A DNA stretch of 64,000 nt. Source: a virus. Taxonomy: Duplodnaviria > Caudoviricetes. Both the position numbers and the translations under genes were made by a program. Under the pieces are notes generated by a model. The model worked only from the letters and a program-made list of their open reading frames with translations, had not been told where the DNA came from and ran no database searches. The stretch lies in IMG/VR virus record IMGVR_UViG_3300025141_000018. The stretch is one strand, 5' to 3'. Positions 1 through 64,000 of this stretch are shown here, one piece after another (positions within the stretch are counted from its first letter, which is position 1; each line of letters starts with the position of its first letter).

Positions 1-8
1 CAAATTGT

Positions 9-242
9 TTACTCTTCATCTTCTTCCTCGTATTCTTCTCTTAAACCCCAGTAATATTTGTTATACGGCAAAGGAACTGTGAAACAATATGTTGATATAT
101 CGCCGGGATTTTGTAGTTCACCGCCTTTTTCGACTGTCTTCATATACTTTGTTGGACATTCTTGGGGTGCAGTAACCATAATCCATCCCATTATACTGAG
201 TCCTATTATCGCTAAATTTACAGTTGTAATCATACTATTCAA
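9..242 (-). CDS. hypothetical small membrane protein
   Basis: 77-aa ORF with N-terminal hydrophobic stretch and acidic tail. Confidence 0.55.
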   Translation of the reverse strand: MNSMITTVNLAIIGLSIMGWIMVTAPQECPTKYMKTVEKGGELQNPGDISTYCFTVPLPYNKYYWGLREEYEEEDEE

Positions 243-432
243 AAACGTTATATTTTCTAAGTATGCCTCGTTCGGCAGATATTAAGTATTCTCTAGGAAC
301 ACCAAGGTTTCCAAGTGTAGCATCTATTGTACACATTTCATATGAACCACTTTGTGCTTCTGAACGAAGTTCAAGAAGTGCATTAATTGCAATTTGCAGT
401 TTTAGTCTATCCTTGATGTGTTCTGGTGCCAT
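235..432 (-). CDS. hypothetical protein (early gene)
   Basis: 65-aa ORF with SD AAGGAG, downstream of the sigma70-like promoter at 467-494. Confidence 0.6.
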   Translation of the reverse strand: MAPEHIKDRLKLQIAINALLELRSEAQSGSYEMCTIDATLGNLGVPREYLISAERGILRKYNVFE

Positions 433-466
433 TTTATATGTCTCCTTGTTGTTTCAGCATGTAAGT

Positions 467-494
467 ATTATACAATCTACACACAAAAAGTCAA
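467..494 (-). promoter_or_regulatory. sigma70-like early promoter TTGACT-N16-TATAAT
   Basis: minus strand reads ggTTGACTttttgtgtgtagattgTATAAT. Confidence 0.7.
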
Positions 495-517
495 CCAAAA
501 AATGGCACTTTTTGAAA

Positions 518-1477
518 TCAAGCCGCTATTGTATCAATTATAACTTTTGTAATATCATATGGATTAGCATTAGATGCTGGGCGCCTATCTTCTAAATAAC
601 CGGTTGTATAATTAGATTCAACTGTTTCGGGCGGTATTCGTACACTTGCACCCCTATCACCCTCGCCATAACTAAACCGATCAATTGATGCTGTCTCATG
701 TAAGCCAGTTAATCTTTGATCGTTATCTTTTCCATAAACTTCAATATGAATAGCATGATTTTGGTCTAATTTATTAAGTATACTATCATATACTTCTTTA
801 TTAGCATCATTTCTCATTTTGTCTGTACTAAAGTTTGTGTGCATACCAGATCCATTCCAATCACCTTTAATAGGCTTAGGTTCTATATTAATATCACAGC
901 CATGCTCCTCTGCAACTCTCTCTAAAATGTATCGTGACATCCAAAGATCATCTCCGGCATTTTTTGCACCTTTACTAAACACTTGGTATTCCCATTGTCC
1001 AAGAGCAACTTCTGCATTTGTACCAGTAATATCAATATTTGCATCAATACATTTAGTCATATGATCAGAAACTACATTTCGTCCTGCAACGTTGCTTGCA
1101 CCTATACCACAGTAATATGGTCCTTGGGGTCCAGGCTCTCCATTTGCCCAACCTAATGGTTTACCAGTACCGTTTGTTATAAAGTATTCTTGTTCAAATC
1201 CAAACCAATATCCATCTGAGTCTTCAAATGTTATGGCTTCTCTCTTGTCAGTTGAACACATAACAAGAAAAGCACCAGTAAGAAACGGATTAGGATATAG
1301 TTTAACTGGTGTTAATGTAACATCCGAATGATCGCCGGGTGCTTGATCTGTTGAAGAACCATCATACGACCAAACAGGTACTTCTTCTAATTTGCTAATG
1401 TTGCCTTCCGCAACCTTTACTTTACTACGTAATTTTTCGTTAGCATCGAGCCATACGTATTCTAATACTGTCTTCAT
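518..1477 (-). CDS. glnII: glutamine synthetase type II
   Basis: WSYDGSST, GPQGPYYCG, NAEVALGQWEYQ, DWNGSGMHTNFST, RLTGLHETA, DRGASVRIP, YLEDRRPASN motifs. Confidence 0.93.
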   Translation of the reverse strand: MKTVLEYVWLDANEKLRSKVKVAEGNISKLEEVPVWSYDGSSTDQAPGDHSDVTLTPVKLYPNPFLTGAFLVMCSTDKREAITFEDSDGYWFGFEQEYFITNGTGKPLGWANGEPGPQGPYYCGIGASNVAGRNVVSDHMTKCIDANIDITGTNAEVALGQWEYQVFSKGAKNAGDDLWMSRYILERVAEEHGCDINIEPKPIKGDWNGSGMHTNFSTDKMRNDANKEVYDSILNKLDQNHAIHIEVYGKDNDQRLTGLHETASIDRFSYGEGDRGASVRIPPETVESNYTTGYLEDRRPASNANPYDITKVIIDTIAA

Positions 1478-1697
1478 TTTATCTCCTTCGAGTCTAAAAA
1501 ATAGACAATGTTATTTAAATTTTCCATTATATTCCTTCCGAATATGCTTAATTTTTCACATTGTATATTTACCGTGGTATTATAGAAACATACGTGCTTA
1601 GGCATATTTTGGAAAAAAGTGCTTAAAATTTATAAGAGACGTCTATTTTTGCTACACGACTAAATAGAATAGTTTAGGTTAGGAGTAATAGAACAAA

Positions 1698-2582
1698 ATG
1701 ACACAATTAATTAACCCTGTTGAATTTACGACTGTGGTTAAGCGTCTTCGTTCCTTTTTCGATAACTTAAATTTTCAAGAAGTACACACCCAAAATAGAT
1801 TAAGCATACTTGCCGCTTGTGAGGACCCAACTACTGTTGCAACCTACGAGTATGGAGGCAAGATATGGCCACTTCCACAAACTGGACAAATGTGGCTTGA
1901 ATACGAACTACTAACAAAACCTGATTTGGCAGGTTGTTATTGTGTTAGTACAAGTTACAGGCAAGAGCAAAATCCACAGGAAGGCCGGCACGAAGTTATT
2001 TTTCCAATGTTTGAATTTGAATCACCAGGTGGTTTTGATGATTTATTAAAAATGGAAAGTGATTTATTAACACACCTCGGATTTAATTGTGATCACGGAA
2101 GAGCAGTTTACAATGATGGACTCATTGACTTCCCAGGTGGGTATTACCAAAGTATGGTAGCACATTATGCGGCGGCCAATAACGAGCTGACCAGTTACCA
2201 CGAAAGCAACATGTATGATGAATACGGAGATGTATTCTTCTTAACATTATTTCCTGAATCAACCAGTCCTTTCTGGAATATGAAAATTTCAGATCAAAGA
2301 GGACCAAAAGATATGAAACTTGCAAATAAATGTGACGTCATCATAGGAGGCATGGAAACTATTGGTAGTGCTGAGAGATCTTGTAATGTACAAGAAATGA
2401 AAGAGCAATTCTATACAATATCCGATGGCGGATATGCTGGTTTGCTATTTGATTTATTTGGTAAAGAGCGGGTAGAGTACGAACTTTTTGAATTTTTAAG
2501 TTATGATTTTAAACCACGTTATGGTGGTGGTATAGGAATAACACGCTTAATTGCAGGAATGAAAAAAGCGGGCCTGTTATAA
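1698..2582 (+). CDS. class IIb aaRS catalytic-domain-only protein (AsnRS/AspRS-like; archaeal-type asparagine synthetase-like)
   Basis: motif 1 RLRSFFDNLNFQEVHT, motif 2 SYRQEQNPQEGRHEVIFPMFEFE, motif 3 GGGIGITRL; no N-terminal OB anticodon-binding domain; TAAATA at 1661-1666 and SD AGGAG upstream. Confidence 0.85.
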   Translation: MTQLINPVEFTTVVKRLRSFFDNLNFQEVHTQNRLSILAACEDPTTVATYEYGGKIWPLPQTGQMWLEYELLTKPDLAGCYCVSTSYRQEQNPQEGRHEVIFPMFEFESPGGFDDLLKMESDLLTHLGFNCDHGRAVYNDGLIDFPGGYYQSMVAHYAAANNELTSYHESNMYDEYGDVFFLTLFPESTSPFWNMKISDQRGPKDMKLANKCDVIIGGMETIGSAERSCNVQEMKEQFYTISDGGYAGLLFDLFGKERVEYELFEFLSYDFKPRYGGGIGITRLIAGMKKAGLL

Positions 2583-2737
2583 TGACAGAGAATGCTGAAA
2601 ATGCATTTATAGACCTTTTCTTCTTTGAGAAATACGGATTTGCTAGTTGCTTTGAGTGCGACAAAACATTTACAGACCTTGTTGAACTAAGCAAGCATCA
2701 AGAGGAACATCTTAAAGAAGAACAGACTCTGGGGTGA
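2582..2737 (+). CDS. 51-aa C2H2 zinc-finger mini-protein (below ORF-track cutoff)
   Basis: MTENAENAFIDLFFFEKYGFASCFECDKTFTDLVELSKHQEEHLKEEQTLG; exact C-x2-C-x3-F-x5-L-x2-H-x3-H; start overlaps upstream stop (TAATG). Confidence 0.7.
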   Translation: MTENAENAFIDLFFFEKYGFASCFECDKTFTDLVELSKHQEEHLKEEQTLG

Positions 2738-2819
2738 CGAAACGGTAGACGTGGTACGTTGTTTGCGTATTGTCCCTTTGCAGAGGGGCGTGTTGGTTCG
2801 AATCCAACCCCCAGAGCCA
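2728..2819 (+). tRNA. atypical tRNA, anticodon GUU (Asn), long variable arm, encoded CCA
   Basis: acceptor TCTGGGG/CCCCAGA, G73, CCA; D stem ACG/CGT; anticodon stem GTACG/CGTAT with loop TTGTTTG; variable stem GTCCCTT/GAGGGGC; T arm GTTGG-TTCGAAT-CCAAC. Confidence 0.88.
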
Positions 2820-2847
2820 TTCATAGTTTAGATTAGGTTAATATTTA

Positions 2848-3108
2848 TTAACGACTATTTAAAACATACACTTTCTTTTTCAATTTTCCAACTGTAAAAA
2901 AATTAAAACCCAATGGTACAGGCTTGTCCCATCCGTTCTTACGTGCTTGTGAAACACTAGAAAATATACCTACTTTAAACATTAAATGAGCCATTAGTGT
3001 GCCATCACCGAATCGAATTGGATTATCTAATCCAAATAACTCTATGTCTTCTTCAGTTTCTTTTTCGTGGGCAAAGTCGAATTCGGGACTACCGGTATGT
3101 CTATCCAT
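2848..3108 (-). CDS. small protein with possible S4-like RNA-binding motif
   Basis: LMAHLMFKVGIFSSVSQARK resembles the S4 motif of the TyrRS C-terminal domain; SD AGGAG 10 nt upstream. Confidence 0.45.
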   Translation of the reverse strand: MDRHTGSPEFDFAHEKETEEDIELFGLDNPIRFGDGTLMAHLMFKVGIFSSVSQARKNGWDKPVPLGFNFFTVGKLKKKVYVLNSR

Positions 3109-3290
3109 GGTAACATATCTCCTTTTTGTAACTGTTTTATCTTTCGATAAGCATGATCCAATTTAGATAATGTGTTAGTGTTTGATACCTCGACATACAC
3201 TCTACGTAATTCTCGAAGTATACGTTCTCGTTCTTTAATGTGTCCTCGGGGGTATTGTTTGTTAGTACTCATTATATTACTATTTAACAT
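3042..3290 (-). CDS. hypothetical protein
   Basis: basic ORF in the minus-strand gene run; 3' end overlaps the next gene. Confidence 0.45.
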   Translation of the reverse strand: MLNSNIMSTNKQYPRGHIKERERILRELRRVYVEVSNTNTLSKLDHAYRKIKQLQKGDMLPWIDIPVVPNSTLPTKKKLKKT

Positions 3291-4324
3291 GTTTCATAAT
3301 GCACGGCTTCAAGTATATCTGCACAACCTACAGTTTTATCACACGAAGTATAACATTCTCTTAATGGCTTATTTTCTAACATATCAAAAAAATCCTTTTG
3401 GTATTTGTCAGTATCTAATATTGTTTTAATATCATGTTTACTAGCATTATTCCAATCGTTACCTAACCAATTATAGATTTCTTTACCGGCACCACCTTCA
3501 TGTGATTCTGCTCGACTAGCATTCCACATACAACATGGTAATATATCTCCGTTTACTGTAAGATAAATTGCTGATCCTGCTAAACTTAAACATTTTATAT
3601 TATGATCGGGCGTTGGCTTTGGTAATGTAACAAAGTTATCTGATAACGGAGTTGCCAATGTAATAGGCCTTTTAAGGAAATTAATTGCTCTATCAGATTC
3701 GTTATAATCTAATACTGATCTAAATCTTTTACAACCCAGTTTTTTACTATACTCTTTAACTAATGGTACATTGTGTTTATTGTGTTTAAATATAACCATT
3801 TTCCATTCAGCAACTCCTCCATTGCTTATAAACGTATGCATATTACGTTCTATTAATTCCCAATTTTCACGAGCCGTTGATTGTCCTATTCTATATTTGC
3901 TATTAGCCTCACCTAAATCATCTATAGAAAATGTTATATATCTATTTTCTTTATTACAAAATTTTGCTAACTCCTTCCATACAGTTTCATTTCCTAATGT
4001 TCCGTTTGTATGAAAAAAGAATCTTATACGTTTGTTTCTTGAGGATACCATTGCTTCACAAATATCAAGAATACCTTTATGTCCAAGTGGATCGCCATAT
4101 GTACCTATAAATTCAATTTGTTTCCATAATAATGAGTTGGGACCTTCAAATAAGTTATGCTTGAATATATTAGGATCTAAATATTGATTATATATTACAT
4201 TATTGTTTTTATGTAACGTATTATTTTCATATCTGTATCGTTTACAGCCAGGGCAAAACAGATTACAAAATGTAGTTAATTCAACTTCTAATGTTATTTT
4301 ACCAAATTTATCTGTATTAAACAT
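3284..4324 (-). CDS. radical SAM protein with C-terminal SPASM/twitch-like domain
   Basis: CNLFCPGC (CxxxCxxC), GTYGDP, FSIDD, GDILPCCM, terminal CxxxC; start moved to MFNTDK. Confidence 0.88.
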   Translation of the reverse strand: MFNTDKFGKITLEVELTTFCNLFCPGCKRYRYENNTLHKNNNVIYNQYLDPNIFKHNLFEGPNSLLWKQIEFIGTYGDPLGHKGILDICEAMVSSRNKRIRFFFHTNGTLGNETVWKELAKFCNKENRYITFSIDDLGEANSKYRIGQSTARENWELIERNMHTFISNGGVAEWKMVIFKHNKHNVPLVKEYSKKLGCKRFRSVLDYNESDRAINFLKRPITLATPLSDNFVTLPKPTPDHNIKCLSLAGSAIYLTVNGDILPCCMWNASRAESHEGGAGKEIYNWLGNDWNNASKHDIKTILDTDKYQKDFFDMLENKPLRECYTSCDKTVGCADILEAVHYETC

Positions 4325-5342
4325 TTTTACCACACTTATGAAAACATGTCCGTATATATTCTTCTTTACGTAAAACTGCTGGTATGTGTTCTGCAAAATA
4401 CGGATGTTCAAATACTTTTGCTACGCCATGTTTTTTTATATTATTCCAGTCATTTGAATAATTATTAAAAAACTCTTTCATGTCGTCTTCTTTGTTTAAT
4501 CTATAATGATAACAACATGGCCACATTTCAAAATTATATGTAATAGCAATAGTTTTTCTTTCGTTAACATGCATACAATCAAATCCTTTTGGATTCTCTA
4601 ATCTTTCTTTTATTTGTTTTTCAATATGTTTAGTTTGCTTAGTAGTTTGTTTAGGTGCTATTACTTGTTTTAATTTGTTATGTGTTTCATTATATGTGTC
4701 TTGCGAAATATGTTGCTTTACTTCTTCTGTTACTTTTAACACATCATTTATTTTTCTAGTATTATGCATATAAAAATGAAAACCATATTCTTGTGCTTTC
4801 TTTTTTGTATACATAACATCGTCTATATTATGTCCAAATTGAATAAACTGCCAGCCACCTTTTCCTTCGTACTGTTTAAAAATATTTAAATTGCGTTCAA
4901 TTATTTCGTAGTCACTACCTATTCTATATTTTTCATTAACGGCTTGATGGCTACCATCTATTGCTACTACAAAACGTATTTTAGTTCCGCCTAGTTTATT
5001 TGTTAGCATAGCAATATTCCGCCAAGTCTCTTCCGTGCCTAATGTAGCATTAGTTGAAATATAAACAGTTTTTGCATTGTGGCTTAACAGAGCATCCACA
5101 ATACTAATGAAATCAGGATTGCCCATAGGGTCAGAGACACCACCAGACAAGGACCAATATACTTCATTTACTATTCCCTCATTTGCTAACCAGTTAATAT
5201 CATCAACCGTCCAATGCTTGATGGGTATTTTTTCTTTGCTTTTAACTACTCTATGATATCGTTCGCACAATACACAAGTTAAATTACAAAAACTAGTTAT
5301 TTCACAATCTACTTCGTGAACTTTCCGCATCGTTGTATACAA
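4317..5342 (-). CDS. radical SAM protein with C-terminal SPASM/twitch-like domain
   Basis: CNLTCVLC, GGVSDP, VAIDG, EMWPCCY, CFHKC. Confidence 0.88.
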   Translation of the reverse strand: MYTTMRKVHEVDCEITSFCNLTCVLCERYHRVVKSKEKIPIKHWTVDDINWLANEGIVNEVYWSLSGGVSDPMGNPDFISIVDALLSHNAKTVYISTNATLGTEETWRNIAMLTNKLGGTKIRFVVAIDGSHQAVNEKYRIGSDYEIIERNLNIFKQYEGKGGWQFIQFGHNIDDVMYTKKKAQEYGFHFYMHNTRKINDVLKVTEEVKQHISQDTYNETHNKLKQVIAPKQTTKQTKHIEKQIKERLENPKGFDCMHVNERKTIAITYNFEMWPCCYHYRLNKEDDMKEFFNNYSNDWNNIKKHGVAKVFEHPYFAEHIPAVLRKEEYIRTCFHKCGKNV

Positions 5343-6277
5343 GTTTCAATTGGGTTTGTTTCGATTCTTTTATCTAATTTTTCCCAAAATTTTTCATTTG
5401 CAATCGAATGAAAACTTTTATATTTTATATTTTTTATTTGCATTACTTCTTTTACTTCTTGTCTAGTTTGTAACCTATTATCATGGGGGCTTGCACCTAA
5501 ATGACAACAAGGAAACACATCACCAGATGCTCCTACATATATTGTTTTCCAATCTTTGCATTGCGGAGCATCAACAAATCCTTTATAATCATTCTTTTTA
5601 ACAATGTTATTCATATCCATATTTTCGGATACTTTTATATTAGGAATATCAAATCCTTCATTAAGATTATTAGACACAAAAAAATCTTTAAAACCTAATT
5701 TTGTTGCAAGAGTTCCTGCTTCTTCAACTTGATGTTTATTGTGTTCAAACATAATATACTTCCAATGAGCATTTCCGCCATTGCTTATAAATGTATGTAC
5801 ATTTTCCATTATTTTTTCCCATCGTACATTGCGTCTATATAAATGATTTGTATCTTCTAATCCATCTATTGAAAAGTTTACAATTAGTTTTCCTGCAAAT
5901 ATATTACCACCTATTATTGTTTTAGTTTTAATATTTGCAAGTGCTATCCATGCATCTTCTTTACCTAGTCCTCCATTTGTATCTATAGTTATGAACGAAA
6001 ATCGTTTAAATTCAATTATCTTGTGAATTATTTTTATAATATCTTTATTGAATAACGGATCTCCCATATTTCCACATAAATTAATTTGAACTTTATCTAT
6101 TATATTTGTACTAGAAAATATGTTTTCAATATCTTCTACAGTTAAATTATTATTATATGTTACTAAAGGATTAAGATAAGAAACGTTTTCATCAAGTGTA
6201 TGCCTCATGCATAACGGGCATCTTGCATTACAACCTGAGCTTAACTCTAAATGTAACTTCCTTATTTCAGAATACAT
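5309..6277 (-). CDS. radical SAM protein with C-terminal SPASM/twitch-like domain
   Basis: CNARCPLC, CGNMGDP, FSIDG, GDVFPCCH, CIQRC. Confidence 0.9.
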   Translation of the reverse strand: MYSEIRKLHLELSSGCNARCPLCMRHTLDENVSYLNPLVTYNNNLTVEDIENIFSSTNIIDKVQINLCGNMGDPLFNKDIIKIIHKIIEFKRFSFITIDTNGGLGKEDAWIALANIKTKTIIGGNIFAGKLIVNFSIDGLEDTNHLYRRNVRWEKIMENVHTFISNGGNAHWKYIMFEHNKHQVEEAGTLATKLGFKDFFVSNNLNEGFDIPNIKVSENMDMNNIVKKNDYKGFVDAPQCKDWKTIYVGASGDVFPCCHLGASPHDNRLQTRQEVKEVMQIKNIKYKSFHSIANEKFWEKLDKRIETNPIETCIQRCGKFTK

Positions 6278-6786
6278 TTTACCTGTTCATATGCTTTCTT
6301 ATTATTTACTTGATCCATATGACAAGGTAGATTAGGTGTAATGTTTACGTGAATTTTAGTTACTTCTTCAAGGGGTTGGTCAAACCAACTTATATGATGG
6401 GCGGTTGGATATTCCTTTATTATTTGTTTTAATAATAATTCGTGCATATTAAGCATGTATTCTTGATCAAAACAATAACGTACATACCAATCTAAGTGAG
6501 GATAATCGGGGTGGTCTTTTTTATTTAAAGCATCTGTGATAACAATATCTGAATTGTTATATACTATATCATCATGAAATGTATTATCTGTTGCGTGTAT
6601 TCTATAAGGACTTGTGTGTACAAATACTAAAGGCACGTTGCCGTATAATGTAAATTTTTTTGCTTGTTGCCAAAGTCTATATTCACATGCTCCGGGAAAA
6701 GCATGAACTTGATTGGCACCTAACAAGTTAGGCCATGCCCATTTAGTATCTCTTGTATAACAAAAACTATCGCCAATAATAATCAT
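6262..6786 (-). CDS. SGNH/GDSL-like hydrolase-fold protein
   Basis: N-terminal IIGDSF followed by W-P-x-L-L and T-x-P-x-R pattern. Confidence 0.55.
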   Translation of the reverse strand: MIIIGDSFCYTRDTKWAWPNLLGANQVHAFPGACEYRLWQQAKKFTLYGNVPLVFVHTSPYRIHATDNTFHDDIVYNNSDIVITDALNKKDHPDYPHLDWYVRYCFDQEYMLNMHELLLKQIIKEYPTAHHISWFDQPLEEVTKIHVNITPNLPCHMDQVNNKKAYEQVKCILK

Positions 6787-7067
6787 TTATCCATGCCACT
6801 AAAGTGATATAATAATATAGTGTAATGTAATGCTTTTAGCAAGTCTTTTTTATTCTTGCCTTCTTTGTCACCAAAACGATAAAGATATTTTATTGCATTT
6901 GCTCTGCAAAAAGGTTCTGCAATTTGTAAATGTTCAAATACATCTTGTATTTGAAAGTTTGCGGTACTAGCGGCATAATGCTCGCTATATGTTTTGTTTA
7001 CATAGTCTGTTAATTCTTTAAGGATTTCTCCTTCATTGTATCTATATTTCATATTCCTTTTAATCAA
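6783..7067 (-). CDS. DUF3310/T7 gp1.7-like phage protein
   Basis: HY...FCRANAIKYLYRFGDKEGKNKKDLLKALHY pattern. Confidence 0.65.
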   Translation of the reverse strand: MIKRNMKYRYNEGEILKELTDYVNKTYSEHYAASTANFQIQDVFEHLQIAEPFCRANAIKYLYRFGDKEGKNKKDLLKALHYTILLYHFSGMDK

Positions 7068-7500
7068 TCATTTTGACTCGGTCTTCGTGCCTACCACCTA
7101 AGAAGTCCGTTTCAAAAAATGTTCTTGCTATATTAATTGCTTGGTATGGTGTTAATACTCTTGCTCCCATACACAATACATTTGCATTATTATGTTGTCT
7201 AGCCATCATTGCAGTATATACATCATGACAAAGTGCGGCTCTAATACCCGTTACTTTATTAGCAACCATACTCATACCAATACCTGTGCCACATATGAGT
7301 ACACCATAATCTGCATCACCACCTGCTACCAAATCAGCAACCGTTTTACCATATTCGGGATAATGTACATTATCAAGTGAGTCGCAACCTACATCATGAA
7401 AAGAGGTATCGGGTTTACGTATCAATGTTGCATATAATGCATCTTTAAGTAATTGTTTAATTTCATAACCCGCGTGATCGCATCCTATTACAAATTTCAT
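7060..7500 (-). CDS. rpiB: ribose-5-phosphate isomerase B
   Basis: GCDHAG, ICGTGIGMSMVANKVTGIRAA, ARQHNNANVL, FLGGRH..R. Confidence 0.95.
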   Translation of the reverse strand: MKFVIGCDHAGYEIKQLLKDALYATLIRKPDTSFHDVGCDSLDNVHYPEYGKTVADLVAGGDADYGVLICGTGIGMSMVANKVTGIRAALCHDVYTAMMARQHNNANVLCMGARVLTPYQAINIARTFFETDFLGGRHEDRVKMID

Positions 7501-8126
7501 AATTTACACCATGCAAATCTTAAGTCCCAATCATAGTTCACGCAATATCCTGCATCCTCTAACAATTTTACGGATCTATAATGTTTAATATGATTAACAT
7601 CATCAAATATAACAGTTTTTTGTTTTAAATGATCTCCTTGTAGTTGCATTAGGCCTTCTTTAAATTCATAAAAGCCCATGCCACCCGCACTATCCAAAAA
7701 TATTAATTGATTATTGTCATTACTAATTAATAAAGGTAAAACATTTTCAGTAGGGCATTCTACATTAATTTCTCTAGTATAAAAATCACGTTCCTGTCGG
7801 TGATCGCTAATATCTCGTTTTACACTCCACGGAAACTCATGATCGTCTTGTAATATAAATTCTACTGAGCCTTTGCGATCCATACTTAATCCGTTAACTA
7901 CTGTTACGTTTGGATATCGACTTAAATTGTTTGTTGCTACTTCTGCTCGTTGTTTGTTACATTCGATAGTAGTTGTTTTAATTCCTGTGCGAGCAAATAC
8001 CGTGGTTGAACCAGTTCCCATAAATGTACCTGTTTCGACTATGTCTTCAAACTCGAAATGTTCGCATAACCAATTAACTGCTATGCTAAAATATCGATTT
8101 TTGTTTAATTCTGTCTCGTATGCCAT
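7497..8126 (-). CDS. class I SAM-dependent methyltransferase-like protein
   Basis: IVETGTFMGTGST motif I, LIFLDS, VIFDD. Confidence 0.7.
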   Translation of the reverse strand: MAYETELNKNRYFSIAVNWLCEHFEFEDIVETGTFMGTGSTTVFARTGIKTTTIECNKQRAEVATNNLSRYPNVTVVNGLSMDRKGSVEFILQDDHEFPWSVKRDISDHRQERDFYTREINVECPTENVLPLLISNDNNQLIFLDSAGGMGFYEFKEGLMQLQGDHLKQKTVIFDDVNHIKHYRSVKLLEDAGYCVNYDWDLRFAWCKL

Positions 8127-8956
8127 TTAATATTCCATTTACAATCGTTAAATGTTAGCAAAAAGTTTCCCCATATGAAATCCTTATGCTCATCTAATTT
8201 GTGTCTTAATTCTATAAAGTCGAAAAACTCAAAGAAACTTGGTGCGTCATTAACTACTTTTTCGTTTGTAAAAAAGAAATAATAATCATCTGGTACTCCT
8301 TTTTTAAAGACTTTACGGTCATATTTCGTCTTAATATACTTTGCACTATTATAACGTGTTTTATCAAAAACGTCAATATAATTCTTTCCAAATATAAAAA
8401 ATGATGTTTCTTCATTATATGTATAGTTGTTGTTTGTAATTGCTAAAAACTTTTCTGCATTACCATTAGGTTCTAATTCATAATTATAATATGTATAAAA
8501 AACATTAATATATTCTTGGCTTTGCATTAAAACCCATTGTCGTGTATCACCAGGATGTATTACCCATCCGCCATGAGTTTGTTGTGTAGCAAATATTGGA
8601 CATCGTTGCCCTTCCTGTTTTATATTATCTATTTGCCAAAAAAACTTTTGCCACCAAGTAATCGATTTATCATAATATTCATTTAATCGTAATGGTTGTT
8701 GCCAACTACCATAATCAAGTTTTCTATTCATTTGTTGCACTATATCTTTATGGGCCCAAATTACATCCCATTCTACATCCGCAAGATAATTTAAATTTTC
8801 TTGCATCCATGAGTAACTTGTATTATGTTTTACTGCAAATTCAAAATATTCGTTTATAGGTACTTGTGCAATACGTACTTTAGTAGATGTATTTTCTATT
8901 AACTTAAAGTATTTTTCTAAATAATCTGTTTTGCTATCTAATTCCATATGCAACAA
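8105..8956 (-). CDS. hypothetical protein, ParB/sulfiredoxin-like motif (paralog A)
   Basis: WWQKFFW...P...VIHPGDTRQW shared with neighbour. Confidence 0.5.
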   Translation of the reverse strand: MLHMELDSKTDYLEKYFKLIENTSTKVRIAQVPINEYFEFAVKHNTSYSWMQENLNYLADVEWDVIWAHKDIVQQMNRKLDYGSWQQPLRLNEYYDKSITWWQKFFWQIDNIKQEGQRCPIFATQQTHGGWVIHPGDTRQWVLMQSQEYINVFYTYYNYELEPNGNAEKFLAITNNNYTYNEETSFFIFGKNYIDVFDKTRYNSAKYIKTKYDRKVFKKGVPDDYYFFFTNEKVVNDAPSFFEFFDFIELRHKLDEHKDFIWGNFLLTFNDCKWNIKWHTRQN

Positions 8957-9866
8957 ACTTATCTAACTGTTTAATTAAATCTAAATTACCTATTTTTACA
9001 ATGTTATTTGAATGCATTTGTTCTTTAAGCCACACAACATTTCTATCTTGGAATACATTAATATAAAATTTCTCTAGAGGTGTTTCTGTATAATGTAATA
9101 TAAAACAATCTTTTTTATCTATATTATCGTATCCATGCTTCCATATTTTATCAACTTGTTTTGTCATCCATTCTTCAATATAATTTTCAAATCTAGGTGA
9201 GCTATGTTTTAAATTTGGAAATAAGTGTGGGTGCATACTTCTTTCTTTATCATATGGAAAGATTATATAAAATGTTCCTCTGTCTAACCATCCTGTTTTA
9301 AATAATGATTTAACACTATCCCTTGTTTTTATAATGTTTTTATATTCTAAATCAATTGGCCATACATTGTGATTATAAACAATAGCATTACATCCTATTG
9401 CATCTGATGCCATTAATGCCCATTTACGTGTACCGCCCGGATGAATATTATATCTAGGCATATCGTCTGTTTTGCTCCAAGGCATGCATTGCACAGGATC
9501 AAGCATGTATTTGTCTGTGTTAAACTCATGCATTAACCAAAAGAATTTTTGCCACCACCATATACTAGAATCCAAATAAGGATTATTTCTAACTTTAGAA
9601 GATTCGCTAATACTAATTTTTTTATCTTTGGTGATTTCTAAATATGCACTAAACGATTCCCAATCAACATTATACAATCTATTTGCAAAATCTAGTATTT
9701 CGTTTTCGGAACGGGTTAATAAACCAGCAAGTTTTTTTCTAGATAACTCAATAATTCCTAATTCAATATTATTATTATCTAGACAATCTATTAGATAATC
9801 TATTGCTATGTCATTATACTGATTTAATGACTGGACATCGTTGTATGTATTCCTTGTACGGCTCAT
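8934..9866 (-). CDS. hypothetical protein, ParB/sulfiredoxin-like motif (paralog B)
   Basis: WWQKFFW...DP...NIHPGGTRKW. Confidence 0.5.
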   Translation of the reverse strand: MSRTRNTYNDVQSLNQYNDIAIDYLIDCLDNNNIELGIIELSRKKLAGLLTRSENEILDFANRLYNVDWESFSAYLEITKDKKISISESSKVRNNPYLDSSIWWWQKFFWLMHEFNTDKYMLDPVQCMPWSKTDDMPRYNIHPGGTRKWALMASDAIGCNAIVYNHNVWPIDLEYKNIIKTRDSVKSLFKTGWLDRGTFYIIFPYDKERSMHPHLFPNLKHSSPRFENYIEEWMTKQVDKIWKHGYDNIDKKDCFILHYTETPLEKFYINVFQDRNVVWLKEQMHSNNIVKIGNLDLIKQLDKFVAYGIR

Positions 9867-10323
9867 TGTGTATTGATATTTGCATTTGCCATCGTTGTTC
9901 TTTTATAGGACGGACTTGGTGAATTGCTTGGGCATTGAATGCAATAGGTGTTGTATAAACAATGCTTTCTATTATATTAAACTCATTATCTAATAGTTCT
10001 ATAGGATCATGAAATGTTGTCAAAGGTATTATAATGCCTACAGTACGTTGGTTATCTTTGTGCCTAGCAAAAGTAAACATTGGTTCAAAAAATTTAAAAA
10101 ATATACGTCCTTCATGTATCTCTTCACCTAACTGTTTATATATACTAAGTATTTCTTTATTTGAAGTAAAGTCTTCGTATATTTCAGGACGTATATTGGG
10201 TCGTAATTCTAAATGAGGACTACCCCAGCCCCCGCCTTTTTTATACCAACTATCTTTATACTTTAAACAAAAGTCTACGATAGGTTGTTTATTGTATTCT
10301 ATATCAAGATATACATATTGCAT
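9814..10323 (-). CDS. 2OG-Fe(II) oxygenase-like protein
   Basis: HxD (RHKD) ... HQV ... R facial-triad pattern. Confidence 0.6.
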   Translation of the reverse strand: MQYVYLDIEYNKQPIVDFCLKYKDSWYKKGGGWGSPHLELRPNIRPEIYEDFTSNKEILSIYKQLGEEIHEGRIFFKFFEPMFTFARHKDNQRTVGIIIPLTTFHDPIELLDNEFNIIESIVYTTPIAFNAQAIHQVRPIKEQRWQMQISIHNEPYKEYIQRCPVIKSV

Positions 10324-10616
10324 TAAGTAGTGCCATTTAATATTGCTTCGGCTTCTTTCTTATCCTTAAACGCCTCTAACCTTTCTTGTTCGAGATCTTC
10401 AAGAACTTCTTTCATCTCTGGATTAACCCATCGATGGTGCCAATCACAATCTGGAGTTGATATTTCAACATAGGTGCCGTCAGGTAATTTTTTACCTACT
10501 CTTCTGCCACCATGTTTGTTCTTTTTTTTCTTTTCAGTAGCCCGCTCTTTTTCTATCATGTGACGCCACTGCGGAGTACCTTCATCTCTTGCGTCTTTAT
10601 ATATTTTTGTTCCCAT
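10323..10616 (-). CDS. hypothetical protein
   Basis: 97-aa ORF abutting neighbours. Confidence 0.6.
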   Translation of the reverse strand: MGTKIYKDARDEGTPQWRHMIEKERATEKKKKNKHGGRRVGKKLPDGTYVEISTPDCDWHHRWVNPEMKEVLEDLEQERLEAFKDKKEAEAILNGTT

Positions 10617-10783
10617 TAATGAAAATCTCTAAATTCTAAATCTTTAAGTTTATGTGCCACATCGTCGACTTTATCTTGCCACTTATAATAGTCGGCGGCG
10701 CTCTTAGCCTCCTTAACCATGCGAAAACCTTCGTTAAGTTGTCTGATAAGCTCTTGTTTTTTTCTTTTCTTTTCGCTAATCAT
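10616..10783 (-). CDS. 55-aa hypothetical protein (below cutoff)
   Basis: MISEKKRKKQELIRQLNEGFRMVKEAKSAADYYKWQDKVDDVAHKLKDLEFRDFH fills the gap with overlapping start/stop at both ends. Confidence 0.6.
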   Translation of the reverse strand: MISEKKRKKQELIRQLNEGFRMVKEAKSAADYYKWQDKVDDVAHKLKDLEFRDFH

Positions 10784-11634
10784 ATTTCTCCTTTAGCTCT
10801 TGCTATCATGTCACTCGCATAATGATTTTTTATTTCTTCGAAATGACTTTCTTCAACTGTTTTATTGTACCCATCTGCTCGCCACAGACTAACTCTGAAA
10901 TCAACAGGCATTGCTCCTAATATAGGATAAAAATGAGTACTACTGTTAATGCCTAAAAATGGCCAGGTTACATGTGTTATGTGATTTGGCACTCCATTTA
11001 AGCATGATAGTTTTAGTTTGTCTTTAGTTAATAGTTTCTTTAATTGCCCATTTAATTTGCCTGCATAGTTTTTCCAACTCTTAAATGTACTTACACTTAT
11101 TAAGTCACCTAAATAAGGTAGTCCGCATTTAAAGTTTAACCATGGTACAAAAATTGCATGTTCAGTCCTTGTTTCATTTCTAATAGCAATAAAAAGAGTC
11201 ATCCATTTATTTTTATCTATTGGGCATAATATTGTATCAAACCGTGTACGTATTACGTAATCATACTCAATGCCTGAACTGAGTAGAAGGTCAGTTGCTA
11301 ATCCTGTGCTTAAAAACTGGCCTACATGTGGTCCATGTTTAAACCAGCCTAGTACATGATCTTCTACAAATTTTGTTCTTGCGTCTATACTATTATATCG
11401 CTCAATTGGTTCCCACCAATCTTCGTAATAGTCATCAAAATTATCTATTTGAACGTTGTTTGTTTTCCATTCATTTTGTATTCGTTGTCGCAACTCTGGT
11501 GAATTATCATCCCAAGAATGAATATAGAAATCCATCTCATAATGATCACCATGCGGCGAGCATTTATTATGAAACCACCATGCACCTTCGTGTAAACACC
11601 GAGGCATGCCCATTACTAATACTGCAACTTTCAT
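10780..11634 (-). CDS. putative glycosyltransferase-like protein
   Basis: KVAVLVMGMPR, DFYIHSW, YDYVIRTRFD pattern. Confidence 0.5.
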   Translation of the reverse strand: MKVAVLVMGMPRCLHEGAWWFHNKCSPHGDHYEMDFYIHSWDDNSPELRQRIQNEWKTNNVQIDNFDDYYEDWWEPIERYNSIDARTKFVEDHVLGWFKHGPHVGQFLSTGLATDLLLSSGIEYDYVIRTRFDTILCPIDKNKWMTLFIAIRNETRTEHAIFVPWLNFKCGLPYLGDLISVSTFKSWKNYAGKLNGQLKKLLTKDKLKLSCLNGVPNHITHVTWPFLGINSSTHFYPILGAMPVDFRVSLWRADGYNKTVEESHFEEIKNHYASDMIARAKGEI

Positions 11635-11888
11635 AACGTATTAATAGCAATCCAGATTAAAAGTAAGTTAGCCATAGCAAGTTCAGCGGCCAATAATGTA
11701 TGATACCATACCCATCTAGATTCGTACTTTCTATCTCGTTTAATTTCTAGTTGTGCCTTCTTCTTGGTTAGTTCTTCTTCCTCGACAACCTCGGCCGAAG
11801 GCATCCATAAATTAGTCCATTTTTCACTTAACTTTTTTAACATGCTATTATTTACTAGACTTCTTACGAATCGGCTTATTAAGTGCAA
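11631..11888 (-). CDS. small membrane protein
   Basis: C-terminal hydrophobic helix. Confidence 0.5.
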   Translation of the reverse strand: MHLISRFVRSLVNNSMLKKLSEKWTNLWMPSAEVVEEEELTKKKAQLEIKRDRKYESRWVWYHTLLAAELAMANLLLIWIAINTL

Positions 11889-12432
11889 CCCCGTCGTACC
11901 CTTCGTTCCAATCTGTTAATTTAGGATGTTCAAGGGGTGAAGACCACCATGCTTCCCAAGGAAAGTGTATCCATATATTCTCTGAGTCTTTAGCACAATC
12001 TCGTACCCAATATTGAGGTTTAAATTCTACTTCATTATTCCACCAAAGAGATGCAAAACGTATGTCGCATTCCTGAGCCCAAGGATGCATAGGTTCGCTA
12101 TTATCTCTGCGTCTAGCATCAATAAATCCTTGCATCTTTTCAAATGTTTCGCCACTATCACAAATGTCATCAACAATTAGTACTTTATTATCCGAGGGTT
12201 TTGGTAGGTAGGTATCCCAATGTGGGAAGTCTCTTAAACTTGCATGTACAGGCTTAAAAGGAAGGTTAAACCAATGCGAAAGCATAACGCCCGGTGTTAA
12301 ACCTCCACGTGATAACCCAACTATAACATCGGGTGTGAATTCATCTATTGCTAGTTGCCTTATAAGGGCATTTGTATCTAGCATCATATCTTTCCAACTA
12401 TACCATATAAACTTTGTCTGTGCTGACATCAT
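11848..12432 (-). CDS. type I phosphoribosyltransferase (Gpt/Hpt-like)
   Basis: VGLSRGG and PRPP-binding LIVDDICDSGET; W-I-H-F-P-W-E. Confidence 0.88.
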   Translation of the reverse strand: MMSAQTKFIWYSWKDMMLDTNALIRQLAIDEFTPDVIVGLSRGGLTPGVMLSHWFNLPFKPVHASLRDFPHWDTYLPKPSDNKVLIVDDICDSGETFEKMQGFIDARRRDNSEPMHPWAQECDIRFASLWWNNEVEFKPQYWVRDCAKDSENIWIHFPWEAWWSSPLEHPKLTDWNEGYDGVALNKPIRKKSSK

Positions 12433-13679
12433 ATCTCCTTGATTAAATTGTGTAACTCTGGTATATAATCTTTTAAATGTTTATTATAAACTGTATCTTG
12501 TACTTTATAATGTGTCTTAAAAGTATTAAAATATTCTTCATTAAATTTTGCATTCCTAAGTGCGGTCACGGCATTCATGCTTACACTATTTTCATGTTCT
12601 TTATTGTATATTAATATTTTTTCTAATGCGTTGTTTTTTACTGTCTGAGGAATTGCGTACAGGCCTGTCCATTCAGGTTCGGATACCCAATTTGGTAATA
12701 ATATATCTAAATTGTTATCATTGCACCATGTCCAGATATTAGTAATATCTAAAATATTAAAAATTGTTGTTGCAGTTTCAACATGGATTTCTTCGACATA
12801 GTCTTTAAATTTGTTAACATTACTATTTACTACATTCCAGTCGCCCGGGTGCCTTATATAATTGTATGTGTCGCCAATACCATCTATGCTAAGAACAAAC
12901 CAAGTCTTTTTAAATTTAGATAATTCATTATATATTTTTTTATTAAACAAAGTACCGTTAGTTGTTATTTGTACTACGCAATCTTTATTAAGTTGTTTAA
13001 GTACATTAACAAGTTCCGGTATTAACATTGGTTCCCCTCCAGTAATATTGAGTTCATATAATTCTCCACATGCTTCAATTAAACTTGATAGGAATTTTTT
13101 CTGTTGCCACCAACGACTACTTTGTACTGTTATACTTTCTTTTGATTGGCGTATAGGTTCTTTCCACCTTGCATCTTTAAATGCTTGTTGATTTTCATCT
13201 ACAATTTGTGACCACATGCTAGAACTTATAGGACTACACATTCTACATGCAAGATTACAGGTAGATCCAAAACGTATATCAATTTGCTTTATGGGAGTAT
13301 CAACATGTGTGCCTTGCTTAACAATGTTGAATATTTCAATTGGTGAGTATCCGTGCCAGGATGTTTCGACTGCCTTATCAAGAGCCAATTGGCGTTTACT
13401 GCGAACACCATTTAATTCTCGCTTATAGCATATTTCACAAGATCTATGCCACTTTCCAGCAAGCATAGTTGCTCGTACTTCTTTTGCATGTTTAGAATTC
13501 CAAAAGGATTGGATAGATGTATCTTTTACAGATAACGGAAGGCCATTTCGTTGTTCGCAACAATGACTAAGGGTGCATTCTATGCCAACATGAACTGTGG
13601 TCCAAGGCCATGGACAAATTGTTTTGCTAAAATCATGCAGGCTCGGCATCTGAGGTAGCCAATACTGATTTTGCTTCAA
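12429..13679 (-). CDS. radical SAM protein with N-terminal Cys-rich (twitch-like) domain
   Basis: CPWPW..HCC..CEIC then CNLACRMC, ITGGEP, TTNGT, SIDG. Confidence 0.9.
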   Translation of the reverse strand: MKQNQYWLPQMPSLHDFSKTICPWPWTTVHVGIECTLSHCCEQRNGLPLSVKDTSIQSFWNSKHAKEVRATMLAGKWHRSCEICYKRELNGVRSKRQLALDKAVETSWHGYSPIEIFNIVKQGTHVDTPIKQIDIRFGSTCNLACRMCSPISSSMWSQIVDENQQAFKDARWKEPIRQSKESITVQSSRWWQQKKFLSSLIEACGELYELNITGGEPMLIPELVNVLKQLNKDCVVQITTNGTLFNKKIYNELSKFKKTWFVLSIDGIGDTYNYIRHPGDWNVVNSNVNKFKDYVEEIHVETATTIFNILDITNIWTWCNDNNLDILLPNWVSEPEWTGLYAIPQTVKNNALEKILIYNKEHENSVSMNAVTALRNAKFNEEYFNTFKTHYKVQDTVYNKHLKDYIPELHNLIKEI

Positions 13680-13929
13680 CCATACGTGTAACTATTTTAC
13701 CCTTATCAGTTCGTATTTCACGAGTCCAACGCCCATGGTCGACTAGCATATATTCGCCTACTTTAATATCAAATACTTCTGGGCCGATTGCTTTACATTT
13801 AAACCAACGTGGTCGAATGCCTTCATCTTTGCCGTCGTCATCCATTAAAATAACGCCTGCTTTAGTTACTCTTTCGCCTTTATCAATAAGTTCGGCTAAA
13901 ACTTTTCCTCTAAGTGGTTTTATATCCAT
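13633..13929 (-). CDS. groS: GroES-like co-chaperonin
   Basis: IKPLRGKVL, T..GVIL, IGP..DIKVGE; start moved to MDIKPL. Confidence 0.8.
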   Translation of the reverse strand: MDIKPLRGKVLAELIDKGERVTKAGVILMDDDGKDEGIRPRWFKCKAIGPEVFDIKVGEYMLVDHGRWTREIRTDKGKIVTRMVEAKSVLATSDAEPA

Positions 13930-13958
13930 TGTTTTATGTGTAATATGGTTTCTTAAAT

Positions 13959-14363
13959 TCATTTTTTACTCTTGGTTTTAGTAGTAGTAGTAGATTTTAC
14001 AGGTTCCTTTTTTATTTCTCTAACTTGTATACTACCATCAGCAAATTCAACCTCCTGGTACATTTTGCCATCTTTCCCTTCGTATTCATTAAGTATGTGT
14101 CCTTCGTCGATTTTTTCTTCCTCAGTCGCGATATCCGGATCACCAAAATTTTCTTTAATATTAACTTCTTCGACTTGTGGTTTTTCTATAACTGCTTGGC
14201 GAGTTTTTGCAACCTCTGAATAAGGTTTAATAACAACATCGCCCTTTACTACATCACCACGAGCATTAACTGGTATATTACCAATTGCTCGAGTTTCCTG
14301 ATGTGCATCCGACAACTCTTGCATGTTAATAGTTCTGCCTTTATTTGTCTTTACTTCTCTCAT
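13959..14363 (-). CDS. hypothetical protein
   Basis: 134-aa ORF coupled to neighbours. Confidence 0.65.
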   Translation of the reverse strand: MREVKTNKGRTINMQELSDAHQETRAIGNIPVNARGDVVKGDVVIKPYSEVAKTRQAVIEKPQVEEVNIKENFGDPDIATEEEKIDEGHILNEYEGKDGKMYQEVEFADGSIQVREIKKEPVKSTTTTKTKSKK

Positions 14364-14803
14364 CTTAAAAACTCCTTAATATCTAAATTGTATTTAATGC
14401 TATTAACTTTGTGTACTCCTAGCAAATATAAGCAGTAACTACCTACACTACTACCTCTACCGACCCCAAGTGCAACATTATTTTCTTTGCATTTATCTAC
14501 AAAGTATTTTAAAAAACGTAACAAATTAATTAAGTCACGTGCTTTAAATAAGTCTAATTCTTCTGTTACTCTATTACGTTCTAAATCGTTTTGTGTTTTA
14601 TCTAACAAAAATTGTTCTATATTAAAATCTTCATAATTATCTGGCATCCACCATGTAGTACTTCGATATTCGTCTGCCTCTGGTGTTTTGAAAATATCTG
14701 TTTTATCTTCAACACAAAAATCCCAAGGCTGTATATCATTTAATAATACCTTGACTGCTTCGTTTTCTGTGTATATGGGATTTAAATCTTTATCTAATCT
14801 CAT
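14360..14803 (-). CDS. dnaE: DNA polymerase III alpha-like fragment (GRGS half of the palm)
   Basis: GVGRGSSVGSYCLYLLGV...KYNLDIKEFLR matches DnaE GRGS..FERFL region. Confidence 0.8.
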   Translation of the reverse strand: MRLDKDLNPIYTENEAVKVLLNDIQPWDFCVEDKTDIFKTPEADEYRSTTWWMPDNYEDFNIEQFLLDKTQNDLERNRVTEELDLFKARDLINLLRFLKYFVDKCKENNVALGVGRGSSVGSYCLYLLGVHKVNSIKYNLDIKEFLR

Positions 14804-15027
14804 GTACTAATTAACTCGTCGTATGTATCTTGCTCGTCTTCATCTTTTGCATTTTTACGAAGGCGTTCATTAATAGCATCGTCAATAGTATCTAAAGTAA
14901 TATGCATTTGATTTACGGCTCCAGAGCGGGCAATGCCCGCCTGTTGAAGTTTTGTAATAACATTACGCTTCATCTCTTGGAGCTCTTCTAAATTTTTATT
15001 TGTTAAATCTAATAATGGATTAAACAT
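14800..15027 (-). CDS. hypothetical protein
   Basis: 75-aa ORF, coupled. Confidence 0.6.
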   Translation of the reverse strand: MFNPLLDLTNKNLEELQEMKRNVITKLQQAGIARSGAVNQMHITLDTIDDAINERLRKNAKDEDEQDTYDELIST

Positions 15028-15287
15028 TAGAATGATAATCTAATTAAAACGTTAACTTCTTTTTGATTTCCGTCAAATATCCAAAACTTTACTTTTAACG
15101 GATATCTGTCCTCATGGTAATCTTGGAACTTCCTAAGGCGTTTAACTATTCCCTTAGGACCTTTCCACCTATTCTTACCACAAACTCTATTTAATATCCC
15201 CACGGCCCGATAGAATTGTTCTAAAGTTTCGATAGACAATTCTATCGGGATAATGGGTATCTCTTTGTATTCACTCATAATTCGCAT
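15027..15287 (-). CDS. hypothetical protein
   Basis: 86-aa ORF, coupled. Confidence 0.6.
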   Translation of the reverse strand: MRIMSEYKEIPIIPIELSIETLEQFYRAVGILNRVCGKNRWKGPKGIVKRLRKFQDYHEDRYPLKVKFWIFDGNQKEVNVLIRLSF

Positions 15288-15404
15288 ATTTGTTTTCGCG
15301 GGATCGCAATGAGAGCCCGCATTAAAGGTAACCTTGCCAAAGGGTTTTAGCTATGTCAATTATCGGGTGTTTTTTTCATACAAAAATCTTTCCTTTGTTA
15401 GTTG

Positions 15405-16115
15405 TTAGTTGTCATCTGGTCTAGTTATTTGAAACATGTTACATTCAAATCCCTTTCCGGTAGTGTCTCCGCCTATGTTATCCAATTCCATTGGTTCGTC
15501 AGGTTTCTCACCAGGGTTAATGTAACCTATACTTTGTAAAAAACTATTACCATCTAAATCTATTGTGTTGAATACTAATCGCCGTACGTCAAATTCTTCG
15601 CCTTCGTCCAATGTCATTGTTGCGTCTATAAATCCGCCCTTTTCGCTACTATATGCAGTAAAGTAATAGCCTGGTTCATAACAATAGTTATGCCCTTCAT
15701 GTGTATATACTTCTCCTTGTTCACGAATCATTTCATCTTCGAGCCAATAGCCTTTGCCGATATCGTCGAATTCGCCTTCATCTGCTTCTTCATACTTTTG
15801 TTTTATTTGATATATATCATCATAATTTACTGTTGTATCGTCTGGTAATTCAATATCCATATATGCACTATCTAAATCGACGCCGTATTCATGTGCTACA
15901 TTATCACATTCGTACCAACCTTCGCCATTTAGAAAGTCCATATCTTCGGGGATACGATTTTCTTCTACATAATCGGCCGCATCCCAACAGTATGCTTCTA
16001 GTGCTTCTGCTCCAAGTGTTTGCCAGTAATCATATTGTTCTGCTGTAATTTCACCTAGTACAAATTCGCCACCATAGCCACCGATATACATCTTGACTTC
16101 TTTTTCATTGCTCAT
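15405..16115 (-). CDS. highly acidic hypothetical protein
   Basis: about a quarter of residues are D/E. Confidence 0.7.
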   Translation of the reverse strand: MSNEKEVKMYIGGYGGEFVLGEITAEQYDYWQTLGAEALEAYCWDAADYVEENRIPEDMDFLNGEGWYECDNVAHEYGVDLDSAYMDIELPDDTTVNYDDIYQIKQKYEEADEGEFDDIGKGYWLEDEMIREQGEVYTHEGHNYCYEPGYYFTAYSSEKGGFIDATMTLDEGEEFDVRRLVFNTIDLDGNSFLQSIGYINPGEKPDEPMELDNIGGDTTGKGFECNMFQITRPDDN

Positions 16116-16561
16116 GTGTCGCTTTTTGATCTGTTCTCGCTACGTTCAACCGAAAACGCACCCTCAGGAAAACGTTCGAGAAGTTTGTCTTTATTACGTT
16201 GTATTACTTCGTTTGGATTTACTTCAAGAGCAGTACAGGCATTAGCCCAATACCATGCTACGTCACCTAGTTCTTTAATTAGTTTGTCTCTAAGTTCCGG
16301 GGTAATTTCTTTTCCTTGAAATAATATTTTTTTAACAATATCACCAAACTCGCCTCCTTCAGCCATCATACCAAATGCGGCTGTTACTAATCGTGGTATG
16401 TTTACATTAGTTTTTAAATGAGCATCTGACATTTCTAGTTCTGCTAATCTATGTAAAAAACTAGCATATTGTTTAGATGTGTCGCTCGTAATACTGTCTA
16501 CAAATTGTCTGTATTCTTCAAATGTTAATTGTGTCATATAATAGTTGTTTACGGCATCCAA
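16112..16561 (-). CDS. mazG: MazG-like NTP pyrophosphohydrolase
   Basis: AEGGEFGDIVKK...KELGDVAWY; NKDKLLERFP. Confidence 0.85.
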   Translation of the reverse strand: MDAVNNYYMTQLTFEEYRQFVDSITSDTSKQYASFLHRLAELEMSDAHLKTNVNIPRLVTAAFGMMAEGGEFGDIVKKILFQGKEITPELRDKLIKELGDVAWYWANACTALEVNPNEVIQRNKDKLLERFPEGAFSVERSENRSKSDT

Positions 16562-16905
16562 GCCGGTTTGTCTGAGAAAGACTCTTTAACATTAAAACTT
16601 GTAGAACATCCACAAGTTGAAGAAGCCTTAGGGTTTTCAAAACGTGGCCCTGGTGCCGATAAATCGGTTGCCCAGTCAATAGTTAAGCCATCTACTAATA
16701 AATGACTTTTTCTATCTACACATATTTTAACACCTAATTGTTCAAAAATCAAGTCTTTCTTTTCGGGTTCATCAAAGGTAAGTTTATATTCATAGCCTGC
16801 ACATCCTCCGCCAGTAACTGTTACTCGAAGATGTTTATCCAATGCTTCAGAATCTTCTGCCATTCTTGTAAAATTTTTACTTGCAATCGTTGTAAGATTA
16901 ATCAT
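16549..16905 (-). CDS. A-type Fe-S carrier (IscA/SufA/ErpA family)
   Basis: GGGCAG, C-terminal CGCSTSF; start moved to MINLTT. Confidence 0.92.
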
Positions 16906-17278
16906 CGTCGTTACCTGTTCCTGGTATCGGTAAAAAGTGTTCTTTCTTTTCAGGATCACCTTTATACTCTTTTTTGTGATTCCATTTATCTGCATCAGGT
17001 AATGGCCCTTTGTCTTTGCTAGTTAAATTAGGCCATATTTTACTATACTTAATATTTATATCTAGCCAGTATTTACGTTTTTCTTCGGGGGTATCTTTGT
17101 GTTTTTCGGGTATAATTGCATTTACAGGACATTCTGGTTTACATACACCACAATCAATACATTGTGTCTCGTGTATTACAATCATGTTCTCGCCTTCATA
17201 AAAGCAATCAACAGGACATACTTCTATGCAATCCAAATATTTGCACTTAATGCATTCTCCAGTTACTATAAATGTCAT
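16898..17278 (-). CDS. fdxA: 7Fe/2x[4Fe-4S] ferredoxin (FdxA type)
   Basis: [21 protein letters not shown]...[16 protein letters not shown]. Confidence 0.92.
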
Positions 17279-17598
17279 TCGTAATAGTATTCCATTGGTG
17301 GGTCATTCCACATGTCTAAATGTGCTTTTGCTTCTTCACTCATCATATGTTGTCCCCACGGAGGATCAAACGTAATTTCAACATTTGCACTTTCGACTTC
17401 ATCTATTATTAATACTGCTTCTTTAACCCATCGGGGTAATTCCTCTGCTACGGGACAGAAGGGACTTGTTAAACTCATTAATATTTTAACATCTTTTTCT
17501 AAAATGTCAACATTATATATTAACCCTAAATCATATACGTTTACAGGTATTTCAGGATCAAAGACTGTTTTTAATTGTTCTATTATTTTCTCTTTCAT
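17275..17598 (-). CDS. sufT: SufT/DUF59 (MIP18-family) Fe-S assembly protein
   Basis: [32 protein letters not shown]. Confidence 0.92.
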
Positions 17599-18632
17599 AT
17601 TAAATGTGGACAGACATTTTCTAACTTTTGTTCTCTTGATTTATCTAATTCGTCTGTGTACGAATAAAATTTATCTAATAATTCTTTGCTACAAGGTTTT
17701 TTAACAACATCTACTATGTCTTTATATTCTGTATCTAAATATTTACTTATTATGTCTTCTTTAACTTTAGCAGGTAAAACCCATGCACCTAAGTGTGGTA
17801 TGTCAAAATTAAATCCATAGTTCATGTCTGTTCCTATTTCGTTTTCTATCCAAGATTTAAATTCTGCTATTTCATGTACATTATAGTTTGTTACAGTTGT
17901 ATGAATATCAATGTAACATATTTCTTTTAACTTTTTAGTATTTTCTAGTATAGTTTCGTAATCTGATTCAGGACCTCTTATATAGTTATGTGTTTCTTTA
18001 AATCCATCTATACTAACACTCATATCTATTTCAAACAAGTTAAGTTTATCTAACCAAGATGGTAATTTACTGGCATTAGTTGATGTAGTAATATGTATAT
18101 TTTTTGTATTATCAACTGTTGATAATTTGTCTATAAACTTTTCTACACTAGGCATTAAAAATGTTTCACCACCTTTAAGTTCTATATAAACTGTGCCAGT
18201 CTTAATACTGTTTGTTATGCTATATACTAAATCATTAATTGTATCCTCTGTTGCATCATATGCTCTACCATGTCTTTCTTGAAACCAACCTGTGCTATTT
18301 CCTGGATTACACATTCGACATCTAAGGTTACAAAAATTACCTAGGTTGATATCAAAAATTTTTATATCCTGACTAGTAAATTTTTTACCTTGTTTTTCTA
18401 AATATTGTCGTCTACTTCTTACATTATTTTCTTCAGCAGTTTTACAATCAATACATCCTATAGGCCAATTACCTTGGCGCATTTTTTCAATTTCGTTTTC
18501 ATATATAGGTTGTAGTGAAGTGAACTTATACTCTGGCTTATATGGTATTCTTTGTTTAAACCAACAACAAGGTGATATAGCCCCCCACGGAGTAAGTTGT
18601 ATTGCTTGTGTAAATGCTATGCATGGTTTCAT
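17595..18632 (-). CDS. radical SAM protein with N-terminal Cys-rich domain, inside the suf cluster
   Basis: PCCW..CIDC then CNLRCRMC, LKGGET, SIDG. Confidence 0.88.
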   Translation of the reverse strand: MKPCIAFTQAIQLTPWGAISPCCWFKQRIPYKPEYKFTSLQPIYENEIEKMRQGNWPIGCIDCKTAEENNVRSRRQYLEKQGKKFTSQDIKIFDINLGNFCNLRCRMCNPGNSTGWFQERHGRAYDATEDTINDLVYSITNSIKTGTVYIELKGGETFLMPSVEKFIDKLSTVDNTKNIHITTSTNASKLPSWLDKLNLFEIDMSVSIDGFKETHNYIRGPESDYETILENTKKLKEICYIDIHTTVTNYNVHEIAEFKSWIENEIGTDMNYGFNFDIPHLGAWVLPAKVKEDIISKYLDTEYKDIVDVVKKPCSKELLDKFYSYTDELDKSREQKLENVCPHLI

Positions 18633-18733
18633 AGATATATGTATGCAAGATATTCACCTAAAGCCGCACCTAACAAAATCGCAATTATTATGGACCATAT
18701 CCAAAATTTAGTCGATATTGTTGGGTCGTTCAC
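18629..18733 (-). CDS. 34-aa single-TM peptide (below cutoff)
   Basis: GTG start with SD AAGGA 8 nt upstream; MNDPTISTKFWIWSIIIAILLGAALGEYLAYIYL; stop overlaps the next start (ATGA). Confidence 0.55.
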   Translation of the reverse strand: MNDPTISTKFWIWSIIIAILLGAALGEYLAYIYL

Positions 18734-19100
18734 GGGCTAAGTCCTTTAGGCGCCATATGAGTTGATTCATACCGTTTGCTCTGCTGGGACTGAATATTAA
18801 TCCTAATGCTGACATTGATTGAGTATTAAAGGCTTGTGCTTCGTTTATTGACATGCTATTAAAGATTTCACAAACCATCTTAGCAAGACCGTTGGTCAGT
18901 AATGAATCTGCTCTTGTCTTATATTTACTCTCGTGTATATCGCACCATAGTTTACTTGTACATCCTTTTACAAATGTTTTATCTGTACAAAATTCTTCAG
19001 GTAGATCGCTACCTTTATCAGACCAATCTATTACATATTGATATCTATCAAAATCGTCTAGTGCGTCTATTTCTTCTTTTATTTCGTTAAAAGTTGACAT
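18708..19100 (-). CDS. sufE: SufE sulfur acceptor
   Basis: DRYQYVIDW..LP, VKGCTSKLW, ADSLLTNGL, SPSRANG. Confidence 0.88.
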   Translation of the reverse strand: MSTFNEIKEEIDALDDFDRYQYVIDWSDKGSDLPEEFCTDKTFVKGCTSKLWCDIHESKYKTRADSLLTNGLAKMVCEIFNSMSINEAQAFNTQSMSALGLIFSPSRANGMNQLIWRLKDLARERPNNID

Positions 19101-20215
19101 ACTTCTTTATATGCTTTACTAAATTTTACTAAATCTCTTTCATCATTGTAAAAACTTATACTTGCTCTTACCAGTCCTCTTTCGTCAATTGACTTTACAT
19201 ACGGCTCAGCACATAACATACCACTTCGTACTGCAATGTTTTTTTCGCCTAATACTGTTGCAACATCTCCTGGATGAGCATCTGTTTTAAAAGTAACAAT
19301 ATTTACGCCATCTTCCCAAACAGGAGTAATTATTTCTTTTAATTTTGCTGTTAGTTCTTTTTCGTATGCTAATAATTCTTCTCTTCCTAATGTTGTAATA
19401 AGTTCACATGCTTTTTGTAACTGCAATGCACCTGCTATATTAGGAGTACCTGCTTCAAACTTTCCGCATCCATCAATATAGGTTTGTTCGTGTTTTTCAA
19501 CTTCAACTACAATACCGCCACCAACTTGGTATGTATCCATTTTATCAAAGTGTTTTTCTTTTACACATAAACATCCTATACCTGTTGGACCATATAATTT
19601 ATGTCCACTAAAACTTACAAAGTCTGCACCTGGATATTTAAATTTTACTATGCTTTGTGCGGCATCTACATGTACTAATGCATTATATACATTTGCTAAT
19701 ATTAATATCTTTTTATAAGGTTGTTGAATGCCACTTACATTTCCAATGTGTGCAAAACTTATAATAGTTCGATCATATACACCTTTAGTACGTTTAAGTG
19801 TTTCATTTAATACTGCTAAATCAATATAACCGTTTTCGTCTAAGTCTAAATATTCTATATTAGCATTAGAATGGCGCCACGGTAATAAGTTTGCATGATG
19901 TTCTGTCCATGGTACTAATACTAAATCTGCTGAAGATAACGTTAATGCATTTGCTAATAAGTTTATGCTTTCGGTTGTGTTACGTGTGAATATTAACTCG
20001 TTGTTTTTAAATCCTGCAAATTCTGCAACAACCGATCTTGCTTCTTCATATTTTGTTGTTGCTTCTTGCCCTAGTTTATGCGGACTTCTATGTATGTTTG
20101 CATTGAAGTACCAATAATAATTGTATTCTGTAATGACTCTGGCTGGAGTCATTGTAGTTGCCGCATTATCTAAATAGACGTGATCTTTATAGTTTGGAAA
20201 GTAACGTTTGTACAT
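19079..20215 (-). CDS. sufS: SufS-type cysteine desulfurase
   Basis: YLDNAATT, EHHAN, DAAQS, FSGHKLYGPTG, EAGTPN, RSGMLCA. Confidence 0.93.
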   Translation of the reverse strand: MYKRYFPNYKDHVYLDNAATTMTPARVITEYNYYWYFNANIHRSPHKLGQEATTKYEEARSVVAEFAGFKNNELIFTRNTTESINLLANALTLSSADLVLVPWTEHHANLLPWRHSNANIEYLDLDENGYIDLAVLNETLKRTKGVYDRTIISFAHIGNVSGIQQPYKKILILANVYNALVHVDAAQSIVKFKYPGADFVSFSGHKLYGPTGIGCLCVKEKHFDKMDTYQVGGGIVVEVEKHEQTYIDGCGKFEAGTPNIAGALQLQKACELITTLGREELLAYEKELTAKLKEIITPVWEDGVNIVTFKTDAHPGDVATVLGEKNIAVRSGMLCAEPYVKSIDERGLVRASISFYNDERDLVKFSKAYKEVCQLLTK

Positions 20216-20768
20216 TGTCTATACTTCGTTTAAGTGTTAGGTGTTTTATTGCAGGGAAAATGCTTAAGATACTTTCTATTAGTCCATAGAGTAATACTTC
20301 TTTTGTATTTTTAATACCTCTAGTGTTCATATAATATATTTGATTAGTATCAAAATTTGACATTGTGCATCCGTGTCTGCAGGAAACATTTTTATTATCT
20401 ATTATTAAATTTGGTTTAGCACTAATTTCGCCTGTTTCTGATAGTATATAGTTTTTTACATCCATATTAGCATCAACATTCTCACCAGTTGGTGGTATAA
20501 TAATTTGACTAGTAAAATTTATTTTGCTATTATTGCTTGCAATATTTTTAGAAACGATATCAACTTTAGTATCTGCTTCGCAAATTACATCAGTTGTAAT
20601 AGTAGTTTTACCTTCAGTACATGTTGTAATAGTAAGTAGATTGAATTCAATGCCCTTCTTAACATAGATGGTTGTATCAATTACATCATTTGTTTTAGCA
20701 AATAATCCGTATGTTGTATTTTTATCAATTGTTATTTCTTTGCTATCCGGAAATACATCATAAAACAT
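20187..20768 (-). CDS. sufD: truncated SufD-like protein
   Basis: only 193 aa; KPNLII..VSCRHG..QIYYMNTRG C-terminal SufD signature. Confidence 0.75.
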   Translation of the reverse strand: MFYDVFPDSKEITIDKNTTYGLFAKTNDVIDTTIYVKKGIEFNLLTITTCTEGKTTITTDVICEADTKVDIVSKNIASNNSKINFTSQIIIPPTGENVDANMDVKNYILSETGEISAKPNLIIDNKNVSCRHGCTMSNFDTNQIYYMNTRGIKNTKEVLLYGLIESILSIFPAIKHLTLKRSIDNVQTLLSKL

Positions 20769-21468
20769 TATAACCCTGCTTCTGTATCTTTTTTAACATA
20801 CGTTTTTCGTGTGTCCTTAATACACCATCTTTAATTATATGTACTTTGGTTACATTTAAAAAATCATACAACTTAAAATTATGACTTATAATAAGTGCTG
20901 ACTTATCACTAGTTAAATATTCTCGTAATGATGCACCAATTGAATTTATTGCATCAATATCTAACCCACTATCTATTTCGTCTAGTAAAACACAAGTTGG
21001 TTTCAAATGAAACATTTGCATTATTTCATTTTTCTTTTTTTCACCGCCACTTGCATTATAATTTACTTTACGTTTATACCAGCCTTCTCCCAATCCAAAC
21101 TTATTTGAAAATTCATTGTACGTATTAATAATATCGCGAACAGTAGTTTCTTTACCAAGATTTTTTTTGGCTTCTTTAATTAACGCCATGTTACTAACGC
21201 CATCAATTTCAATAGGATTTTGAAAGCTCATAAACATTCCATGTTTTGCTCTTTCGTGGGTTGGCATATTTGTTATGTCTTTATCATTTAAAAACACACG
21301 ACCAGATATATCAAATTCCTTACCCATAATAGCATTAAGCAAAGTACTTTTACCAGATCCGTTTGGTCCTAGCAAAGCATGTATCTCACCTTTGGGTACT
21401 TTAAAGTTAGCATTTTTAATTATTGTTTTTTTGTCTGCTCGGACCCGCAGATCTAATACTCTTAACAT
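20758..21468 (-). CDS. sufC: SufC ABC ATPase
   Basis: GPNGSGKST, FQNPIEIDG, SGGEKKK, LDEIDSGLD, ISH. Confidence 0.93.
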   Translation of the reverse strand: MLRVLDLRVRADKKTIIKNANFKVPKGEIHALLGPNGSGKSTLLNAIMGKEFDISGRVFLNDKDITNMPTHERAKHGMFMSFQNPIEIDGVSNMALIKEAKKNLGKETTVRDIINTYNEFSNKFGLGEGWYKRKVNYNASGGEKKKNEIMQMFHLKPTCVLLDEIDSGLDIDAINSIGASLREYLTSDKSALIISHNFKLYDFLNVTKVHIIKDGVLRTHEKRMLKKIQKQGYNVL

Positions 21469-22901
21469 TAGCCTATTGAGTTTTCTAGTTGAACGGCCAT
21501 TAATTTATTTGCCTCTGCGGCAAATTCAAGTGGCAAGTTGTTAAATACTTCTTTACAAAAACCATTAACTAAAAATGTACTTGCTTGTTCGGGATCGTAT
21601 CCTCTTGATTGCAAGTAAAATAATTGCTCGTCACTTAGTTTGCTTGTGGTTGCTTCGTGTTCAACAATAGCAGAAGGCTGTTTGCTTTCTATATAAGGTA
21701 ATGTTACTGCTGAACTATCACTATTTAATATTAAACTATCGCATTGAGTAAAATTTCGTGCATTGGTAGCACTTTCGCCTATACGTACAAGTCCCCTGTA
21801 TGCATTAGAACTTTGCCCTGCTGATATACCTTTGCTTATAATAACACTCTTGGTGTTCTTACCAAGATGAATCATTTTTGTTCCTGTATCAGCAACTTGT
21901 TTATTATTGGTAAGTGCTACTGAGAAGAATTCGCCGGTGCTATCATCGCCAGACAAAATACAACTAGGATACTTCCAAGTAATGCTAGAACCAGTCTCAA
22001 CTTGGGTCCAAGATATTTTGCTTCGCTTGCCGGAGCAATGACCTCTCTTTGTAACAAAGTTATAAATGCCACCATTACCTTTTTCATCGCCCGGATACCA
22101 ATTTTGTATTGTGCTATATTTAATTTCTGCATCGTCTAATGCTACTAATTCAACAACCGCGGCATGTAGTTGATTCTCGTCTCGCATAGGTGCCGTACAT
22201 CCTTCTAGGTACGATACGTACGATTGCTTGTCGGCGATAATGAGTGTTCGCTCGAATTGACCTGTATTTCTTTCGTTAATTCTGAAGTAGGTACTAAGCT
22301 CGAGAGGACACCTGACACCAGGTGGTATATACACGAAACTACCGTCGCTAAAAACACAAGCATTAAGGCAGGTCCAGTAATTATCATTAAATGGAACAAC
22401 CGTTCCCAAATATTTTTTAACCAAGTTTGGATACTTTTGTACTGCATCATTAAAACTCCCAAATATTATTCCTAACTTACTTAGTTGTTCTTTATATGTT
22501 GTTGCTACACTAACAGAATCAAATACTGCATCAACTGCCACTCCTGCTAGAGCTTCTCGTTCATGTAACGGAATGCCTAGTCGCTCAAAATCACGAAGTA
22601 TTGCGGGATCAACTTCATCTAAACTTTTAGGACGTTTTTTAGGGCGAGAAAAATAATGTATGTCTTGGAGATCAATCGTAGGTACACTAAAACTAGGCCA
22701 TTGCGGTTGTTGCAATCTTTGCAACAACTTATATGCTTTTAGCCTATATTTTAACAACCAGGCAGGTTCGTTGTTTTTTTGTGAGATAGTTTTAATTATC
22801 TTTTCATTAAGGCCTTTTTCTAAAACCTCGCTTTCAACTTGTGTGACAAATCCTGCTTCATATTTTTTATTGATTATCTCCGTTAATTCTGTCATTAACA
22901 A
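21468..22901 (-). CDS. sufB: SufB Fe-S scaffold
   Basis: [43 protein letters not shown]. Confidence 0.97.
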
Positions 22902-22929
22902 TGTTCCAAAAGTGTATTCGTGTACGTAC

Positions 22930-23190
22930 TTATCTAATCATTTTATGCAGTTTAAACCAAGCGGCCAGTTCGGAATCTCGAAATCTTACATGAAAAATGT
23001 CGCCTATTTTGGCGTTTGTAAACATATAATCTATATTTGGTTCGCCAAATTTCTTCATTACATTAATAAACTCCTTATTCTGTGCTTTAACACTGGTGTA
23101 AGGAGCATTTAATTTAACCATCACACTATACTTGAAATTGTCATTAGGTGATACTGGTATTATATCGTCTAAAACTTCAAGGCTACTCAT
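22930..23190 (-). CDS. hypothetical protein
   Basis: 86-aa ORF coupled to queD. Confidence 0.6.
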
Positions 23191-23717
23191 TCGTCGACTT
23201 CAAATAAGTCTTCGCCCCATTCTCTGTGTCCTTCTCTCCAAGCCATATTAGTTTGTGTTTCACGTACTTCTACTCTAAAACACCAAAGTCTTTCTGCTTC
23301 ACCCGGACCCCACATATCAGGAATGAATACTCCGTTTACATATTTGTATAATTGATCTGCTAAACCTTCACAACCAAGTTTTGGCAAAACAGTAAGTCTA
23401 GCAATTCCTGCTTTTTCTAATTGTTTATAAAGATCCAAGTGTGGCTCATCTTCTGCTACCAATAATGTGTGATCGAACATGTCATCTAAAAAACTTTTAA
23501 GTTCTCCCATGCCACCATAATCAGCAACCCAATTTCTAACATCTAAATCATCTGTACCAAAAAAGAATCTCATACTAAAACTGTAGCCATGAATAACATT
23601 ACAATGGCTATCTGCTTTCCATTGTCTATATGCACATGGAAATTTATCTACGTATTCTTTTGTACTATTATATTTGTATGTTCTTGGTGATCTATTCTCT
23701 AAAGTAATTGTACTCAT
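23187..23717 (-). CDS. queD: 6-carboxytetrahydropterin synthase (PTPS/QueD family)
   Basis: CAYRQW..SHC..IHGY, WVADYG, FDHT, GCEGLA, EVRET. Confidence 0.85.
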   Translation of the reverse strand: MSTITLENRSPRTYKYNSTKEYVDKFPCAYRQWKADSHCNVIHGYSFSMRFFFGTDDLDVRNWVADYGGMGELKSFLDDMFDHTLLVAEDEPHLDLYKQLEKAGIARLTVLPKLGCEGLADQLYKYVNGVFIPDMWGPGEAERLWCFRVEVRETQTNMAWREGHREWGEDLFEVDE

Positions 23718-24271
23718 TTTTTTACATCCGTTATGTTTAACTCTTTGAATGCTCTTTGCAATCCAACTATTTGATTAAAGCAATCATATAATGCATGGTG
23801 CTTCCACTTATTTGGAGCCTCTGCATGGGACATTTTCATCATTGTTCTTGAATCTTTAACTTGCCAATACATCCATTTAAATCCTCTACCACATGCTTTA
23901 TGGGCATGTTCTAATATAGGATAATCAAATGTACTACCATTTGCCCAATAATGATCTACTCCACTACAAAATTTATATAAACCTTTTAATGCTTCTGCTA
24001 ACGGAACTCTTTCCTTTGAATTGAAGGCTTCTTCTTTTATATGTTCTTCTTGCTTTGCCCACCATTCCATTGTTGGTTCACTTACATCAAATTCATCGCC
24101 CTGTGATTCAATATCAACACGAGAATAAAATGTTGGAAGTGTTACAGTTCCGTTTGGACAAGCACCTTCGTCGTCATCAAATGGATTAAATTTTACTGCA
24201 CCTATAGATAGAATCAAGGCATTAGGCAAAGTGCTTAACGCCTCTAAATCAATCATAATGTGATTATTCAT
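23714..24271 (-). CDS. DEDDh 3'-5' exonuclease (Rv2179c-like)
   Basis: MIDLE, WANGSTFD, HHALYD. Confidence 0.82.
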   Translation of the reverse strand: MNNHIMIDLEALSTLPNALILSIGAVKFNPFDDDEGACPNGTVTLPTFYSRVDIESQGDEFDVSEPTMEWWAKQEEHIKEEAFNSKERVPLAEALKGLYKFCSGVDHYWANGSTFDYPILEHAHKACGRGFKWMYWQVKDSRTMMKMSHAEAPNKWKHHALYDCFNQIVGLQRAFKELNITDVKK

Positions 24272-24614
24272 CTTTTTCTCCGCATCCTTCGTCTCCTCGC
24301 CAACCTATTCGAACAAGGTCCAGTCGGATGTCATCTTCGATACATCCTTCGTTACCTGAGCAGTAATAGTCGAGGTAATCTCCTCCACTGGCTTTGAGTG
24401 TGCTGACAATGCTCCCAGCATGACGCCAACTACAAGACCAATAATTAACATCCTGTTTATTGCTATGTACAACAGAATCATGAAGCCACCTAGTATTGCA
24501 TAAAGCGGCATAGAGTCGCCTAGAATATCCATCGTTTTCCCTTACTTTATCTTTAATGGTTTTACAATCAATTAGATCTCTTTCGAGATCCGGTTTACGA
24601 GTTCTTGTATTCAT
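24264..24614 (-). CDS. conserved-looking phage hypothetical protein
   Basis: LYAALCN..SCSWR..DYLDYYCSG; start moved to MNTRTR. Confidence 0.6.
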   Translation of the reverse strand: MNTRTRKPDLERDLIDCKTIKDKVRENDGYSRRLYAALCNTRWLHDSVVHSNKQDVNYWSCSWRHAGSIVSTLKASGGDYLDYYCSGNEGCIEDDIRLDLVRIGWRGDEGCGEKDE

Positions 24615-24641
24615 TATACAGTATTTAGATAATAAAGTCAA
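24613..24641 (-). promoter_or_regulatory. sigma70-like promoter with nested TAAATA late motif
   Basis: TTGACTttattatcTAAATActgTATAAT (17-nt spacer). Confidence 0.6.
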
Positions 24642-24950
24642 TCACTCAACTTCTTCTACTGTCGCTAACAAAGGAAAATTATTTTGTTTTGCGGCAAGTA
24701 TTGTATCGTGTGCTTTTGTTTCTGCTATTTCGTGTCTAAATATTCCTGCAATACCTTGTCCTTTTTCGTGTACTGCAAATGTTATTCGACTGGCATGTTC
24801 TTCGGATCTTTTAAAAATGCTAATAAGAACCCATACAACAAAATCCATTGGAGTATAATCATCGTTGTGTATCACGACTGCCCAATTTTTTGGTCGTTTA
24901 ACTTTATTTTTAGATTTGGTCTTGGGTTTTTGATCTATAACTTCGGTCAT
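24642..24950 (-). CDS. clpS: ClpS N-degron adaptor
   Basis: VVIHNDDYTPMDFVVWVL, VHEKG, AETK, FPL. Confidence 0.93.
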   Translation of the reverse strand: MTEVIDQKPKTKSKNKVKRPKNWAVVIHNDDYTPMDFVVWVLISIFKRSEEHASRITFAVHEKGQGIAGIFRHEIAETKAHDTILAAKQNNFPLLATVEEVE

Positions 24951-25323
24951 CTTTTAACTTGTTAAGTACAAATTGTTTTTCACAAATTCCGCCATGTTTT
25001 TCTATAATTTCGTTAACACGAGCAACCGGAACCCAACCATAAACTGTATCACTTAAATTATCAGGATCTTCTGCAAATTCCTTTAGTAAAGGTTCTGGCT
25101 CATTTGGAAAGCCTAGTTCAACGCTATCGTAATGATCGGCAATTGCCTGAGGATCTGAGTACATTGACGGACCTGCTTGCAGTGAAAATTCAAATCCATC
25201 TTCGCATTTTACATGCTTAGAGATTTTAGACCAGCCGCCCTCTGGAAGATTGGTAAATGATCCAATTTCTTTAAAAGCACGGATCCAAGTATTCGCCCAA
25301 TCTTTTACAATATTATCGCCCAT
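24910..25323 (-). CDS. phage hypothetical protein
   Basis: CEDGFEFSLQAG..YS.P..VELGFP..VYGWVP. Confidence 0.65.
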   Translation of the reverse strand: MGDNIVKDWANTWIRAFKEIGSFTNLPEGGWSKISKHVKCEDGFEFSLQAGPSMYSDPQAIADHYDSVELGFPNEPEPLLKEFAEDPDNLSDTVYGWVPVARVNEIIEKHGGICEKQFVLNKLKDDRSYRSKTQDQI

Positions 25324-25334
25324 ATCAGTATTTA

Positions 25335-25496
25335 CTATTCATCCTCTTCTAAAAGATGTGGAATAACTACTCCTTCTCCACCAAAGAGGTCTAACTGTAC
25401 TGAACAACGAACCTCAACCCATTCGCCTGTGTGGTCTTTGAATGTCTTCTTTCCCCACATCATCAAATGCTTAATTCCTTTTTCTACTTCTGTCAT
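25335..25496 (-). CDS. 53-aa hypothetical protein (below cutoff)
   Basis: MTEVEKGIKHLMMWGKK...; SD GGAGG; coupled to upstream stop. Confidence 0.5.
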   Translation of the reverse strand: MTEVEKGIKHLMMWGKKTFKDHTGEWVEVRCSVQLDLFGGEGVVIPHLLEEDE

Positions 25497-25783
25497 ACAT
25501 CCTCCTTTGGAACTAATTGATATCCACCTTTGTTATAGGCAATGCTAACTGCAAAGCCCTCTGGTATTGTCTTTCTTTCTGGCTTTTTAACTCCCCCGCC
25601 TTTTCCGGCACCTGCCATCATACGTTCTGCAAAGTTATCTGGTATGTTATCTAATTGACATGTTCTACGAAACGGCTCTGGTTCTGGCCTATCTATAGAA
25701 GTTTTATTAACTCCCCTAATTGGATTCTTTGGCATATCTTCCTCGTATTCTACAATACATCCTGATAAGATTTTTTGCTTCAC
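25493..25783 (-). CDS. phage hypothetical protein
   Basis: C-terminal IAYNKGGYQLV pattern. Confidence 0.6.
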   Translation of the reverse strand: MKQKILSGCIVEYEEDMPKNPIRGVNKTSIDRPEPEPFRRTCQLDNIPDNFAERMMAGAGKGGGVKKPERKTIPEGFAVSIAYNKGGYQLVPKEDV

Positions 25784-25959
25784 GCAACCTTTATTAATTC
25801 GGTTTCACCGTTAACCTTTTTGGTTTTTACATATCCTCCTGCTTCAAGCATATTTAGAGTCTGGCTTGCGACTCGATCTACTGCTCTATACCAAGCAAAA
25901 CGATATCCTAACAATGTTCCTACTGCATAAACTAATATAAACCAAACATATATTTCCAT
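25780..25959 (-). CDS. 59-aa membrane protein (below cutoff)
   Basis: MEIYVWFILVYAVGTLLGY...; GTGA overlap with next gene. Confidence 0.55.
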   Translation of the reverse strand: MEIYVWFILVYAVGTLLGYRFAWYRAVDRVASQTLNMLEAGGYVKTKKVNGETELIKVA

Positions 25960-25960
25960 A

Positions 25961-26296
25961 TTACACTACCCTTTCTTTACGAATTATTTCTGCTTGTAAT
26001 TGTTTCCAATATTTGCCAATTTTTATATTACCAAATTTGTCTTGTTTACGAGCAATTTCCATCTGCTTTACGGAAAGTGAACGCCCTTTAATAATATGTT
26101 TTGCAAAGGAGGAAAAGATATCTGCATCAAATGCAGTAAAACCAATGCCATTAGCCTTGCTAGTCATATCGCAGGCTTGTTCGTCGGCTTCTTGATTATT
26201 GAAAATGACAATTAAGGCACGTTCTACTGCCTTATCGCTGTTTTGAAGGAGGTTAACAATTTTAGTTCTGGTCCAACTTGTTTCAACTTTAGCCAT
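25961..26296 (-). CDS. early phage hypothetical protein
   Basis: AVERAL..QEADEQ..NGIGF; own promoter and SD AGGAG. Confidence 0.7.
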   Translation of the reverse strand: MAKVETSWTRTKIVNLLQNSDKAVERALIVIFNNQEADEQACDMTSKANGIGFTAFDADIFSSFAKHIIKGRSLSVKQMEIARKQDKFGNIKIGKYWKQLQAEIIRKERVV

Positions 26297-26340
26297 CTAT
26301 GTCTCCTAGCAAGTGTTTAACTAATTTAACCTATACATAT

Positions 26341-26368
26341 ATTATACGCTCTTTGTATTAAATGTCAA
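26341..26368 (-). promoter_or_regulatory. sigma70-like early promoter TTGACA-N16-TATAAT
   Basis: consensus hexamers read directly. Confidence 0.8.
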
Positions 26369-26545
26369 CCTTTTTATGTAGTCATTCGTAAAATCGTTTA
26401 TATGTTTCTTTGATTGCCTCGTCTTCTGTCATCCCTTCTTCTATGCATTCTTCATACAAGTAAATTGGTATTAGGATGAGTTGTCTTAATTTTTTGTATA
26501 CTTCCTTTGTAATCATTTTTGTCTAAATCTAATACTTTGAAAGCG

Positions 26546-26860
26546 TCATACATGAATTGCATTTCGGATTCCAAATGTAAAAAGCATCCGTCTGGTAATT
26601 AATGCTTCGTTATTTTCTTCTTTAAATGTATCTATAAATTCTTCTTTACTATCGTCTTTAAATGTATCTATAAATTCTTCTTGGTCTGTTGGAATTGTTA
26701 GGGTATCGTTTTCCCAAGGATCTGCTTCCTCTAAAAAGTCTTCGAGGCGTGTTTCGTTTAAAAAATCGTTGCTATTTTGTGTTGTCATAATCATTATAGT
26801 GCTCCAAAGAAAATATATTGATCCATAAATGCCCAAACTCCGTGTGGTAATTCTGCCCAC
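26546..26860 (-). CDS. hypothetical protein with internal duplication
   Basis: EEFIDTFK occurs twice; start uncertain. Confidence 0.45.
   Translation of the reverse strand: MGRITTRSLGIYGSIYFLWSTIMIMTTQNSNDFLNETRLEDFLEEADPWENDTLTIPTDQEEFIDTFKDDSKEEFIDTFKEENNEALITRRMLFTFGIRNAIHV
26619..26682. repeat. 28-bp direct repeat, period 36
   Basis: tctttaaatgtatctataaattcttctt at 26619-26646 and 26655-26682. Confidence 0.85.
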
Positions 26861-26957
26861 CTACAAAGTTTAATGAAGTGAAGTTGCCAGAAAGTATACC
26901 AGTCTATACTAACAAAACTGTATGCATACCCGAATAAAAATCCTATTAAAAGGTATT

Positions 26958-27224
26958 TTAACATGGTGGAAAGTATACTTCAGAACGTAAGTTTCGAATT
27001 TGCCAACGTTCCCAAACAATGTCTTCTGTGTCGGATTCGTCAACACCAATAAGTGCAAATGTTTTGTAGACTTGTGCTGGACGGGGACCGTCGATGGTTT
27101 CTAAGGAATGAGTAGATCCACGCTCTTTCGCCCATTCACTTGGTGCTCCAAAAGCACAATAATGACGGTGTCCTACTTCTACTTCGTTAAAACTGACGTT
27201 GTGTGCTTGAAGTTGCTTTAGCAT
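26958..27224 (-). CDS. early hypothetical protein
   Basis: SD AGGAG and upstream promoter. Confidence 0.65.
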   Translation of the reverse strand: MLKQLQAHNVSFNEVEVGHRHYCAFGAPSEWAKERGSTHSLETIDGPRPAQVYKTFALIGVDESDTEDIVWERWQIRNLRSEVYFPPC

Positions 27225-27260
27225 GGAATCTCCTGTGCAAGTGTTTTAACTGTTACAACT

Positions 27261-27288
27261 ATTATAACATCTGCACAGGAAAAGTCAA
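27261..27288 (-). promoter_or_regulatory. sigma70-like early promoter TTGACT-N16-TATAAT
   Basis: with extended -10 TGn. Confidence 0.75.
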
Positions 27289-27293
27289 CCGTT

Positions 27294-28223
27294 TTATTCA
27301 AATAAAACGGATATTGATTCGTCGTGATTTACTCTACGAATTGCTTCTGAAAAGATCTCTGCAACAGAGATTATATTGACATGTTTGTTATCGCAAGGTA
27401 TTGTGTCGGTTATGTTCAGTTTCGCTATTGCTCCAGACTGTTTCATCTTGTCTGCACCTTCCTTGCTTAATACTCCGTGTGTTATATATGCTTGCACTTC
27501 TTCGGCGCCGTCTCTTAAGAGGGCCTGTGCCGCCTTGATTAATGTTCCTCCAGTATCTACGATATCGTCGATAATTATACATTGCTTCCCCTTAACGTTA
27601 CCAATGACATTCATTGCTTCGGACTCGTTAGCCCTATCTCGTCTTTTATCGATAATAGCAATATCACAATCTAATGCTTTTGCTAGTGATCTTGCTCGTG
27701 GAACACCTCCTGCATCGGGGGAAACAATAACGCCATTTCCTGCTTTCCCAATCATCGGGCTGTTGTTTAATTTTTTTACAAACAACGGTTTTGCTTTTAA
27801 ATCGTCTACAGGAATATCAAAAAACCCTTGTATTTGTCCTGCATGTAAATCCATTGTTAATACTCGATTAGCACCTGCTGATTCTATCATGTTTGCTACC
27901 AATTTGGCAGTAATCGGTGTTCTTGATCTAGATTTACGATCTTGTCTGCCATACCCATAATAAGGTACTACGGCAGTTATTCTACCTGCACTTGCTCTTT
28001 TACATGCATCTATTAAAATTAATAATTCCATTAAATTATCATTTGCTGGATTGCATGTACTTTGTATTATAAAAACGTCCTCGCCACGAACGTTATCTTT
28101 TACCTCTACCCAAATTTCATTATCAGCAAACCGTGTAACCAATGTTTCAGTTAGCCCACCATTTGCTAATTTAGCAATCGCCTCTGCTAATGGTTTATTT
28201 GAATTTCCTGCTATTAACTTCAT
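27294..28223 (-). CDS. prs: ribose-phosphate pyrophosphokinase
   Basis: FADNE, PYYGYGRQDRK, DLHAGQIQGFF, VSPDAGGV, IIDDIVDTGGT, THG. Confidence 0.97.
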   Translation of the reverse strand: MKLIAGNSNKPLAEAIAKLANGGLTETLVTRFADNEIWVEVKDNVRGEDVFIIQSTCNPANDNLMELLILIDACKRASAGRITAVVPYYGYGRQDRKSRSRTPITAKLVANMIESAGANRVLTMDLHAGQIQGFFDIPVDDLKAKPLFVKKLNNSPMIGKAGNGVIVSPDAGGVPRARSLAKALDCDIAIIDKRRDRANESEAMNVIGNVKGKQCIIIDDIVDTGGTLIKAAQALLRDGAEEVQAYITHGVLSKEGADKMKQSGAIAKLNITDTIPCDNKHVNIISVAEIFSEAIRRVNHDESISVLFE

Positions 28224-28744
28224 TAAAGTGTCTCCGTAAAATATGTTGAGAAGTTGTATTGGTTTTTCTTCTTAAAAAGATAATTCCATAACCATTTGTA
28301 CCAAGGTACCACCCCGGTCTCAAACGTAAATATTTTACCTTTTGGTTTTGAATTGTATATATTAACATCGTCGATATATGCATAACTTTCTGCTTGTTTG
28401 GGATTAAATTTCTTCTCCCATGCAGGACTTATAGCATATATTATATGACCGTCATGTGCTTGTCGAGGAACAACTTGTGGAATGTACTGTACCGCTTCGC
28501 CAAATGCACATGTATAATGTACAAATTCGCTGACTGGATAAACAGTTTCCTCTCCTGGATTACCATACATAAAAACACAAGTTTTTCCTCCAGGATCTCT
28601 TGCTTTACATATATGTAAATCTCCAAATTGTTTTTTTACAACCTCTGAATAATTTGTCGCTTTAAAATGTTTCCTTGCGGTCATAGGTTGTAATTGTGTT
28701 TTATTAATATTTTCTATTATGATTAATAAATCTTCAATCTTCAT
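28223..28744 (-). CDS. hypothetical protein
   Basis: 173-aa ORF coupled to neighbours. Confidence 0.6.
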   Translation of the reverse strand: MKIEDLLIIIENINKTQLQPMTARKHFKATNYSEVVKKQFGDLHICKARDPGGKTCVFMYGNPGEETVYPVSEFVHYTCAFGEAVQYIPQVVPRQAHDGHIIYAISPAWEKKFNPKQAESYAYIDDVNIYNSKPKGKIFTFETGVVPWYKWLWNYLFKKKNQYNFSTYFTETL

Positions 28745-29036
28745 TGACTATTATAAATTTGCTTCCATCATGTTGTTCGGTTAAACGTATTTGACAACCC
28801 AATTTTGAATCGTCATATCTATTTAATGCATAGGCATCTAAAGTTGCATCTTCTTCTTCGTTTACTGGATCAATAGTTCCAGTTACTCGAACATGGCATG
28901 TTGCACAATCGCAACATCCGCCACAAATACCAACTCCATGATCTAAATTATTACGAACAATACATGTTAATAATGTTTCGTTAATATTAAAATCAACGTC
29001 ATTCGTTCTTCCGAGTTTATCTATTATTGTAATCAT
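28734..29036 (-). CDS. [2Fe-2S] ferredoxin (adrenodoxin/Fdx type)
   Basis: CGGCCDCATCHV...SKLGCQI. Confidence 0.9.
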   Translation of the reverse strand: MITIIDKLGRTNDVDFNINETLLTCIVRNNLDHGVGICGGCCDCATCHVRVTGTIDPVNEEEDATLDAYALNRYDDSKLGCQIRLTEQHDGSKFIIVNED

Positions 29037-30058
29037 TTTTCCCTTAATATATCACATGTTATACAATGTAGTCCATGATCAAAAAACCATCTATGACGAA
29101 GGGGAACTGTAATAAGTTCGTGTCCTTCTTGTTCAATTTTCTTTTTTAAATTGCTATCAGTACCGACTGTTAAACTGAGATCAGGATTGATTGTTAACAT
29201 ATTTACATCGAAATGAGTTTCGTATGCTCTGCCAGTCCAATTACTAAAATTGGCATTAATTGTTTCTACTACTTCTTTGGGGTTATCTCCATCAAAACCT
29301 GCTATATCCCATTCACCATCTGTTAACGAATGTATCGCATCTGAATAATTTATTGCACCCTCGTCGTGACCTATTACATTAAAACCAAATTTATTACAAA
29401 AAAGATGTGTCCAATTTGGGAATGTTCTGTTTAAGTCTTTTTCAGAAACACGTTGAGAATAAACTACTAATCCTTCTCTTAATGTTGCCATTGCGGCATC
29501 TACATGTCCTGATATATCTGTTTTAATGTATTTTGTATCTTTAGGAAAAACTGGTTTTAATACTTCAAATTCTTCATCTGTTATTTCCTTACCAATAATT
29601 AAAGTATCATTACATCTAAAAATACATGGTATGTGCATTTTCCGATATTGTGTTTTATTAAACGATGTTATATCATTATCTATAATATCTTCAAATAATG
29701 TTACCATTTCTGTAAGACCAATAACTACGTCTTTATAAACTATTATTTCATTTCGTGGAGAAATAGGAATAGGTAACTTTTTAAATTCAGGATCCCAGGT
29801 ATCAAGTCGTTCTAGGTATTTGGTTTGCCATTTTTCAAAAGCAAACGGTCTTAATACTTTAACACCGTGTTGTTCTAAAATGTGTTGGATGTTATTTAAA
29901 TCTTCTTCTGTTTCCTGTGCAATTTTCATTAGCCAGGGTTTTATAGCATCAAACTGACTAAAATTTAAAGTTTTTTTTAATAAATCTGGTGGTATGAAAT
30001 CTCCCAACATAACTATTTTGAGAGGATCCCAACCATTTTCCGAATATGCATGAATCAT
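29033..30058 (-). CDS. amidinotransferase (pentein) family protein
   Basis: SENGWDPLK, PRN, GHVDA, C-terminal GLHCITCD. Confidence 0.8.
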   Translation of the reverse strand: MIHAYSENGWDPLKIVMLGDFIPPDLLKKTLNFSQFDAIKPWLMKIAQETEEDLNNIQHILEQHGVKVLRPFAFEKWQTKYLERLDTWDPEFKKLPIPISPRNEIIVYKDVVIGLTEMVTLFEDIIDNDITSFNKTQYRKMHIPCIFRCNDTLIIGKEITDEEFEVLKPVFPKDTKYIKTDISGHVDAAMATLREGLVVYSQRVSEKDLNRTFPNWTHLFCNKFGFNVIGHDEGAINYSDAIHSLTDGEWDIAGFDGDNPKEVVETINANFSNWTGRAYETHFDVNMLTINPDLSLTVGTDSNLKKKIEQEGHELITVPLRHRWFFDHGLHCITCDILREK

Positions 30059-31050
30059 TTTTTTAACTTCTCTTGTAATGCCGTGCTTGTCGTAGTATAC
30101 ATAAATTCAGGATCGGATTTATGTATTCTTTTATATGCTTCTTGAACTGCTAATGTTGTTTCATGAAATCCAGATAAAATTAATTTTAGTTTGCCTGGAT
30201 ATATATTACAATCACCTACTGCAAATATACCTGGTGTGCTTGATTGGAACTTTTCTGTATCAACAGGTATACGTTTATCAACATTGTATATATCTTGTGG
30301 TATTCCATTAATAGCATTTATATCTGTAAGCAATCCAAAAAACATAAAAACTTTATCTGCTTTAAGAGTAACTCGCTCGCCTTTTTTGTTTATTGTTATT
30401 TTGTTACCTTCTATTTTTTCAGGTTTCCATCCAAAGAATTTTCTAATATTATCTTCATTTTTAACTGCTTCTACATTGGCAGGTACTGCTTTAAATTTAT
30501 CTGATCTATGTACAAGTGTTAATCTACATTTACTATGTAGTTCTAATGCCCAATCAATAGCAGAATCGCCTCCTCCAAAAATAACAACATCATCACCTAT
30601 AATTTCGTCGATATTTTTTACTGCAAAATCAACTATATTATCTGCTTCTGCTTTAGCAAGCCCGTGTACTTCAGGACGCCTTGCTATAAATTTTCCTGGT
30701 CCAGATGCTAAGAAAATATTCCTAGTCATTAATGTTTCACCATTTGATAGTTCAACTGTATAATTTCCAATTTCGTGTCGTTGTACAACTTTTACATCTG
30801 TATTTAAAAAATATGTTGGATCAAATGGTTTTATTTGTTCCTCTAATGCTTTAACATGTTCTTTAGCAGTTTGGTAAGGAACACCTGGTATATCATATAT
30901 TGGTTTTTCAGGATACAATTCTATGCATTGCCCACCTACTTGACTTAGTGAGTCAATTAATGCACATTTTAAATTAAGTAAACCTGCTTCAAATACTGTA
31001 AAGAGTCCAACAGGTCCGGCTCCTACAATTACAATGTCAAAATTTTTCAT
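30055..31050 (-). CDS. ferredoxin-NADP reductase (TrxB-like)
   Basis: GAGPVG, GGQCIELYPEKPIYDIPG, GGGDSAIDW, FAVGD..YPGKLKLILSGF. Confidence 0.9.
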   Translation of the reverse strand: MKNFDIVIVGAGPVGLFTVFEAGLLNLKCALIDSLSQVGGQCIELYPEKPIYDIPGVPYQTAKEHVKALEEQIKPFDPTYFLNTDVKVVQRHEIGNYTVELSNGETLMTRNIFLASGPGKFIARRPEVHGLAKAEADNIVDFAVKNIDEIIGDDVVIFGGGDSAIDWALELHSKCRLTLVHRSDKFKAVPANVEAVKNEDNIRKFFGWKPEKIEGNKITINKKGERVTLKADKVFMFFGLLTDINAINGIPQDIYNVDKRIPVDTEKFQSSTPGIFAVGDCNIYPGKLKLILSGFHETTLAVQEAYKRIHKSDPEFMYTTTSTALQEKLKK

Positions 31051-31547
31051 GCTAAATGCTCCAAATCAATGTGTATATTCTTTTGAGTAAAATAATCATG
31101 TATCATATAAGTTTGTATATAATATTCTTTATCTCCTGCTACATAGTCTGTTTTCTTTTCTATTTTTCTTATGTCAATTGATTTTGATTGTTGAGTATAT
31201 CTCAATTCTGTAATATGAGAAAAACCAACTTCAGAAAAATACGTTTTGTAAATCGGACCATGAAATATATTAATTATATGTACATTACCAAGGAATTTTT
31301 TTAATCCCGGAATAGCATCTTGTATATTAATGTTATTTAAAACCGTATCTGATTTAATACCAAAATTAGGAAAGCAAAAGTTTTCTGCTAGGATTATTTT
31401 ATTTTTTATAAAAACGTTTGACGCTATATCATATAATACTTGATGCCCAATATACCTGTTATGATCTCTGTTTTCATATTTTAATATATTAGGTTGTTCT
31501 TCAAAATATATAATTAGATGATTAAGATATGCGTCCTGGTATGTCAT
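31047..31547 (-). CDS. hypothetical protein
   Basis: 166-aa ORF coupled to neighbours. Confidence 0.55.
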   Translation of the reverse strand: MTYQDAYLNHLIIYFEEQPNILKYENRDHNRYIGHQVLYDIASNVFIKNKIILAENFCFPNFGIKSDTVLNNINIQDAIPGLKKFLGNVHIINIFHGPIYKTYFSEVGFSHITELRYTQQSKSIDIRKIEKKTDYVAGDKEYYIQTYMIHDYFTQKNIHIDLEHLA

Positions 31548-31828
31548 AATGCTTTAAGTGAAAATTCAAGTGGCATATTATTGATACGAGAAATTTTTGT
31601 TGCTTCGATTGTTTTTTGTTCTGCTATCTCATAACTGTAGGTACCTAAGGCAACATTGTCTGAACTTTTACATTTTTCAATTAATTGCATACTAATGGTT
31701 TCGGGGATATTGAATACATGTTCCATGACTTTAAGTAAAAAATCATCCGGAGTTGCTACACTATATTCAATAATGACAGCATACTTACTTGGAGGTATCT
31801 GCCTATCTTTAAGTTCAACATCATTCAT
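31544..31828 (-). CDS. degenerate ClpS-like protein
   Basis: YAVII..TPDDF..VF..GTYSYEIAEQK..PL retains the ClpS pattern but lacks NDD. Confidence 0.7.
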   Translation of the reverse strand: MNDVELKDRQIPPSKYAVIIEYSVATPDDFLLKVMEHVFNIPETISMQLIEKCKSSDNVALGTYSYEIAEQKTIEATKISRINNMPLEFSLKAL

Positions 31829-31850
31829 ACATATATTTAATTAAATTTAA

Positions 31851-31878
31851 AGTGGGGGCTTCTCTCCATGCCCCCACA
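31851..31878 (-). terminator. GC hairpin terminator
   Basis: gtgggggc...gcccccac with T-run on the minus strand. Confidence 0.6.
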
Positions 31879-31886
31879 TAAATTAA

Positions 31887-32180
31887 TTATTCAGCGTCAG
31901 TTTCTTCATTTCCATCTCGTTTTTCAACGAACGAATAAAGTTCTTCTGCTTTTTTCTTAATGTTACTAATTGAATAAGTTTCTGGTTGGAGGCTTTTGTA
32001 AAGTTCCATATTTGCTTCGCCTTGTTCTTTTGCAAGTTCCCACATTTGATATGAAAATTCTTCTTTACGTTTCATTGATTCTTGAAGATATTGTTGTGCC
32101 ATCTCAAGTAATCTAAATCTAAGTTCAAATGGATTTGACATAATTATTCCTTTCTGTGTGTGTGTGAATGTGTGTGTCAA
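31887..32180 (-). CDS. phage hypothetical protein
   Basis: likely start at MSNPFELRFRLLEMAQ after SD AAGGA. Confidence 0.6.
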   Translation of the reverse strand: MTHTFTHTQKGIIMSNPFELRFRLLEMAQQYLQESMKRKEEFSYQMWELAKEQGEANMELYKSLQPETYSISNIKKKAEELYSFVEKRDGNEETDAE

Positions 32181-32182
32181 AG

Positions 32183-32212
32183 TGTGGGGGTTTCTAAATT
32201 GAAGCCCCCACT
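32183..32212 (-). terminator. GC hairpin terminator after hsp20
   Basis: gtggggg...cccccac. Confidence 0.55.
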
Positions 32213-32219
32213 GAAAATA

Positions 32220-32681
32220 TTAATTAACTATAATAGGGATTTCCTTGGGCTTTTCTTCCTCAGGTATATCCTGTTCTAAGTCAATTACCAGCATGCCGTT
32301 TGTAAGAGTTGCATTTTTAACAAGTACATGCGGGCCTAAGCGAAAAGTTCTCTCAAAAGAACGATTTGCAATACCGCGATGAACTAGACATGTTGTATTG
32401 TCTCCTTCATCTGCTTTGTCTTCTATTGCACCTTTAACTGTAAGGTTACGTTCTTTTTGCGTAACTTTTATATCGCCTTCACCAAAGCCAGCAATGGCCA
32501 TTGAAATTATCCATTTACCGTCCTCGATTTGCTCGATGTTGTAGGGTGGATACCCTGTGGATGTTCCGCTATATGAATTAGAGAACTGCTCTAAGTCCCT
32601 AAACATGCGGTCCATTCCAACCGTAAATGGTGTAAGTGAAGTAATGAAATCGTTAAGATTTCCAGTGTGAATTCTAGTCAT
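32220..32681 (-). CDS. small heat shock protein Hsp20 (IbpA-like)
   Basis: YPPYNI, AIAGF, HRGIANRSFERTF, L.NGML.IDL..IPEEEKPKEI; start at MTRIH. Confidence 0.95.
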   Translation of the reverse strand: MTRIHTGNLNDFITSLTPFTVGMDRMFRDLEQFSNSYSGTSTGYPPYNIEQIEDGKWIISMAIAGFGEGDIKVTQKERNLTVKGAIEDKADEGDNTTCLVHRGIANRSFERTFRLGPHVLVKNATLTNGMLVIDLEQDIPEEEKPKEIPIIVN

Positions 32682-32685
32682 AATC

Positions 32686-32705
32686 TTCTCCTGTATAAGC
32701 AAGAA
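32686..32705 (-). promoter_or_regulatory. ROSE-like RNA thermometer SD hairpin
   Basis: UUCUUGCU-UAUAC-AGGAGAA pairs over the SD with a bulged G in UUGCU. Confidence 0.7.
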
Positions 32706-32826
32706 TAATAATTTTGAGATGAACCACCATTGGTCTCACCTCTGGTAACAAGTGTTGAAACACCTTACCTAAACTCATAATTGGATCGACGATACGTCCG
32801 TATCACTTACATTATGAGTTGTTACT

Positions 32827-32855
32827 ATTGTAACAAAAATATTTATCAAAGTCAA
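32827..32855 (-). promoter_or_regulatory. sigma70-like promoter with nested TAAATA
   Basis: TTGACTttgaTAAATAtttttgtTACAAT (17-nt spacer). Confidence 0.6.
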
Positions 32856-33061
32856 TATCTCTTTTGATACTGCTCAATTAGTTTTTGATTACGTTTTCTA
32901 ATCCGTGCCTTAGCACGTTCTTTTTTAAGCCTGCGTTTTTCGCCAGGCTTTGTAAAATATTGTTTTTCTCTTAATACATTAAATGTATTTTCGTTGTTTA
33001 CTAGTCTTTTTAATTTTTTGATCGCTTTGTCTGGATGGCCTATTACTATTACTGTTATCAT
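32852..33061 (-). CDS. rpsU: ribosomal protein bS21
   Basis: DKAIKKLKR..LREKQYFTKPGEKRR; ATGA overlap with IF3 stop. Confidence 0.85.
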   Translation of the reverse strand: MITVIVIGHPDKAIKKLKRLVNNENTFNVLREKQYFTKPGEKRRLKKERAKARIRKRNQKLIEQYQKRY

Positions 33062-33591
33062 TCTGCGGTTATTATGCAACTAAATCGGCCATGTGTCCTA
33101 CTAATGCTTGAATCAAATTTGACATTATCCAGTGCCTCAAGCACCCTATCAAAAAATGATTTATAATCAAACAGAGCTATTTCTCTGCCTTTAGTCTTTA
33201 CAACGACTTTGACCTTACTGCCTTTATTTATAAAATCTTTAATTTTTCGACACTTTGTTTCAAAGTCATGTTGATCAATGGATGGTCTGAAATCCATCTC
33301 TTTCAATTGGGTTAATTTCTGTTGCTTTTTTTGTTGTTTTTTAATCTTTTGTTGATCAAAGTTAAACTTAGCATAATCTATAATTTTACATACAGGTGGG
33401 TTAGAAGTTGGATTGATACATACCAAATCCAACCCTGCATCTTCTGCTATATATAATGCTTTACCCGGCGATACTAATCCATGATTCTGCTTTTCAGAAT
33501 CAATCAATCTTACTTGTTTAAAACGTAAACAATCTCTATTAGTTAGGTTGTTCTTTTTAGGTGGTTGCCTATAAACCTTTTGTCTTCTCAA
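33058..33591 (-). CDS. infC: translation initiation factor IF-3
   Basis: VRLID, GLDLVCI..PPVCKIIDY, KEMDFRPSIDQHDFETK, KGRE. Confidence 0.92.
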   Translation of the reverse strand: MRRQKVYRQPPKKNNLTNRDCLRFKQVRLIDSEKQNHGLVSPGKALYIAEDAGLDLVCINPTSNPPVCKIIDYAKFNFDQQKIKKQQKKQQKLTQLKEMDFRPSIDQHDFETKCRKIKDFINKGSKVKVVVKTKGREIALFDYKSFFDRVLEALDNVKFDSSISRTHGRFSCIITAE

Positions 33592-33603
33592 TTTCTCTCC
33601 TTC

Positions 33604-34005
33604 TTAGGGTGCAAAGTCTTCTGCTTGTTGCAGGGTGTCAATAAAATGTTCTATGGTAGTAAATATTTGACATAAACTACCAAATGATAATATCTTAGTA
33701 ATAGATTCATTCTTGCCAATTAATATTACAAATTTGTCAATAAGATAAGGAGATATCCAATATACATCCTTATCCTTAAACTCTAAATCAAAAATTACAG
33801 AATCAACATGTGCTAAATTTAATAATAGCCAATCGTAATTTTTTCCAACAAAAATATAAAACGTTAAATTACTTTCTAAGTATAGTGATTCGTATTCGGT
33901 TATTATTTGTTCTGTAAACGATAAGTTATCGCTTATGATAATAATTTTTTTACCAATTGAGGGAATTAAAATGCTAGGTTCAGTTATCTGAATTGTTTCT
34001 GACAT
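33604..34005 (-). CDS. hypothetical protein
   Basis: 133-aa ORF. Confidence 0.55.
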   Translation of the reverse strand: MSETIQITEPSILIPSIGKKIIIISDNLSFTEQIITEYESLYLESNLTFYIFVGKNYDWLLLNLAHVDSVIFDLEFKDKDVYWISPYLIDKFVILIGKNESITKILSFGSLCQIFTTIEHFIDTLQQAEDFAP

Positions 34006-34008
34006 AAT

Positions 34009-35571
34009 TTATTTTGTTAGAGTTGCCCGTTTATGCATTGCGGCTTTTAATTGATTATAAACAGTTTCTCTTGTCTCCGGATCAACTTTTGCTAATGCCT
34101 CTGCTATTTCTGGTTCTCTTAAGATGTGTTCTACATGTCTTTCAAGTTTATGTTCATCTCGTTCATCGATCCTCCACGTAGGACCTTCTGCTTTTTCTTT
34201 TTCTTCAAGTTCGTCTAACTCGCCTAATATGTCATCTACTATTTCGTCGGCGACAGATTCGCCTTCACCGGATGGTGCTATATCTTCTGCTTCTTCTTCT
34301 TTTGGCTCAGGTGTAGGTTCATCTTTTTCTTCAATCTCTGGCATCTCTTCAATAATGTCAGGCACTTGATCAGGTCTAACTTCTGTGCTACTGTCAGGCG
34401 TTGTTGGCCCGGGGAGTGGTCTATCTTCCATAATAGGTTGTTCAAATCCATCATCATATTCTTTCCTTCCTCTTGCCCAAACTATTGTCATATTTCCTGC
34501 AATTACAAGTAAAACGGCCAATGGATCAAAAACAAATATTAATGTTATTATAACACCTCTTACGGCAGAGTCAAGCATATTTTTTGCATCCTCACCATAA
34601 ATCATATCTGCAATATATTTTACCGGACCTACTTCTACTTCTAATTGTCTAAATTTACTTTCAAATTTTAATTTGTTAGTTCGTGCGTTGTCAGCAACTA
34701 CTTGTTCTTTCTCAATAAATCCTTCTAATTGAGCAACTTTAGCATCTACATCTTCTGTTTTTAATTGTGCTTGTGTTCTTAACCCTGCTATTCTTGCATT
34801 GATGTCTTCTATTTGTGATGCATATTTTTTATCTACTTCTGCAAAGTCTTTACGTAATCGCTCGTTTATTTTTCTAATCTTATCTCTTGCTACCCACGAA
34901 ACACCTCTATCTCTTTTACGTACTTTGTCTATTGCTATTTCTTTTTCAGACTTGCCTGTTTCTTCATCTATTTTACCTTCAGCTCTTTTATCTAATAATG
35001 CTAAATCATTTTTAGTACGTTCTGCATATTCTACTAATTTACTATCCTGTACTGCAACTTGTTCGTTGGCTATTGTTTTAAACTGGTCCTTTTCTTGTTT
35101 AATTCTTTCGTAAATTACATTTAATGCTTCTTGTTCAGTTTTAACTAAATTATCTACCCGAAAGTTTTCACCGCGATTAAGTCGTCCAATTTCTTCATTC
35201 CATCGTATAATCTTTGATTTAGCCCTCACTAACTTTTCTTCATATACATCTATTTGTGCGATAGACTCTTCAGTCATAGCACTTTGTTCAAGATGGGCCT
35301 TTGAGAGGTAACCAAAAATACCCATAGAAGTTATGAGCATTAATATAATAACTGATATTAAAAGGTATGATCTTATTAATTTGGGAATTCTAGGCCAGAA
35401 CTGATATAACCAACTTGCAGTAACAAGTTTTCCAACTTCTAATACTGTACCCATAATTGCTATGGATAAAGTCGCACCGCTGAAAATAGCCATTAGGCCT
35501 ACTATTGAATAGTAGGCCGCTGTTGCTGATATACATAGTGCCGTAAAAAGTACAAAGAGTGCAAAAATCAT
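34009..35571 (-). CDS. membrane-anchored coiled-coil protein
   Basis: N-terminal TM helices (AAYYSIVGL, LEVGKLV, GIFGYLSKAH), long coiled coil, EVGPVKYIA, FDPLAV, acidic tail. Confidence 0.75.
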   Translation of the reverse strand: MIFALFVLFTALCISATAAYYSIVGLMAIFSGATLSIAIMGTVLEVGKLVTASWLYQFWPRIPKLIRSYLLISVIILMLITSMGIFGYLSKAHLEQSAMTEESIAQIDVYEEKLVRAKSKIIRWNEEIGRLNRGENFRVDNLVKTEQEALNVIYERIKQEKDQFKTIANEQVAVQDSKLVEYAERTKNDLALLDKRAEGKIDEETGKSEKEIAIDKVRKRDRGVSWVARDKIRKINERLRKDFAEVDKKYASQIEDINARIAGLRTQAQLKTEDVDAKVAQLEGFIEKEQVVADNARTNKLKFESKFRQLEVEVGPVKYIADMIYGEDAKNMLDSAVRGVIITLIFVFDPLAVLLVIAGNMTIVWARGRKEYDDGFEQPIMEDRPLPGPTTPDSSTEVRPDQVPDIIEEMPEIEEKDEPTPEPKEEEAEDIAPSGEGESVADEIVDDILGELDELEEKEKAEGPTWRIDERDEHKLERHVEHILREPEIAEALAKVDPETRETVYNQLKAAMHKRATLTK

Positions 35572-35577
35572 GTATAA

Positions 35578-36153
35578 TTAGACTACTGCTGTCACTGCGA
35601 TATTAGCATTACCGCCGACTGCCTCGATATTTGTAATTGTATCGACGGCCGCGGCTGCGACGCTCTCAATCTTGTGTTGATGTCCTTGTCCAGTTCGAAC
35701 TGATATATTTGCGTATGTCATTCTGTTTGATGTTCTAGCGGTTGCCATTGCGGTTGCCACTGCACGTTTAACTGCCGGGATATCGGTAAGATATGCACTT
35801 CCGTCCCAAAATTTTGGTTGGCCACTAAATTCTGCCGTAATATCTAAAGCAGTGGCTACACCGTTGGTATGTGTTATAGTTGCTCCTGTTGCAAAATAAC
35901 ATTCAATTAGATTAGCATTACAAGAACCTAATTGTTCTATGATCTGCTTCCAACGCATATTTCCACGTTCTACTGCGAGTTGTTTATTTTCTGTATTCAT
36001 TGCAGTTCCTGCTTCTTCTAACTGTTGGGAACTTTGATGAAATACAGTACCTTCGTTTGCACTTGGTGCTGACATTGCTGATAAGGCGATCTTATATCTT
36101 CGATCTACTTTTCCGCCTTGATGTTGTAATTGTTTAATGTATCCGTCGTTCAT
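35578..36153 (-). CDS. hypothetical protein
   Basis: 191-aa Ala-rich ORF with SD GGAG. Confidence 0.7.
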   Translation of the reverse strand: MNDGYIKQLQHQGGKVDRRYKIALSAMSAPSANEGTVFHQSSQQLEEAGTAMNTENKQLAVERGNMRWKQIIEQLGSCNANLIECYFATGATITHTNGVATALDITAEFSGQPKFWDGSAYLTDIPAVKRAVATAMATARTSNRMTYANISVRTGQGHQHKIESVAAAAVDTITNIEAVGGNANIAVTAVV

Positions 36154-36175
36154 TTATTATCTCCGAACTTTTGTA

Positions 36176-36514
36176 TTATTTATCTGCAACGCCCAAGTGA
36201 GTCGTTGCAAATGGTTGGGTTATTAATAGTCCGTTTATATCTATGTATTTGTCTGTGCCTTTTTCTTTTGCGAATAATGTGCCAAAACTTCTACCCTGTT
36301 TACCTTTTTTGGAAAAAGCAATTTGGCACATTAAATCTTTGCCTTCAAGCGTTTTAGAAAGAAACTCTTTACCATCATCTGATTTATCTGGTAATATACT
36401 AACGCCGTATAGTTTAACTTTCTGAGTGATGCGAACATAAAAACCTAGGTCCAAGACCATATCTAGTTGATCGCCACTTATAATCTTGTAAAAAACTACT
36501 CTGTATTCGTACAC
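36176..36514 (-). CDS. thermonuclease (SNase)-like protein, degenerate
   Basis: MYEY..GDQLD..LDLGF..K.GR..G pattern; DGDT and GIDxPE motifs altered. Confidence 0.6.
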   Translation of the reverse strand: MYEYRVVFYKIISGDQLDMVLDLGFYVRITQKVKLYGVSILPDKSDDGKEFLSKTLEGKDLMCQIAFSKKGKQGRSFGTLFAKEKGTDKYIDINGLLITQPFATTHLGVADK

Positions 36515-36542
36515 TCATTGCTCTCCTGTTAATTCAACGTAT

Positions 36543-37142
36543 TTATTGATCCCACCTATAAAAAATATGTGTGTCAATATGTACGGTTTGTTTATAATCT
36601 CGTCGTTTCCCCCACCTAGGCACATCTATATAATCTGCATGGTAATGGGTTGCGCCTTCTGTAAAATCTATAATCATCATTGATCGCTTTAAAAAATACT
36701 TTGTTAAAGCAATCGAATAAACATATGCTTTAATATTCGCTGGCCTGTCATCTTTGCCATCGCAATACCAACTAAATTGACACATATCCCTATAAGGGAA
36801 ATATGCATCCTTGCGTTTTACATACCTATGTTTGCCCTCATGCACTACTCCACAAATCGTATTTGGAAATCTTTTGTCTGCCACTCTATTCATTGTAACT
36901 AAAATTACTGCTACTTTGCCCGCCAAACTTTCGTTGCGAGCTTCGTGGTAGATATTCATTGCCATGCATTTTATTTCCGCTGGAGTAAATGCTATAAACG
37001 TATTCCGATATTTTGGTTCCGAATGTTTTTTAATTGTCATTTCGGCTTTTGCTATTTTTATCTTTTCTGTGTTAGCCGCGATTGTCGTGCATCCTATAAA
37101 GATACAGGTCAAGGTGGCTATACAAAGTTTTCTAAAACTCAT
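36543..37142 (-). CDS. cell wall hydrolase (SleB/Hydrolase_2 family)
   Basis: signal-like N-terminus; NIYHEARNE, NRV..FPNTICGVV, QFSW, GATHYHA; start at MSFRK. Confidence 0.9.
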   Translation of the reverse strand: MSFRKLCIATLTCIFIGCTTIAANTEKIKIAKAEMTIKKHSEPKYRNTFIAFTPAEIKCMAMNIYHEARNESLAGKVAVILVTMNRVADKRFPNTICGVVHEGKHRYVKRKDAYFPYRDMCQFSWYCDGKDDRPANIKAYVYSIALTKYFLKRSMMIIDFTEGATHYHADYIDVPRWGKRRDYKQTVHIDTHIFYRWDQ

Positions 37143-37199
37143 ATATACTATCCTTTTTAATTTTTTACTACATTTATACAAGATAAGTTTTAAGGAAAA

Positions 37200-37231
37200 A
37201 CCCAGCCATGCCTTCATGGCTATAACTGGGT
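37200..37231 (-). terminator. intrinsic terminator
   Basis: AGCCATG-AAGG-CATGGCT hairpin then GGGTTTTT. Confidence 0.65.
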
Positions 37232-37247
37232 TGGTTCTGTGTCCTTG

Positions 37248-37475
37248 TTACTTCTTGCTATAAATACCCCATAAAATCCAAAGGGCAATTAAGCCAACAA
37301 GTCCTTCACCACCTAATGCTTTCACGAATGCGATTACATTTCCCAGGATGTCGAAAGGAAGGAATACTACGTTCGCTCCAAAAATGATTTGAAGAACTAT
37401 ACCCATCATCAGAATCGATAATCCAACTTCTGTTAAACCTCGTATCCAAGCAGATACACTTTTGATAATATCCAT
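37248..37475 (-). CDS. 75-aa two-TM membrane protein
   Basis: SD AGGAG; hydrophobic; start at MDIIK. Confidence 0.7.
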   Translation of the reverse strand: MDIIKSVSAWIRGLTEVGLSILMMGIVLQIIFGANVVFLPFDILGNVIAFVKALGGEGLVGLIALWILWGIYSKK

Positions 37476-37497
37476 CTTATTTTTTCTCCTAAAATGA

Positions 37498-37817
37498 AAG
37501 GTTGATTCTGTTTCCAGGTTCAACCTTTAAAACCCACTAAATTATGCGGCTAACGCCATTGCATAATTAGGACTATACTCTGCATTGTTTGCAGTTATTG
37601 TTAATACAGTCTCTCCGATGCATCATTACGCTGTCGAAATCTATTTCGCCCCCATCAGCGAAATACAACATCTAAAATCCATATTAACCCTCCGGAGCCC
37701 AATAAAATTACAAAGGCCCAAAATAGGTTTTGATTGCTCATTGTTGTACCTCTCTGGTGGAGGCGGGCGGTATCGCACCGCCGTCCAAACGTCGTCAACA
37801 AAGTGTCATCGACCGTG
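37498..37817 (-). ncRNA. ssrA: circularly permuted (two-piece) tmRNA gene
   Basis: acceptor piece ends GGCGG-TGCGATA-CCGCC-CGCCTCC-A-CCA (37782-37755); coding piece starts GGGGGCG at 37653 with G3.U70; tag ANNAEYSPNYAMALAA* at 37592-37542; TAAATA at 37827-37822; 3' hairpin at 37497-37528; outer ends approximate. Confidence 0.92.
37655..37741 (-). CDS. 28-aa hydrophobic peptide in the tmRNA intervening segment
   Basis: SD GAGAGG (37754-37749), 7-nt spacer, ATG; MSNQNLFWAFVILLGSGGLIWILDVVFR*. Confidence 0.6.
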   Translation of the reverse strand: MSNQNLFWAFVILLGSGGLIWILDVVFR

Positions 37818-37835
37818 TGTATATTTACCTGAATT

Positions 37836-38264
37836 TCAGGTAGATTCCCCGGAATTACACCGAGGTGCGTGGATCTCAACTAGGTAAGATTCACGTTTTT
37901 CTAGCACTTTTTTACTAGTAAAATTAGCACACGGGGTAAATATAACCTCCACGTCATCTAATGTATCCTTGGTAAAAAATATGTGCCTAAACTCATCCCA
38001 ACTTTTAGTTTGTCTTGTTCCGTGTTTAGTAATGCCTAACAACTTTCTTGCATGTTGTCGTAATCTTTGTGGTGTTCCAGCATTATAACTGGTATTATCA
38101 CTTGCATTAATTCCGATATAAAAAATGCCAAAACTTGGCGAACTTAGCATATAAATGCCTTGAGAACGAATCTCTTTTGGTGAATCTTTCCGTGTTCTGA
38201 CACTAAAACTGTTATCTTTTGGTATAAAATCTAGAATTTTTTTTAAAGGAAATTTATACTGCAT
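37836..38264 (-). CDS. GIY-YIG homing endonuclease-like protein
   Basis: GIYMLSSPSFGIFYIG, RLRQH, E...N; apparently leaderless from a TTGACT-N18-TATAAT promoter at 38301-38272. Confidence 0.8.
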   Translation of the reverse strand: MQYKFPLKKILDFIPKDNSFSVRTRKDSPKEIRSQGIYMLSSPSFGIFYIGINASDNTSYNAGTPQRLRQHARKLLGITKHGTRQTKSWDEFRHIFFTKDTLDDVEVIFTPCANFTSKKVLEKRESYLVEIHAPRCNSGEST

Positions 38265-38297
38265 AAACTGTATTATAACATAGATGTTACAAAAAAG

Positions 38298-38594
38298 TCA
38301 AGAGATTTTATATAACGTGTAGATCCAAGTTAATTCTTCGCCGGCTTTAATATCACGATTTGTTCGAATATACCAACCAGCACCATCTACTAAAGAATCC
38401 CAAAACTTCATACAATTAGGATTATTGGAATGATTACCAAACGCACCTAACGGAGTTCTTACTATATTTCCGTTAACAAAAAAATGGATTTGTCCTAACA
38501 TTTTACCTTCTGGAATGTCTTTGGTAGCAAATAAACCAAGACCATGAATTCCCGAATCTTTAATGGTTACTAATTCCGGAAGTGGATTATACAT
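38298..38594 (-). CDS. minimal SET-domain methyltransferase
   Basis: GLGLFA, NHSNNPN, DIKAGEELT.Y. Confidence 0.88.
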   Translation of the reverse strand: MYNPLPELVTIKDSGIHGLGLFATKDIPEGKMLGQIHFFVNGNIVRTPLGAFGNHSNNPNCMKFWDSLVDGAGWYIRTNRDIKAGEELTWIYTLYKIS

Positions 38595-38604
38595 TGAGGA
38601 TCCG

Positions 38605-40809
38605 TTATGCTTCCATTAGTTTAAAAAATACGGACCACTTCACGGACTGTCCTGTTTCACCGTAAAGCATAACTTTTAATTTGTGAGAGGATGTATCAGC
38701 AATAATATCTGCATTCCAATGAGTTGCTGAATTTTGGTATGTTGTTTTTGCATTTGAACCAACAATAGATAATGTACCAGCAGTATTATCGGCTACGCCT
38801 TCTACTTTAAATGCATTTTGTAATGTACCGCCTATTTGACGTCCGATAAAGCGAACATCAAAATACCATGCTTTATCACTAGCAGGTCCTATTTGAGCTC
38901 CGCCAAACACTATTTCTTCGCCAGTATTACCTGTTGTTGTGTGTGTAGCCGTATAAACTTGTCCGTCTGGATTTTGTGTTTGAGTTAAAGTCCAAGGTGC
39001 TCCGGTTGGAATTTCTATGTAATCAATTTGATCTACTAAACTTGCACCAGTACCTTGTTTAAGCCTTTTTAGTGTTACATCACCAGAAACATTGCTTTTA
39101 ATTAAACTAATAGCACCCGATGTTCCGGTATCACTAAATGAATGAGTAACAGTTTTCCAGTCCGTAGATCGAAACTCAAGAACACTTGTATCTGTATTAT
39201 AACGTAACGTACCGTTATTAGTTATTGTACGTTGTGCATCAGTTCCACTAGGAATAACTAACCCGCCTGTTCCTGGTATCCATGTATTATCTGTAAGACC
39301 AATAGTTGGATTACCGGCAGTACCGTCGCCTTGATTAATTGTAATTTCATTTGGTGTTCCGGTTAACGTTCGATATAATGGAGTATCGCCGGATCTTGCA
39401 AGTATACCTGTACCTGATGTAGAACTTAAATTTTCAATCCATGTTGTTGGTATAATGCTAGTTACTGTCCAAGCACCATTAAGATATACATATAATGTCA
39501 AGTTATCTTCACGTAATGCTAATGCACCTTCTAGTACTGTTAATGCTTCTAAACCTGCTTGTGAAGAAACAACAATTACGTTTGCAGTAGAACTACCCGA
39601 ACCTCCTCCGCTACTTGATCCGCCACCACTGCTTGAACCTCCGCCTGGTGATGTTGATGCACCCGAATCTTCGCCACCTGCGGCAGTAGTTTCACCAATA
39701 CTGCCTGTTGCACCTGGTGCAGTTTGTGATACAACGGTTGTACCTGACGTTGGCGTTGCTTCGCCATGTAATGTAGATGTTGAGTAGCCTGTTATATTAC
39801 CACAATAATCATATATGGCTGTTTTATCTTGTATTAGTGCATCATAGTTATTACCTTTTTTAAGTAATGCAATCATTTCGGGTTCTACAAGAACTTCAAA
39901 AATATTATTAAACTCTTGCCCTGCCATGCTTGTACCTGCGGCACCAGTAACAGGATAACCTCCTAGTTTATCAAATGTTGCAGATAAGTTACCAGCAACA
40001 TTTGTTGCATCTTTTACTCCACCTTTAAATGAAGTTCCAATTCCTTGTGACCTTGGTAATCCTAAAGAAGCACTACATTCGCCTCCATGTAAACTACTTC
40101 CGCCATTACTATATGCACCATTTAGTAATCCTTCTAAACTAATTAAACTTTCTAAACTACTAATATTAGAATTAACACTTGATATTAACGAATCTAAACT
40201 TGGTGTCGCAAAACTACCATCTAGGATAGCCGTCATGTTATCGCTTATTGATTTTAAAGCACCACTATTTAAACTAGAAAAATTAAACTTACCATCGAGT
40301 CCTACACAGGCACACATATTATCAGGACCTATTGCTCCAATAGCATTTATTATATCTGCACCTTTTCCTAAGAATGAGCCAAATGCACCTTCAAGCATGT
40401 TAGGAATACTTTTTGGATTTACTGGATCGGCACAAAAGTTAATCATGCTACCAATTGCGGCAACTTCACTTATAACACCATTGAGATTTTTAAGTACACT
40501 ATCAATGCCCGTATGGTCATTAAACGAATCCATAGAATCACGTAATGATTCTAAAACATCTTTTAATTCACCTTGTAATGGATTTTTTAATAGTTCGTCT
40601 AATGCAACCGTTAGACAAATTTGGAGGTTAGGTAAGAGTAAGCCTTGTCCTGCGAGCAAGGCACATATCATATCTTTTAAATTGTAACTATATTCGGCTT
40701 GTACACCAATTAAGTCAGAATCACCGAGTAAATTTGTAGTATTGTTTACTGTCGGGGATATATAATCATTAAATGATGATAGTCCGTTACTAAAGTCGTC
40801 GAATGCCAT
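38605..40809 (-). CDS. virion structural protein (baseplate/tail-fibre-like), Gly-Ser linker
   Basis: G/S/T-rich; GGGSSS linker; GTLRYNT fibre-type motifs; adjacent to PAAR gene. Confidence 0.6.
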   Translation of the reverse strand: MAFDDFSNGLSSFNDYISPTVNNTTNLLGDSDLIGVQAEYSYNLKDMICALLAGQGLLLPNLQICLTVALDELLKNPLQGELKDVLESLRDSMDSFNDHTGIDSVLKNLNGVISEVAAIGSMINFCADPVNPKSIPNMLEGAFGSFLGKGADIINAIGAIGPDNMCACVGLDGKFNFSSLNSGALKSISDNMTAILDGSFATPSLDSLISSVNSNISSLESLISLEGLLNGAYSNGGSSLHGGECSASLGLPRSQGIGTSFKGGVKDATNVAGNLSATFDKLGGYPVTGAAGTSMAGQEFNNIFEVLVEPEMIALLKKGNNYDALIQDKTAIYDYCGNITGYSTSTLHGEATPTSGTTVVSQTAPGATGSIGETTAAGGEDSGASTSPGGGSSSGGGSSSGGGSGSSTANVIVVSSQAGLEALTVLEGALALREDNLTLYVYLNGAWTVTSIIPTTWIENLSSTSGTGILARSGDTPLYRTLTGTPNEITINQGDGTAGNPTIGLTDNTWIPGTGGLVIPSGTDAQRTITNNGTLRYNTDTSVLEFRSTDWKTVTHSFSDTGTSGAISLIKSNVSGDVTLKRLKQGTGASLVDQIDYIEIPTGAPWTLTQTQNPDGQVYTATHTTTGNTGEEIVFGGAQIGPASDKAWYFDVRFIGRQIGGTLQNAFKVEGVADNTAGTLSIVGSNAKTTYQNSATHWNADIIADTSSHKLKVMLYGETGQSVKWSVFFKLMEA

Positions 40810-40814
40810 TCATG

Positions 40815-41105
40815 TTACCCGTCTGCAAATACATCTGGGCTTCCATCAATACGTACATGACCACAAGAATCAGGATCTCCTTGCCTATTAACAGGAATAT
40901 TGTTTGCAAAAACAGTTCCACTTCCGCTTGTAGTTTTCCATACCTTGTCCTTGTGTGGATAAGTCCACGGATAATGAAATGTTCCCATACTACCATCAAC
41001 TGCTACTTCTAAATTATTAGCAAAAACAGTTGCTTGAGGTATTAAATCTATTATACCCGGAGGCGTTGCATTATTTTTATCTGATTTTCGTTGTACTTGT
41101 GGCAT
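40815..41105 (-). CDS. PAAR spike-tip protein (gp5.4-like)
   Basis: VFANN..VAVDG, GSGTVFANNIPVNRQGD..SCGH..GSPDVF. Confidence 0.85.
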   Translation of the reverse strand: MPQVQRKSDKNNATPPGIIDLIPQATVFANNLEVAVDGSMGTFHYPWTYPHKDKVWKTTSGSGTVFANNIPVNRQGDPDSCGHVRIDGSPDVFADG

Positions 41106-41380
41106 TAGAGCACTATCCCAGTTGTTGCTTCAATATATTTATCGGCTAATTCTTTAACCGCCGGAGCCATTGCAACAATTTGATCTTTGTTAATCCAAAC
41201 TTTACTATTATCGCCTGTTGCAGGCCATTTAACCATTGCTACACCTTGCGTTGTTCCTTGCAAAGTCATTGAATTTTTTATATACTGAGCTCCATCTTCT
41301 GTAGACAGGCGGCCTATAACTTCATTGCCGCCTGCTAAACTTATAGACATTACTTGATCTTTGTCTTTACTTACTAGCAT
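41105..41380 (-). CDS. hypothetical protein
   Basis: GNEVIG..YIEATTGIVL pattern. Confidence 0.6.
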   Translation of the reverse strand: MLVSKDKDQVMSISLAGGNEVIGRLSTEDGAQYIKNSMTLQGTTQGVAMVKWPATGDNSKVWINKDQIVAMAPAVKELADKYIEATTGIVL

Positions 41381-43361
41381 ATTCCTCGTTTTGAGTAGGT
41401 ATATCCATTAATTCTGTTAAGTCAACAGATTCGCAACCACCAGTATCAGCAGAACAGGCTAATTCCTGCGACCCTGCTGTAAAATCGCTTTTTTCAAAAT
41501 TTGAAAGTTTAGTCCAATCAACGCCTTTAGGCATATTAATTAAACCTGCTTTAAATTCTTTTTCATTGCAATCTTGATACGGTGCTTGTCTATATGTATG
41601 TTCGCTAAATGGCAAGAACGAAACGCCACTTACCGAATCGAAGTGTTCCCAAACCCAATTACCAACTTCCATCCATTCGTCTTCTTTAACAGAGATAGTT
41701 ACAGATGGTTTGTGTTCACACCAATGAGTTTGATACGTCATCCAAAGTTTTAATTGATCTACTGCCGACATATCAGTTCTAAATACCGAATCTTTTGGTG
41801 CTGACATTGGAAAACTAAAAACAGTTGTATGATTAGGTTTCATAACATCGGGTTCATTTGGAAAGCCTTCATCCATCATGAATTTACATAATGGATCTTT
41901 ATTGTCTGCTCTTACAGTACGGATATAATAAGGATTATGACGGGCATGAATACCAGAAGCAGAATCAACGAGCTGAGACACAGTACCACTAGGTTTGACA
42001 CAAGTAACACTGGCTGACTGATTAATTCCGAGTCTTTCTGCCCATTCTTTGTTTGTTCTGACAGCGACATTTCGTAATCCTTCCAATAGTGATTCTAATC
42101 CTTTTTTCTTTCCATTGGTTAACGGACTATCCATTATTCCTGTGAGGCTAACTCCAAGAAGTCGTTCCTCCTCGCAATTTCTGTTCCATTCTTTTGTGAG
42201 GTATTTAAAGTTAGTAAGGGTTGATTGAAAAGTTCCAAGGATAGTTGCAATTCGTACTTTCTCTTCCAGAGATTCAACATTGTCCCCTCTTCTGATAACG
42301 CATTCACTAAGGTTGCAGAATTCGCGGGACCGTAAAATGATTTCAGAGCACGGATTTGTGCCAAAGTCATGTCCAGGATCTCGTCGTTGTCCTTCATCGC
42401 CGTTCCTTTCATTAATTCTTTGCACTTGTGTCTGTGCAGATTTTCCGTTATAAACACCACGTTCACCGGATTTACTGTCATATAAACTAAGCCATTCTCT
42501 CATGAATGTGCCTATGTCTGGTTTGCCTTGATAGTTAACCGAATTATTTGCTAAAGCCCTCTGTCCATGTTGCTCCCACCAATTACCTGTTTTTGCAAAT
42601 CGTAATTCTCTATCATTTAGATCAGATAAACTAATTAATGCACTACGTCTAACACCGCCTACAACAACAATTTCTGCTGTCTTACATACAATGTCGTGTG
42701 CTTCTATAGGTTTTAACTTTCGTCCTGCCGCTTGTTTAAATGTAGCAACAGTAAAATGAAACAAGTCATTAAGAGGCGCCGGTCCTGACGCTCTTCCACC
42801 AAATGTTTTTAATGGTGCTCCTGCTTCTCTAATTTTAGACAAATCCCATTTTGGAACTTGGCCTGTCCATACTAAGCCTAGCAATTCTTTAAATGCTTTT
42901 GCCCAACCTAACTTACTATCAGCAACAACTATTGTTGTATCTGTTGGCCAAAATTCACTAGCAACCGCTGGCATTTTGTCTGTAAATTTACTTTCAACAC
43001 TAAAACCTACGCCTGTACCATTCATCAATATGTATAAAATCTCATCAAATGATCTTGGGTGATCTACTGCGACATATGAGCAATTATATCCTGCAACATT
43101 TTCTCGTTTTAATGCTTCTCCTGCAGTCATCATGCATCGCATACTCGGCATAACTTCTAATTTAAGAACTGCTTGTTCTAGTTCTTTACGTTCTTCTTTT
43201 TTTAATGTGTAGCCACATTCTTCTTTAATATGATTTTCAAAAAAATCAAAATAACGGGCAACAGTTTCGTTCCACGTTTCTCTTCTCTCTTTTTCATAGT
43301 CCCATCGTGCATACCTGGACAAATGAATAAATGATTGGTATTCGGTAGGTAAACCAGACAT
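41367..43361 (-). CDS. nrdJ: class II (AdoCbl-dependent) ribonucleotide reductase
   Basis: YNCS, GGVRRSA, TNPCSEI, CNLSE, KPSGT, C-terminal C..GC; no beta subunit nearby. Confidence 0.92.
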   Translation of the reverse strand: MSGLPTEYQSFIHLSRYARWDYEKERRETWNETVARYFDFFENHIKEECGYTLKKEERKELEQAVLKLEVMPSMRCMMTAGEALKRENVAGYNCSYVAVDHPRSFDEILYILMNGTGVGFSVESKFTDKMPAVASEFWPTDTTIVVADSKLGWAKAFKELLGLVWTGQVPKWDLSKIREAGAPLKTFGGRASGPAPLNDLFHFTVATFKQAAGRKLKPIEAHDIVCKTAEIVVVGGVRRSALISLSDLNDRELRFAKTGNWWEQHGQRALANNSVNYQGKPDIGTFMREWLSLYDSKSGERGVYNGKSAQTQVQRINERNGDEGQRRDPGHDFGTNPCSEIILRSREFCNLSECVIRRGDNVESLEEKVRIATILGTFQSTLTNFKYLTKEWNRNCEEERLLGVSLTGIMDSPLTNGKKKGLESLLEGLRNVAVRTNKEWAERLGINQSASVTCVKPSGTVSQLVDSASGIHARHNPYYIRTVRADNKDPLCKFMMDEGFPNEPDVMKPNHTTVFSFPMSAPKDSVFRTDMSAVDQLKLWMTYQTHWCEHKPSVTISVKEDEWMEVGNWVWEHFDSVSGVSFLPFSEHTYRQAPYQDCNEKEFKAGLINMPKGVDWTKLSNFEKSDFTAGSQELACSADTGGCESVDLTELMDIPTQNEEYASK

Positions 43362-43433
43362 CAACACTCCTTTTAATTGTGTAATCTTGAATTGTATTTT
43401 ATGATAATGCTAATTGCATGTAAAAACTATTTA

Positions 43434-44105
43434 TTAGACTGATGTATTCCAGACCCGGATTTGGAAGAAAAACTCAGTTGCAGTGGCAACCGTATATTTT
43501 AAATCAACTATACTTGTCGCAATAACGGTTGAAAATGAAAATCCTAAGGTAGTTGATAAGTCCTCAAACGAATCGTGTAGACTTACTGCCGTTCCATCCG
43601 TAATAAATCGTAACGTACCAACTCTAAATGTTGAACCTTGTTTTAAAGAATAATCTAAAAACATGGTATTATAATATGAGGTGTTAAAACTGAAACCAGT
43701 ATTAACATTTGTACCGGAGGCTAAAGTTACATGGTGTGCTTGTTGAGCTCCACCAGTCATTCCAACTTCACTGTTATAACCTACTTTTACATTAGGGGAA
43801 CCTGTAGCAGTGACACCATTTACAAGTGTAACTTGGTTAGTTGCTAAGGTAAAATCTGTTGTTAATGCTAACTTACTGTAACCCGAGCCGGCATCGGCTA
43901 AAACAGTTAATGTATCAGGTTTAACAGTCTTATTGCTAAGAGTAAGAACTTGACTAGCACTTCCTGTACTTTGAAATGTTTCGTATGCATTGCCTATGAA
44001 TAGGCGTTGTGTATCGGTGGCGTATCCAAATTCACCTTCATTAAGTACTGGTAAATCGGCTTGGTTGCCTCGCCGTACCTGCATTCGTGCTGTCGTTGTT
44101 GCCAT
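43434..44105 (-). CDS. virion structural protein
   Basis: QVRRG..LP.L.EGEFGYATDTQRLFIG fibre/baseplate-type N-terminus. Confidence 0.65.
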   Translation of the reverse strand: MATTTARMQVRRGNQADLPVLNEGEFGYATDTQRLFIGNAYETFQSTGSASQVLTLSNKTVKPDTLTVLADAGSGYSKLALTTDFTLATNQVTLVNGVTATGSPNVKVGYNSEVGMTGGAQQAHHVTLASGTNVNTGFSFNTSYYNTMFLDYSLKQGSTFRVGTLRFITDGTAVSLHDSFEDLSTTLGFSFSTVIATSIVDLKYTVATATEFFFQIRVWNTSV

Positions 44106-44118
44106 TTATTATAAATCC

Positions 44119-44802
44119 TTAAAACGGGAGCTCTTCTCTACTTGTATTTAGCTCATAATATTTATCGACTGTTTTGGACCATTTATCTGCATATGATTCA
44201 AATTCCTCGCTTATATCAAACTCTTTAAAATTACCATCTCTATCCACCATTAAAATATAGCAATTTTTAATGTCTGTGTCAAACATTTTATTATGTGCTA
44301 ATGCATAGGCAGTACCTTGTAAAAAATAATTTTCTACCCATTCACGTTTCTTTATTTTTTTAGATGTTTTAAAATCAATTATTGCGGGTTCGCCTTTGTA
44401 TATACCAACTAAATCACTAGTACCAGCATAAAGTCCTGGATAAAAAAGAGTACATTCTACGCCCCAACATTCATCCATATTATCTTGTAAATTTGTTATA
44501 AGGGGCTTACTAATTTTTTCAGCCATTTGCCAAACCAAATTACCATTTGGTTTTGCCTCTACCTCTAACAAATAATTTTCAACAAGTTTATGAGTTGCAG
44601 TACCAAGTCCTGCCGCTTCTTTTTTAACTTTATTTGCTTCTTCTTTTCCTACACGTTTTTGCCATGCAAAAATTGCTGACTTATCAGATGTAGCATCTAA
44701 TATTGATGTTACACTAGGTAAGTTTTCGTCGCCAACTTCATATACGCGACTGCCTTTTACCATCGAACGTTGTGATGCTGGATAATCATATTTTGGTTTC
44801 AT
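44119..44802 (-). CDS. PD-(D/E)XK exonuclease
   Basis: PSVTSIL, GT..H, YAGTSD, IIDFKTS, Q..AYA. Confidence 0.88.
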   Translation of the reverse strand: MKPKYDYPASQRSMVKGSRVYEVGDENLPSVTSILDATSDKSAIFAWQKRVGKEEANKVKKEAAGLGTATHKLVENYLLEVEAKPNGNLVWQMAEKISKPLITNLQDNMDECWGVECTLFYPGLYAGTSDLVGIYKGEPAIIDFKTSKKIKKREWVENYFLQGTAYALAHNKMFDTDIKNCYILMVDRDGNFKEFDISEEFESYADKWSKTVDKYYELNTSREELPF

Positions 44803-45371
44803 TTTACCCCGGTAATTAAGTTATATAGATAATTCGCCCATTCCGCGACGGCTTCTTCTTCATAATAACCATAACCACTAGGTTTAGGTTGCACCGTTCT
44901 ACATATATTATAGTATGTTTTGTAGCCTTTGTCAAGTTGAGATTTAATCTCGTATAACTTTTCTACTATATGAAAAACATAAACTTTATGTCCTCTATAT
45001 TCTAATAATTCTTTACATCTGTCTATTTGTATTTTTTGATAGTCTGATGCACTATTAATATCAAATTTATTGTCAAGCCATTGTTGATATATTTCATCAT
45101 CATCACTTGACTCTATAGATTTATTATTCCAGTACACTCTATCTGGAAATGTTGTCATAATAATAATTAATGATTTTTCAGTGGCAGGACTATTAGAAAG
45201 GGCAAGATGTATAATTTCTTCATTTGATCCAACTTCAACGCCATAATTTTCAACAGGCAAGTTTAATTTATTTCCTAGTAAAACAGGCCATGAGGAATTA
45301 TGATCTTTTAACATAGAACCTTTGGTATGTGAATCACCAAAAGTTTTTAATTTTACCAGTAAATTTTCCAA
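44799..45371 (-). CDS. SGNH-like hydrolase-fold protein
   Basis: FGDSHTKG..SWPVLL..NYG..GSN..TFPDR. Confidence 0.65.
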   Translation of the reverse strand: MENLLVKLKTFGDSHTKGSMLKDHNSSWPVLLGNKLNLPVENYGVEVGSNEEIIHLALSNSPATEKSLIIIMTTFPDRVYWNNKSIESSDDDEIYQQWLDNKFDINSASDYQKIQIDRCKELLEYRGHKVYVFHIVEKLYEIKSQLDKGYKTYYNICRTVQPKPSGYGYYEEEAVAEWANYLYNLITGVK

Positions 45372-45682
45372 TCGAAGGTGTTGGTTGTAACGGTGTCTGT
45401 TACTCTCTCAACTGTATAGCCAGCATCTACAAAATACTTAACTACACGGTCCATTTGATATTTTTTAGATCTATCTTCAACACTACCTTGCCATACGTTA
45501 TAGTAGGATTGTGCCGTTGCACCTGTGGTTGTCATTGTGGTGCCTGTAGCAATAGTCGATTCTAAATTCCCAGCGGCAACATCAGTAATAATTTGTGTTT
45601 CAATGGCTTTTATTTCACCATGTATAGTTGAATCTATTGATGTCTTTTTTCTTGCCTCTGCGGCATTCATATATGCACTCAT
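45353..45682 (-). CDS. hypothetical (likely structural) protein
   Basis: 109-aa ORF in the late cluster. Confidence 0.65.
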   Translation of the reverse strand: MSAYMNAAEARKKTSIDSTIHGEIKAIETQIITDVAAGNLESTIATGTTMTTTGATAQSYYNVWQGSVEDRSKKYQMDRVVKYFVDAGYTVERVTDTVTTNTFDWKIYW

Positions 45683-45999
45683 TTTTTAATCGCCTTTATT
45701 GCTTGTTTTTTTGCTGTCGCTTTCATTTTATCTTTTGATTTTTTTGCTGGACTCATTCCTAGTCCTGGGTCTAATGATATTTCGTGTTCATTAGCATCCG
45801 TAACTAAAGGAATAGAGCCTAATATTTCTATTAAGCTCACATTGTCTATATCAAAATTATCTTTGTGTAAATTGTTTTGAAGTGCTTGTAATGAAATTTT
45901 TGTGATGCCATTTAATTTAGCCATGCCCAAGAGATTAATGATAGTATCTCTTAGTGCTGATTCATAATCTGTGGCTTCTACCAAAGTTGCTAATTTCAT
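45679..45999 (-). CDS. putative internal virion protein
   Basis: N-terminus MKLATLVEA. Confidence 0.6.
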   Translation of the reverse strand: MKLATLVEATDYESALRDTIINLLGMAKLNGITKISLQALQNNLHKDNFDIDNVSLIEILGSIPLVTDANEHEISLDPGLGMSPAKKSKDKMKATAKKQAIKAIKK

Positions 46000-46013
46000 T
46001 CATTCCTGTCCTA

Positions 46014-46844
46014 CTACTTAACTTGCATTTTTAAATATGCGGCGGCTTTTTTAATTGCATCTACAGGAACTTTGCCATTTTCCATTTTATGTTCATAAAT
46101 GTAACGGCCGGCTTTTTCTAAAGATTCTTTAGGAATACGTCCGGTTGGTTCATCAATAGCACCTGATGCGGCTTCTGCTCCAGCAAAATCATCTTCAGTT
46201 GGAACATCCATACCCGGATCCATTGCTGGATCTGCTGGTGCCATACCGGCATCCATTGCCGGGTCCATTGCCATTTCAGGAGCAGGACCTTCACCCGACA
46301 TTCCTAATACTGCATTGTCCATTCCATCACGAGCAGACTTAACTGCATCTAATGCTGGTTGCAAAATACCTTCTGCTTGTTGGTTGAAACCATTTGCCAT
46401 TTCAATACCGAAACTTTGTTTCATAGCATCAACAATAGGCATTAATTCCTCTACTTGCATTTCTGCAAGATCTTCTGCCATACCTTGCAACTTATCAATC
46501 ATTGCTTTAGCGGCAAGAACAACTTCGGCTTGATCCAAATCTTGTTCCATAAGTGTAGCCAATTTCTGTGGCTTTGCACTTTCTTTGACTTTCTTTTTTG
46601 TTTTACGCATTGTGGGGCTCACTTCTCTTAGCACTTCTTCGTACAAACTAGCCTGCAATACATTTATTGCATATTCGGGAGTTGATTCAGACCCCGGATT
46701 GTTTCTTTTATCTTGTATATGTTCTTTTACTTTTTTTAACTTGCCTGAGGCATTAGTAAAATCTTTTATCTTTTTGCCAGTGAACGATTGCAATGCGGAA
46801 TTGATTGCCGTTGGCTCCGAGACAGTAATATCAAATAACTCCAT
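46014..46844 (-). CDS. putative prohead core/scaffold-like protein
   Basis: helical, acidic, Pro/Met/Asp repeats; late TAAATA at 46882-46877. Confidence 0.55.
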   Translation of the reverse strand: MELFDITVSEPTAINSALQSFTGKKIKDFTNASGKLKKVKEHIQDKRNNPGSESTPEYAINVLQASLYEEVLREVSPTMRKTKKKVKESAKPQKLATLMEQDLDQAEVVLAAKAMIDKLQGMAEDLAEMQVEELMPIVDAMKQSFGIEMANGFNQQAEGILQPALDAVKSARDGMDNAVLGMSGEGPAPEMAMDPAMDAGMAPADPAMDPGMDVPTEDDFAGAEAASGAIDEPTGRIPKESLEKAGRYIYEHKMENGKVPVDAIKKAAAYLKMQVK

Positions 46845-46886
46845 GGTTAAATCCTGTATTTGTACGATGTTTTAATTATTTATCAA

Positions 46887-47480
46887 TTATAATGAGTTTA
46901 GTATCTTTCTTTTAATATCAGTAGCCTTCATTTTTACTTCAGTTAATTTGGCTTCATATATACCGTTTGGATTTGTTTTTACTCGTCGGCTTAAATTAGC
47001 ACCTTCGAATAATTTACCACCATACTCGTCGTCTAATTTAGCAACTACATTTGCTTTTGAATGGTTGTTTTCCATTAAATGTTTTACAATAGCAGATGCA
47101 GATGCATATAAACAGACATTTTCGTATAATATGTCTGTTCCTTGCATTATATTATAATACTTTTTCTTAATATTACCTATAGTACCTTGTATTTTTTCTA
47201 TAGAATATCCGTCTATTTGTATGCGATTTTCGGTTACTTGCATTGGTACTTCGGCTTTTACTGTTTCTACTGCATCATGTGTCGCATTTGTAAAATTTTC
47301 AAGTATTCGACGCATTTCAGGATCTTTACCTGCCATTGGTGCAATAGGTGTATCAGTTGATACCGTTGTTTGAGTTGTTGACGGTGTAGTACTTGCAACA
47401 GGTTGTCCACTTGAGGCGGCATTAAACTTGCTTAGTACATCCACCATACCTTTTCGTTCTTCGTCCGTAATTGCTTGCAT
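46887..47480 (-). CDS. hypothetical late protein
   Basis: 197-aa ORF. Confidence 0.65.
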   Translation of the reverse strand: MQAITDEERKGMVDVLSKFNAASSGQPVASTTPSTTQTTVSTDTPIAPMAGKDPEMRRILENFTNATHDAVETVKAEVPMQVTENRIQIDGYSIEKIQGTIGNIKKKYYNIMQGTDILYENVCLYASASAIVKHLMENNHSKANVVAKLDDEYGGKLFEGANLSRRVKTNPNGIYEAKLTEVKMKATDIKRKILNSL

Positions 47481-47481
47481 T

Positions 47482-47673
47482 TTATACCTTTATAATTTGT
47501 CCGCCAATGTAATCAATAACTCCACGTGATCGCATTTTTTGCAATAATAACTTTTCACGTTCATCAATATCTTTATTTTCTTTTATGTTTGTATTAACAT
47601 ATTTAAAGAACACTTCGTGTTCTTCATTACTTAGCGGAATTGAAATCGCATTATCTAATTCTATAAGTTTCAT
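47482..47673 (-). CDS. small hypothetical late protein
   Basis: MKLIEL N-terminus. Confidence 0.6.
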   Translation of the reverse strand: MKLIELDNAISIPLSNEEHEVFFKYVNTNIKENKDIDEREKLLLQKMRSRGVIDYIGGQIIKV

Positions 47674-49541
47674 GCCATGCCCCCTACTCTTTTGGCTCGT
47701 TGCATCATTTGACTTGCTACCATGTCATTAGTAACAAGAAATTCTTCTCCTGTATCAGGATTTGTAACTACTGCATTACGTTTAACTTCACTTCGTTTCA
47801 TTGTTGGAACAGGCTTCCTTGTTGATTGTGATGCTCCGGTTGGTGGTGCTTCTGGATTAGGATTGTTGCCAGCAATTCCGGGTTTTTGTTCGGGTGCAAT
47901 AGGTGCTAATTGTGTTGATTGTGTTTGTTGTGGGCTTTGCGGTTGACTAGGTCCTTTTTCTTTTTGTGCAGGAGTAATATATTCTTCAAGTTTTTGTTCT
48001 CCTAATTTTAATCCATAAAAATTACCAGAATGCATAGCCTGTTTAATGCTTATAATATCTGTAACATCAAGTTGATTCATAAATTTTTCTATTTGTTGTT
48101 CTGATGCATTTAGTTTTAAAACATTTTTAACAAATAAAGATATAATATCTTTATCTACATGATGATGTCCTTCTTCGTGACTGTATTCGGTTATTGATTC
48201 TTTTTTTAATTTGCTTGATTGCTCGCCACGTGTAGCATTGTTAAAAGCAGATTGTATTTTTGATGCCATAGTTGTTCCGTCTTTTTTAGGATTCCCAGAA
48301 GGTTCGTCAAGTGAAAATTTTCTTATTAAATCTTTTCCATAGCCTTTAGCCCATTCTTGAGCATCCCAAGATAATTGTTGTACTACTTGATCGGCAACAC
48401 CGGTTTGCCATTTTTCTTTATTTTTACGTTGAGCTTGGGTCATTTGATCTGTGTCTTTACCAAAAAGATACTGACCGTAATTCCTAGGATCCCATACAGA
48501 CGGACCTTTATTTGTTAGTCCGTCAAACGGATTAATATCAGTAGGTAAGGTATCTTTAAAGTCATCATGTTTATCGGTTATTCCTCTACTCCTTGTTAAA
48601 GGACTACTATGAATACCTATTGATGCTATTGAGGTAACATCCTTTATTGTATCTGCACGACGAACATCGACGAAATATTTTTGACCTTCTTTGCTATATT
48701 TGATTGCTCTTTTTCTTTGCTTGTTAAGACCCGGATTGTTTGTCTTAGTGTTCCAAAAATTAGCACCTCCATTATAACTGCCAAATGCACTTCCTCTTAT
48801 ATACTGGTCTGCTTCTATTTTTGCGTTCTTCTTTTCCCTCGTCATTGGTCCTATATCATAATTTCTCAACGCCTGAAGATGCCCTTGGTACCTTTTCCAT
48901 TCTTTAGTTCCTGGTTTTAAATTTGATTTTACTTGTTGTGTATAGGTTGGATCGCCTGATTTTAATTTTTCTTTCTTACTAATAAAATATAACATTCCAA
49001 TTCTAAATGGATCTATGCCGTCGCCCTTCCAGTTTACATCTTGTACTTCTATATTTGTATATCCTTTTGGTGCAGTTGGATCAACTGATTTTGTGTTTGC
49101 TGGTTCTACAAAATCTGTAACATTAAATTGAGTATCGTAGGCGGCCCATTTACGATTAAATTTCTTATCCTTTAACCATGAATTAACTGAATTTAAGCAG
49201 GTGCTCCGACATCCTATAGGACCATATGCTCGATCTTGCCAAGGACGTTCTTCGTAAGTTGCGTTACCATTTTTGTCATACCCGTTAATTTGAAAATTAT
49301 CTGCAACTTGATCTGGGTTCCATTTACTACCCATTTCCTGATTAATTAATGTAAGTGCCTCGGATCTAAAGTCAGCTCTAGAAGCCGCATCATTTCTAAT
49401 TAATTTTCTAGTAGTAAATTCATTTTCAAGTTGATCAATCCACCCCATAATAATTTTACCAGCCTTTTTTTGAAACTGTTTAGAGACTTTTGCGCCGACT
49501 TTTTTTGCTTTACTATACGTTTTTACTTCTTCAATACGCAT
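47670..49541 (-). CDS. large putative internal virion protein
   Basis: MRIEEV N-terminus, internal xITE/LEE sites, Q/P-rich tail. Confidence 0.65.
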   Translation of the reverse strand: MRIEEVKTYSKAKKVGAKVSKQFQKKAGKIIMGWIDQLENEFTTRKLIRNDAASRADFRSEALTLINQEMGSKWNPDQVADNFQINGYDKNGNATYEERPWQDRAYGPIGCRSTCLNSVNSWLKDKKFNRKWAAYDTQFNVTDFVEPANTKSVDPTAPKGYTNIEVQDVNWKGDGIDPFRIGMLYFISKKEKLKSGDPTYTQQVKSNLKPGTKEWKRYQGHLQALRNYDIGPMTREKKNAKIEADQYIRGSAFGSYNGGANFWNTKTNNPGLNKQRKRAIKYSKEGQKYFVDVRRADTIKDVTSIASIGIHSSPLTRSRGITDKHDDFKDTLPTDINPFDGLTNKGPSVWDPRNYGQYLFGKDTDQMTQAQRKNKEKWQTGVADQVVQQLSWDAQEWAKGYGKDLIRKFSLDEPSGNPKKDGTTMASKIQSAFNNATRGEQSSKLKKESITEYSHEEGHHHVDKDIISLFVKNVLKLNASEQQIEKFMNQLDVTDIISIKQAMHSGNFYGLKLGEQKLEEYITPAQKEKGPSQPQSPQQTQSTQLAPIAPEQKPGIAGNNPNPEAPPTGASQSTRKPVPTMKRSEVKRNAVVTNPDTGEEFLVTNDMVASQMMQRAKRVGGMA

Positions 49542-49831
49542 TATCGTCTCTTATTCATTGCTTGAATTCGTTTACTAGCGGCATTATATTTTTTAGTTCT
49601 TAGAGCTTTTCTTATCAAACGGGGGCCATATTTTGCCTTAGTTTTTTTAAGTTGTAGTCGTTTTTTTAAATCGATTGGTGCGTTGCATTGACTGGGGGAA
49701 GAAACTGCTCTACCTTTACGCATTCCGTATGTACATCTATATTTTTTTATAACTTGATTTTTTCCTTTACGAGCCCAAACTACTTTGGTTTCGATAAGAA
49801 TATCATCATTTAGGCATTCTTCGAGAAGCAT
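49541..49831 (-). CDS. basic hypothetical late protein
   Basis: VWAR..KKYRC..G.RKGR.VS..QC. Confidence 0.7.
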   Translation of the reverse strand: MLLEECLNDDILIETKVVWARKGKNQVIKKYRCTYGMRKGRAVSSPSQCNAPIDLKKRLQLKKTKAKYGPRLIRKALRTKKYNAASKRIQAMNKRR

Positions 49832-49863
49832 ACAATGAACCTATATTAACTTTTTAGTATTTA

Positions 49864-50166
49864 TTACAACATGTGAGTTAGCCATGCACCTACAATAGAA
49901 ACAACAATACCTACTAATAGGCCCATTAACATTTTATGTTGGGAGGCTTGGTTTTCGTGCATTTTCATCATAATATCGTCTACTTTACGGAAAAGTATAT
50001 CAAATTTATGATCACTGGATTTTGATTCTTCTTCTATACGTTTACTCAAATTGTCTAATTTCTCATTCATTTGTTTGTACCTTTCACCGCATTTATCTAC
50101 GTGAAATTCAAGAGAAGTTTCCTCTCTCAGTGGTTCTATTTTTTTGGGTCTTGCGGCTCTAGGCAT
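49864..50166 (-). CDS. coiled-coil protein with C-terminal TM helix
   Basis: LEFHVDKCGERY + coiled coil + hydrophobic C-terminus; start placed at MPRAARPKK (SD AAGGA). Confidence 0.65.
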   Translation of the reverse strand: MPRAARPKKIEPLREETSLEFHVDKCGERYKQMNEKLDNLSKRIEEESKSSDHKFDILFRKVDDIMMKMHENQASQHKMLMGLLVGIVVSIVGAWLTHML

Positions 50167-50368
50167 AATAAAACTAATCCTTAAAATAACAATTTGCCGA
50201 GTGGCTTTGAGTAAAGTATTTGTGGTGTTAGCCTTTGTTTGCCTCTGTCGGGGGATACCGTCCCCAGCACCCCCACAGTAGATACCCCCTTCGTTATTAA
50301 CATTTCCCAACAAAAGTTTAGGAAACATAACCTCCAGAGAGGGTTTCATAATATATTTATGAAGTCAT

Positions 50369-50399
50369 AAAAAAAGGTAGGCGTTATAATACGCCTACC
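50369..50399 (-). terminator. intrinsic terminator
   Basis: GGTAGGCGT/ACGCCTACC 9-bp stem plus T7 on the minus strand. Confidence 0.85.
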
Positions 50400-50431
50400 C
50401 ATTGTTTCGGAAACAACTTAATTAATTAAAA

Positions 50432-50800
50432 TTAAGCGTGGTATCCTCTAAAGTCTGCTCTGTAAAAAACGTCTGCAGATGAAAGGTTGATTGAATCAAC
50501 TGTTCCTAATGCACGAATTGCTACTTGTAAATTCGCGGCGGTTACGTTGATTGGACCTTGTGATATAACGTGTACGTGTGATGTATCATCAGCAGGTACA
50601 GTTACAACAGCAATAGTCATATAATGCATGAAAGCATGTGCGATTGCAGGCACAGTACTTAAATCACCTGAAGAGTCAATTCCGGTTTTTGCATCAACTG
50701 CGGCTTTGCAGTCAACTGCCCAATAACCTAAATCAGCTCCGACCATTTCTTTAGCGGCGGTTCCACCATGTTGTTTCAATGTAATTGTTCCAGCGGCCAT
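50432..50800 (-). CDS. putative virion (head-decoration-like) protein
   Basis: small Ala/Val-rich protein, SD AGGAG, TAAATA at 50839-50834, own terminator. Confidence 0.6.
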   Translation of the reverse strand: MAAGTITLKQHGGTAAKEMVGADLGYWAVDCKAAVDAKTGIDSSGDLSTVPAIAHAFMHYMTIAVVTVPADDTSHVHVISQGPINVTAANLQVAIRALGTVDSINLSSADVFYRADFRGYHA

Positions 50801-50832
50801 AATATTTCTCCTAATGCTTCTGGTTGTTAAGT

Positions 50833-52281
50833 TTATTTATCAAAAGAATTAAAATATTTTTCTCTAACAGTAGAGAATATATCCATGATTCTTCCGTGTG
50901 TATTAAAATACCCATATAGCAATCTAAATAGTTTATGCTTTTCGTTGCTATGTAATTTATTATATCGTTGTGCTAAACTTAGTGCTTGTGAAACATTGCT
51001 ATTCTGTACACCAAATGTAGATTTTAACTTATAAAGAAACGCAATAGTATCTGAATTTGTCATGTTACCTGTGCTTATTTTAGTTAAATATTTTCGCATA
51101 TACCATGCCGGCAATGCTTTTGATTTAAGTAATTCGCATGTTTTATCATCTAGCATGTGAGTTTTAGTATAAAATGCAGATATAAGAGTATAGGTATCAT
51201 TCATTGAAATTGAAGTTTTATTAAATCCTGGATAAGCACTATAAATTTTTCTTGTATATTTTTTAGCATCTTCGTCGCCTTCTTCACCTAACACATATAA
51301 TAAAATTATACTACATGTTGTTAAATTAACAGCATCAACAGCAGATAATTGTTTGCTCCAACTTCTATTATGAAATGCTTTGCCTTCGGTTAATATATTG
51401 TCACGGAAAAACGTAAATCTTTCCATTGTATTAACCATGTCAATTGTTTCTTGTTTTCGTTCACCTTTAGCCGTGCCTACTTCGCCCGATTTAATAGATA
51501 CCATAGAATTAAACAATCCTTTAACCCTTTCTTTGCTTACAGGGTGTTTTAAAGACAATTTAACGTCATCTAACAGCTCTTCAAACGACTGTCGTAGGTT
51601 AAAATGACTTAATAAATTAACTGTATCAGCCCATTTATTTGATTGCCATAGTATTTCTCTTGTACCTTTTACTTCTCTACCGGCTTCATCAGCATCATAT
51701 GCTCGTAAACTTAAATTAACTCCACTTAAATTAAACTCTAATTTCTTATCTGTTTCTGGAACTTGTAAACCGACTCTAGCAAGTAAATCAGGTAATTTTC
51801 GTACATGTTGTGCTTCTTGTATTGCAATCTTAACAAGCCCTAAAACCAGTCCTTGTTTTTCAGCAGTCATATTAAGAAAGTTTTCTTTAAATGAACTTTC
51901 CTCGGGTGTTAATGCTATAATGTTATCAATTTGAACTGTTTTTTCTTGTCCAACTTGTGGGTAATTTACTGTTATAATTTCACCTGAATTGTAACTACGT
52001 CTACCAGTATATTTGTCGCTAGTAAATGGAAGTATCTCAGTATTTGGGCGAGCTTCTAAATATCGTTGTAAATCTTTTTTAATATCTTTCTTATTGTCAG
52101 CATCTAAATGTATAATTAAATCAATGTCACCAAAATCGTCTTTACCTGACGCATTAAAACTTCCACTGATTATAGCATCACGGAAAGGCGGAAAACCTTT
52201 TAAAACGTCATTTACATAACGATCTACTGTAGGCTTAACATATTCTCTATCAATTCTGTGTGATCCTGCTACACCGCTCAT
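50833..52281 (-). CDS. Pol-beta-superfamily nucleotidyltransferase fused to a C-terminal helical domain
   Basis: SGSFN..GDIDL (GS..DxD) and QID third Asp. Confidence 0.75.
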   Translation of the reverse strand: MSGVAGSHRIDREYVKPTVDRYVNDVLKGFPPFRDAIISGSFNASGKDDFGDIDLIIHLDADNKKDIKKDLQRYLEARPNTEILPFTSDKYTGRRSYNSGEIITVNYPQVGQEKTVQIDNIIALTPEESSFKENFLNMTAEKQGLVLGLVKIAIQEAQHVRKLPDLLARVGLQVPETDKKLEFNLSGVNLSLRAYDADEAGREVKGTREILWQSNKWADTVNLLSHFNLRQSFEELLDDVKLSLKHPVSKERVKGLFNSMVSIKSGEVGTAKGERKQETIDMVNTMERFTFFRDNILTEGKAFHNRSWSKQLSAVDAVNLTTCSIILLYVLGEEGDEDAKKYTRKIYSAYPGFNKTSISMNDTYTLISAFYTKTHMLDDKTCELLKSKALPAWYMRKYLTKISTGNMTNSDTIAFLYKLKSTFGVQNSNVSQALSLAQRYNKLHSNEKHKLFRLLYGYFNTHGRIMDIFSTVREKYFNSFDK

Positions 52282-52490
52282 TAGTATTTCCTTTTCTCTA
52301 AATTACTACCTTTGTTATTTTCATCTACACATTGGTAGTAAGGTAAACTGGCATCTTTATTAAGAGCTCTAGTTCCTCTTTGAGGTCCTGGCCCTTTAAC
52401 CCAATGTCCAAAACACCCTGATGTACTTGTTCCACATCCAACAACTATCCATGTTGCCATCATTACGAAAAGTAATAATAGTCTCTTCAT
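52281..52490 (-). CDS. small putative lipoprotein
   Basis: MKRLLLLFVMMATWIVVGC lipobox-like. Confidence 0.55.
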   Translation of the reverse strand: MKRLLLLFVMMATWIVVGCGTSTSGCFGHWVKGPGPQRGTRALNKDASLPYYQCVDENNKGSNLEKRKY

Positions 52491-52499
52491 ATTTTACCT

Positions 52500-52685
52500 T
52501 TAAACTGCTTTATTACATTCATACCTAATATTATTTAAACAATTATTACATATGGTATTATTTTCTCGTTTTTCTTTCGTTTTTTCTAATACATGGTCTA
52601 ATGTTTTAAGTATTTTTCTTTTAGTATTTTTTATTTGGCTTAAAAGATAATTTTCAGAAAAGGTTATATATTTGTTTTTATGCAT
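52500..52685 (-). CDS. small hypothetical protein
   Basis: SD AGGAG; C-terminal CxxC...C. Confidence 0.45.
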   Translation of the reverse strand: MHKNKYITFSENYLLSQIKNTKRKILKTLDHVLEKTKEKRENNTICNNCLNNIRYECNKAV

Positions 52686-52705
52686 AATTTGCTCCTATTT
52701 TACCT

Positions 52706-53032
52706 TTAATTTGTTGGATACATTTGATCTGTATAATCAACTTTAAATTTCTTTTTCTTAGGTATAAAATCTCTAGCACGTTTTACACCTGCTTGCATTG
52801 CTTTTTGTATCTTTTTTCGTCGTCCAGGTGTTACCCATTTAAATCCTCTATCGGGGTGTTGGGGCGAATTCATTGCGGCAGTATGTAACCAACTACCTTT
52901 GGGTGCGGCAAGTGCTTTATTAAAATAATCTTGGCTATGAAAAAATGCACCACCTTTTAATTCCGGTCGTAAATCACCTCTAACCCATTGCTGAATTCCT
53001 GCACCTTCTGTCATTATCTCACTTGCTTTCAT
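52706..53032 (-). CDS. putative internal virion protein
   Basis: MKASEIMTEG N-terminus. Confidence 0.6.
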   Translation of the reverse strand: MKASEIMTEGAGIQQWVRGDLRPELKGGAFFHSQDYFNKALAAPKGSWLHTAAMNSPQHPDRGFKWVTPGRRKKIQKAMQAGVKRARDFIPKKKKFKVDYTDQMYPTN

Positions 53033-53991
53033 GCAGTCTCCGTTTGATACTTTGTTAGGTTACTATTATTTGGTAAAAACTTACCAGATAATCCCAATGC
53101 TTTTTGATTTCTAATCCAATATTTTTGTAAATCATCCGGAATATCTACTCGAGTTTTATCTAATATTTTTAAGTAAATTTGTATAACACTATCATAATCT
53201 GGATGATTTAAAATAGAATCATGTAATGTAAAATAATTATCTAATTCTGCTCGTGATAAACTAATACCAAATAATTCATTGAGTAAGTTTAATGCTTCCT
53301 CTGGTGTTCTTGCAACTACTTCTTTAGTTGCCTTATCTTTAACACCTACTTTATGATTAAATGAAAAATTCTTTGCTTGAAACATTGCTAACATTAATTG
53401 TGTTCTATGCAATCCTTTAATATTAGAATTTTCATCATACTCACTAGAGGAATAACTAAATTCTAACCAAGGTAAATGTCCTACCATCCAATCAATTTGT
53501 ATACCTATATTTAAATTATTACCTTCTTCATCAAATTGCGGAAACATTCCAAAAGCATTACCAGGAGTAACTTTTTTAGGATCCATATGTATAGTAGGTG
53601 CATGTTCATTAACATATTCGCTAATTAAAACTAATGCGGTTTTCATAGCAACTTGTTCGTCGCTTGATGTTCTTGCTCGCTTTTTAAACTGATCAAATCT
53701 TTGAACAAATTCTTCAGGTTTAATATTCCATTGTTGAACTGTTTGAGTAGAAATACCTCGAGGAAATAATTTTGTAGCATCTATTGCTAAATCAATATCA
53801 CCACTGGTACTTCTTTTACCTACCGAACCTGTAGGATGAAAATCGCTAGGATTTATATTTGCTCTAGGAAAAACTTGTTTTAATTCTGCAAAGTATCGTT
53901 CTAAGGTAGGCTGAATATTTTCTCGATTAATGCGGTCGGTATTACCTCCAAAGACGTTACCGCCTTCTAATATAACCTCCCTGACTAGCAT
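53029..53991 (-). CDS. Pol-beta-superfamily nucleotidyltransferase with capsid-targeting-like leader
   Basis: MLVREVILE-GG; TGSVGK..SGDIDL; QID. Confidence 0.78.
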   Translation of the reverse strand: MLVREVILEGGNVFGGNTDRINRENIQPTLERYFAELKQVFPRANINPSDFHPTGSVGKRSTSGDIDLAIDATKLFPRGISTQTVQQWNIKPEEFVQRFDQFKKRARTSSDEQVAMKTALVLISEYVNEHAPTIHMDPKKVTPGNAFGMFPQFDEEGNNLNIGIQIDWMVGHLPWLEFSYSSSEYDENSNIKGLHRTQLMLAMFQAKNFSFNHKVGVKDKATKEVVARTPEEALNLLNELFGISLSRAELDNYFTLHDSILNHPDYDSVIQIYLKILDKTRVDIPDDLQKYWIRNQKALGLSGKFLPNNSNLTKYQTETA

Positions 53992-54395
53992 TAAATTTCT
54001 CCGAATTGTTTTTTATATCTATTTTGTTTGGCAAGTTTATTGTATGCATTTACTAATGTTTCCATCTTGTCTTGAAACACCGGGTTGTCGTTATTGTATA
54101 ACAATTTATATGCTCGCCGTACCATAAACGGATCTGCAGGGTCATTAATATCTGCGGTTGCAATGCTTTTAGCAAGTTCCATTAATTGTCTAGCAACATT
54201 ACTTTGCAATGACTTAATATCATATGTTCCACCACTGCCAGGAAAAACGTCGGTGCTAAAAGGATCCTTAGGATCTTCTTTTAATCTATCAATTACATCT
54301 TTCTCAGTAAAAGCCTGTTGGATTCTACGTTTAGGTCGTGGACCTCGCATCACTCTTTTTCTAGTTCCTGCTATTTCAATTTCGGCTATTTTCAT
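53991..54395 (-). CDS. putative internal virion protein
   Basis: MKIAEI N-terminus. Confidence 0.6.
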   Translation of the reverse strand: MKIAEIEIAGTRKRVMRGPRPKRRIQQAFTEKDVIDRLKEDPKDPFSTDVFPGSGGTYDIKSLQSNVARQLMELAKSIATADINDPADPFMVRRAYKLLYNNDNPVFQDKMETLVNAYNKLAKQNRYKKQFGEI

Positions 54396-54398
54396 GTT

Positions 54399-54863
54399 TT
54401 ATCCCTGTATATCGCTTGCTTTGCCAAAAGTGGTCTTTTTAGATTGATGTGTTACTACCCCTGGTTTTGTTTTTTGTGTTGGGGTTTTGCGAGGATATCT
54501 TGCTCTCCAATCTTCTAAAGAACCTCCTCCGGAAGATATCTGTGCCATCGTTGCAACATCTGTTGGCGACATACCATATTTTTTTCTATGTGGCATCATT
54601 CTTTGAGCCATTTGGTCCATGTTTGGACTTCGACCAGCATAAGGTTGTCCTCCTGCGGCGGACCATTTACGTTGAGCATCATCTCTTGCACTTTGTTCTG
54701 AACTATATTTTCTGCCCCAATGACCTTGCTTATTGTATTGGTACCATTCTTTACCGGTCTTTTTATCTATGCCTTTTCTATAACGAGCAGACTGACCACT
54801 TGAATCACCTCTAGTAGGGGAAGTTATTAGTTCCGCTTCATTTATTATCTCAGATATTTTCAT
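54399..54863 (-). CDS. putative internal virion protein
   Basis: MKISEIINEA N-terminus. Confidence 0.6.
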   Translation of the reverse strand: MKISEIINEAELITSPTRGDSSGQSARYRKGIDKKTGKEWYQYNKQGHWGRKYSSEQSARDDAQRKWSAAGGQPYAGRSPNMDQMAQRMMPHRKKYGMSPTDVATMAQISSGGGSLEDWRARYPRKTPTQKTKPGVVTHQSKKTTFGKASDIQG

Positions 54864-55104
54864 TGCTTGGTGCCCTTTTCATTCCTGTTACGAATTTTTT
54901 TGGATCTTGATTTTTAATGCTAATCAACAGCCGTCGGTGTAGATCTAGTGCTACTTCTTTATCATATGTTTCATAAATCATATCAATCAAATTAGTTACA
55001 GTTGATACAATATGCTGTCCACGAGATTCAATAACCATGCCTTTATTCTTAGGAGGTATTACTTCGTTAATCTCTTGTAACAGACTTTTAGTTCTACGTT
55101 GCAT
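54850..55104 (-). CDS. hypothetical protein
   Basis: SLLQEI..IESRG.H..LLISIK..DPKKF. Confidence 0.7.
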   Translation of the reverse strand: MQRRTKSLLQEINEVIPPKNKGMVIESRGQHIVSTVTNLIDMIYETYDKEVALDLHRRLLISIKNQDPKKFVTGMKRAPSNENI

Positions 55105-55120
55105 ATTTTTTAGATCCTGT

Positions 55121-55134
55121 TATAAATATTTATA
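55121..55134. promoter_or_regulatory. palindromic bidirectional T4-type late promoter
   Basis: TATAAATATTTATA gives TATAAATA on both strands between divergent genes. Confidence 0.75.
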
Positions 55135-55340
55135 TGAAATTGACACATATTATTGAACAACCCGAAGGGCCTCCGCCCATTAATCTTCAAGCAATCGAAG
55201 GCATGATTGATCAAGTTGTCCCCGATCCTGCATATGCTGATGAAATCCGTCAAGCAATCGGTATGTTAGGAAGCGGACGACAATTAACTCGTGAACACAA
55301 CCAAGTAATATTGACATATCTTACAATGATATCTGGTTAA
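55134..55340 (+). CDS. small putative internal virion protein, probably leaderless
   Basis: ATG 5 nt after TATAAATA; MKLTHIIEQ. Confidence 0.6.
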   Translation: MKLTHIIEQPEGPPPINLQAIEGMIDQVVPDPAYADEIRQAIGMLGSGRQLTREHNQVILTYLTMISG

Positions 55341-56701
55341 TGTATCTTTTTAATTAACGATTTTAATCTATCTGTTTGGTCAACTGTTACTGCTTCTTTT
55401 GGTTCAGTATCACGCATTGTTGACGTCTTTTTTAGTTTTTCGTACAGATTTTCTTGCGGTGTTTCTTCCATATCATCTGCTAAATCTTGTATTCTTAGTG
55501 TATTAATATCAAAATCTAATTCTACTTTTTGTCCTACACCACTACTGGATCTAGTTTTCATAAATTGTATTTGCACTCTACCACGTTCTCGCATTATTCT
55601 ACTAGTAAAAATTGCAATAACATTATCTGCTGTTTGTATTTTACTAATACCACCTGCAATATGACTGTGATCAAACTCTATTTCATCTACTGCACCTCTG
55701 TTTAATTGTGATGCTGTGGCAAACAAATAATTTCCTTCTACTGCAAAGTTCCTAAGTTCTTCACTAACAAACTTATCTTTAATAAACAAATCACTTGGTG
55801 GTACTTTCCGTTGTGCTGGCATCATTAAATCTAGATAATCTACTAGTATGCATTGTGGTTCTATACCTGTTTGTGTTATGTACTCTTTAATGTATACTTT
55901 AATATCATTAACTGTACAACCATTTGGTAATTGTATAATTTGTAAATTACCTTTTTTCTTTCCGTGCATTTTAACTTTTAATTCAACATCGTCAATATTT
56001 TTAAATATTTCTCTTGTTGAATATCCTGTTATCATGCTGTCTAGTCGCATTGCAGTTAATCCTTCACTAAGTTCTAAACTCAAGTATATTACATTAAATC
56101 CTGCTTCGACCCAGTTAAGTGCTAAGTTTTGTAAGAATAAACTTTTACCTGCACCAGATCCTCCTGCAAATATACTAAGTTCTCCTCTATTAAATCCACC
56201 ATACAATTTGTCATCTATTGTTTTCCATCCTGTACTTGTACTACCATTTTTATCTCTTAACTCTGTTAACCGAGCAAGTGGATCTTGCCAATAATCTGTT
56301 CCTAGGTTTTTTGTTAAACCAATACTAACTGCTTCTTTAATTATACCTTCTACTGTACCATATTCTTGTGTTTCTAATAAATCTGCAGATTCTATAATTG
56401 CTTTTTCTAATGCCTTATGTTTACAAAATTGTTCAAACTCTCCTAAGAACCAATCTGTTTCATGTTTTGTAACTGGTACTTTTTCAAACTTTCCTTTTGT
56501 CTTTGCATTTAATATTTCAAACCCAGGCATAGCAGAATGTTCATCTGAATATTCTTGTATAAATTCTACACTTTCTCTAAGTGTGGCATCAAAGTATTCA
56601 GGTTGAACAATATTACTACATCTTGCATAAAGTTCTGGTTCTGTTACCAAAAATTCTATAAACATTTTTTGTAATTCGTATGTATAATCTACTTCAGCCA
56701 T
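55337..56701 (-). CDS. replicative DNA helicase (gp41/DnaB-like)
   Basis: GGSGAGKS, LELSE, VDYLD, ASQLNR, KTR. Confidence 0.93.
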   Translation of the reverse strand: MAEVDYTYELQKMFIEFLVTEPELYARCSNIVQPEYFDATLRESVEFIQEYSDEHSAMPGFEILNAKTKGKFEKVPVTKHETDWFLGEFEQFCKHKALEKAIIESADLLETQEYGTVEGIIKEAVSIGLTKNLGTDYWQDPLARLTELRDKNGSTSTGWKTIDDKLYGGFNRGELSIFAGGSGAGKSLFLQNLALNWVEAGFNVIYLSLELSEGLTAMRLDSMITGYSTREIFKNIDDVELKVKMHGKKKGNLQIIQLPNGCTVNDIKVYIKEYITQTGIEPQCILVDYLDLMMPAQRKVPPSDLFIKDKFVSEELRNFAVEGNYLFATASQLNRGAVDEIEFDHSHIAGGISKIQTADNVIAIFTSRIMRERGRVQIQFMKTRSSSGVGQKVELDFDINTLRIQDLADDMEETPQENLYEKLKKTSTMRDTEPKEAVTVDQTDRLKSLIKKIH

Positions 56702-57678
56702 TTTTTCTGCTTTAATTTAATTTTGATTTTGTTATATTCCTTAGCATACAGAATTGTAAGTAAGGCTTCGAGCCTGCCATAATATGCTACTGCATCACAA
56801 ATATCTTTAATACCTTCCGGCCATTCTGGCAAACTTATATGCCATCTATTCTCAACTGCAATATCCATTAAATTGGATTCTTTGCCGTCTTTATCTGGTA
56901 CTACAACTTTTATTGTTGGCAAGTGATTTAATAAATCTACTTGTCTACTATTACAATGATTACCGCAAACTGCAACACCATTTACCATTAGTGCATCAAA
57001 TGGGCCTTCGCATACAATCGTATATTTAACATTAGTTTGCTGATCATAATTAAATAAAAAACTTTGCGGAGACCTTGTAATATATTTTGGCGTATTTCTT
57101 GACTTTGGTCGTTTGCATAATCTAGCAGTATATCCAACAATTTTATTATTATACTCAAATGGTAAAATTATACGTTCATTAAAATTGTATACTTTCTCAC
57201 TTGTATAGTGCCAATTACCTGCTTCCAATAAACTACGTTTTTCTAAGTATTTTAATGCTTTAGTAAACTCGTCTGTAACTGAACAATCTAATACAGGTTT
57301 AGCATTAATTGGTAATTTCTCTTCTTTCCATTGTCCTGGTATTGCTAATGAATCAAATGTAACTTGTGTTTTGTCAGGCTCTATTTGCATTGAAGCAAAT
57401 ATAAGTTTTTTAATGTCATTATCTGTTGCTCCAAGATTAGTTAATAAAACCCTAAACTTAGATGTAATTTTTCTACCTGGAAGCCATGATGTTTTAAAGC
57501 CACAATTAAAACAATGATATGCTACTGAATCATTGTTAAAATTAAACCCTCCTCGTTTTCTTGTATCGGGTCGTGATTGTCCATTAAACGTACATACCGG
57601 ACAGTTCATGGTATGCCAGCCACTAGGACTAACTTTAGTATTGATTGGAAGTAATGTTTTTACGTAATCTAGTATCAC
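56689..57678 (-). CDS. DNA primase (gp61-like)
   Basis: CPVC..HCFNC Zn finger; TOPRIM EGPFDA, DKD, KD. Confidence 0.9.
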   Translation of the reverse strand: MILDYVKTLLPINTKVSPSGWHTMNCPVCTFNGQSRPDTRKRGGFNFNNDSVAYHCFNCGFKTSWLPGRKITSKFRVLLTNLGATDNDIKKLIFASMQIEPDKTQVTFDSLAIPGQWKEEKLPINAKPVLDCSVTDEFTKALKYLEKRSLLEAGNWHYTSEKVYNFNERIILPFEYNNKIVGYTARLCKRPKSRNTPKYITRSPQSFLFNYDQQTNVKYTIVCEGPFDALMVNGVAVCGNHCNSRQVDLLNHLPTIKVVVPDKDGKESNLMDIAVENRWHISLPEWPEGIKDICDAVAYYGRLEALLTILYAKEYNKIKIKLKQKKWLK

Positions 57679-58493
57679 GCTCGTATTAAAATTTTGGTTA
57701 ATGTTCCTGCATTACTTACATCTGGTACATGCTGAAATTTTATATACTTTGTTGCAATAGTTAAATTATACGGATCTAATTTTGTTGTAGCAGATGTATA
57801 ATCAACATAATCATTTACTGATCCTAATGGTATAGCAAACCATGCACTACTACCTGAAACTGTATCATCTAACGTTCCATATGCATATAGTTTACCAAAA
57901 TAAGCATCTAGGTATGCAACAAAAGTAATTAACCCGTGTTTATCTGCAACTTCATGTACTCTAATTGAAGAACTTTCAAATATGCCCGAACCACCACTAG
58001 TTTCATTAAATGTTGAAACTGTAATACTATCTTTTGGCGATGCTATAATTGAATCTTCAATTTCTACATTTAAATTACCAGTTCCTGCTAAGTTTGTAAA
58101 CAACGGTTTTTTAACTCCAATTGAATCTTCTGTATAAAAACCTAATCTATACATTCCTGGATCTGTGTGTTCAAAATCACCAGCGGCAGTAATCAAATCG
58201 AAGTTTCCTTCTGTTACAGTATTTTTAGAACACTTAATATTTTTTATTAATGTCCCGTCCGTATTCAATATATTAGCATATACAGACAAGTTATCAATCT
58301 TTACTGCTTTTCTATCTTTATCTTTAACTTGAAAATTAACCGTATTTGCTACGGACTTTATTATTTTAACATTTCCTGCTTGCATTGTCAAGGCACCTTT
58401 TGCGGGGTTATTTTCTAAATAGTACGTGTTGGTAAATGTATAAATATTCACAGTGAAGTATACCCCTTTATAATATTTATGGACTACGAACAA
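57675..58493 (-). CDS. putative structural protein (true start probably further downstream)
   Basis: beta-rich T/S/G composition; TAAATA at 58479-58474. Confidence 0.6.
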   Translation of the reverse strand: MFVVHKYYKGVYFTVNIYTFTNTYYLENNPAKGALTMQAGNVKIIKSVANTVNFQVKDKDRKAVKIDNLSVYANILNTDGTLIKNIKCSKNTVTEGNFDLITAAGDFEHTDPGMYRLGFYTEDSIGVKKPLFTNLAGTGNLNVEIEDSIIASPKDSITVSTFNETSGGSGIFESSSIRVHEVADKHGLITFVAYLDAYFGKLYAYGTLDDTVSGSSAWFAIPLGSVNDYVDYTSATTKLDPYNLTIATKYIKFQHVPDVSNAGTLTKILIRA

Positions 58494-58844
58494 ATTTTAA
58501 AACGATTCCCTTTTTTAAGTATTATTAGATCTAACGATAAAGAATACTTAGGAATTATACAACAATGTGATTCTGCATATGTTATGTTTTTTGATTATAA
58601 TTCTATAAAGAACCCACAACTTAAAAAAGCATTCATCAGTTTAGGTGAAACTTGGTGGTGGGAATCTAATAGAAAAATTCCGATAACATTTTTTCTGTAT
58701 AACGACATGAAAGAGTTTTATCCATTCTTAATGGTTCTTTCGGCAAAAAATACAACAATTGACAGAGGTCACGAAATTAATTTATTTAATATCTCAGAAA
58801 AGCGGACTAAGCGTCGCACTATAGAATTAGTTAAAAAACAATAG
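58479..58844 (+). CDS. hypothetical protein
   Basis: FPFLS..YLGIIQ..WWWESNRKIPI; TATAAATA at 58439-58446. Confidence 0.75.
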   Translation: MDYEQILKRFPFLSIIRSNDKEYLGIIQQCDSAYVMFFDYNSIKNPQLKKAFISLGETWWWESNRKIPITFFLYNDMKEFYPFLMVLSAKNTTIDRGHEINLFNISEKRTKRRTIELVKKQ

Positions 58845-59385
58845 AATTTAACTGCATTACAATAAGTATTGCATAACTTATAGCATGAGATTTTTTAAAG
58901 TAATATGTTCCATCTACTGGTTTTTGCCACACTTTTTGTTCTATCTGTTGCCATGTTTCTTCCAATAGTTGTCGCTTTGCTGGCCTTATAATTGCTAGAA
59001 CTGCGGCTAATTGTTCAACACTTCTTGGTTGCAACTTTCGTAAAATATCAATATGATCGTGTATATGAAATAGTTTTTTAACTACTTTCTCATCTAATAA
59101 TAAGTCCCAATTTGGTTCTTTGGAAATCAGTTCTTCCAGTTTATTTGGATTAATATCTTTGTATGCACTATTATTAATCACATCTAGTTTAAAAAATCCA
59201 AGAGTATCTGCTGTTTTATAATCAACGGCACAAGTACCATTTAACCAATCGGCTGGTACATTATGAAAATAAACACCAGTCTTGTGCTTTTTATTATCTG
59301 TGAGTTTAGCAGGAACATGCTTGAATAATTCTAATACTTTATCTCTATCTGCTACATCAATATCAACATCTGTATTAAACGCCAT
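58831..59385 (-). CDS. dnaE: DNA polymerase III alpha-like fragment (catalytic Asp half)
   Basis: TDVDID, KH..GVY, GFFKLD, LAIIRP, FKKSHAISYA. Confidence 0.82.
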   Translation of the reverse strand: MAFNTDVDIDVADRDKVLELFKHVPAKLTDNKKHKTGVYFHNVPADWLNGTCAVDYKTADTLGFFKLDVINNSAYKDINPNKLEELISKEPNWDLLLDEKVVKKLFHIHDHIDILRKLQPRSVEQLAAVLAIIRPAKRQLLEETWQQIEQKVWQKPVDGTYYFKKSHAISYAILIVMQLNSIVF

Positions 59386-60061
59386 TAAACTTCATTTCCA
59401 TTATTACATTATTAGCCCAATTAATGTCATCTCTATTTCTATCAAATAACCGATTCCATTTTGGTAGATCGTCTCCAATCCAAGTATCTAAATGTTTAAG
59501 TTCGCTATCTTCCATTTTAGATAATAACTGCTTTCCAAAGTCTGTACCAACTGCAATCCATAAACTTAATTTACCATCACGTATAAGTTTTAATATCGTT
59601 GGCGAGTTAACATTTTTATAGAAGTCTTGCATTGGTTTATTTTGATCCTCTGCCCAATCTTGTGTACACAATACAAATTTTTCTAATGCACGTTGACACG
59701 ATTCTTTTAATGCATGTTGTTTAATAAATTTGTCATACGTTGTATCCTTTCTCCAATGATCAACTTTAACGTTATTATCACAGATCCAATCCATAAACTC
59801 TTGATAGTTTTTAATTTGTGCTTCTAACAAATACCTAGCAAATTTAATAAATTCCATGTAATGTCGTGATGATAAAAACTTTGATATATCTGCTTGTCTA
59901 TATGTATTTCTAGCAAGAAATTTATTATAACACCATAGTGCTATAATCATATACTTCTCATCTTTATCGTTGTTATATAATTTTTTTGGACAAGAATGCG
60001 ATGCTAATGTTGTTTCTTTTACAAATTCACGGTTACAAAAACTACATTTAAACTTTGCCAT
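59375..60061 (-). CDS. Zn-finger-containing replication-cluster protein
   Basis: CSFC..F..L..HSC at N-terminus. Confidence 0.6.
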   Translation of the reverse strand: MAKFKCSFCNREFVKETTLASHSCPKKLYNNDKDEKYMIIALWCYNKFLARNTYRQADISKFLSSRHYMEFIKFARYLLEAQIKNYQEFMDWICDNNVKVDHWRKDTTYDKFIKQHALKESCQRALEKFVLCTQDWAEDQNKPMQDFYKNVNSPTILKLIRDGKLSLWIAVGTDFGKQLLSKMEDSELKHLDTWIGDDLPKWNRLFDRNRDDINWANNVIMEMKFNGV

Positions 60062-60476
60062 CTATTTCATTTATCATATTTTGAATTGCTTTTTTATCAT
60101 TTAGCAATATGTTTAATTCGTCTTGATTTAAACTTGGATACAACGAACTTAATCTATCTACAAGTTCGTCTTTTTTAGTTTTTTTACTAACACCAATCCA
60201 CGGATGAAATTGATTAGTGCCTATACCAATAACAGATGCTAATTGCCAAAATAGTTTTTTGTGTTTGTATAAAACTGAAAAGTTTTTGTTTAGCAATTCA
60301 TTAGCATATGTTAGATAATGTGTTTGTAATTCTTTGCTACCTTTAATACTACTAGTCCATCGTAACACCATAAACGGACTAAACTCTTTTTCTTGTTCTT
60401 CGGATAGTTGATCATAGAAGTCTTTATTGCGTCTATCAACTGCTCCTAACATTGATTTAAGATCAATCTTTTTCAT
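60048..60476 (-). CDS. possible clamp-loader small subunit (gp62-like)
   Basis: FSPFMVLRW..N..H..L..FHPWI pattern and replication context. Confidence 0.45.
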   Translation of the reverse strand: MKKIDLKSMLGAVDRRNKDFYDQLSEEQEKEFSPFMVLRWTSSIKGSKELQTHYLTYANELLNKNFSVLYKHKKLFWQLASVIGIGTNQFHPWIGVSKKTKKDELVDRLSSLYPSLNQDELNILLNDKKAIQNMINEIDGKV

Positions 60477-60571
60477 AATAAATATATATTACACTATTTA
60501 GGTTGTTTTCGCAACCTTTATTATGGGGCACCATCCCCGTAGTGGATAGAACCCACTTTAGGAGAAAACAA

Positions 60572-60970
60572 ATGGGAAGACCAATTAGTAAAAGACATAT
60601 CGGTACACCCGATGCTGGCAACGAATTAAAATGTCGGTATCATACCGGAGCCGCAGAAGTAAACGGCTGGATTGTTGCACAAAAAGGTACCAAGCGATAT
60701 AAATGCTACGATGGTTCCACTTATGCAACATGCTCATTAGTTGATAAAGCACAAGGTACATTAGCCGCTGGCGAAATGACTGTTACTGTTAAAGACGATG
60801 GCGGAACAGTTCGCCAGGTCACAAAAATTACAGGACATAGAGTTATGCTTGATTCAGGCACATCTCAGCCTTGGACATTTACAACAGATGCCGCTGATGA
60901 CAAAGTGGAAATTGAAGAAGCAGGTACGGACGATTCCTTTACCGGCGCAGACGATTTCGAAGCAGACTGA
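60572..60970 (+). CDS. hypothetical protein
   Basis: SD AGGAG before MGRPISK; TAAATA at 60479-60484. Confidence 0.75.
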   Translation: MGRPISKRHIGTPDAGNELKCRYHTGAAEVNGWIVAQKGTKRYKCYDGSTYATCSLVDKAQGTLAAGEMTVTVKDDGGTVRQVTKITGHRVMLDSGTSQPWTFTTDAADDKVEIEEAGTDDSFTGADDFEAD

Positions 60971-60978
60971 TAATCTAA

Positions 60979-61000
60979 AAGGGGAACTCGTGTTCCCCTT
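60979..61000. terminator. bidirectional terminator between convergent genes
   Basis: AAGGGGAAC-TCGT-GTTCCCCTT. Confidence 0.75.
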
Positions 61001-61502
61001 ATACCCACAACTTTTCAAAATCTAATACCTCAGGAATTTTTTGTATATCTTTAACAAAAAATGCACAAATGTTAGTCTTAGGATTAACAGGTACTGCTAA
61101 TATATGCCCAACTCTTAACTTAGGTACATACCATTTTTTCTCAGTATAAACATTAACAACATCTAAATCACCAAAGTCTGGCATAATACTTGTATTACTC
61201 ATGTCCAAGCAAAATGCAGAAAAACGCCTGCCTGCACAATGAACTAATGTTAATATTTCACTTTCGCCTGTGAATCTATCAGCAATAATAATATGCCAAT
61301 CCAGTGGCATATGAAACCTGTTTCCTCCTATTTCAACTTCCAAACAAGGTGTGCTGAAACTTTCTAAAAATACTAATGGACAATATATAAAATCAGGAGA
61401 ATTTGGATCACTATAATCTAATACTCCGTAATAAACATCATCTATTTCTTCTGGTATACGATCTATGTCGTATACTCCGTGTTCTAGTGTGTGTAATAGC
61501 AT
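60999..61502 (-). CDS. hypothetical protein
   Basis: 167-aa ORF coupled to the helicase. Confidence 0.7.
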   Translation of the reverse strand: MLLHTLEHGVYDIDRIPEEIDDVYYGVLDYSDPNSPDFIYCPLVFLESFSTPCLEVEIGGNRFHMPLDWHIIIADRFTGESEILTLVHCAGRRFSAFCLDMSNTSIMPDFGDLDVVNVYTEKKWYVPKLRVGHILAVPVNPKTNICAFFVKDIQKIPEVLDFEKLWV

Positions 61503-61503
61503 A

Positions 61504-62955
61504 TTACCATTTTATTTTTTCTATTGTGTAAGGGTATCGAGCTTCATTATAAAATTTCTTACGTGTGGTAAGATGTCTTTTAGAAAATTTAGCAGAAGAA
61601 GTTATATCCCAAATTTGGACAAAGTTCTTATCTTTTGCTTTTCTAATACCTCTACCGATTGACTGTATGACACGGACAAAACTTTTACCTGGCTCGATGA
61701 GGACCAAATTAAATATCCTAGGTATATCGATGCCAACAGATGCAACCCCGTAAGTAGCAATAATTGCTTTGTTGTCAGCGGTTTGAATTTCGTCGTATTG
61801 TTCTCTTCGGTCTGCTGACTTGACCGAACCTGATATGAAAACGCTCTCATCTCCTAATCCTTCTTGGAGTATTTTTCCTGCTTTAATACGATCAACTAAT
61901 ATTAAAGTATTACCACCTTTTACTATATCTTTTAATAACTCTGTAACGTACTCCATGCGAGTTTCATTTGTGGTAAGATATGATAACTCGCTTGCATAGT
62001 TATTATACTGTATTGTGTCCTGTAATTGCAAGACATTTACTTTGCAGTCTGCAAGTACTCCTTGATCTTGCAAATCCGACGCTTTTAAGCGGTTTACAAC
62101 ACCACCTAAACTAACAACTAATGAAACATATGCCCAATCCTCTTTTGGTATTGTGCCTGTTAGTCCCCAACGGATTGGTACCTTTGCAAATGGTCCTGTA
62201 AGTAATCGTTTAAGTACATCTGCTTTTGCCATGTGTACTTCATCAACAATAACTGCACTAATACCATCTATTAAATCATGTAATCCTAATTCACTTTCAC
62301 CATCTTTAAATCGTTTATCTAATACATTAAGACTCTGCCAAGTGCATATCGTATGGGTTTTACCAATTTCCTTTCTATCCCCGTAATACACACCGGCATC
62401 GAGTCCCAAGTTGATATAATCCTTTTCGGTTTGGGTAACCAAATCCTTATTTGGTACAATAATTAATGTACCTCCATATTGTTCTACACGTTGGCTTAAT
62501 GTGGCAGTAACTAATGTTTTACCTGCACCTGTAGCAATTTCTTGTAGACATTGTGGTTGTGATAAAAATTGATTTATAATACTAACTTGATAATCTCTCA
62601 GTATAATTGGACTGCCGGCATCATTATGACCTTTAGGCCATTTTTTATCTTTGTGGGTTTCTTCTGTGACTGTTACAAAATCTAATGCAGTACCTTCGCG
62701 GCTATCTTTTATATCAATATGATAACCTTCGTTAATAAGTTCTGGAATAATATCTTCGAGGAGATTAAGGTAGGTAACGGCCCCAGGACTAAAATAACTA
62801 ACACATCCGTCCCAACGGCCTAATTTGTAAGCAGGTACATGATAAGCATAAGGCATAAAATACTTAAATTTCTTTTCTAATTTACGCCTTGTCATTAAGC
62901 CTAAATTATGTATCTTTACGTTGACTTCATCTTTTATTTCTATTATGCAATCCAT
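61504..62955 (-). CDS. uvsW: SF2 DNA helicase (UvsW-like)
   Basis: LRDYQ, ATGAGKT, DEVH, GLTGT, GIDIP, QSIGRG.R. Confidence 0.9.
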   Translation of the reverse strand: MDCIIEIKDEVNVKIHNLGLMTRRKLEKKFKYFMPYAYHVPAYKLGRWDGCVSYFSPGAVTYLNLLEDIIPELINEGYHIDIKDSREGTALDFVTVTEETHKDKKWPKGHNDAGSPIILRDYQVSIINQFLSQPQCLQEIATGAGKTLVTATLSQRVEQYGGTLIIVPNKDLVTQTEKDYINLGLDAGVYYGDRKEIGKTHTICTWQSLNVLDKRFKDGESELGLHDLIDGISAVIVDEVHMAKADVLKRLLTGPFAKVPIRWGLTGTIPKEDWAYVSLVVSLGGVVNRLKASDLQDQGVLADCKVNVLQLQDTIQYNNYASELSYLTTNETRMEYVTELLKDIVKGGNTLILVDRIKAGKILQEGLGDESVFISGSVKSADRREQYDEIQTADNKAIIATYGVASVGIDIPRIFNLVLIEPGKSFVRVIQSIGRGIRKAKDKNFVQIWDITSSAKFSKRHLTTRKKFYNEARYPYTIEKIKW

Positions 62956-62968
62956 TTAGTTGCCAAAA

Positions 62969-62993
62969 AAAAAGGCCCATCAAGGGCCTTTTT
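62969..62993. terminator. intrinsic terminator (bidirectional form)
   Basis: AAAAAGGCCC-ATCAA-GGGCCTTTTT. Confidence 0.8.
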
Positions 62994-63009
62994 ATAAACC
63001 CTTACTTGC

Positions 63010-63978
63010 TTATCCTCGCTTTATGCAAGTATTCTCAGCAAGTGTCATCCAGCGATGCTCTGACATCTTTTTAAGGTCTGCCAGTTTTGTTACCATTCTC
63101 AAACTAACTTCACGTAATCGATCGGTATTGGATTCCATAAAATTAACTACTTCTTCCTCACCGGCTTTACCGAAGTTATATGTATTAAGCATTCCGTCTC
63201 CGACAATCTGCTTTACACGAAGCATCTTATCGTGCATTGTATCAAGTGTCAAGTCCAAGTAATGACATCTTGAAAGAATCGCTTCCAAGTGATCCTTGAT
63301 CTTTCCTTTGACTTTATCAAACTTTAAGTTTGTAATAAAAATTACTGATCCGCAAAATTCAAATTTCTCCGGAACACCTTCTCTGCGTAATGCTGAACTC
63401 TCTGTGTTCCAACTAATCATTCGCTTAGTACTGGAATCAAGTGCCGCCTTCAACAAGTTCAAACTAACTTCGTCCCAAAGGATGCTATCACAATCATCAA
63501 GTACCAACACGCTTCCTGGATCTGCATACCTGTAAAGTAACTGGTACAAACCAATTGCACTTGCCGCACCTTTTTCAGTTCCAAACTTAATTGTGTTTCC
63601 GGCAAGTTTGTCAAACATACTATTCTTTTCCAGGATCTTTTCAACACCGTAACTTTTACCAACTCCTGGAGGTCCTGTTACAACCATTCCACGTACAATA
63701 CCATCAATTGATGCTTGTGCCATTTCGTCTAAAATATCGAAACGCTCTGCAATTTCTGCAATACGTTCTTCGTCTGTTTTTTCTGCTACAACTACTGGTG
63801 CTTCCTCAATCATAGTCTCTCCGTCTCCAAGGTTTACATAAGGTGCATAATTGTGACTGGTAGTTTTAACTCGAATGTTATTGTCAGCGGTGCGAATAGT
63901 AATAAAACCATCCCATCCGTCTTTTGGGGCGTTAAACGGCTGATATTCTTTTACAAGAACTCCTTCTGTTCCTTGCAT
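63010..63978 (-). CDS. AAA+ ATPase, probably 5'-truncated by the window edge
   Basis: GPPGVGKS, LVLDDCD, VIFITN, SRC; frame stays open upstream to the window end (GSYRGQG). Confidence 0.82.
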   Translation of the reverse strand: MQGTEGVLVKEYQPFNAPKDGWDGFITIRTADNNIRVKTTSHNYAPYVNLGDGETMIEEAPVVVAEKTDEERIAEIAERFDILDEMAQASIDGIVRGMVVTGPPGVGKSYGVEKILEKNSMFDKLAGNTIKFGTEKGAASAIGLYQLLYRYADPGSVLVLDDCDSILWDEVSLNLLKAALDSSTKRMISWNTESSALRREGVPEKFEFCGSVIFITNLKFDKVKGKIKDHLEAILSRCHYLDLTLDTMHDKMLRVKQIVGDGMLNTYNFGKAGEEEVVNFMESNTDRLREVSLRMVTKLADLKKMSEHRWMTLAENTCIKRG

Positions 63979-64000
63979 TCCTTGTCCTCTATAACTTCCA

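Follow-up and report, generated by a model that had tools for sequence, protein, structure and literature searches.

The locus and its neighborhood

The enzyme–tRNA cassette described here comes from a marine jumbo phage (IMG/VR record IMGVR_UViG_3300025141_000018), of which a stretch of 64,000 nucleotides, hereafter the window, was analyzed. Positions 1698-2819 of the plus strand hold an enzyme gene, a small open reading frame (ORF) for a C2H2 zinc finger and a tRNA gene with the anticodon GUU (Table 1). The original prediction regarded this unit as one of the few on the plus strand, and the ORF map agrees: among the 28 ORFs of at least 250 aa in the window, only the enzyme gene lies on the plus strand and the remaining 27 on the minus strand. 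A sequencing-run search found the stretch in marine metagenomes of 16 studies. The metatranscriptomic match, a single 189-nt contig from one run covering 1880-2068 at ~96% identity, probably stems from a relative and and the two polyA runs examined contained no match to the stretch; these data are not usable as evidence on expression, ends or processing.

The cassette is widespread yet uncharacterized. It is found at no fewer than 596 loci in IMG/VR, and metagenomes contain 8000 or more protein clusters (90% identity). The literature yielded no functional work on the enzyme–tRNA cassette, and the enzyme of cyanophages P-SSM2, P-SSM5 and P-SSM7 has been listed merely as 'tRNA ligase' since 2005-2010 (PMC3037559).

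Table 1. Features of the cassette and its flanks (positions in the window)
Feature	Position	Strand	Basis
5′ leader with CTAAATAG motif (1660-1667) and AGGAG ribosome-binding site	1660-1697	+	Sequence
AsnRS-like class IIb aminoacyl-tRNA-synthetase catalytic core, 294 aa	1698-2582	+	Pfam, PHROG, AF2, signature residues
Single C2H2 zinc-finger mini-protein, 51 aa	2582-2737	+	Finger motif, 14 related loci
tRNA(GUU), 92 nt, Leu-like D arm/core, long variable arm, encoded CCA	2728-2819	+	ARAGORN, Rfam, covariance model
Convergent neighbor, probable S4-like (alpha-L) fold, 86 aa	2848-3108	−	AF2, VIA, look-alike search

A TAAATA promoter had been proposed for the leader. This was not borne out: the motif CTAAATAG has 5 copies, mainly on the non-coding strand, where 3.2 would be expected, and is not enriched. 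A sigma-70-like site at 1555-1583 has 10/12 matches, but such sites are no commoner here than in shuffled sequence. The predicted 'terminators' are the variable arm of the tRNA itself.

The mini-protein ORF starts within the enzyme's stop codon, overlapping its TAA by one base (TAATG), an arrangement indicative of translational coupling; at its other end, 10 nt are shared with the 5′ strand of the tRNA acceptor stem. Its finger follows C-x2-C-x3-F-x5-L-x2-H-x3-H exactly, and C23, C26, F30, L36, H39 and H43 are invariant in 9 aligned homologues; the coupled C2H2 finger ORF of the original prediction is therefore upheld. Its Pfam zf-C2H2 score of 24.0 bits is marginally below the cut-off of 25.2. 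Complex prediction for the enzyme and the mini-protein gave a score of 0.00, which is silent for or against binding.

The convergent neighbor (AF2 model, pLDDT 92) had been described as S4-like. In a wide VIA search it matches E. coli TyrRS best (residues 348-424 in the S4-like C-terminal region, Z 4.0), with YbcJ, Hsp15, YlmH, RqcP and the TyrRS C-domain next (Z 2.4-2.9), and a language-model look-alike search (Atlas feature) relates it to SYY_C/S4 clusters with a score of 0.91. There is no sequence match in Pfam or the PDB, and Foldseek against the PDB returned nothing at E 0.001 or better. The description thus agrees weakly with the fold and finds no counterpart in sequence. Both small proteins had been combined with the enzyme and the tRNA into a four-element module, which did not withstand comparison across loci. 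The C2H2 ORF is restricted to 14 loci, namely the subclade of the window plus two others (L027 and L028). Apart from the window, a single locus (L065) has the S4-like ORF in the vicinity, 2.5 kb away; this ORF is not syntenic and does not belong to the conserved cassette. No conserved third protein was found near the cassette. The unit may best be seen as a mobile two-gene cassette, to which the window's lineage would have added a small accessory ORF.

A minimal AsnRS-like catalytic core

The enzyme belongs to phrog_29758 (E 5e-98), annotated in cyanophages as 'tRNA ligase' (T4-GC 194). Pfam PF00152, the class II D/K/N core, covers residues 11-288 (E 2.5e-16), and no further Pfam domain is present. 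The AF2 model (pLDDT 89.4) has AsnRS catalytic domains as its top structural matches in VIA, the best at Z 27.5 and rmsd 2.1 Å over 250 residues. Across the human (8H53), P. horikoshii (1X54) and T. thermophilus (9SH8) AsnRS structures, Z spans 26-27.5 and rmsd 2.1-2.7 Å over 250-255 residues with 20-23% identity. The fold and motifs 1-3 are held in common, whereas the phage enzyme has ~30 residues fewer between motifs 2 and 3 and, by both structural alignment and Pfam, no N-terminal OB-fold anticodon-binding domain: residue 1 of the phage protein already falls where the catalytic domain of AsnRS begins (chain residues 233 and 122 onwards). The class IIb core without OB domain foreseen from the sequence is thus confirmed.

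Other class IIb paralogues share this reduced anatomy. Archaeal asparagine synthetase A (AS-AR, 'AsnRS2'; 3P8T, 3REU, 1NNH) is likewise a stand-alone core of ~294 aa, and EpmA/GenX/PoxA (3A5Y, 3A5Z), a LysRS paralogue that lysylates EF-P, is domain-less too. The enzyme model scores Z 22.9-23.2 to AS-AR and 23.2-23.6 to EpmA (23.6 to GenX), compared with 27.5 to human AsnRS and 26.7 to archaeal AspRS. The family profile matches AsnRS and AspRS at 1e-10 to 1e-6, and LysRS is also reached at E 0.001 or better; AS-AR (3P8T), AsnA and EpmA are not among its matches at that threshold. Among NCBIfam models, asnS (NF003037) is reached with 18.2 bits, far short of its cut-off of 414, the EpmA model (genX) gives no match, and the only matches are weak ones to aspS, asnS and lysS. 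Bacterial AsnA (PF03590) does not match at E 0.1 or better.

Motif 2 R88 and motif 3 R283 are invariant across the family, and the enzyme carries the AsnRS-type signatures Q61-x2-Q64-MW-L67-E68, E106-x-E108 and G223-SAE-R227. In HMMER alignments its QTGQMWLE corresponds to QSSQLYLE in AsnRS and QSPQLYKQ in AspRS, its FEFE to VEAE and LDVE, respectively, and its GSAER to GGSMR in AsnRS. Where the aligned AspRS sequences diverge, at three positions, the enzyme has the residue of AsnRS (L67-E68 instead of K-Q, and E106 instead of D). The motif-2 loop is nearly invariant (YRQE.NP.EGRH) and about as long as that of AsnRS. Judged from these alignments, the pocket is AsnRS-type rather than AspRS-type; by profile and predicted structure, it seems to stand closer to authentic AsnRS than to the paralogues that act without tRNA.

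We tentatively favor the explanation that the enzyme aminoacylates the private tRNA of its cassette over plain Asn synthesis, although its probability falls somewhat short of even. The structural scores, the AsnRS residues at the AspRS-differing positions and the length of the motif-2 loop all point this way. The missing anticodon-binding domain points the other way; moreover, to our knowledge, all characterized domain-less class IIb paralogues (AsnA, AS-AR, EpmA) have lost tRNA charging. Plain Asn synthesis is a live rival, only somewhat less probable. The cassette would then combine a tRNA-independent, ammonia-dependent asparagine synthetase with an ordinary decoder of AAC and AAU codons, charged by host AsnRS or by a non-discriminating AspRS plus GatCAB, and the two genes would travel together solely because both raise the Asn-tRNA supply of an AT-rich phage. 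Precedent favors it, given that the domain-less class IIb paralogues AS-AR and AsnA make Asn (PMC2330236). The absence of a Pfam AsnA match, the position of AS-AR outside the profile matches and ~4 Z units below AsnRS, and the AsnRS-type pocket speak against it.

A tRNA with an Asn-like end on a Leu-like body

ARAGORN calls the tRNA as Asn(GUU), 92 nt, and it scores 41.2 bits with the Rfam tRNA model (gathering score 29) and 90 bits with a covariance model of the family. It has U1-A72, G73, a 3-bp D stem and the anticodon loop UUGUUUG (U37), in line with the Asn identity marks on a long-variable-arm body that had been noted originally. The cloverleaf is well supported across the family, with pairing in 99.7% of cells and compensatory double changes in 17 of the 20 pairs. 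The Leu-like core comprises U8 G9, the 3-bp D stem, A13-A22, A14 A15 and GGUAGAC, and tRNA-Leu of phages and Patescibacteria reaches 57-71 bits with the family model. The molecule is therefore a chimera, resembling bacterial tRNA-Leu in its D arm, core and long variable arm and canonical tRNA-Asn in its acceptor end (U1-A72, G73) and GUU. LeuRS requires A73, the residue of tRNA-Leu, where the cassette tRNA has G73. This pairing with a Leu-like body also sets the phage enzyme apart from AsnRS.

Among 52 distinct family tRNAs, the variable arm ranges from ~5 to ~35 nt and total length from 77 to 111 nt; 43 have a long arm and 9 a short loop. It had been suggested that the arm, with trans-acting RNA-binding partners, replaces anticodon recognition. 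As a universal substitute this fails, because the nine short-looped tRNAs lack it. An eighth acceptor pair, C-1:G73, was also considered and rejected (position -1 is C in 22, T in 16, A in 13 and G in 1).

U1-A72, G73 and G34-U35-U36 are invariant in 52/52, while positions 32, 33, 37 and 38 of the anticodon loop vary. Position 37 is U in 34, G in 8, A in 7 and C in 3 (a pyrimidine in 37/52, 71%), and position 33 is U in 47, C in 4 and G in 1 (non-U in ~10%). Canonical phage tRNA-Asn genes, by contrast, retain U33 and A37, and the window tRNA has neither of two traits of an elongator tRNA-Asn, a purine/t6A-type A37 and a short variable loop. Such relaxation is unexpected for a plain decoder, which weakens the Asn-synthesis reading; it fits a non-standard role for the tRNA and, next to an invariant acceptor end, would suit a private substrate of the enzyme. 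The invariant positions can also be read otherwise. The anticodon and G73 are determinants of both AsnRS and AspRS. U1-A72 is the determinant of GatCAB (PMC2330236). The invariant set may thus mark recognition by host enzymes, as the Asn-synthesis reading expects. Two further points tell against private charging: U1-A72 and G73 are insufficient to distinguish bacterial tRNA-Asn from tRNA-Gln, and GUU is invariant, yet the enzyme has no known reader of it.

A strict G34-U35-U36 within a variable loop, on a Leu-like body that distinguishes the molecule from host tRNA-Asn, raises another explanation, in which the tRNA is not mainly a decoder. It would act as a decoy or replacement, shielding Asn decoding from a host anticodon nuclease directed at GUN/QUN tRNAs, or be modified away from its 3′ end. 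Work on the anticodon loop by a domain-less synthetase paralogue has a precedent in GluQRS (YadB), a domain-less GluRS that glutamylates queuosine-34 of tRNA-Asp; the likeness lies in the concept of a synthetase without anticodon-binding domain acting on one GUN-family tRNA. GluQRS is, however, class I, targets queuosine-34 rather than the 3′ end and has no private tRNA gene, whereas the phage enzyme is class II. In addition, tRNA-guanine transglycosylase requires U33 to install queuosine, and U33 is not invariant in this family. The invariant U1-A72 and G73 with the encoded CCA indicate the acceptor end as the site of action, and this explanation is considered unlikely.

Linkage of the tRNA to the enzyme

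A family tRNA lies 3′ of the enzyme in 70 of 86 sources, at -17 to +230 nt from the enzyme stop. The contigs bearing the pair otherwise have no conserved gene in common and present unrelated genomic contexts; the isolate cyanophages P-SSM2, P-SSM5 and P-SSM7 have the identical enzyme-then-tRNA arrangement. A tRNA-first scan, in which IMG/VR was searched by pattern blind to the enzyme, gave 79 matches. The enzyme lies directly upstream in 71 of these; 6 fall at contig ends and 2 are unlinked, so that 71 of the 73 evaluable matches are linked. The enzyme and its atypical tRNA(GUU) thus form a conserved unit, as had been claimed. The dependence is one-sided, in that the tRNA is hardly ever seen apart from the enzyme. 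This hints at a private enzyme–tRNA pair and would be unexpected if host enzymes served the tRNA, as they would alongside a plain Asn synthetase.

The enzyme outside the cassette

Enzymes 52-61% identical to that of the cassette, but lacking the tRNA, occur in giant viruses of eukaryotes, where they are flanked by NCLDV capsid genes, in huge phages, for which the absence was established by whole-record search, and in ~414 cellular genomes, mostly Patescibacteria but including bacteria of several phyla. The original prediction would have been undermined by homologues that usually lack the tRNA. The outcome is mixed: in phages the tRNA is usual; in the giant viruses, huge phages and cells it is absent. 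A search for enzyme residues that set the tRNA-linked group apart, being conserved there and changed in the cellular group, found none. Because the enzyme occurs without the tRNA and group-specific residues are missing, its chemistry does not appear to depend on this tRNA. That so diverse a set of tRNA-less cells and viruses has the enzyme counts against private charging and fits an enzyme acting on a small molecule, such as an Asn synthetase. A dedicated tRNA distinguishes the phage family from AS-AR, which has none.

The same distribution would suit an enzyme that, like EpmA, aminoacylates a protein or small molecule, with the tRNA as unrelated cargo or as an element processing or stabilizing the 3′ end of the mRNA; the Z to GenX/EpmA (23.6) is also close to that to AS-AR (23.2). 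The pocket, however, is Asn-type rather than the Lys-type of EpmA and LysRS, the genX model does not match, and the gene's partner is a tRNA, not EF-P or EpmB, with no conserved protein partner nearby. A processing signal alone would need no invariant GUU, U1-A72 or G73. This explanation is very unlikely.

Genomes that carry the enzyme shed further light on Asn synthesis and on private charging. Among 50 cellular genomes with the enzyme, 12 have an AsnRS scoring over the cut-off and 45 encode GatB. AsnRS is missing from 33 of the 38 small ones, which possess GatB and an archaeal-type AspRS instead, a pattern in keeping with private charging. Asn synthesis would leave these 33 genomes without an AsnRS to consume the free Asn, for which we know of no other route into protein. 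They also depart from the published rule by which AsnRS, rather than GatCAB, is used in genomes that have Asn synthetases of the AsnA type (PMC2330236). A test of whether the enzyme replaces AsnRS in Patescibacteria showed no association: AsnRS is found in 5/38 genomes with the enzyme and in 19/151 of a phylum sample (~13% both), and this lack of anticorrelation is a point against private charging as well. AsnB-type homologues, present in 19/52 enzyme-bearing genomes, show no clear pattern.

Gene neighborhoods lend some support to Asn synthesis. In Bacteroidota the enzyme gene adjoins genes of pyrimidine synthesis, a pathway that begins from aspartate, and a GlnII-type glutamine synthetase adjoins the cassette in the window and at two other loci (L007 and L012). 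Tentative assignment of the enzyme as a GatCAB substitute, amidating Asp-tRNA(Asn), was set aside because an esterified A76 is unlikely to get as far as the buried pocket end, and because some enzyme-bearing genomes have no GatB and presumably no Asp-tRNA(Asn). A domain-less paralogue of 330 aa in Patescibacteria proved to belong to another family, one close to AsnRS (E 2e-48 to 1X54, only 6e-5 to 3P8T).

A possible private enzyme–tRNA pair

If the cassette enzyme does charge its own tRNA, the AsnRS-derived core would bind ATP and an Asn-type amino acid in the manner of AsnRS and most likely load that amino acid onto the 3′ end of the cassette tRNA(GUU). We infer that it would contact only the acceptor end (U1-A72, G73, CCA), perhaps together with the Leu-type core, and leave the anticodon unread. 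The tRNA itself would be a remolded tRNA-Leu body bearing Asn identity marks. GUU may have been kept so that the charged tRNA can still locate Asn codons, or as a signal read by a host factor. A broader form of this proposal, which we hold as plausible but with reserve, is that a minimal AsnRS core and a tRNA of Leu body and Asn end form a natural, self-contained, anticodon-blind pair, and that the relaxed anticodon loop of the tRNA (pyrimidine 37, U33 sometimes missing) reflects a job lying partly outside ordinary decoding. Possible jobs for the tRNA are a dedicated or insulated pool of Asn-tRNA during host shut-off or service as a non-ribosomal aminoacyl donor.

Implications

Should the enzyme prove to be an Asn synthetase, it would represent a new family of such enzymes, encoded by a viral nitrogen-metabolism gene of high abundance, and the puzzle would remain why a remolded tRNA stays with it. 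Should it aminoacylate the cassette tRNA, it would be the first known example of a class IIb synthetase that functions without an anticodon-binding domain, and the cassette would amount to a naturally orthogonal pair with direct relevance to genetic-code engineering, through which phages bring a charging system for one amino acid. Either reading bears on how Asn-tRNA is formed in AsnRS-less Patescibacteria; if the anticodon-blind pair is real, the Patescibacteria enzyme would constitute a hitherto unrecognized direct route to Asn-tRNA.

Linkage and mobility of the enzyme-tRNA pair

The AsnRS-like enzyme is encoded at no fewer than 596 loci in IMG/VR, and metagenomes hold at least 8000 clusters of the protein at 90% identity. 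Of 86 sources, 70 have a family tRNA just 3′ of the enzyme gene according to a covariance model of the tRNA family built from ARAGORN calls; for tRNAs called by ARAGORN itself, the distance to the enzyme stop codon is -17 to +230 nt. Prochlorococcus phages P-SSM2, P-SSM5 and P-SSM7 encode the enzyme at 53% identity (tblastn), annotated there as 'tRNA ligase', with a tRNA-Asn of 85-88 nt directly 3′ of its gene. In P-SSM7 (locus L001, 2720-3893), the enzyme gene is part of a tRNA cluster that runs tRNA-Ile, tRNA-Arg, tRNA-Leu(UAA), enzyme, odd tRNA(GUU). The P-SSM2 annotation places its tRNA-Asn about 2 kb away from where the sequence has it. The sole mention of the cassette found in the literature is one table row (Sullivan et al. 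2010; PMC3037559).

The most important test of this linkage is the converse one, in which all of IMG/VR was scanned with the tRNA-only pattern TGRYGAAANNGGYARACRYNNNNNNYNGTT. The enzyme lies directly upstream in 71 of the 79 matches and the contig ends in 6; of the remaining 2, which are unlinked, one alone (locus L271) is a convincing family member. The tRNA thus almost never leaves the enzyme. Clustering of all flanking ORFs revealed no further conserved gene besides the pair, which thus travels as a cassette through different contexts.

An AsnRS-like catalytic core

PF00152 is the only Pfam domain of the enzyme, which is a member of phrog_29758 (E 5e-98; PHROG function entry, unknown). An AF2 model built with 54 homologues as input (pLDDT 89.4) has true AsnRS catalytic domains as its top structural matches by Foldseek and VIA-align (Z 27.5, rmsd 2.1 Å, 250 residues, 23% identity), with archaeal AspRS second (Z 26.7). 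The original prediction of a class IIb core devoid of an anticodon-binding domain is upheld. Archaeal asparagine synthetase A (AS-AR, Z 23.2) and the LysRS paralogue GenX/EpmA (Z 23.6) share the domain-less architecture, yet stand about 4 Z units below AsnRS. Profile searches with the enzyme family matched AsnRS and AspRS at 1e-10 to 1e-6, and AS-AR, AsnA and EpmA were not among the matches at E ≤ 0.001.

Three segments carry the AsnRS version where aligned AspRS sequences differ in residue-level HMMER alignments: QTGQMWLE (AsnRS, QSSQLYLE; AspRS, QSPQLYKQ), FEFE (VEAE; LDVE) and GSAER (AsnRS, GGSMR). The motif-2 loop, which contacts G73 and pair 1-72 in AspRS-tRNA complexes, is near-invariant across the family and similar in length to that of AsnRS. 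The enzyme resembles AsnRS in fold, pocket segments and loop; unlike AsnRS, it lacks an anticodon-binding domain. Action of this core on an acceptor other than tRNA is very unlikely.

A chimeric tRNA

The window tRNA has U1-A72, G73, an encoded CCA, a 3-bp D stem and a long variable arm, confirming the atypical GUU tRNA first proposed; its anticodon loop, UUGUUUG, places U at position 37. The family cloverleaf is strongly supported, with 99.7% of cells paired and compensatory changes in 17 of 20 pairs. Over 52 distinct sequences, U1-A72, G73, U8, G9, G12-C23, A14, A15, G18, G19 and G34-U35-U36 are invariant, and CCA is encoded in 50. Elongator tRNAs near-universally have U33 and a purine at 37. 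In the family, position 33 is U in 47, C in 4 and G in 1, and position 37 is U in 34, G in 8, A in 7 and C in 3. An action of the enzyme on the anticodon loop, or a role of the tRNA in nuclease evasion, is conceivable, though unlikely.

The D arm is of the tRNA-Leu type, and the family model scores phage (60-64 bits) and Patescibacteria (57-71 bits) tRNA-Leu above canonical tRNA-Asn (only 46-53 bits). This makes the RNA a chimera, resembling tRNA-Leu in its body and tRNA-Asn at its ends. Family members span 77-111 nt, and 9 of the 52 have an ordinary short variable loop, so the arm cannot be a general recognition element replacing anticodon recognition, as had been suggested.

A TATTTAT or CTATTTA motif recurs about 10-25 nt 3′ of the tRNA on the + strand at many loci (e.g. 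L012, L030, L033, L034 and L039; about 2835-2862 in the window). TATTTAT is the reverse complement of the T4-late-promoter-like ATAAATA and would thus point antisense into the cassette.

Lineage-specific open reading frames

The small ORFs flanking the tRNA in the window were originally counted as parts of a four-part module. Conserved synteny extends to the enzyme and tRNA and stops short of both ORFs, which are lineage-specific extras. The C2H2 ORF has a finger of textbook form; its ATG overlaps the enzyme's TAA, and its last 10 nt double as the 5′ acceptor strand of the tRNA. All six signature residues (two C, two H, one F and one L) are invariant in nine aligned homologues, from loci with enzymes 66% identical to that of the window. 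The ORF is real and is limited to the window's subclade plus L027 and L028 (14 loci).

Other cassette lineages carry a second mini-protein module between enzyme and tRNA, IP[VI]YKNGxGIHxLIxELQRQAxEL, which has no Pfam match and is found singly, in duplicate or as an N-terminal fusion to a C2H2 finger. In most cassettes, including those of cyanophages, the tRNA follows the enzyme gene without an intervening ORF.

The convergent 86-aa ORF has no profile match. The TyrRS C-terminal domain of E. coli, itself S4-like, is the best match of its model (Z 4.0), several S4/alpha-L proteins come next (Z 2.4-2.9), and an Atlas look-alike search points in the same direction, making the S4-like label weak but plausible. 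Apart from the window, only L065 has a homologue near the cassette (2.5 kb distant); the ORF is therefore a neighbour of the cassette, not a component.

Genomic setting in the phage

The window is phage DNA of about 34% GC, found in marine metagenomes from 16 studies. The - strand carries 27 of its 28 ORFs of at least 250 aa; the enzyme gene is the only large ORF on the + strand. Products include ribonucleotide reductase, a SufB-like protein and helicases, of which the DnaB-like one is 53% identical to its counterpart in jumbo Pseudomonas phage PA5oct.

Three tandem radical SAM proteins resemble peptide-maturase-type enzymes, here phage-borne; a domain scan of the first found Radical_SAM and SPASM. 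ARAGORN gives the tag peptide of the permuted tmRNA as ANNAEYSPNYAMALAA. The 'freshwater-2' RNA motif occurs here in a marine phage.

Features of the window and of related loci (L numbers denote individual loci carrying the enzyme or relatives)
Feature	Position	Strand	Details
GlnII-type (eukaryote-like type II) glutamine synthetase	518-1477	-	319 aa; NCBIfam NF041605 E 5.7e-97, 325 bits, below the 500-bit cut-off
Class II D/K/N synthetase core (enzyme)	1698-2582	+	294 aa; PF00152 E 2.5e-16
C2H2-finger ORF	2582-2737	+	51 aa; C23-x2-C26-x3-F30-x5-L36-x2-H39-x3-H43; Pfam 24.0 bits, below the 25.2 cut-off
tRNA Asn(GUU)	2728-2819	+	92 nt; ARAGORN; Rfam tRNA 41.2 bits (gathering score 29) under permissive filters, missed by the whole-window run
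Convergent S4-like ORF	2848-3108	-	86 aa; AF2 pLDDT 92
Radical SAM proteins, three in tandem with partial overlap	3284-6277	-	375/341/322 aa
SufB-like Fe-S cluster assembly protein	21468-22901	-	477 aa; 62% identity to sufB, Microcystis phage MaAM05
Permuted (two-piece) tmRNA, phage-borne	37451-37849	-	Rfam RF04321 78.4 bits
'freshwater-2' RNA motif	60500-60574	+	Rfam 58.2 bits (gathering score 49.9)
IPVYKNGxGIHxLIxELQRQ module	L006:1777-2004, L015:3423-3584, L018:3870-4028, L019:3219-3326, others
Second-family AsnRS core	L191:194-1183	-	from Patescibacteria genome G046; L192 and L193 have similar ORFs

Occurrence of the enzyme apart from the tRNA

Giant viruses of eukaryotes are the source of one viral enzyme clade that has no tRNA within 3 kb of the gene. 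In L053, two NCLDV major capsid paralogues (885-2864 and 3883-5622) flank the gene, and in L042 its neighbour is a eukaryotic-type protein kinase gene. The huge phages LR756501 and LR756508 encode enzymes 47% and 40% identical to the window's; searched whole, they hold canonical tRNA-Asn genes only and no family tRNA.

Scanning prokaryotes at one genome per species gave 414 cellular matches at 52-61% identity, most in Patescibacteria and the rest in Saprospiraceae/Aureispira and further Bacteroidota, in small 'Gammaproteobacteria' and in additional groups; another three matches resemble phage contigs binned into MAGs. In cells the gene has housekeeping neighbours (Dus, dnaX and FtsQ in Patescibacteria; pyrD and pyrF in Bacteroidota) and no adjacent GUU tRNA, and these genomes carry canonical tRNA-Asn. 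A comparison of every alignment column found no residue that the tRNA-linked enzymes conserve and that differs in the cellular ones, so the chemistry is identical throughout and independent of the special tRNA.

At ten Patescibacteria loci (L099, L108, L119, L131, L136, L137, L142, L149, L150 and L159; 2.5-kb flank), a tRNA-Gln(UUG) lies about 0.1-2.4 kb downstream of the enzyme gene on the same strand, probably as conserved local gene order. In bacteria, U1-A72 and G73 are typically common to tRNA-Gln and tRNA-Asn.

Aminoacylation or asparagine synthesis

The distribution of the enzyme and its lack of tRNA-specific adaptation speak for plain Asn synthesis accompanied by a co-selected decoder tRNA, a possible but somewhat doubtful role. 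AS-AR and AsnA provide precedent, the enzyme is widespread without the tRNA (in bacteria, phages and eukaryote-infecting viruses), and GUU, G73 and U1-A72 are known determinants for host AsnRS, non-discriminating AspRS and GatCAB. A GlnII-type glutamine synthetase gene, divergent from the cassette, also adjoins it in the window and in two relatives (L007 and L012, 85-87% identity), with none in the examined flanks of the remaining cassette loci.

Cellular Asn-tRNA routes weigh against plain synthesis. Among 50 cellular genomes with the enzyme, AsnRS scores above the curated cut-off in 12 and GatB is present in 45; sub-threshold asnS matches fit the archaeal-type AspRS model better (e.g. 411 vs 273 bits). 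AsnRS is missing from 33 of the 38 small genomes, leaving transamidation as the only known Asn-tRNA route and free Asn without a known outlet, so that an Asn synthetase fits badly there. These genomes also sit badly with the published rule that genomes bearing AsnA use AsnRS (PMC2330236). As a counterweight, AsnRS is equally rare (19/151) in a Patescibacteria phylum sample taken regardless of the enzyme, giving no sign that the enzyme displaces it; the enzyme itself is rare (2/151).

A second family of AsnRS cores without anticodon domain (330-345 aa), distinct from the enzyme family, occurs in genomes without full AsnRS and matches P. horikoshii AsnRS (1X54) at E 2e-48 vs 6e-5 for AS-AR.

The reading tentatively favoured, though short of an even chance, is that the enzyme aminoacylates its private tRNA. 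It is preferred because the tRNA depends on the enzyme but not the reverse, the cassette is mobile, structure and pocket lie close to those of AsnRS, invariant marks at the acceptor end accompany relaxed decoding positions, and the enzyme is present in cells without AsnRS.

Follow-up and report, generated by a model that had tools for sequence, protein, structure and literature searches.

The tRNA gene that begins at position 2728 of the stretch shown above raises the question of what an asparagine anticodon does on the body of another kind of tRNA. Canonical bacterial tRNA-Asn(GUU), e.g., E. coli asnT, is a class I molecule with a variable loop of 4-5 nt and A37 (t6A37), whereas this one carries GUU on a class II body with a pyrimidine at position 37. 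The initial annotation, made from the letters alone, suggested that the tRNA might be charged with serine and misread AAC/AAU codons, donate its aminoacyl group outside decoding, or act as a decoy for host anticodon nucleases. To address this question, we analysed the whole stretch of 64,000 nucleotides (IMG/VR record IMGVR_UViG_3300025141_000018), hereafter called the window, and the relatives of the tRNA and of its neighbouring genes. The decisive context, absent from the initial annotation, is an AsnRS-core gene whose obligate 3' partner is the tRNA. The two genes form an asparagine cassette, not a serine-charged mistranslator. The existence of the tRNA, its selection and its coupling to the enzyme gene are observed; the charger, the amino acid carried and the decoding role are what we infer from them.

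Anatomy and conservation of the tRNA

The tRNA and its main elements are placed as follows.

2728-2819, plus strand: tRNA(GUU), 92 nt (ARAGORN, Rfam, family model R1 at 89.2 bits, covariation)
2737-2752, plus strand: Leu-type D arm, with a 3-bp stem ACG/CGU and the loop AAACGGUAGA (sequence)
2761-2763, plus strand: anticodon GUU, flanked in its loop by U32 and U33 and by U37 (2764) and G38 (2765) (sequence)
2772-2789, plus strand: variable arm, with a 7-bp stem and a 4-nt loop (MFE fold)

ARAGORN calls a tRNA-Asn(gtt) at exactly 2728-2819(+). A regional search with the Rfam model RF00005 recovers the four helices and the T-loop and scores above the gathering threshold (41.2 bits against 29, E = 1e-7), taking the long arm as an insertion; the Rfam run over the whole window at the gathering score does not report the tRNA at 2728-2819, a filter effect given that the regional run detects it. 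The acceptor stem UCUGGGG/CCCCAGA places U1 opposite A72 and C2 opposite G71, the anticodon stem GUACG/CGUAU closes the loop UU-GUU-UG, and the T arm reads GUUGG-UUCGAAU-CCAAC. Two of the seven pairs of the variable stem are G-U. G73 lies at 2816, and the CCA end is encoded at 2817-2819. In the MFE fold (-35.8 kcal/mol, z -2.5), the variable stem forms alongside the cloverleaf. The anatomy described in the initial annotation (3-bp D stem, D loop, 7-bp variable stem, U37/G38, G73, CCA) is thus all visible, and both the sequence and ARAGORN bear out its description of a GUU anticodon on a Leu/Ser-type class II body with a pyrimidine at 37. Its remark that C2727 could pair with G73 holds for the window copy but does not extend to the family: among the 52 relatives described below, the -1 base is C in only 22 (T in 16, A in 13, G in 1), so the family does not conserve an eighth acceptor pair of the Sec type. 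A tRNA-Sec or allo-tRNA type, with an acceptor of 8-9 bp and a shortened T stem, was considered and rejected, given this distribution and the normal 7/5 acceptor/T geometry of the window copy.

The search for conserved homologues that had been suggested as a check was productive. It gave 52 distinct relatives, from which we counted residues, and a set of 36 distinct homologues from which we measured covariation and built a covariance model. ARAGORN loses or misreads members with arms longer than ~25 nt (as 'att', 'aat' or '???'); the covariance model corrects these calls and picks up members of up to 111 nt. Across the 36 homologues, 99.6% of the cells in the four standard helices pair, against 40-54% in slid controls. 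Compensatory changes affect 16 of the 20 cloverleaf pairs, and none of 500 shuffles reaches the observed structure. U1, A72 and G73 are each present in 52/52 relatives, as is G34-U35-U36, and the CCA end is encoded in 50/52; position 2-71 is either C-G or G-C. The identity nucleotides stay invariant across partner enzymes that are only ~50% identical. These results firmly show that the tRNA at 2728-2819 is real and under selection, with Asn-type invariants.

Other parts of the molecule vary freely. The variable region spans 6-39 nt across the 52 relatives. It has 13-39 nt in 43 of them, with a stem of 3 to ~15 bp whose sequence differs by lineage while its pairing is kept through compensating changes; the remaining nine have no long arm, only a loop of 6-8 nt. 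Because these short-arm members are spread across the enzyme tree, the long arm must have been lost several times. Nucleotide 37 is a purine in only 15/52 relatives (8 G, 7 A) and otherwise U (34) or C (3). At position 33, U stands in 47 relatives and is missing in 5/52 (4 C, 1 G). As a control we took 37 other distinct tRNAs from the same phage loci, among them the ANN readers Ile, Arg, Thr and Ser: all 37 have U33, and all 37 have a purine at 37 (Fisher p = 3.8e-13 for the purine contrast with the family). Since the controls keep both nucleotides, the odd anticodon loop is specific to the cassette tRNA and does not reflect a general laxity of phage tRNAs. That the long arm is plastic and dispensable, and nucleotide 37 unconstrained, is firmly shown.

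Comparison with known tRNAs reveals a mixed origin. The next-best matches of the family model are phage tRNA-Leu(UAA) genes, at 61-65 bits, and any other tRNA scores 49 at most; on these scores, we judge the D arm to be Leu-like. The phage tRNA-Leu(UAA) genes (loci L001, L002, L008 and L027) share with the cassette tRNA the D arm GUGGYGRAAnnGGUAGAC and a class II variable arm. They differ from it by A73, an acceptor of the G1-C72 type, a Leu anticodon and A37; in the cassette family, the Leu-type D arm never occurs with A73, because G73 is invariant. Bacterial tRNA-Asn shares the whole identity set (GUU, G73 and U1-A72) and the CCA end, and differs in its class I body, with a short variable loop and a 4-bp D stem. 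The cassette tRNA instead has a 3-bp Leu-type D stem, a large D loop, a long arm and mostly U37 (as in the window; A37 is the minority), and its nucleotide 33 is not always U. With a Leu-type body, and the acceptor end and anticodon of tRNA-Asn, it is an Asn/Leu hybrid: a bacterial Asn identity set on what its sequence indicates is a Leu-type class II scaffold. Allo-tRNAs and other non-canonical class II tRNAs also combine a long arm and G73 with the anticodon of another amino acid. Unlike them, the cassette tRNA has an invariant Asn acceptor set, a dispensable arm and a linked AsnRS-type gene.

Coupling of the tRNA to an AsnRS-core gene

The tRNA closes one of the few plus-strand units of the window, in which nearly all genes lie on the minus strand. 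The features around it are the following.

518-1477, minus strand: GlnII-type glutamine-synthetase-like gene, divergent from the cassette (NF041605, PF00120)
1555-1583, plus strand: sigma-70-like promoter match, 10/12 consensus with TG (consensus only; no commoner than in shuffled sequence)
1698-2582, plus strand: AsnRS-type class IIb catalytic core, 294 aa, without an anticodon-binding domain (PF00152, E 2.5e-16)
2582-2737, plus strand: C2H2 zinc-finger ORF, 51 aa (PF00096, E 4.7e-5)

The start of the zinc-finger ORF overlaps the stop of the enzyme gene (TAATG), and its own stop, TGA, forms nucleotides 8-10 of the tRNA. The glutamine-synthetase-like gene matches NF041605 at 325 bits, under the cut-off of 500, and as a neighbour it is part of the context of this window only. 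The window has ~34% G+C and encodes SufB/SufS, many radical SAM proteins, a class II ribonucleotide reductase, a helicase with PHROG matches and a permuted tmRNA; this predicted gene content is the profile of a large marine phage. A megablast of the first 12 kb of the window against phage genomes gave no match.

Relatives of the enzyme are very numerous in viruses: viral contigs contain more than 596, and the protein clusters number more than 8000. We examined the linkage in both directions. Starting from the enzyme, we looked directly downstream of the gene: ARAGORN reports a tRNA(gtt) there in ~50 of 80 loci, and the covariance model detects the family tRNA in 69 of 83 sources. Nine of the tRNA-less enzymes form a single well-supported clade of giant viruses (99/98) in the maximum-likelihood tree of the enzyme. 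The other tRNA-less sources are three loci with too little downstream DNA, one duplicate and L044; in the tree, the exceptions outside the giant-virus clade are a truncated locus (L032) and a long branch (L044). One contig, L066, was typed as a giant virus from its local genes, which include NCLDV major capsid genes and an mRNA capping enzyme. Starting from the tRNA, we scanned the viral contigs with a tRNA-specific DNA pattern that is blind to the enzyme and obtained 116 hits. The enzyme lies directly upstream in 103 of the 103 family tRNAs that could be assessed; the other 13 hits are five unrelated RNAs and eight with too little upstream DNA. In phages the tRNA is therefore obligately coupled to the AsnRS-core gene, which is firmly shown by these counts.

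The gap between the two genes is 5-10 nt in most lineages and 61-226 nt in the clade of the window. The longer gaps are mostly filled by small coupled ORFs that encode an IPxYKNGxGIH...ELQRQAREL module, a C2H2 finger, or both. The zinc-finger ORF of the window is kept in close relatives, often fused to this module; most of the family, in which the enzyme and the tRNA are 5-10 nt apart, lacks it. The genes that flank the cassette differ between phages, and no third conserved partner gene was found. Among cultured phages, the cassette is carried by P-SSM2, P-SSM7 and P-SSM5 of Prochlorococcus, in which the enzyme is annotated as 'tRNA ligase'. According to Rfam, the complete genome of P-SSM2 (252 kb) has one tRNA in all, that of the cassette, and P-SSM7 has four tRNAs in a single cluster, with no canonical tRNA-Asn among them. 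In neither of these two phages is the CCA end of the tRNA encoded. GenBank annotates both the cassette tRNA and the 'tRNA ligase' in P-SSM2 and P-SSM7, and the enzyme appears under the latter name in one gene table (PMC3037559). Our literature searches for the cassette, for a hybrid long-arm tRNA-Asn and for such an anticodon loop found no study, and those on the AsnRS status of Prochlorococcus found nothing relevant.

The partner enzyme and its tRNA-less homologues

We compared a profile of 32 diverse members of the enzyme family with the PDB. The best scores are those of AsnRS (58 bits) and archaeal AspRS (55), followed by AS-AR (34) and LysRS (27). The AlphaFold model of the enzyme (AF2, pLDDT 93.8) matches the catalytic cores of AsnRS and AspRS with a TM of ~0.7 in Foldseek. 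All class II motifs are kept, including the motif-2 loop, with motifs 2 and 3 conserved. The pocket motif, QTGQMWLE, has its counterpart in AsnRS (QSSQLYLE) and not in AspRS (QSPQLYKQ), and ETIGSAER aligns with EIVGGSMR; residues conserved at 85% or more include R88/E90/R97/H98, Q61-E68, G223-R227 and R274...R283. The enzyme thus shares with AsnRS structures (PDB 2XTI/2XGT, 1X54, 8H53) the fold, motifs 1-3 and the pocket motifs QxxQxxLE and GSxER, and its pocket is predicted to be of the Asn type. It differs from AsnRS by the lack of the N-terminal OB anticodon-binding domain: its 294 aa align only to the catalytic part, residues ~140-430 of the PDB chains, and it scores 18-29 bits with the NCBIfam AsnRS models, against cut-offs of 353-414. 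Scans with the Pfam AsnA family and with NCBIfam TIGR00669 gave no match to AsnA, and a look-up in the ESM Atlas added no function.

The same core-only class IIb architecture, at a length of ~294 aa, occurs in the archaeal AS-AR (the 'AsnRS2' protein; PDB 3P8T/1NNH) and in bacterial AsnA, although the phage family is nearer to true AsnRS than to AS-AR. To our knowledge, AsnA and AS-AR are the two known class IIb cores without an anticodon-binding domain; both are asparagine synthetases and not tRNA ligases, and we know of no dedicated tRNA gene associated with either.

The enzyme family is not restricted to viruses. At 52-61% identity it is found in many bacterial MAGs, from Patescibacteria, Aureispira, Chitinophagales and Moheibacter. 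The family tRNA was not found beside the enzymes of bacterial MAGs, and only five phage-like MAG contigs carry it. In Bacteroidota, the enzyme gene lies directly behind pyrD or pckA (PEPCK), and fusions of the enzyme to PyrD and to PyrF exist. We compared the residues of 61 enzymes that have the tRNA with those of 84 that lack it. Some 115 positions reach 85% identity or more in the two groups alike, among them the whole active site and the motif-2 loop, and no active-site residue is specific to one group. The chemistry of the enzyme should therefore be the same with and without the tRNA. This shared chemistry, together with the precedents of AsnA and AS-AR, favours, by analogy, the reading of the enzyme as a putative asparagine synthetase.

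The gene content of the cellular carriers gives a mixed picture as regards the two main models discussed below. Of 40 such carriers, 29 also hold a full-length AsnRS-like gene, which passes the curated cut-off in 12; AsnB is present in 16 and AsnA in one, and 24 have neither AsnA nor AsnB. In Patescibacteria the enzyme is rare, occurring in 4 of the 251 genomes sampled, too few to cross-tabulate against canonical AsnRS; five Patescibacteria genomes have gatB but lack an asnS that passes the cut-off. One contig with a 76%-identical cassette bins with a Methylophilaceae MAG in which gatB is present and both asnS and asnB are missing. If this MAG is the host, free asparagine could reach translation there only through a new AsnRS.

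Candidate roles of the cassette

We tentatively propose that the core enzyme charges the cassette tRNA through its acceptor end, a reading that we regard as quite possible though short of probable. The enzyme would activate asparagine and transfer it onto the tRNA, which it would recognise by the acceptor end alone (U1-A72, G73, CCA), so that the cassette would make Asn-tRNA(GUU) by a phage route independent of host AsnRS and of ND-AspRS/GatCAB. The charged tRNA would read AAC and AAU, and the long arm would be a leftover of a Leu-type ancestry and not an identity element. Several observations point in this direction: the two-way linkage, with a gap that is usually so short and flanks that differ; the retention of the class II motifs, the motif-2 loop and both pocket motifs; and the position of the invariants of the tRNA, which are within reach of a catalytic core alone. 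The status of the cassette tRNA as the sole tRNA of P-SSM2, the lack of a canonical tRNA-Asn in P-SSM7 and the gene content of the Methylophilaceae MAG are also consistent with it. Bacterial GatCAB recognises its tRNA by U1-A72 and by the D-loop, in which it does not accept extra bases (PMC2811023), so the class II body may insulate the tRNA from the indirect pathway of the host. Because nucleotide 37 is free to vary, t6A37 would be dispensable if the core enzyme does charge the tRNA.

Other results fit charging by the core enzyme poorly. The active-site and motif-2 residues are identical in enzymes of giant viruses, Patescibacteria and Bacteroidota that have no tRNA, most of the 40 cellular carriers already have an AsnRS-like gene, and the neighbours and fusions in cells are metabolic, as is the glutamine synthetase that adjoins the cassette in the window. 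The two known anticodon-domain-less cores are asparagine synthetases. An enzyme blind to the anticodon would leave the invariant GUU unexplained, which only decoding or a host enzyme would account for, and a mostly pyrimidine nucleotide 37 with an occasional non-U33 are features of a poor decoder. The more comprehensive claim, that the cassette is a natural self-contained pair of a core-only AsnRS and a private class II tRNA-Asn, kept outside ND-AspRS/GatCAB by its Leu-type body, free of t6A37 and present in hundreds of ocean phages, is one that we advance with further reserve.

Only slightly less likely is an alternative in which the enzyme is an ammonia-dependent asparagine synthetase, like AsnA and AS-AR, and the tRNA is an extra Asn acceptor charged by host enzymes. 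The host AsnRS would recognise it by GUU and G73, or ND-AspRS plus GatCAB by U1-A72. On this view, the two genes would travel together because both raise the supply of Asn-tRNA. This would account for the tRNA-less homologues of giant viruses and bacteria, whose active site is identical, the 29/40 carriers with a full-length AsnRS-like gene and the 24/40 without AsnA and AsnB, the PyrD/PEPCK neighbours and PyrD/PyrF fusions, and the GlnII-type neighbour in the window. The invariant GUU, G73 and U1-A72 are exactly what the host enzymes read (PMC2811023). AS-AR has the same length (294 aa) and core-only architecture, and Asn makes up 6.1% of the codons of the phage. Charging by the host nevertheless leaves unexplained the absolute two-way linkage at 5-10 nt, the retention of the cassette tRNA as the only tRNA of P-SSM2, and the class II body with its unconstrained nucleotide 37. 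It also fits less well with the closeness of the family to AsnRS and the lack of Pfam AsnA and TIGR00669 matches, and free asparagine would be useless for translation in a host without AsnRS, if the MAG binning reflects the host.

That the tRNA is not mainly a decoder, but a nuclease decoy or resistant substitute, a non-ribosomal aminoacyl donor, or a cofactor or sensor of the enzyme, we consider unlikely. Its main appeal is that the loop keeps GUU invariant and yet breaks two near-universal rules of elongator tRNAs, U33 and purine 37, both of which the 37 other phage tRNAs of the same loci obey, ANN readers included; the unconstrained nucleotide 37 thereby gives some support to the donor and decoy ideas raised by the initial annotation. 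Against it, the conservation of the cloverleaf, the T-loop and the CCA end fits a normal substrate of aminoacylation and EF-Tu, and the flanks vary without a third conserved partner gene. We also know of no nuclease that targets tRNA-Asn in these hosts. In its favour, phage tRNAs that evade tRNA-targeting defences are documented (PMC11555353).

The serine reading of the initial annotation fared worse. The window copy does have the long variable arm and G73 through which SerRS could charge it, placing serine at AAC/AAU codons. However, an arm that is absent in 9/52 relatives, ranges from 3 to ~15 bp and was lost repeatedly can hardly be an indispensable SerRS determinant, the D arm is of the Leu type, and the conserved partner is AsnRS-type and not SerRS-type. 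Bacterial tRNA-Ser begins with G1-C72 and G2-C71, acceptor determinants that differ from the invariant U1-A72 and the C-G or G-C at 2-71 of the family. With its Asn invariants, dispensable arm and Leu-like body, the tRNA is very improbable as a serylated misreader. Least credible of all is a decaying tRNA-like relic, i.e., an integration-site remnant or a pseudogene: the odd loop and the very different lengths of the variable region might suggest one, but the near-complete pairing, the compensatory changes and the constancy of the identity nucleotides speak against it, and the pseudogene reading is excluded by covariation, because the variable arm covaries where present and shows none of the decay that the initial annotation had named as its mark.

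The two main readings differ in their implications. If the core enzyme charges the tRNA, it would set a precedent among natural AsnRS enzymes, as the first to work with no anticodon-binding domain, and would be a ready-made candidate for an orthogonal enzyme-tRNA pair; phages would then bypass the Asn-tRNA route of the host, which is relevant to streamlined marine hosts that have only GatCAB. If the enzyme is an asparagine synthetase, the cassette would be a new kind of auxiliary metabolic module, an amino-acid synthase hard-wired to its tRNA. Either way, a large family that keeps GUU and dispenses with purine 37 calls into question the rule that tRNAs for ANN codons need t6A37. The enzyme family is abundant in marine viromes, and the presence of the cassette in cultured cyanophages makes these readings directly testable. 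As to expression, contigs from two metatranscriptome runs cover 120-190 nt of the enzyme gene of a relative (1857-2068) and nothing over the tRNA, a result that speaks neither for expression nor against it. DNA of the window recurs in marine metagenomes from at least 16 studies.

Small ORFs coupled to the enzyme gene

In the wider clade of the window, most of the longer gaps between the gene for the AsnRS-type core enzyme and the tRNA(GUU) gene are taken up by small ORFs whose translation is coupled to that of the enzyme. The window itself carries one:

2582-2737, + strand: small coupled ORF

It has counterparts at seven other loci carrying enzyme relatives (L003, L004, L009, L027, L024, L016 and L012). 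These ORFs are built from two modules, found alone or fused: one with the motif IPxYKNGxGIHxLIxELQRQAREL and the other a classical C2H2 zinc finger. When the finger is the last module, the ORF terminates in ...TLG*, with its stop codon within the tRNA. The tRNA copies of the window's clade encode CCA, whereas it is not encoded in the cyanophage-type copies (L081, L082, L099 and L117, among others), where the sequence reads ...CACAGTT.

The GenBank tRNA-Asn feature of the Prochlorococcus phage P-SSM2 (PSSM2_199; AY939844.2, locus L082) is annotated at 164094-164179, within a different CDS. The actual position of the tRNA in this record is 162083-168, immediately after PSSM2_198, and the annotated coordinates appear to have been taken over from the other P-SSM2 record, GU071092.

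Enzyme relatives in giant viruses and bacteria

One clade of the enzyme is found without the tRNA on giant-virus (NCLDV) contigs (L066, L038, L039, L041, L049 and others); L066 has capsid genes of the NCLDV type as well as a gene for an mRNA capping enzyme, all at most a few kb from the gene for the AsnRS-type core. The family is also found sporadically in bacteria (MAGs, loci L200-L278; also P0123 and P0125), including Patescibacteria, Aureispira, Chitinophagales and Moheibacter. In the bacterial MAGs, pyrD or pckA immediately precedes the enzyme gene, and fusions of the family with PyrD and with PyrF were found.

An 89-kb contig (L199) with a 76%-identical enzyme-tRNA cassette was binned in the MAG G296 with a Methylophilaceae chromosome of ~1 Mb, from which asnS and asnB are absent. 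This binning is possibly a host clue; the association could also be a binning artefact. Frameshifts split the gatB gene of G296 into three pieces, a pattern suggestive of indels in the assembly.

Other features of the window

Two features flank the cassette, the first divergent from it and the second convergent with the tRNA:

518-1477, - strand: GlnII-type glutamine-synthetase-like gene, 319 aa (325 bits against an NCBIfam cut-off of 500)
3284-6277, - strand: three consecutive diverged radical SAM/SPASM paralogs, for which no precursor peptide was seen

Two RNA features lie further along the window:

37451-37849, - strand: permuted (two-piece) tmRNA, tag ANNAEYSPNYAMALAA
60500-60574, + strand: freshwater-2 RNA motif (58 bits)

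Follow-up and report, generated by a model that had tools for sequence, protein, structure and literature searches.

A segment on the minus strand of the window (the whole 64-kb stretch of viral DNA analysed here) has the appearance of an ssrA gene split into two pieces. The question raised by this locus is whether the phage carries a functional two-piece tmRNA or an RNA of some other use, and what its position in front of lysis genes means.

The two tmRNA pieces and the tag frame

ARAGORN reported a permuted tmRNA (tmRNA*) at c[37451,37849], on the minus strand, with the tag ANNAEYSPNYAMALAA. The Rfam model tmRNA_permuted (RF04321) matched positions 37811-37542 with 78.4 bits (gathering threshold 47) and an E-value of 2e-13, in an alignment that ran from end to end of the model (positions 1-213 of 213). 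Both checks that the first-pass annotation had proposed with these tools gave a circularly permuted tmRNA. Within the clan RF01849 (alpha_tmRNA) was the best model, aligned over its full length (1-355; E 3.6e-10) with a score of 40.5 bits, which does not reach its gathering threshold of 50. Read along the minus strand, CCA (37757-37755) is upstream of G1 (37653), and the tag (37592-37542) comes after it. When the two pieces were co-folded without constraints, P1, the T-arm and P2 were recovered at -78.1 kcal/mol (z = -4.9 relative to shuffles). The E-value of the RF04321 match and the z-score of the co-fold put the tmRNA match far beyond chance. The coordinates of the features are collected in Table 1.

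Table 1. Features of the tmRNA locus, listed in the direction of transcription (window coordinates)
Feature	Position	Strand	Details
Hairpin ACCUGAAAUUCAGGU	37827..37841	-	overlaps promoter-like element
Late-promoter-like element GGTAAATA	37822..37829	-	inside 12-mer GGTAAATATACA
Acceptor piece	37755..37815	-	~61 nt; 5' end inferred; Rfam alignment and co-fold
P2 5' strands	CGAUG 37811-37807; ACGUUUG 37792-37786	-	within acceptor piece
T-arm	GGCGG 37782-37778; loop UGCGAUA 37777-37771; CCGCC 37770-37766	-	5-bp stem, 7-nt loop
Acceptor 3' strand	CGCCUCC 37765-37759; A73 37758; CCA 37757-37755	-	
Intervening segment (spacer)	37654..37754	-	101 nt; SD GAGAGG 37754-37749 and 28-codon ORF
Spacer ORF	37655..37741	-	predicted 28-aa single-TM peptide (MSNQNLFWAF...); conserved in L119-L124
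Coding piece	37497..37653	-	157 nt; ARAGORN, Rfam, co-fold
Acceptor 5' strand	GGGGGCG 37653-37647	-	followed by D-loop analogue
P2 3' strands	CAGCGU 37633-37628; CAUCG 37620-37616	-	
Tag reading frame	37542..37592	-	ANNAEYSPNYAMALAA + UAA; ARAGORN
P5	AAUUAUGC 37568-37561 with GCAUAAUU 37547-37540	-	encloses stop
3' pseudoknot domain	37497..37535	-	hairpin and upstream GGGU
3' hairpin	AAAGGUUGA 37528-37520 with UCAACCUUU 37505-37497; loop ACCUGGAAACAGAA 37519-37506	-	
Pseudoknot pairing	GGGU 37535-37532 with loop ACCU 37519-37516	-	
orf75	37248..37475	-	75-aa protein, 2-3 TM segments (hydropathy), holin-like candidate; 21 nt past coding piece
Endolysin	36543..37217	-	cell wall hydrolase (Pfam Hydrolase_2, PF07486, 71.7 bits); PHROG endolysin families

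The 7-bp acceptor stem GGGGGCG/CGCCUCC contains G3.U70 and is followed by A73 and the encoded CCA. In 26 distinct cores all pairs of the T-stem and of P1/acceptor were canonical, with up to 4 pair types, and acceptor pair 6 and T-stem pairs 2 and 3 covaried; U70 in the relatives was fixed by the search pattern used to collect them. The second position of the T-loop is G, a feature shared by roughly half of the viral copies; UGCGA is common among these, and the idea that the T-loop is an anomaly was dropped. The pieces are predicted to be held together by two P2 helices, one between ACGUU(UG) and (C)AGCGU and the other between CGAUG and CAUCG. Across related viral copies the cognate P2 duplexes were more stable than non-cognate ones (-15.5 vs -11.5 kcal/mol, p = 3e-13); for the window's own P2, the cognate duplex was equalled by 6 of the 44 non-cognate partners. 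An intramolecular alternative to the outer helix, GUCGA/UUGAC, fits the relatives as well.

The resume codon GCA (37592-37590) is directly preceded by AUAACU (alpha consensus AuAAuU), and the tag ends in ...MALAA, with the stop codon UAA (37544-37542) within P5. Inside the clade, substitutions in the tag frame were confined to third codon positions. In comparison with the distant relative L062, 11 of the 17 changed bases were at position 3 (7 synonymous and 5 non-synonymous codons), and in P5 of this relative a U-A pair was replaced by C-G via two synonymous codon changes. The loop ACCUGGAAACAGAA of the 3' hairpin agrees with the alpha_tmRNA consensus ACCuGGCAACAGAA; the stems of this hairpin vary, with covariation, in nearly every lineage. 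Of 25 lineages, 20 had retained the 4-bp match of the 3' pseudoknot, which took 9 different combinations (cognate vs non-cognate, p = 3e-5). These patterns of change show that purifying selection acts on the helices and on the tag frame in the related phage contigs.

The order of the halves, G3.U70, A73, CCA, the P2 pairings, the AUAACU-GCA context and the tag ANNAEYSPNYAMALAA were all found on the minus strand where the first-pass annotation had put them, and the coding piece, which it had estimated at ~155 nt, measured 157 nt (37653-37497). Judged from its sequence, the element is a true gene for a two-piece tmRNA, circularly permuted, with complete tRNA-like identity elements and a conserved tag. 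The predicted RNA is of the alpha type, in a minimised form, and very probably the gene is functional as a circularly permuted ssrA of this type in an uncultured marine jumbo phage of low GC content. Helicases, ribonucleotide reductase and the endolysin make up the phage context of the window, whose nearest isolates are jumbo phages; blastn of positions 36000-39500 against isolate phages gave no match.

The expectation that phage tmRNAs are mainly one-piece, on which the supposed novelty of the locus was based, did not hold. Two-piece forms have been published in marine and aquatic phages: in isolate phage genomes 53 of 133 unique phage tmRNAs were two-piece, with Melnitz and pelagimyophages among the carriers (PMC9004378). 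In the IMG/VR sample used here, 72 of 90 tmRNA predictions were permuted. G1 and the spacer could be parsed in 59 viral copies, and 13 of the 72 permuted predictions remained unparsed.

Promoter-like element, spacer ORF and lysis genes

The element GGTAAATA upstream of the acceptor piece has one mismatch to an ATAAATA core and two to TATAAATA of T4, with a G in place of a conserved A. An exact T4-type late core (TATAAATA, or NATAAATA in marine T4-like phages) about 6-7 nt before the transcript start was not found. The slot is at -43 from the GGAC landmark, and many relatives have an exact TATAAATA at -41 to -45 (L019, L022, L036, L059, L062, L077, L107, L110 and others). The 12-mer GGTAAATATACA occurs twice in the window (again at 1573), where 0.02 occurrences were expected, and the promoter-like element is conserved in L119-L124, including L123, which has no tmRNA. 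ATAAATA is avoided in the window (19 observed vs 50 expected), with 15 copies on the coding strand vs 4 on the other, and 10 copies are within 60 nt upstream of ORF starts; by this distribution the motif behaves as a real late-type signal of the phage. No relevant sigma-70-type promoter or intrinsic terminator was found around the tmRNA gene. The earlier description of the gene as standing under a late promoter holds in so far as GGTAAATA occupies the slot that contains TATAAATA in the relatives, but the element is a mismatch variant and not the canonical late motif. We infer a transcript start near 37815, at the 5' end of the acceptor piece. The 142-aa ORF that precedes the tmRNA has its TGA stop (37838-37836) within the hairpin ACCUGAAAUUCAGGU; this hairpin has undergone a compensatory change to ACCUAAAAUUUAGGU in L121/L122, and the tmRNA-less L123 keeps a different stem there, ACCUG/CAGGU. 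That a late-promoter-like slot is common to many of the relatives suggests that the tmRNA is used at a late stage of infection and, set against the early timing proposed for the phage Melnitz, bears on why phages carry ssrA.

Maturation would remove the 101-nt spacer. Spacer lengths in the 59 parsed viral copies ranged from 11 to 175 nt. The peptide predicted from the spacer of the window has a hydropathy (KD19) maximum of 2.23, and the TGA stop of its ORF finishes 1 nt short of G1. In a comparison of the window with L120 the ORF differed by 9 nucleotides, 7 of them in third codon positions, and synonymous changes outnumbered non-synonymous ones by 7 to 1. At the equivalent place in the distant relative L062 there is a TM ORF of the same length (28 aa) but of different sequence, likewise with an SD.

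The gene that follows the coding piece, orf75, matched no PHROG or Pfam family and is conserved in relatives, including L123; no terminator-like site was found between the tmRNA and orf75. The endolysin encoded next has a hydrophobic N-terminal segment, and its best isolate match is the cell wall hydrolase of Melnitz (46%). In L123 the promoter-like element and the neighbouring and lysis genes are kept and the tmRNA is missing. With a conserved promoter-like element on one side of the tmRNA cassette and a putative holin-endolysin pair on the other, the cassette is probably the first part of a putative holin-endolysin late transcript. In 21 of the 58 viral loci an endolysin homolog followed the tmRNA within 1 kb; a universal tmRNA-endolysin order was rejected on this count and on the reversed order in Melnitz.

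It is possible, though we consider it unlikely, that the ssrA precursor would be a three-in-one late transcript, from which both tmRNA pieces, an excised 101-nt mini-mRNA and the downstream holin-like/endolysin RNA would arise through RNase P and 3' trimming. If this were true, ribosome rescue, a small membrane peptide and the expression of lysis genes would be coupled in one processing event, and the tmRNA-endolysin linkage seen in about one third of marine viral loci would represent coupling rather than inherited gene order. If the spacer gene reflects function, a discarded RNA spacer would have turned into a gene, and if the adjacency of the endolysin does, ribosome rescue would be tied to lysis; neither was found in the literature searched.

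The same arrangement could be read, quite improbably in our judgement, as one in which the tRNA-like parts are mainly processing signals that carve a late polycistronic transcript, release the spacer mini-mRNA and give the holin-like/endolysin mRNA a defined 5' end, with rescue secondary or lost. The location of the cassette and its absence from the syntenic L123, the frequency of endolysin homologs after viral tmRNAs, the abutment of the spacer ORF stop on the RNase P site and the failure to find a terminator after the coding piece would fit such a role. However, processing does not require a conserved tag frame, the resume context, G3.U70 or the 3' pseudoknot, and L123 has the same lysis genes without the cassette. 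Moreover, the hydrolase of Melnitz is 3.3 kb upstream of its tmRNA, so the linkage is not obligatory.

Size, loss of PK1 and dependence on the host

The first-pass annotation had called the tmRNA compact. With 157 nt the coding piece is short relative to the bacterial alpha-type model but typical among the 37 viral copies of alpha type (range 144-211 nt, median 166), and exceptional compactness was rejected because the value is close to the viral median. The distance from G1 to the resume codon is 61 nt, whereas it is mostly 75-90 nt in viral copies and ~84 nt in the alpha consensus. PK1 is absent between P2 and the resume codon, where just 23 nt separate CAUCGG from GCA; the Rfam alignments delete the PK1 region, and the relative L062 has ~29 nt more there. 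No local hairpin that might substitute for PK1 was predicted; all that the co-fold gave was a 9-bp helix that spans the resume codon and has mixed comparative support, with one compensatory change in L120 and one U-U mismatch in L121/L122. In E. coli PK1 is needed for tagging unless a hairpin takes its place, and two-piece tmRNAs work with fewer pseudoknots (PMC3968760). A copy that is free of PK1 and clearly selected amounts to a natural experiment on the minimal RNA for trans-translation, and makes the tmRNA of the window a compact candidate for biochemical work.

A search of the genome for the smpB gene had been suggested. A profile built from 30 loci, which gives ~235 bits on real SmpB, found none in the six-frame translation of the 64-kb window, and no SmpB was found in five large phage contigs that carry a tmRNA (three of these contigs are complete); any function would thus depend on the SmpB of the host. 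As to the identity of this host, the RNA is of alpha type in that RF01849 is its best clan model, with a score below the cut-off, but as a host clue this is weakened by the alpha-type ssrA of Melnitz, whose host is not an alphaproteobacterium (PMC9004378). A genome scan for a UGCGAUA T-loop with an acceptor arm found only the alphaproteobacteria Paenirhodobacter and Acidisphaera, and was rejected as a host pointer because two genomes are too few.

In the proposed course of events the precursor would be produced by transcription from GGTAAATA and/or by transcription that runs on from the gene upstream. Host RNase P would cut 5' of G1 (37653), and host 3'-end trimming would expose the encoded CCA (37755). 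The ~61-nt acceptor and ~157-nt coding pieces thus released would be held together via P1 and P2, charged by host AlaRS via G3.U70 and A73, and, with host SmpB and EF-Tu, would enter ribosomes stalled on broken mRNAs. Translation would resume at GCA and add ANNAEYSPNYAMALAA, the ALAA end of which would mark the product for ClpXP-type proteolysis. The probable benefit would be quicker recycling of ribosomes late in infection; that the phage takes over ribosome rescue is speculation.

Loss of PK1 and of most pseudoknots could also impair tagging, and the lack of a detectable phage SmpB would imply competition for that of the host. Both points could suggest that the RNA is mainly a decoy, which would capture SmpB, AlaRS or EF-Tu of the host and in this way weaken or divert its trans-translation, as has been proposed for the TLD-only RNA of mycobacteriophage DS6A (PMC4131195). 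We regard this as very improbable, because a pure decoy needs neither a tag frame nor frame-setting bases, an ALAA end or P5. In the phage RNA, by contrast, the mRNA-like part is intact and evolves within the clade as a translated frame, the frame-setting bases are conserved, as is the ALAA end, and P5 is maintained through synonymous compensatory changes. That the locus is a captured host ssrA or an attachment-site remnant in decay and without function is hardly credible. Integration at tmRNA genes often leaves phages with fragments of ssrA (PMC9004378, PMC4131195), and the extensive deletions seen against the alpha model might be taken for decay. However, the gene has both of its halves in full, the scanned genes on either side of the tmRNA showed no integrase context, at least five distinct relatives conserve the gene with compensatory and synonymous changes, and similar compact forms are common in viral contigs.

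Comparison with known tmRNAs

The closest parallel is the two-piece ssrA of related marine myophages and of the Methylophilales phage Melnitz (MZ577098.1, tmRNA feature 45984-46436; Buchholz et al. 2022, PMC9004378), likewise an alpha-type permuted tmRNA of a phage, in a marine T4-like or jumbo myophage. A TATAAATA-type element is present in the equivalent upstream slot, the 3' hairpin has an AACAGAA loop, the tag is of the AN...ALAA type and the spacer opens with an SD and ATG. In contrast to the window, Melnitz has kept the PK1 region (G1 to resume codon ~82 nt vs 61 nt), and its spacer is 142 nt long with an ORF that runs into the coding piece. This ORF is unannotated. The Melnitz tmRNA, to which the authors assign an early promoter, is followed by a glutamine riboswitch and a gene for a late-transcription coactivator (PMC9004378), and the hydrolase gene is upstream; the tmRNA of the window precedes the genes of a small membrane protein and the endolysin, and no glutamine riboswitch was present in an Rfam scan of the window.

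With the alphaproteobacterial tmRNA (RF01849; Caulobacter type, Keiler et al. 2000, as cited in PMC9004378 and PMC3968760) the RNA shares the permutation and the G3.U70 acceptor stem. The resume context AuAAuU-GCA, the stop codon in P5 and the loop ACCuGGCAACAGAA of the 3' pseudoknot hairpin are further likenesses to the model. The copy in the window has kept one 3' pseudoknot but has lost the PK1 region, the P2 helices in the middle and most of the post-stop region, with ~43 nt deleted beyond the stop codon, and it differs in its 101-nt spacer with a predicted protein-coding ORF, where the model has a short non-coding one. It is also phage-borne, with no SmpB gene found in the 64-kb window.

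An unannotated permuted tmRNA was found on the minus strand of the Sinorhizobium phage Phosso (PV764938.1, 349596-350198). Phosso is a cultured jumbo phage, and its replicative helicase is ~50% identical to that of the window; no permuted tmRNA was found in phages PA5oct and Atu_ph07. The Phosso tmRNA is likewise of the permuted alpha type with an AACAGAA loop, but has a PK1-like segment near the alpha consensus, the tag ANDNVSTKVALAA, and a highly structured spacer of 410 nt without a convincing ORF, and the host is a soil alphaproteobacterium. ARAGORN misses this tmRNA. Cases such as Phosso indicate that permuted tmRNA genes of phages are missed or under-annotated.

One-piece phage tmRNAs are known from the mycobacteriophage Bxz1 group and Bacillus phage G, and DS6A has a TLD-only form (PMC4131195). 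These are phage-borne and ssrA-related like the gene described here, and no phage smpB has been reported for them (PMC4131195). They have either the standard gene order or the TLD only, whereas the copy in the window is permuted and complete.

The tmRNA gene and its conservation

The two-piece tmRNA gene in the window is real, under selection and of alpha type, and belongs to a marine jumbo phage; we infer its function solely from sequence and comparison. On the minus strand of 37300-38000 a tRNA-like 3' half, a spacer and G1 with a short reading frame follow one another in 5' to 3' direction (see the table). As the first-pass annotation had proposed, the segment was checked with tmRNA models, both of which called a permuted gene: ARAGORN reported a tmRNA* at c[37451,37849] with the tag ANNAEYSPNYAMALAA, and RF04321 (tmRNA_permuted, Rfam) matched end to end (37811-37542) with 78.4 bits against a gathering threshold of 47. 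The order of the halves, with the CCA half upstream of the G1 half, was thereby confirmed by sequence, ARAGORN and RF04321. All other details of that annotation also held: G3.U70 is seen in the acceptor pairing GGGGGCG/CGCCUCC, A73 is present along with the encoded CCA, P2 pairs between the pieces (ACGUU/AGCGU and CGAUG/CAUCG), the resume context is AUAACU-GCA, and the coding piece (the G1 half with the tag frame) measures 157 nt in total, its 3' end being the hairpin at 37497.

Coordinates of features in the window
Feature	Position	Strand	Basis or remark
Promoter-like element GGTAAATA	37829-37822	minus	mismatch at conserved A
GGTAAATATACA, copy preceding the tmRNA	37818-37829	minus	intergenic
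GGTAAATATACA, other copy	1562-1573	minus	intergenic, 95 nt upstream of ORF 518-1477
GUCGA and UUGAC	37807-37813 and 37796-37800	minus	
CCA ending the tRNA-like 3' half	37757-37755	minus	sequence
Spacer, 101 nt	between CCA and G1	minus	sequence
Spacer ORF, 28 codons	37655-37741	minus	
G1, start of the 5' half	37653	minus	sequence
freshwater-2 RNA motif (RF02980)	60500-60574	plus	58.2 bits vs 49.9

When the two predicted mature pieces were co-folded without constraints, an energy of -78.1 kcal/mol was obtained (z = -4.9 against shuffles), and the inter-piece acceptor stem, inter-piece P2, T-arm, 3' hairpin and a P5 hairpin with the stop codon inside were recovered. In the outer P2 helix the 5' strand has an alternative partner within the acceptor piece (the CCA-ending half), GUCGA with UUGAC, which survives the changes in the relative L120 (GUCAA/UUGAU) and has the counterpart GCUA/UAGC in L062; this pairing could be an alternative precursor fold, or a coincidence.

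For comparison, IMG/VR was scanned with a pattern for the T-arm and acceptor core, which gave 118 loci, and a search with the 142-aa protein encoded upstream (orf142) gave six close relatives. ARAGORN found 72 permuted and 18 one-piece tmRNAs among these loci. The whole gene is common to the close relatives L119-L122 and L124; L062, with the tag ANNADYTRNYSYALAA, is a more distant member. In 26 distinct tRNA-like cores the T-stem and acceptor pair 6 are canonical throughout; as many as four pair types occur. P2 duplexes formed by cognate acceptor and coding pieces are more stable than non-cognate ones (mean -15.5 vs -11.5 kcal/mol; Mann-Whitney p = 3e-13). In the 3' hairpin the stem varies in nearly every lineage and the loop retains ...AACAGAA. 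The first four loop bases pair with the four bases just upstream to form a 3' pseudoknot in 20 of 25 lineages, in nine pairing combinations including GGGU/ACCU, GAGU/ACUU, GCGU/ACGU, CGGU/ACCG and GUGU/ACAU (cognate against non-cognate, p = 3e-5). In P5 of L062 a U-A pair is replaced by C-G via two synonymous codon changes, and within the clade all substitutions in the tag frame are at third codon positions. Taken together, these comparative data show an RNA that is structured and in which a short frame is translated, as a working tmRNA predicts; neither a decoy, nor a relic, nor a chance match would predict this.

In a permissive Rfam scan the best model of its clan was the alpha-type RF01849, with a full-length alignment (37846-37497, E = 3.6e-10) that takes in the alpha-specific loop ACCuGGCAACAGAA and a score of 40.5 bits, below the cut-off of 50; the alignment requires that the middle P2 helices, the region of pseudoknot 1 (PK1) and ~43 nt behind the stop codon be deleted. 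P2 is separated from the resume codon by only 23 nt, where L062 has ~29 nt more, and G1 is 61 nt from the resume codon, a distance that ranges from 59 to 124 nt in 59 viral copies, most having 75-90 nt. Given these short distances and the RF01849 deletion, PK1 is absent from the window tmRNA, and the sole remaining pseudoknot is at the 3' end. The co-fold predicts a 9-bp helix, GACUGUAUU with AGUAUAGUC, spanning the resume codon, for which comparative support is mixed. According to the review PMC3968760, PK1 of E. coli can be replaced by a stable hairpin, and fewer pseudoknots suffice in two-piece tmRNAs; loss of PK1 would thus be compatible with the inferred function. The length of the coding piece is ordinary among viral alpha-type copies (144-211 nt, median 166, n = 37), its short 5' part being offset by the long 16-residue tag.

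Promoter-like element, spacer and downstream genes

The motif ATAAATA is strongly under-represented in the window as a whole (19 matches vs ~50 expected from shuffles); 15 of the 19 are on the coding strand, and 10 of these 15 precede an ORF start by no more than 60 nt. It behaves as a genuine signal in the window, and the pattern is the signature of a putative late-promoter motif shunned elsewhere. At the tmRNA gene, GGTAAATA sits at -43 from the GGAC landmark, and exact TATAAATA occupies the same slot (-41 to -45) in L019, L022, L036, L059, L062, L077, L107, L110 and other viral loci; in further viral copies TATAAT-like elements replace the motif. The late promoter named in the first-pass annotation is thus partly supported and stays putative: its position is homologous and its sequence a variant, in which the conserved A is mismatched. 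Two copies of the 12-mer GGTAAATATACA are present in the window (0.02 expected), both on the coding strand, and they may belong to a variant class of promoters in this phage. Neither a sigma-70-type site nor a terminator was found flanking the tmRNA gene.

The spacer contains the SD sequence GAGAGG and a conserved ORF for a single-TM peptide, the stop codon of which ends 1 nt before G1. Most changes in this ORF within the clade are synonymous: between window and L120 it has nine differences, seven of them at third positions (7 synonymous and 1 non-synonymous codon changes). At this position L062 carries an ORF for another 28-aa TM peptide, and spacer-filling ORFs are also present in L089, L114 and L020; such ORFs of other viral permuted tmRNAs are unrelated and span 17-52 codons. 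In the literature searched, no paper was found that describes a permuted tmRNA with a spacer gene.

The next gene, orf75 (75 aa, 2-3 TM segments), starts 21 nt after the coding piece and is followed by the endolysin. The relative L123 has the window's gene order (orf142, orf75, endolysin, orf112, orf191) and keeps, at 3400-3520 (window 37497-37841), the hairpin at the end of orf142 and the AGGTAAATAT element, the latter ~80 nt upstream of orf75, without the tmRNA. The tmRNA is therefore a cassette of ~320 nt, inserted or deleted between a conserved promoter-like element and putative lysis genes. Among 58 permuted-tmRNA loci with enough downstream DNA, an endolysin homolog follows on the same strand within 1 kb in 21 (15 of 45 distinct tags) and within 2.5 kb in 25; L003, L019, L022, L029, L036, L040, L071, L097 and L112 are among the linked loci. 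These endolysins are of the Hydrolase_2 type and 30-50% identical to that of the window (window genes 36543-37475, minus strand). In Melnitz-3 the hydrolase lies on the other side of the tmRNA, 3.3 kb upstream. Recurrent without being universal, the linkage could stem from a shared, inherited gene order or reflect a functional connection with lysis.

The phage, SmpB and the host

The window has ~34% G+C and nearly all of its genes on the minus strand, among them a class II ribonucleotide reductase, DnaB-like and other helicases, radical-SAM enzymes, a Mtd_N tail or fibre protein, a SET-domain protein and the Hydrolase_2 endolysin. The helicase shares ~50% identity with its counterparts in the jumbo phages PA5oct, Atu_ph07 and Phosso; no DNA match of the tmRNA region was found among isolate phages. 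These results fit an uncultured marine jumbo phage. The freshwater-2 motif lies on the plus strand, which carries hardly any other genes; it ends in an RBS and an ATG at 60572 and forms the 5' leader of an ORF running to 60970.

Thirty alphaproteobacterial SmpB genes were used to build a profile that scores ~235 bits on true SmpB; it had no match in the six frames of the 64-kb window. SmpB was also absent from five large viral contigs that carry permuted tmRNAs, of which three are estimated to be complete; any activity of the window tmRNA would thus rely on host SmpB. The gene had also been offered as a host clue. Its alpha-type build suggests an origin in an alphaproteobacterial lineage but says little about which host the phage infects now, as Melnitz, with an alpha-type ssrA, infects OM43 (PMC9004378).

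Comparison with known two-piece tmRNAs of phages

In isolate phage genomes 53 of 133 unique tmRNAs are two-piece, 50 of the 53 from marine or aquatic phages (PMC9004378). The view in the first-pass annotation that phage tmRNAs are mainly one-piece probably derives from an older survey that knew one-piece phage tmRNAs only (PMC4131195). Two-piece ssrA has been described in the OM43 phage Melnitz (Buchholz et al. 2022, PMC9004378), two-piece genes were also noted in pelagimyophages and cyanophages (PMC9004378), and the tmRNA database paper, the source of RF04321, lists 79 phage sequences. In Melnitz, TATAAATA overlaps a TTGACA-17-TATAAA arrangement, which the authors read as an early promoter (PMC9004378), and the spacer opens with an SD sequence and ATG, the GenBank record annotating no CDS there. 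On comparison by eye, the sequence that L107 and Melnitz-3 (L165) share directly downstream of the 3' hairpin of the tmRNA matches the glutamine riboswitch reported for Melnitz by Buchholz et al.; no such element follows the tmRNA in the window clade.

The cultured Sinorhizobium phage Phosso (469 kb) has an unannotated alpha-type permuted tmRNA (PV764938.1, 349596-350198, minus strand; RF04321, 113 bits; tag ANDNVSTKVALAA) that ARAGORN missed. Its spacer of 410 nt is highly structured (MFE -133 kcal/mol) and without a convincing ORF. Permuted tmRNA was not found in PA5oct or Atu_ph07. The two-piece phage tmRNA is thus a known kind, of which the window lineage is a structural variant, distinguished by the lack of PK1 with only one pseudoknot left at the 3' end, by a spacer that codes for protein, by a late-promoter-like element and by standing first in a putative lysis cassette.
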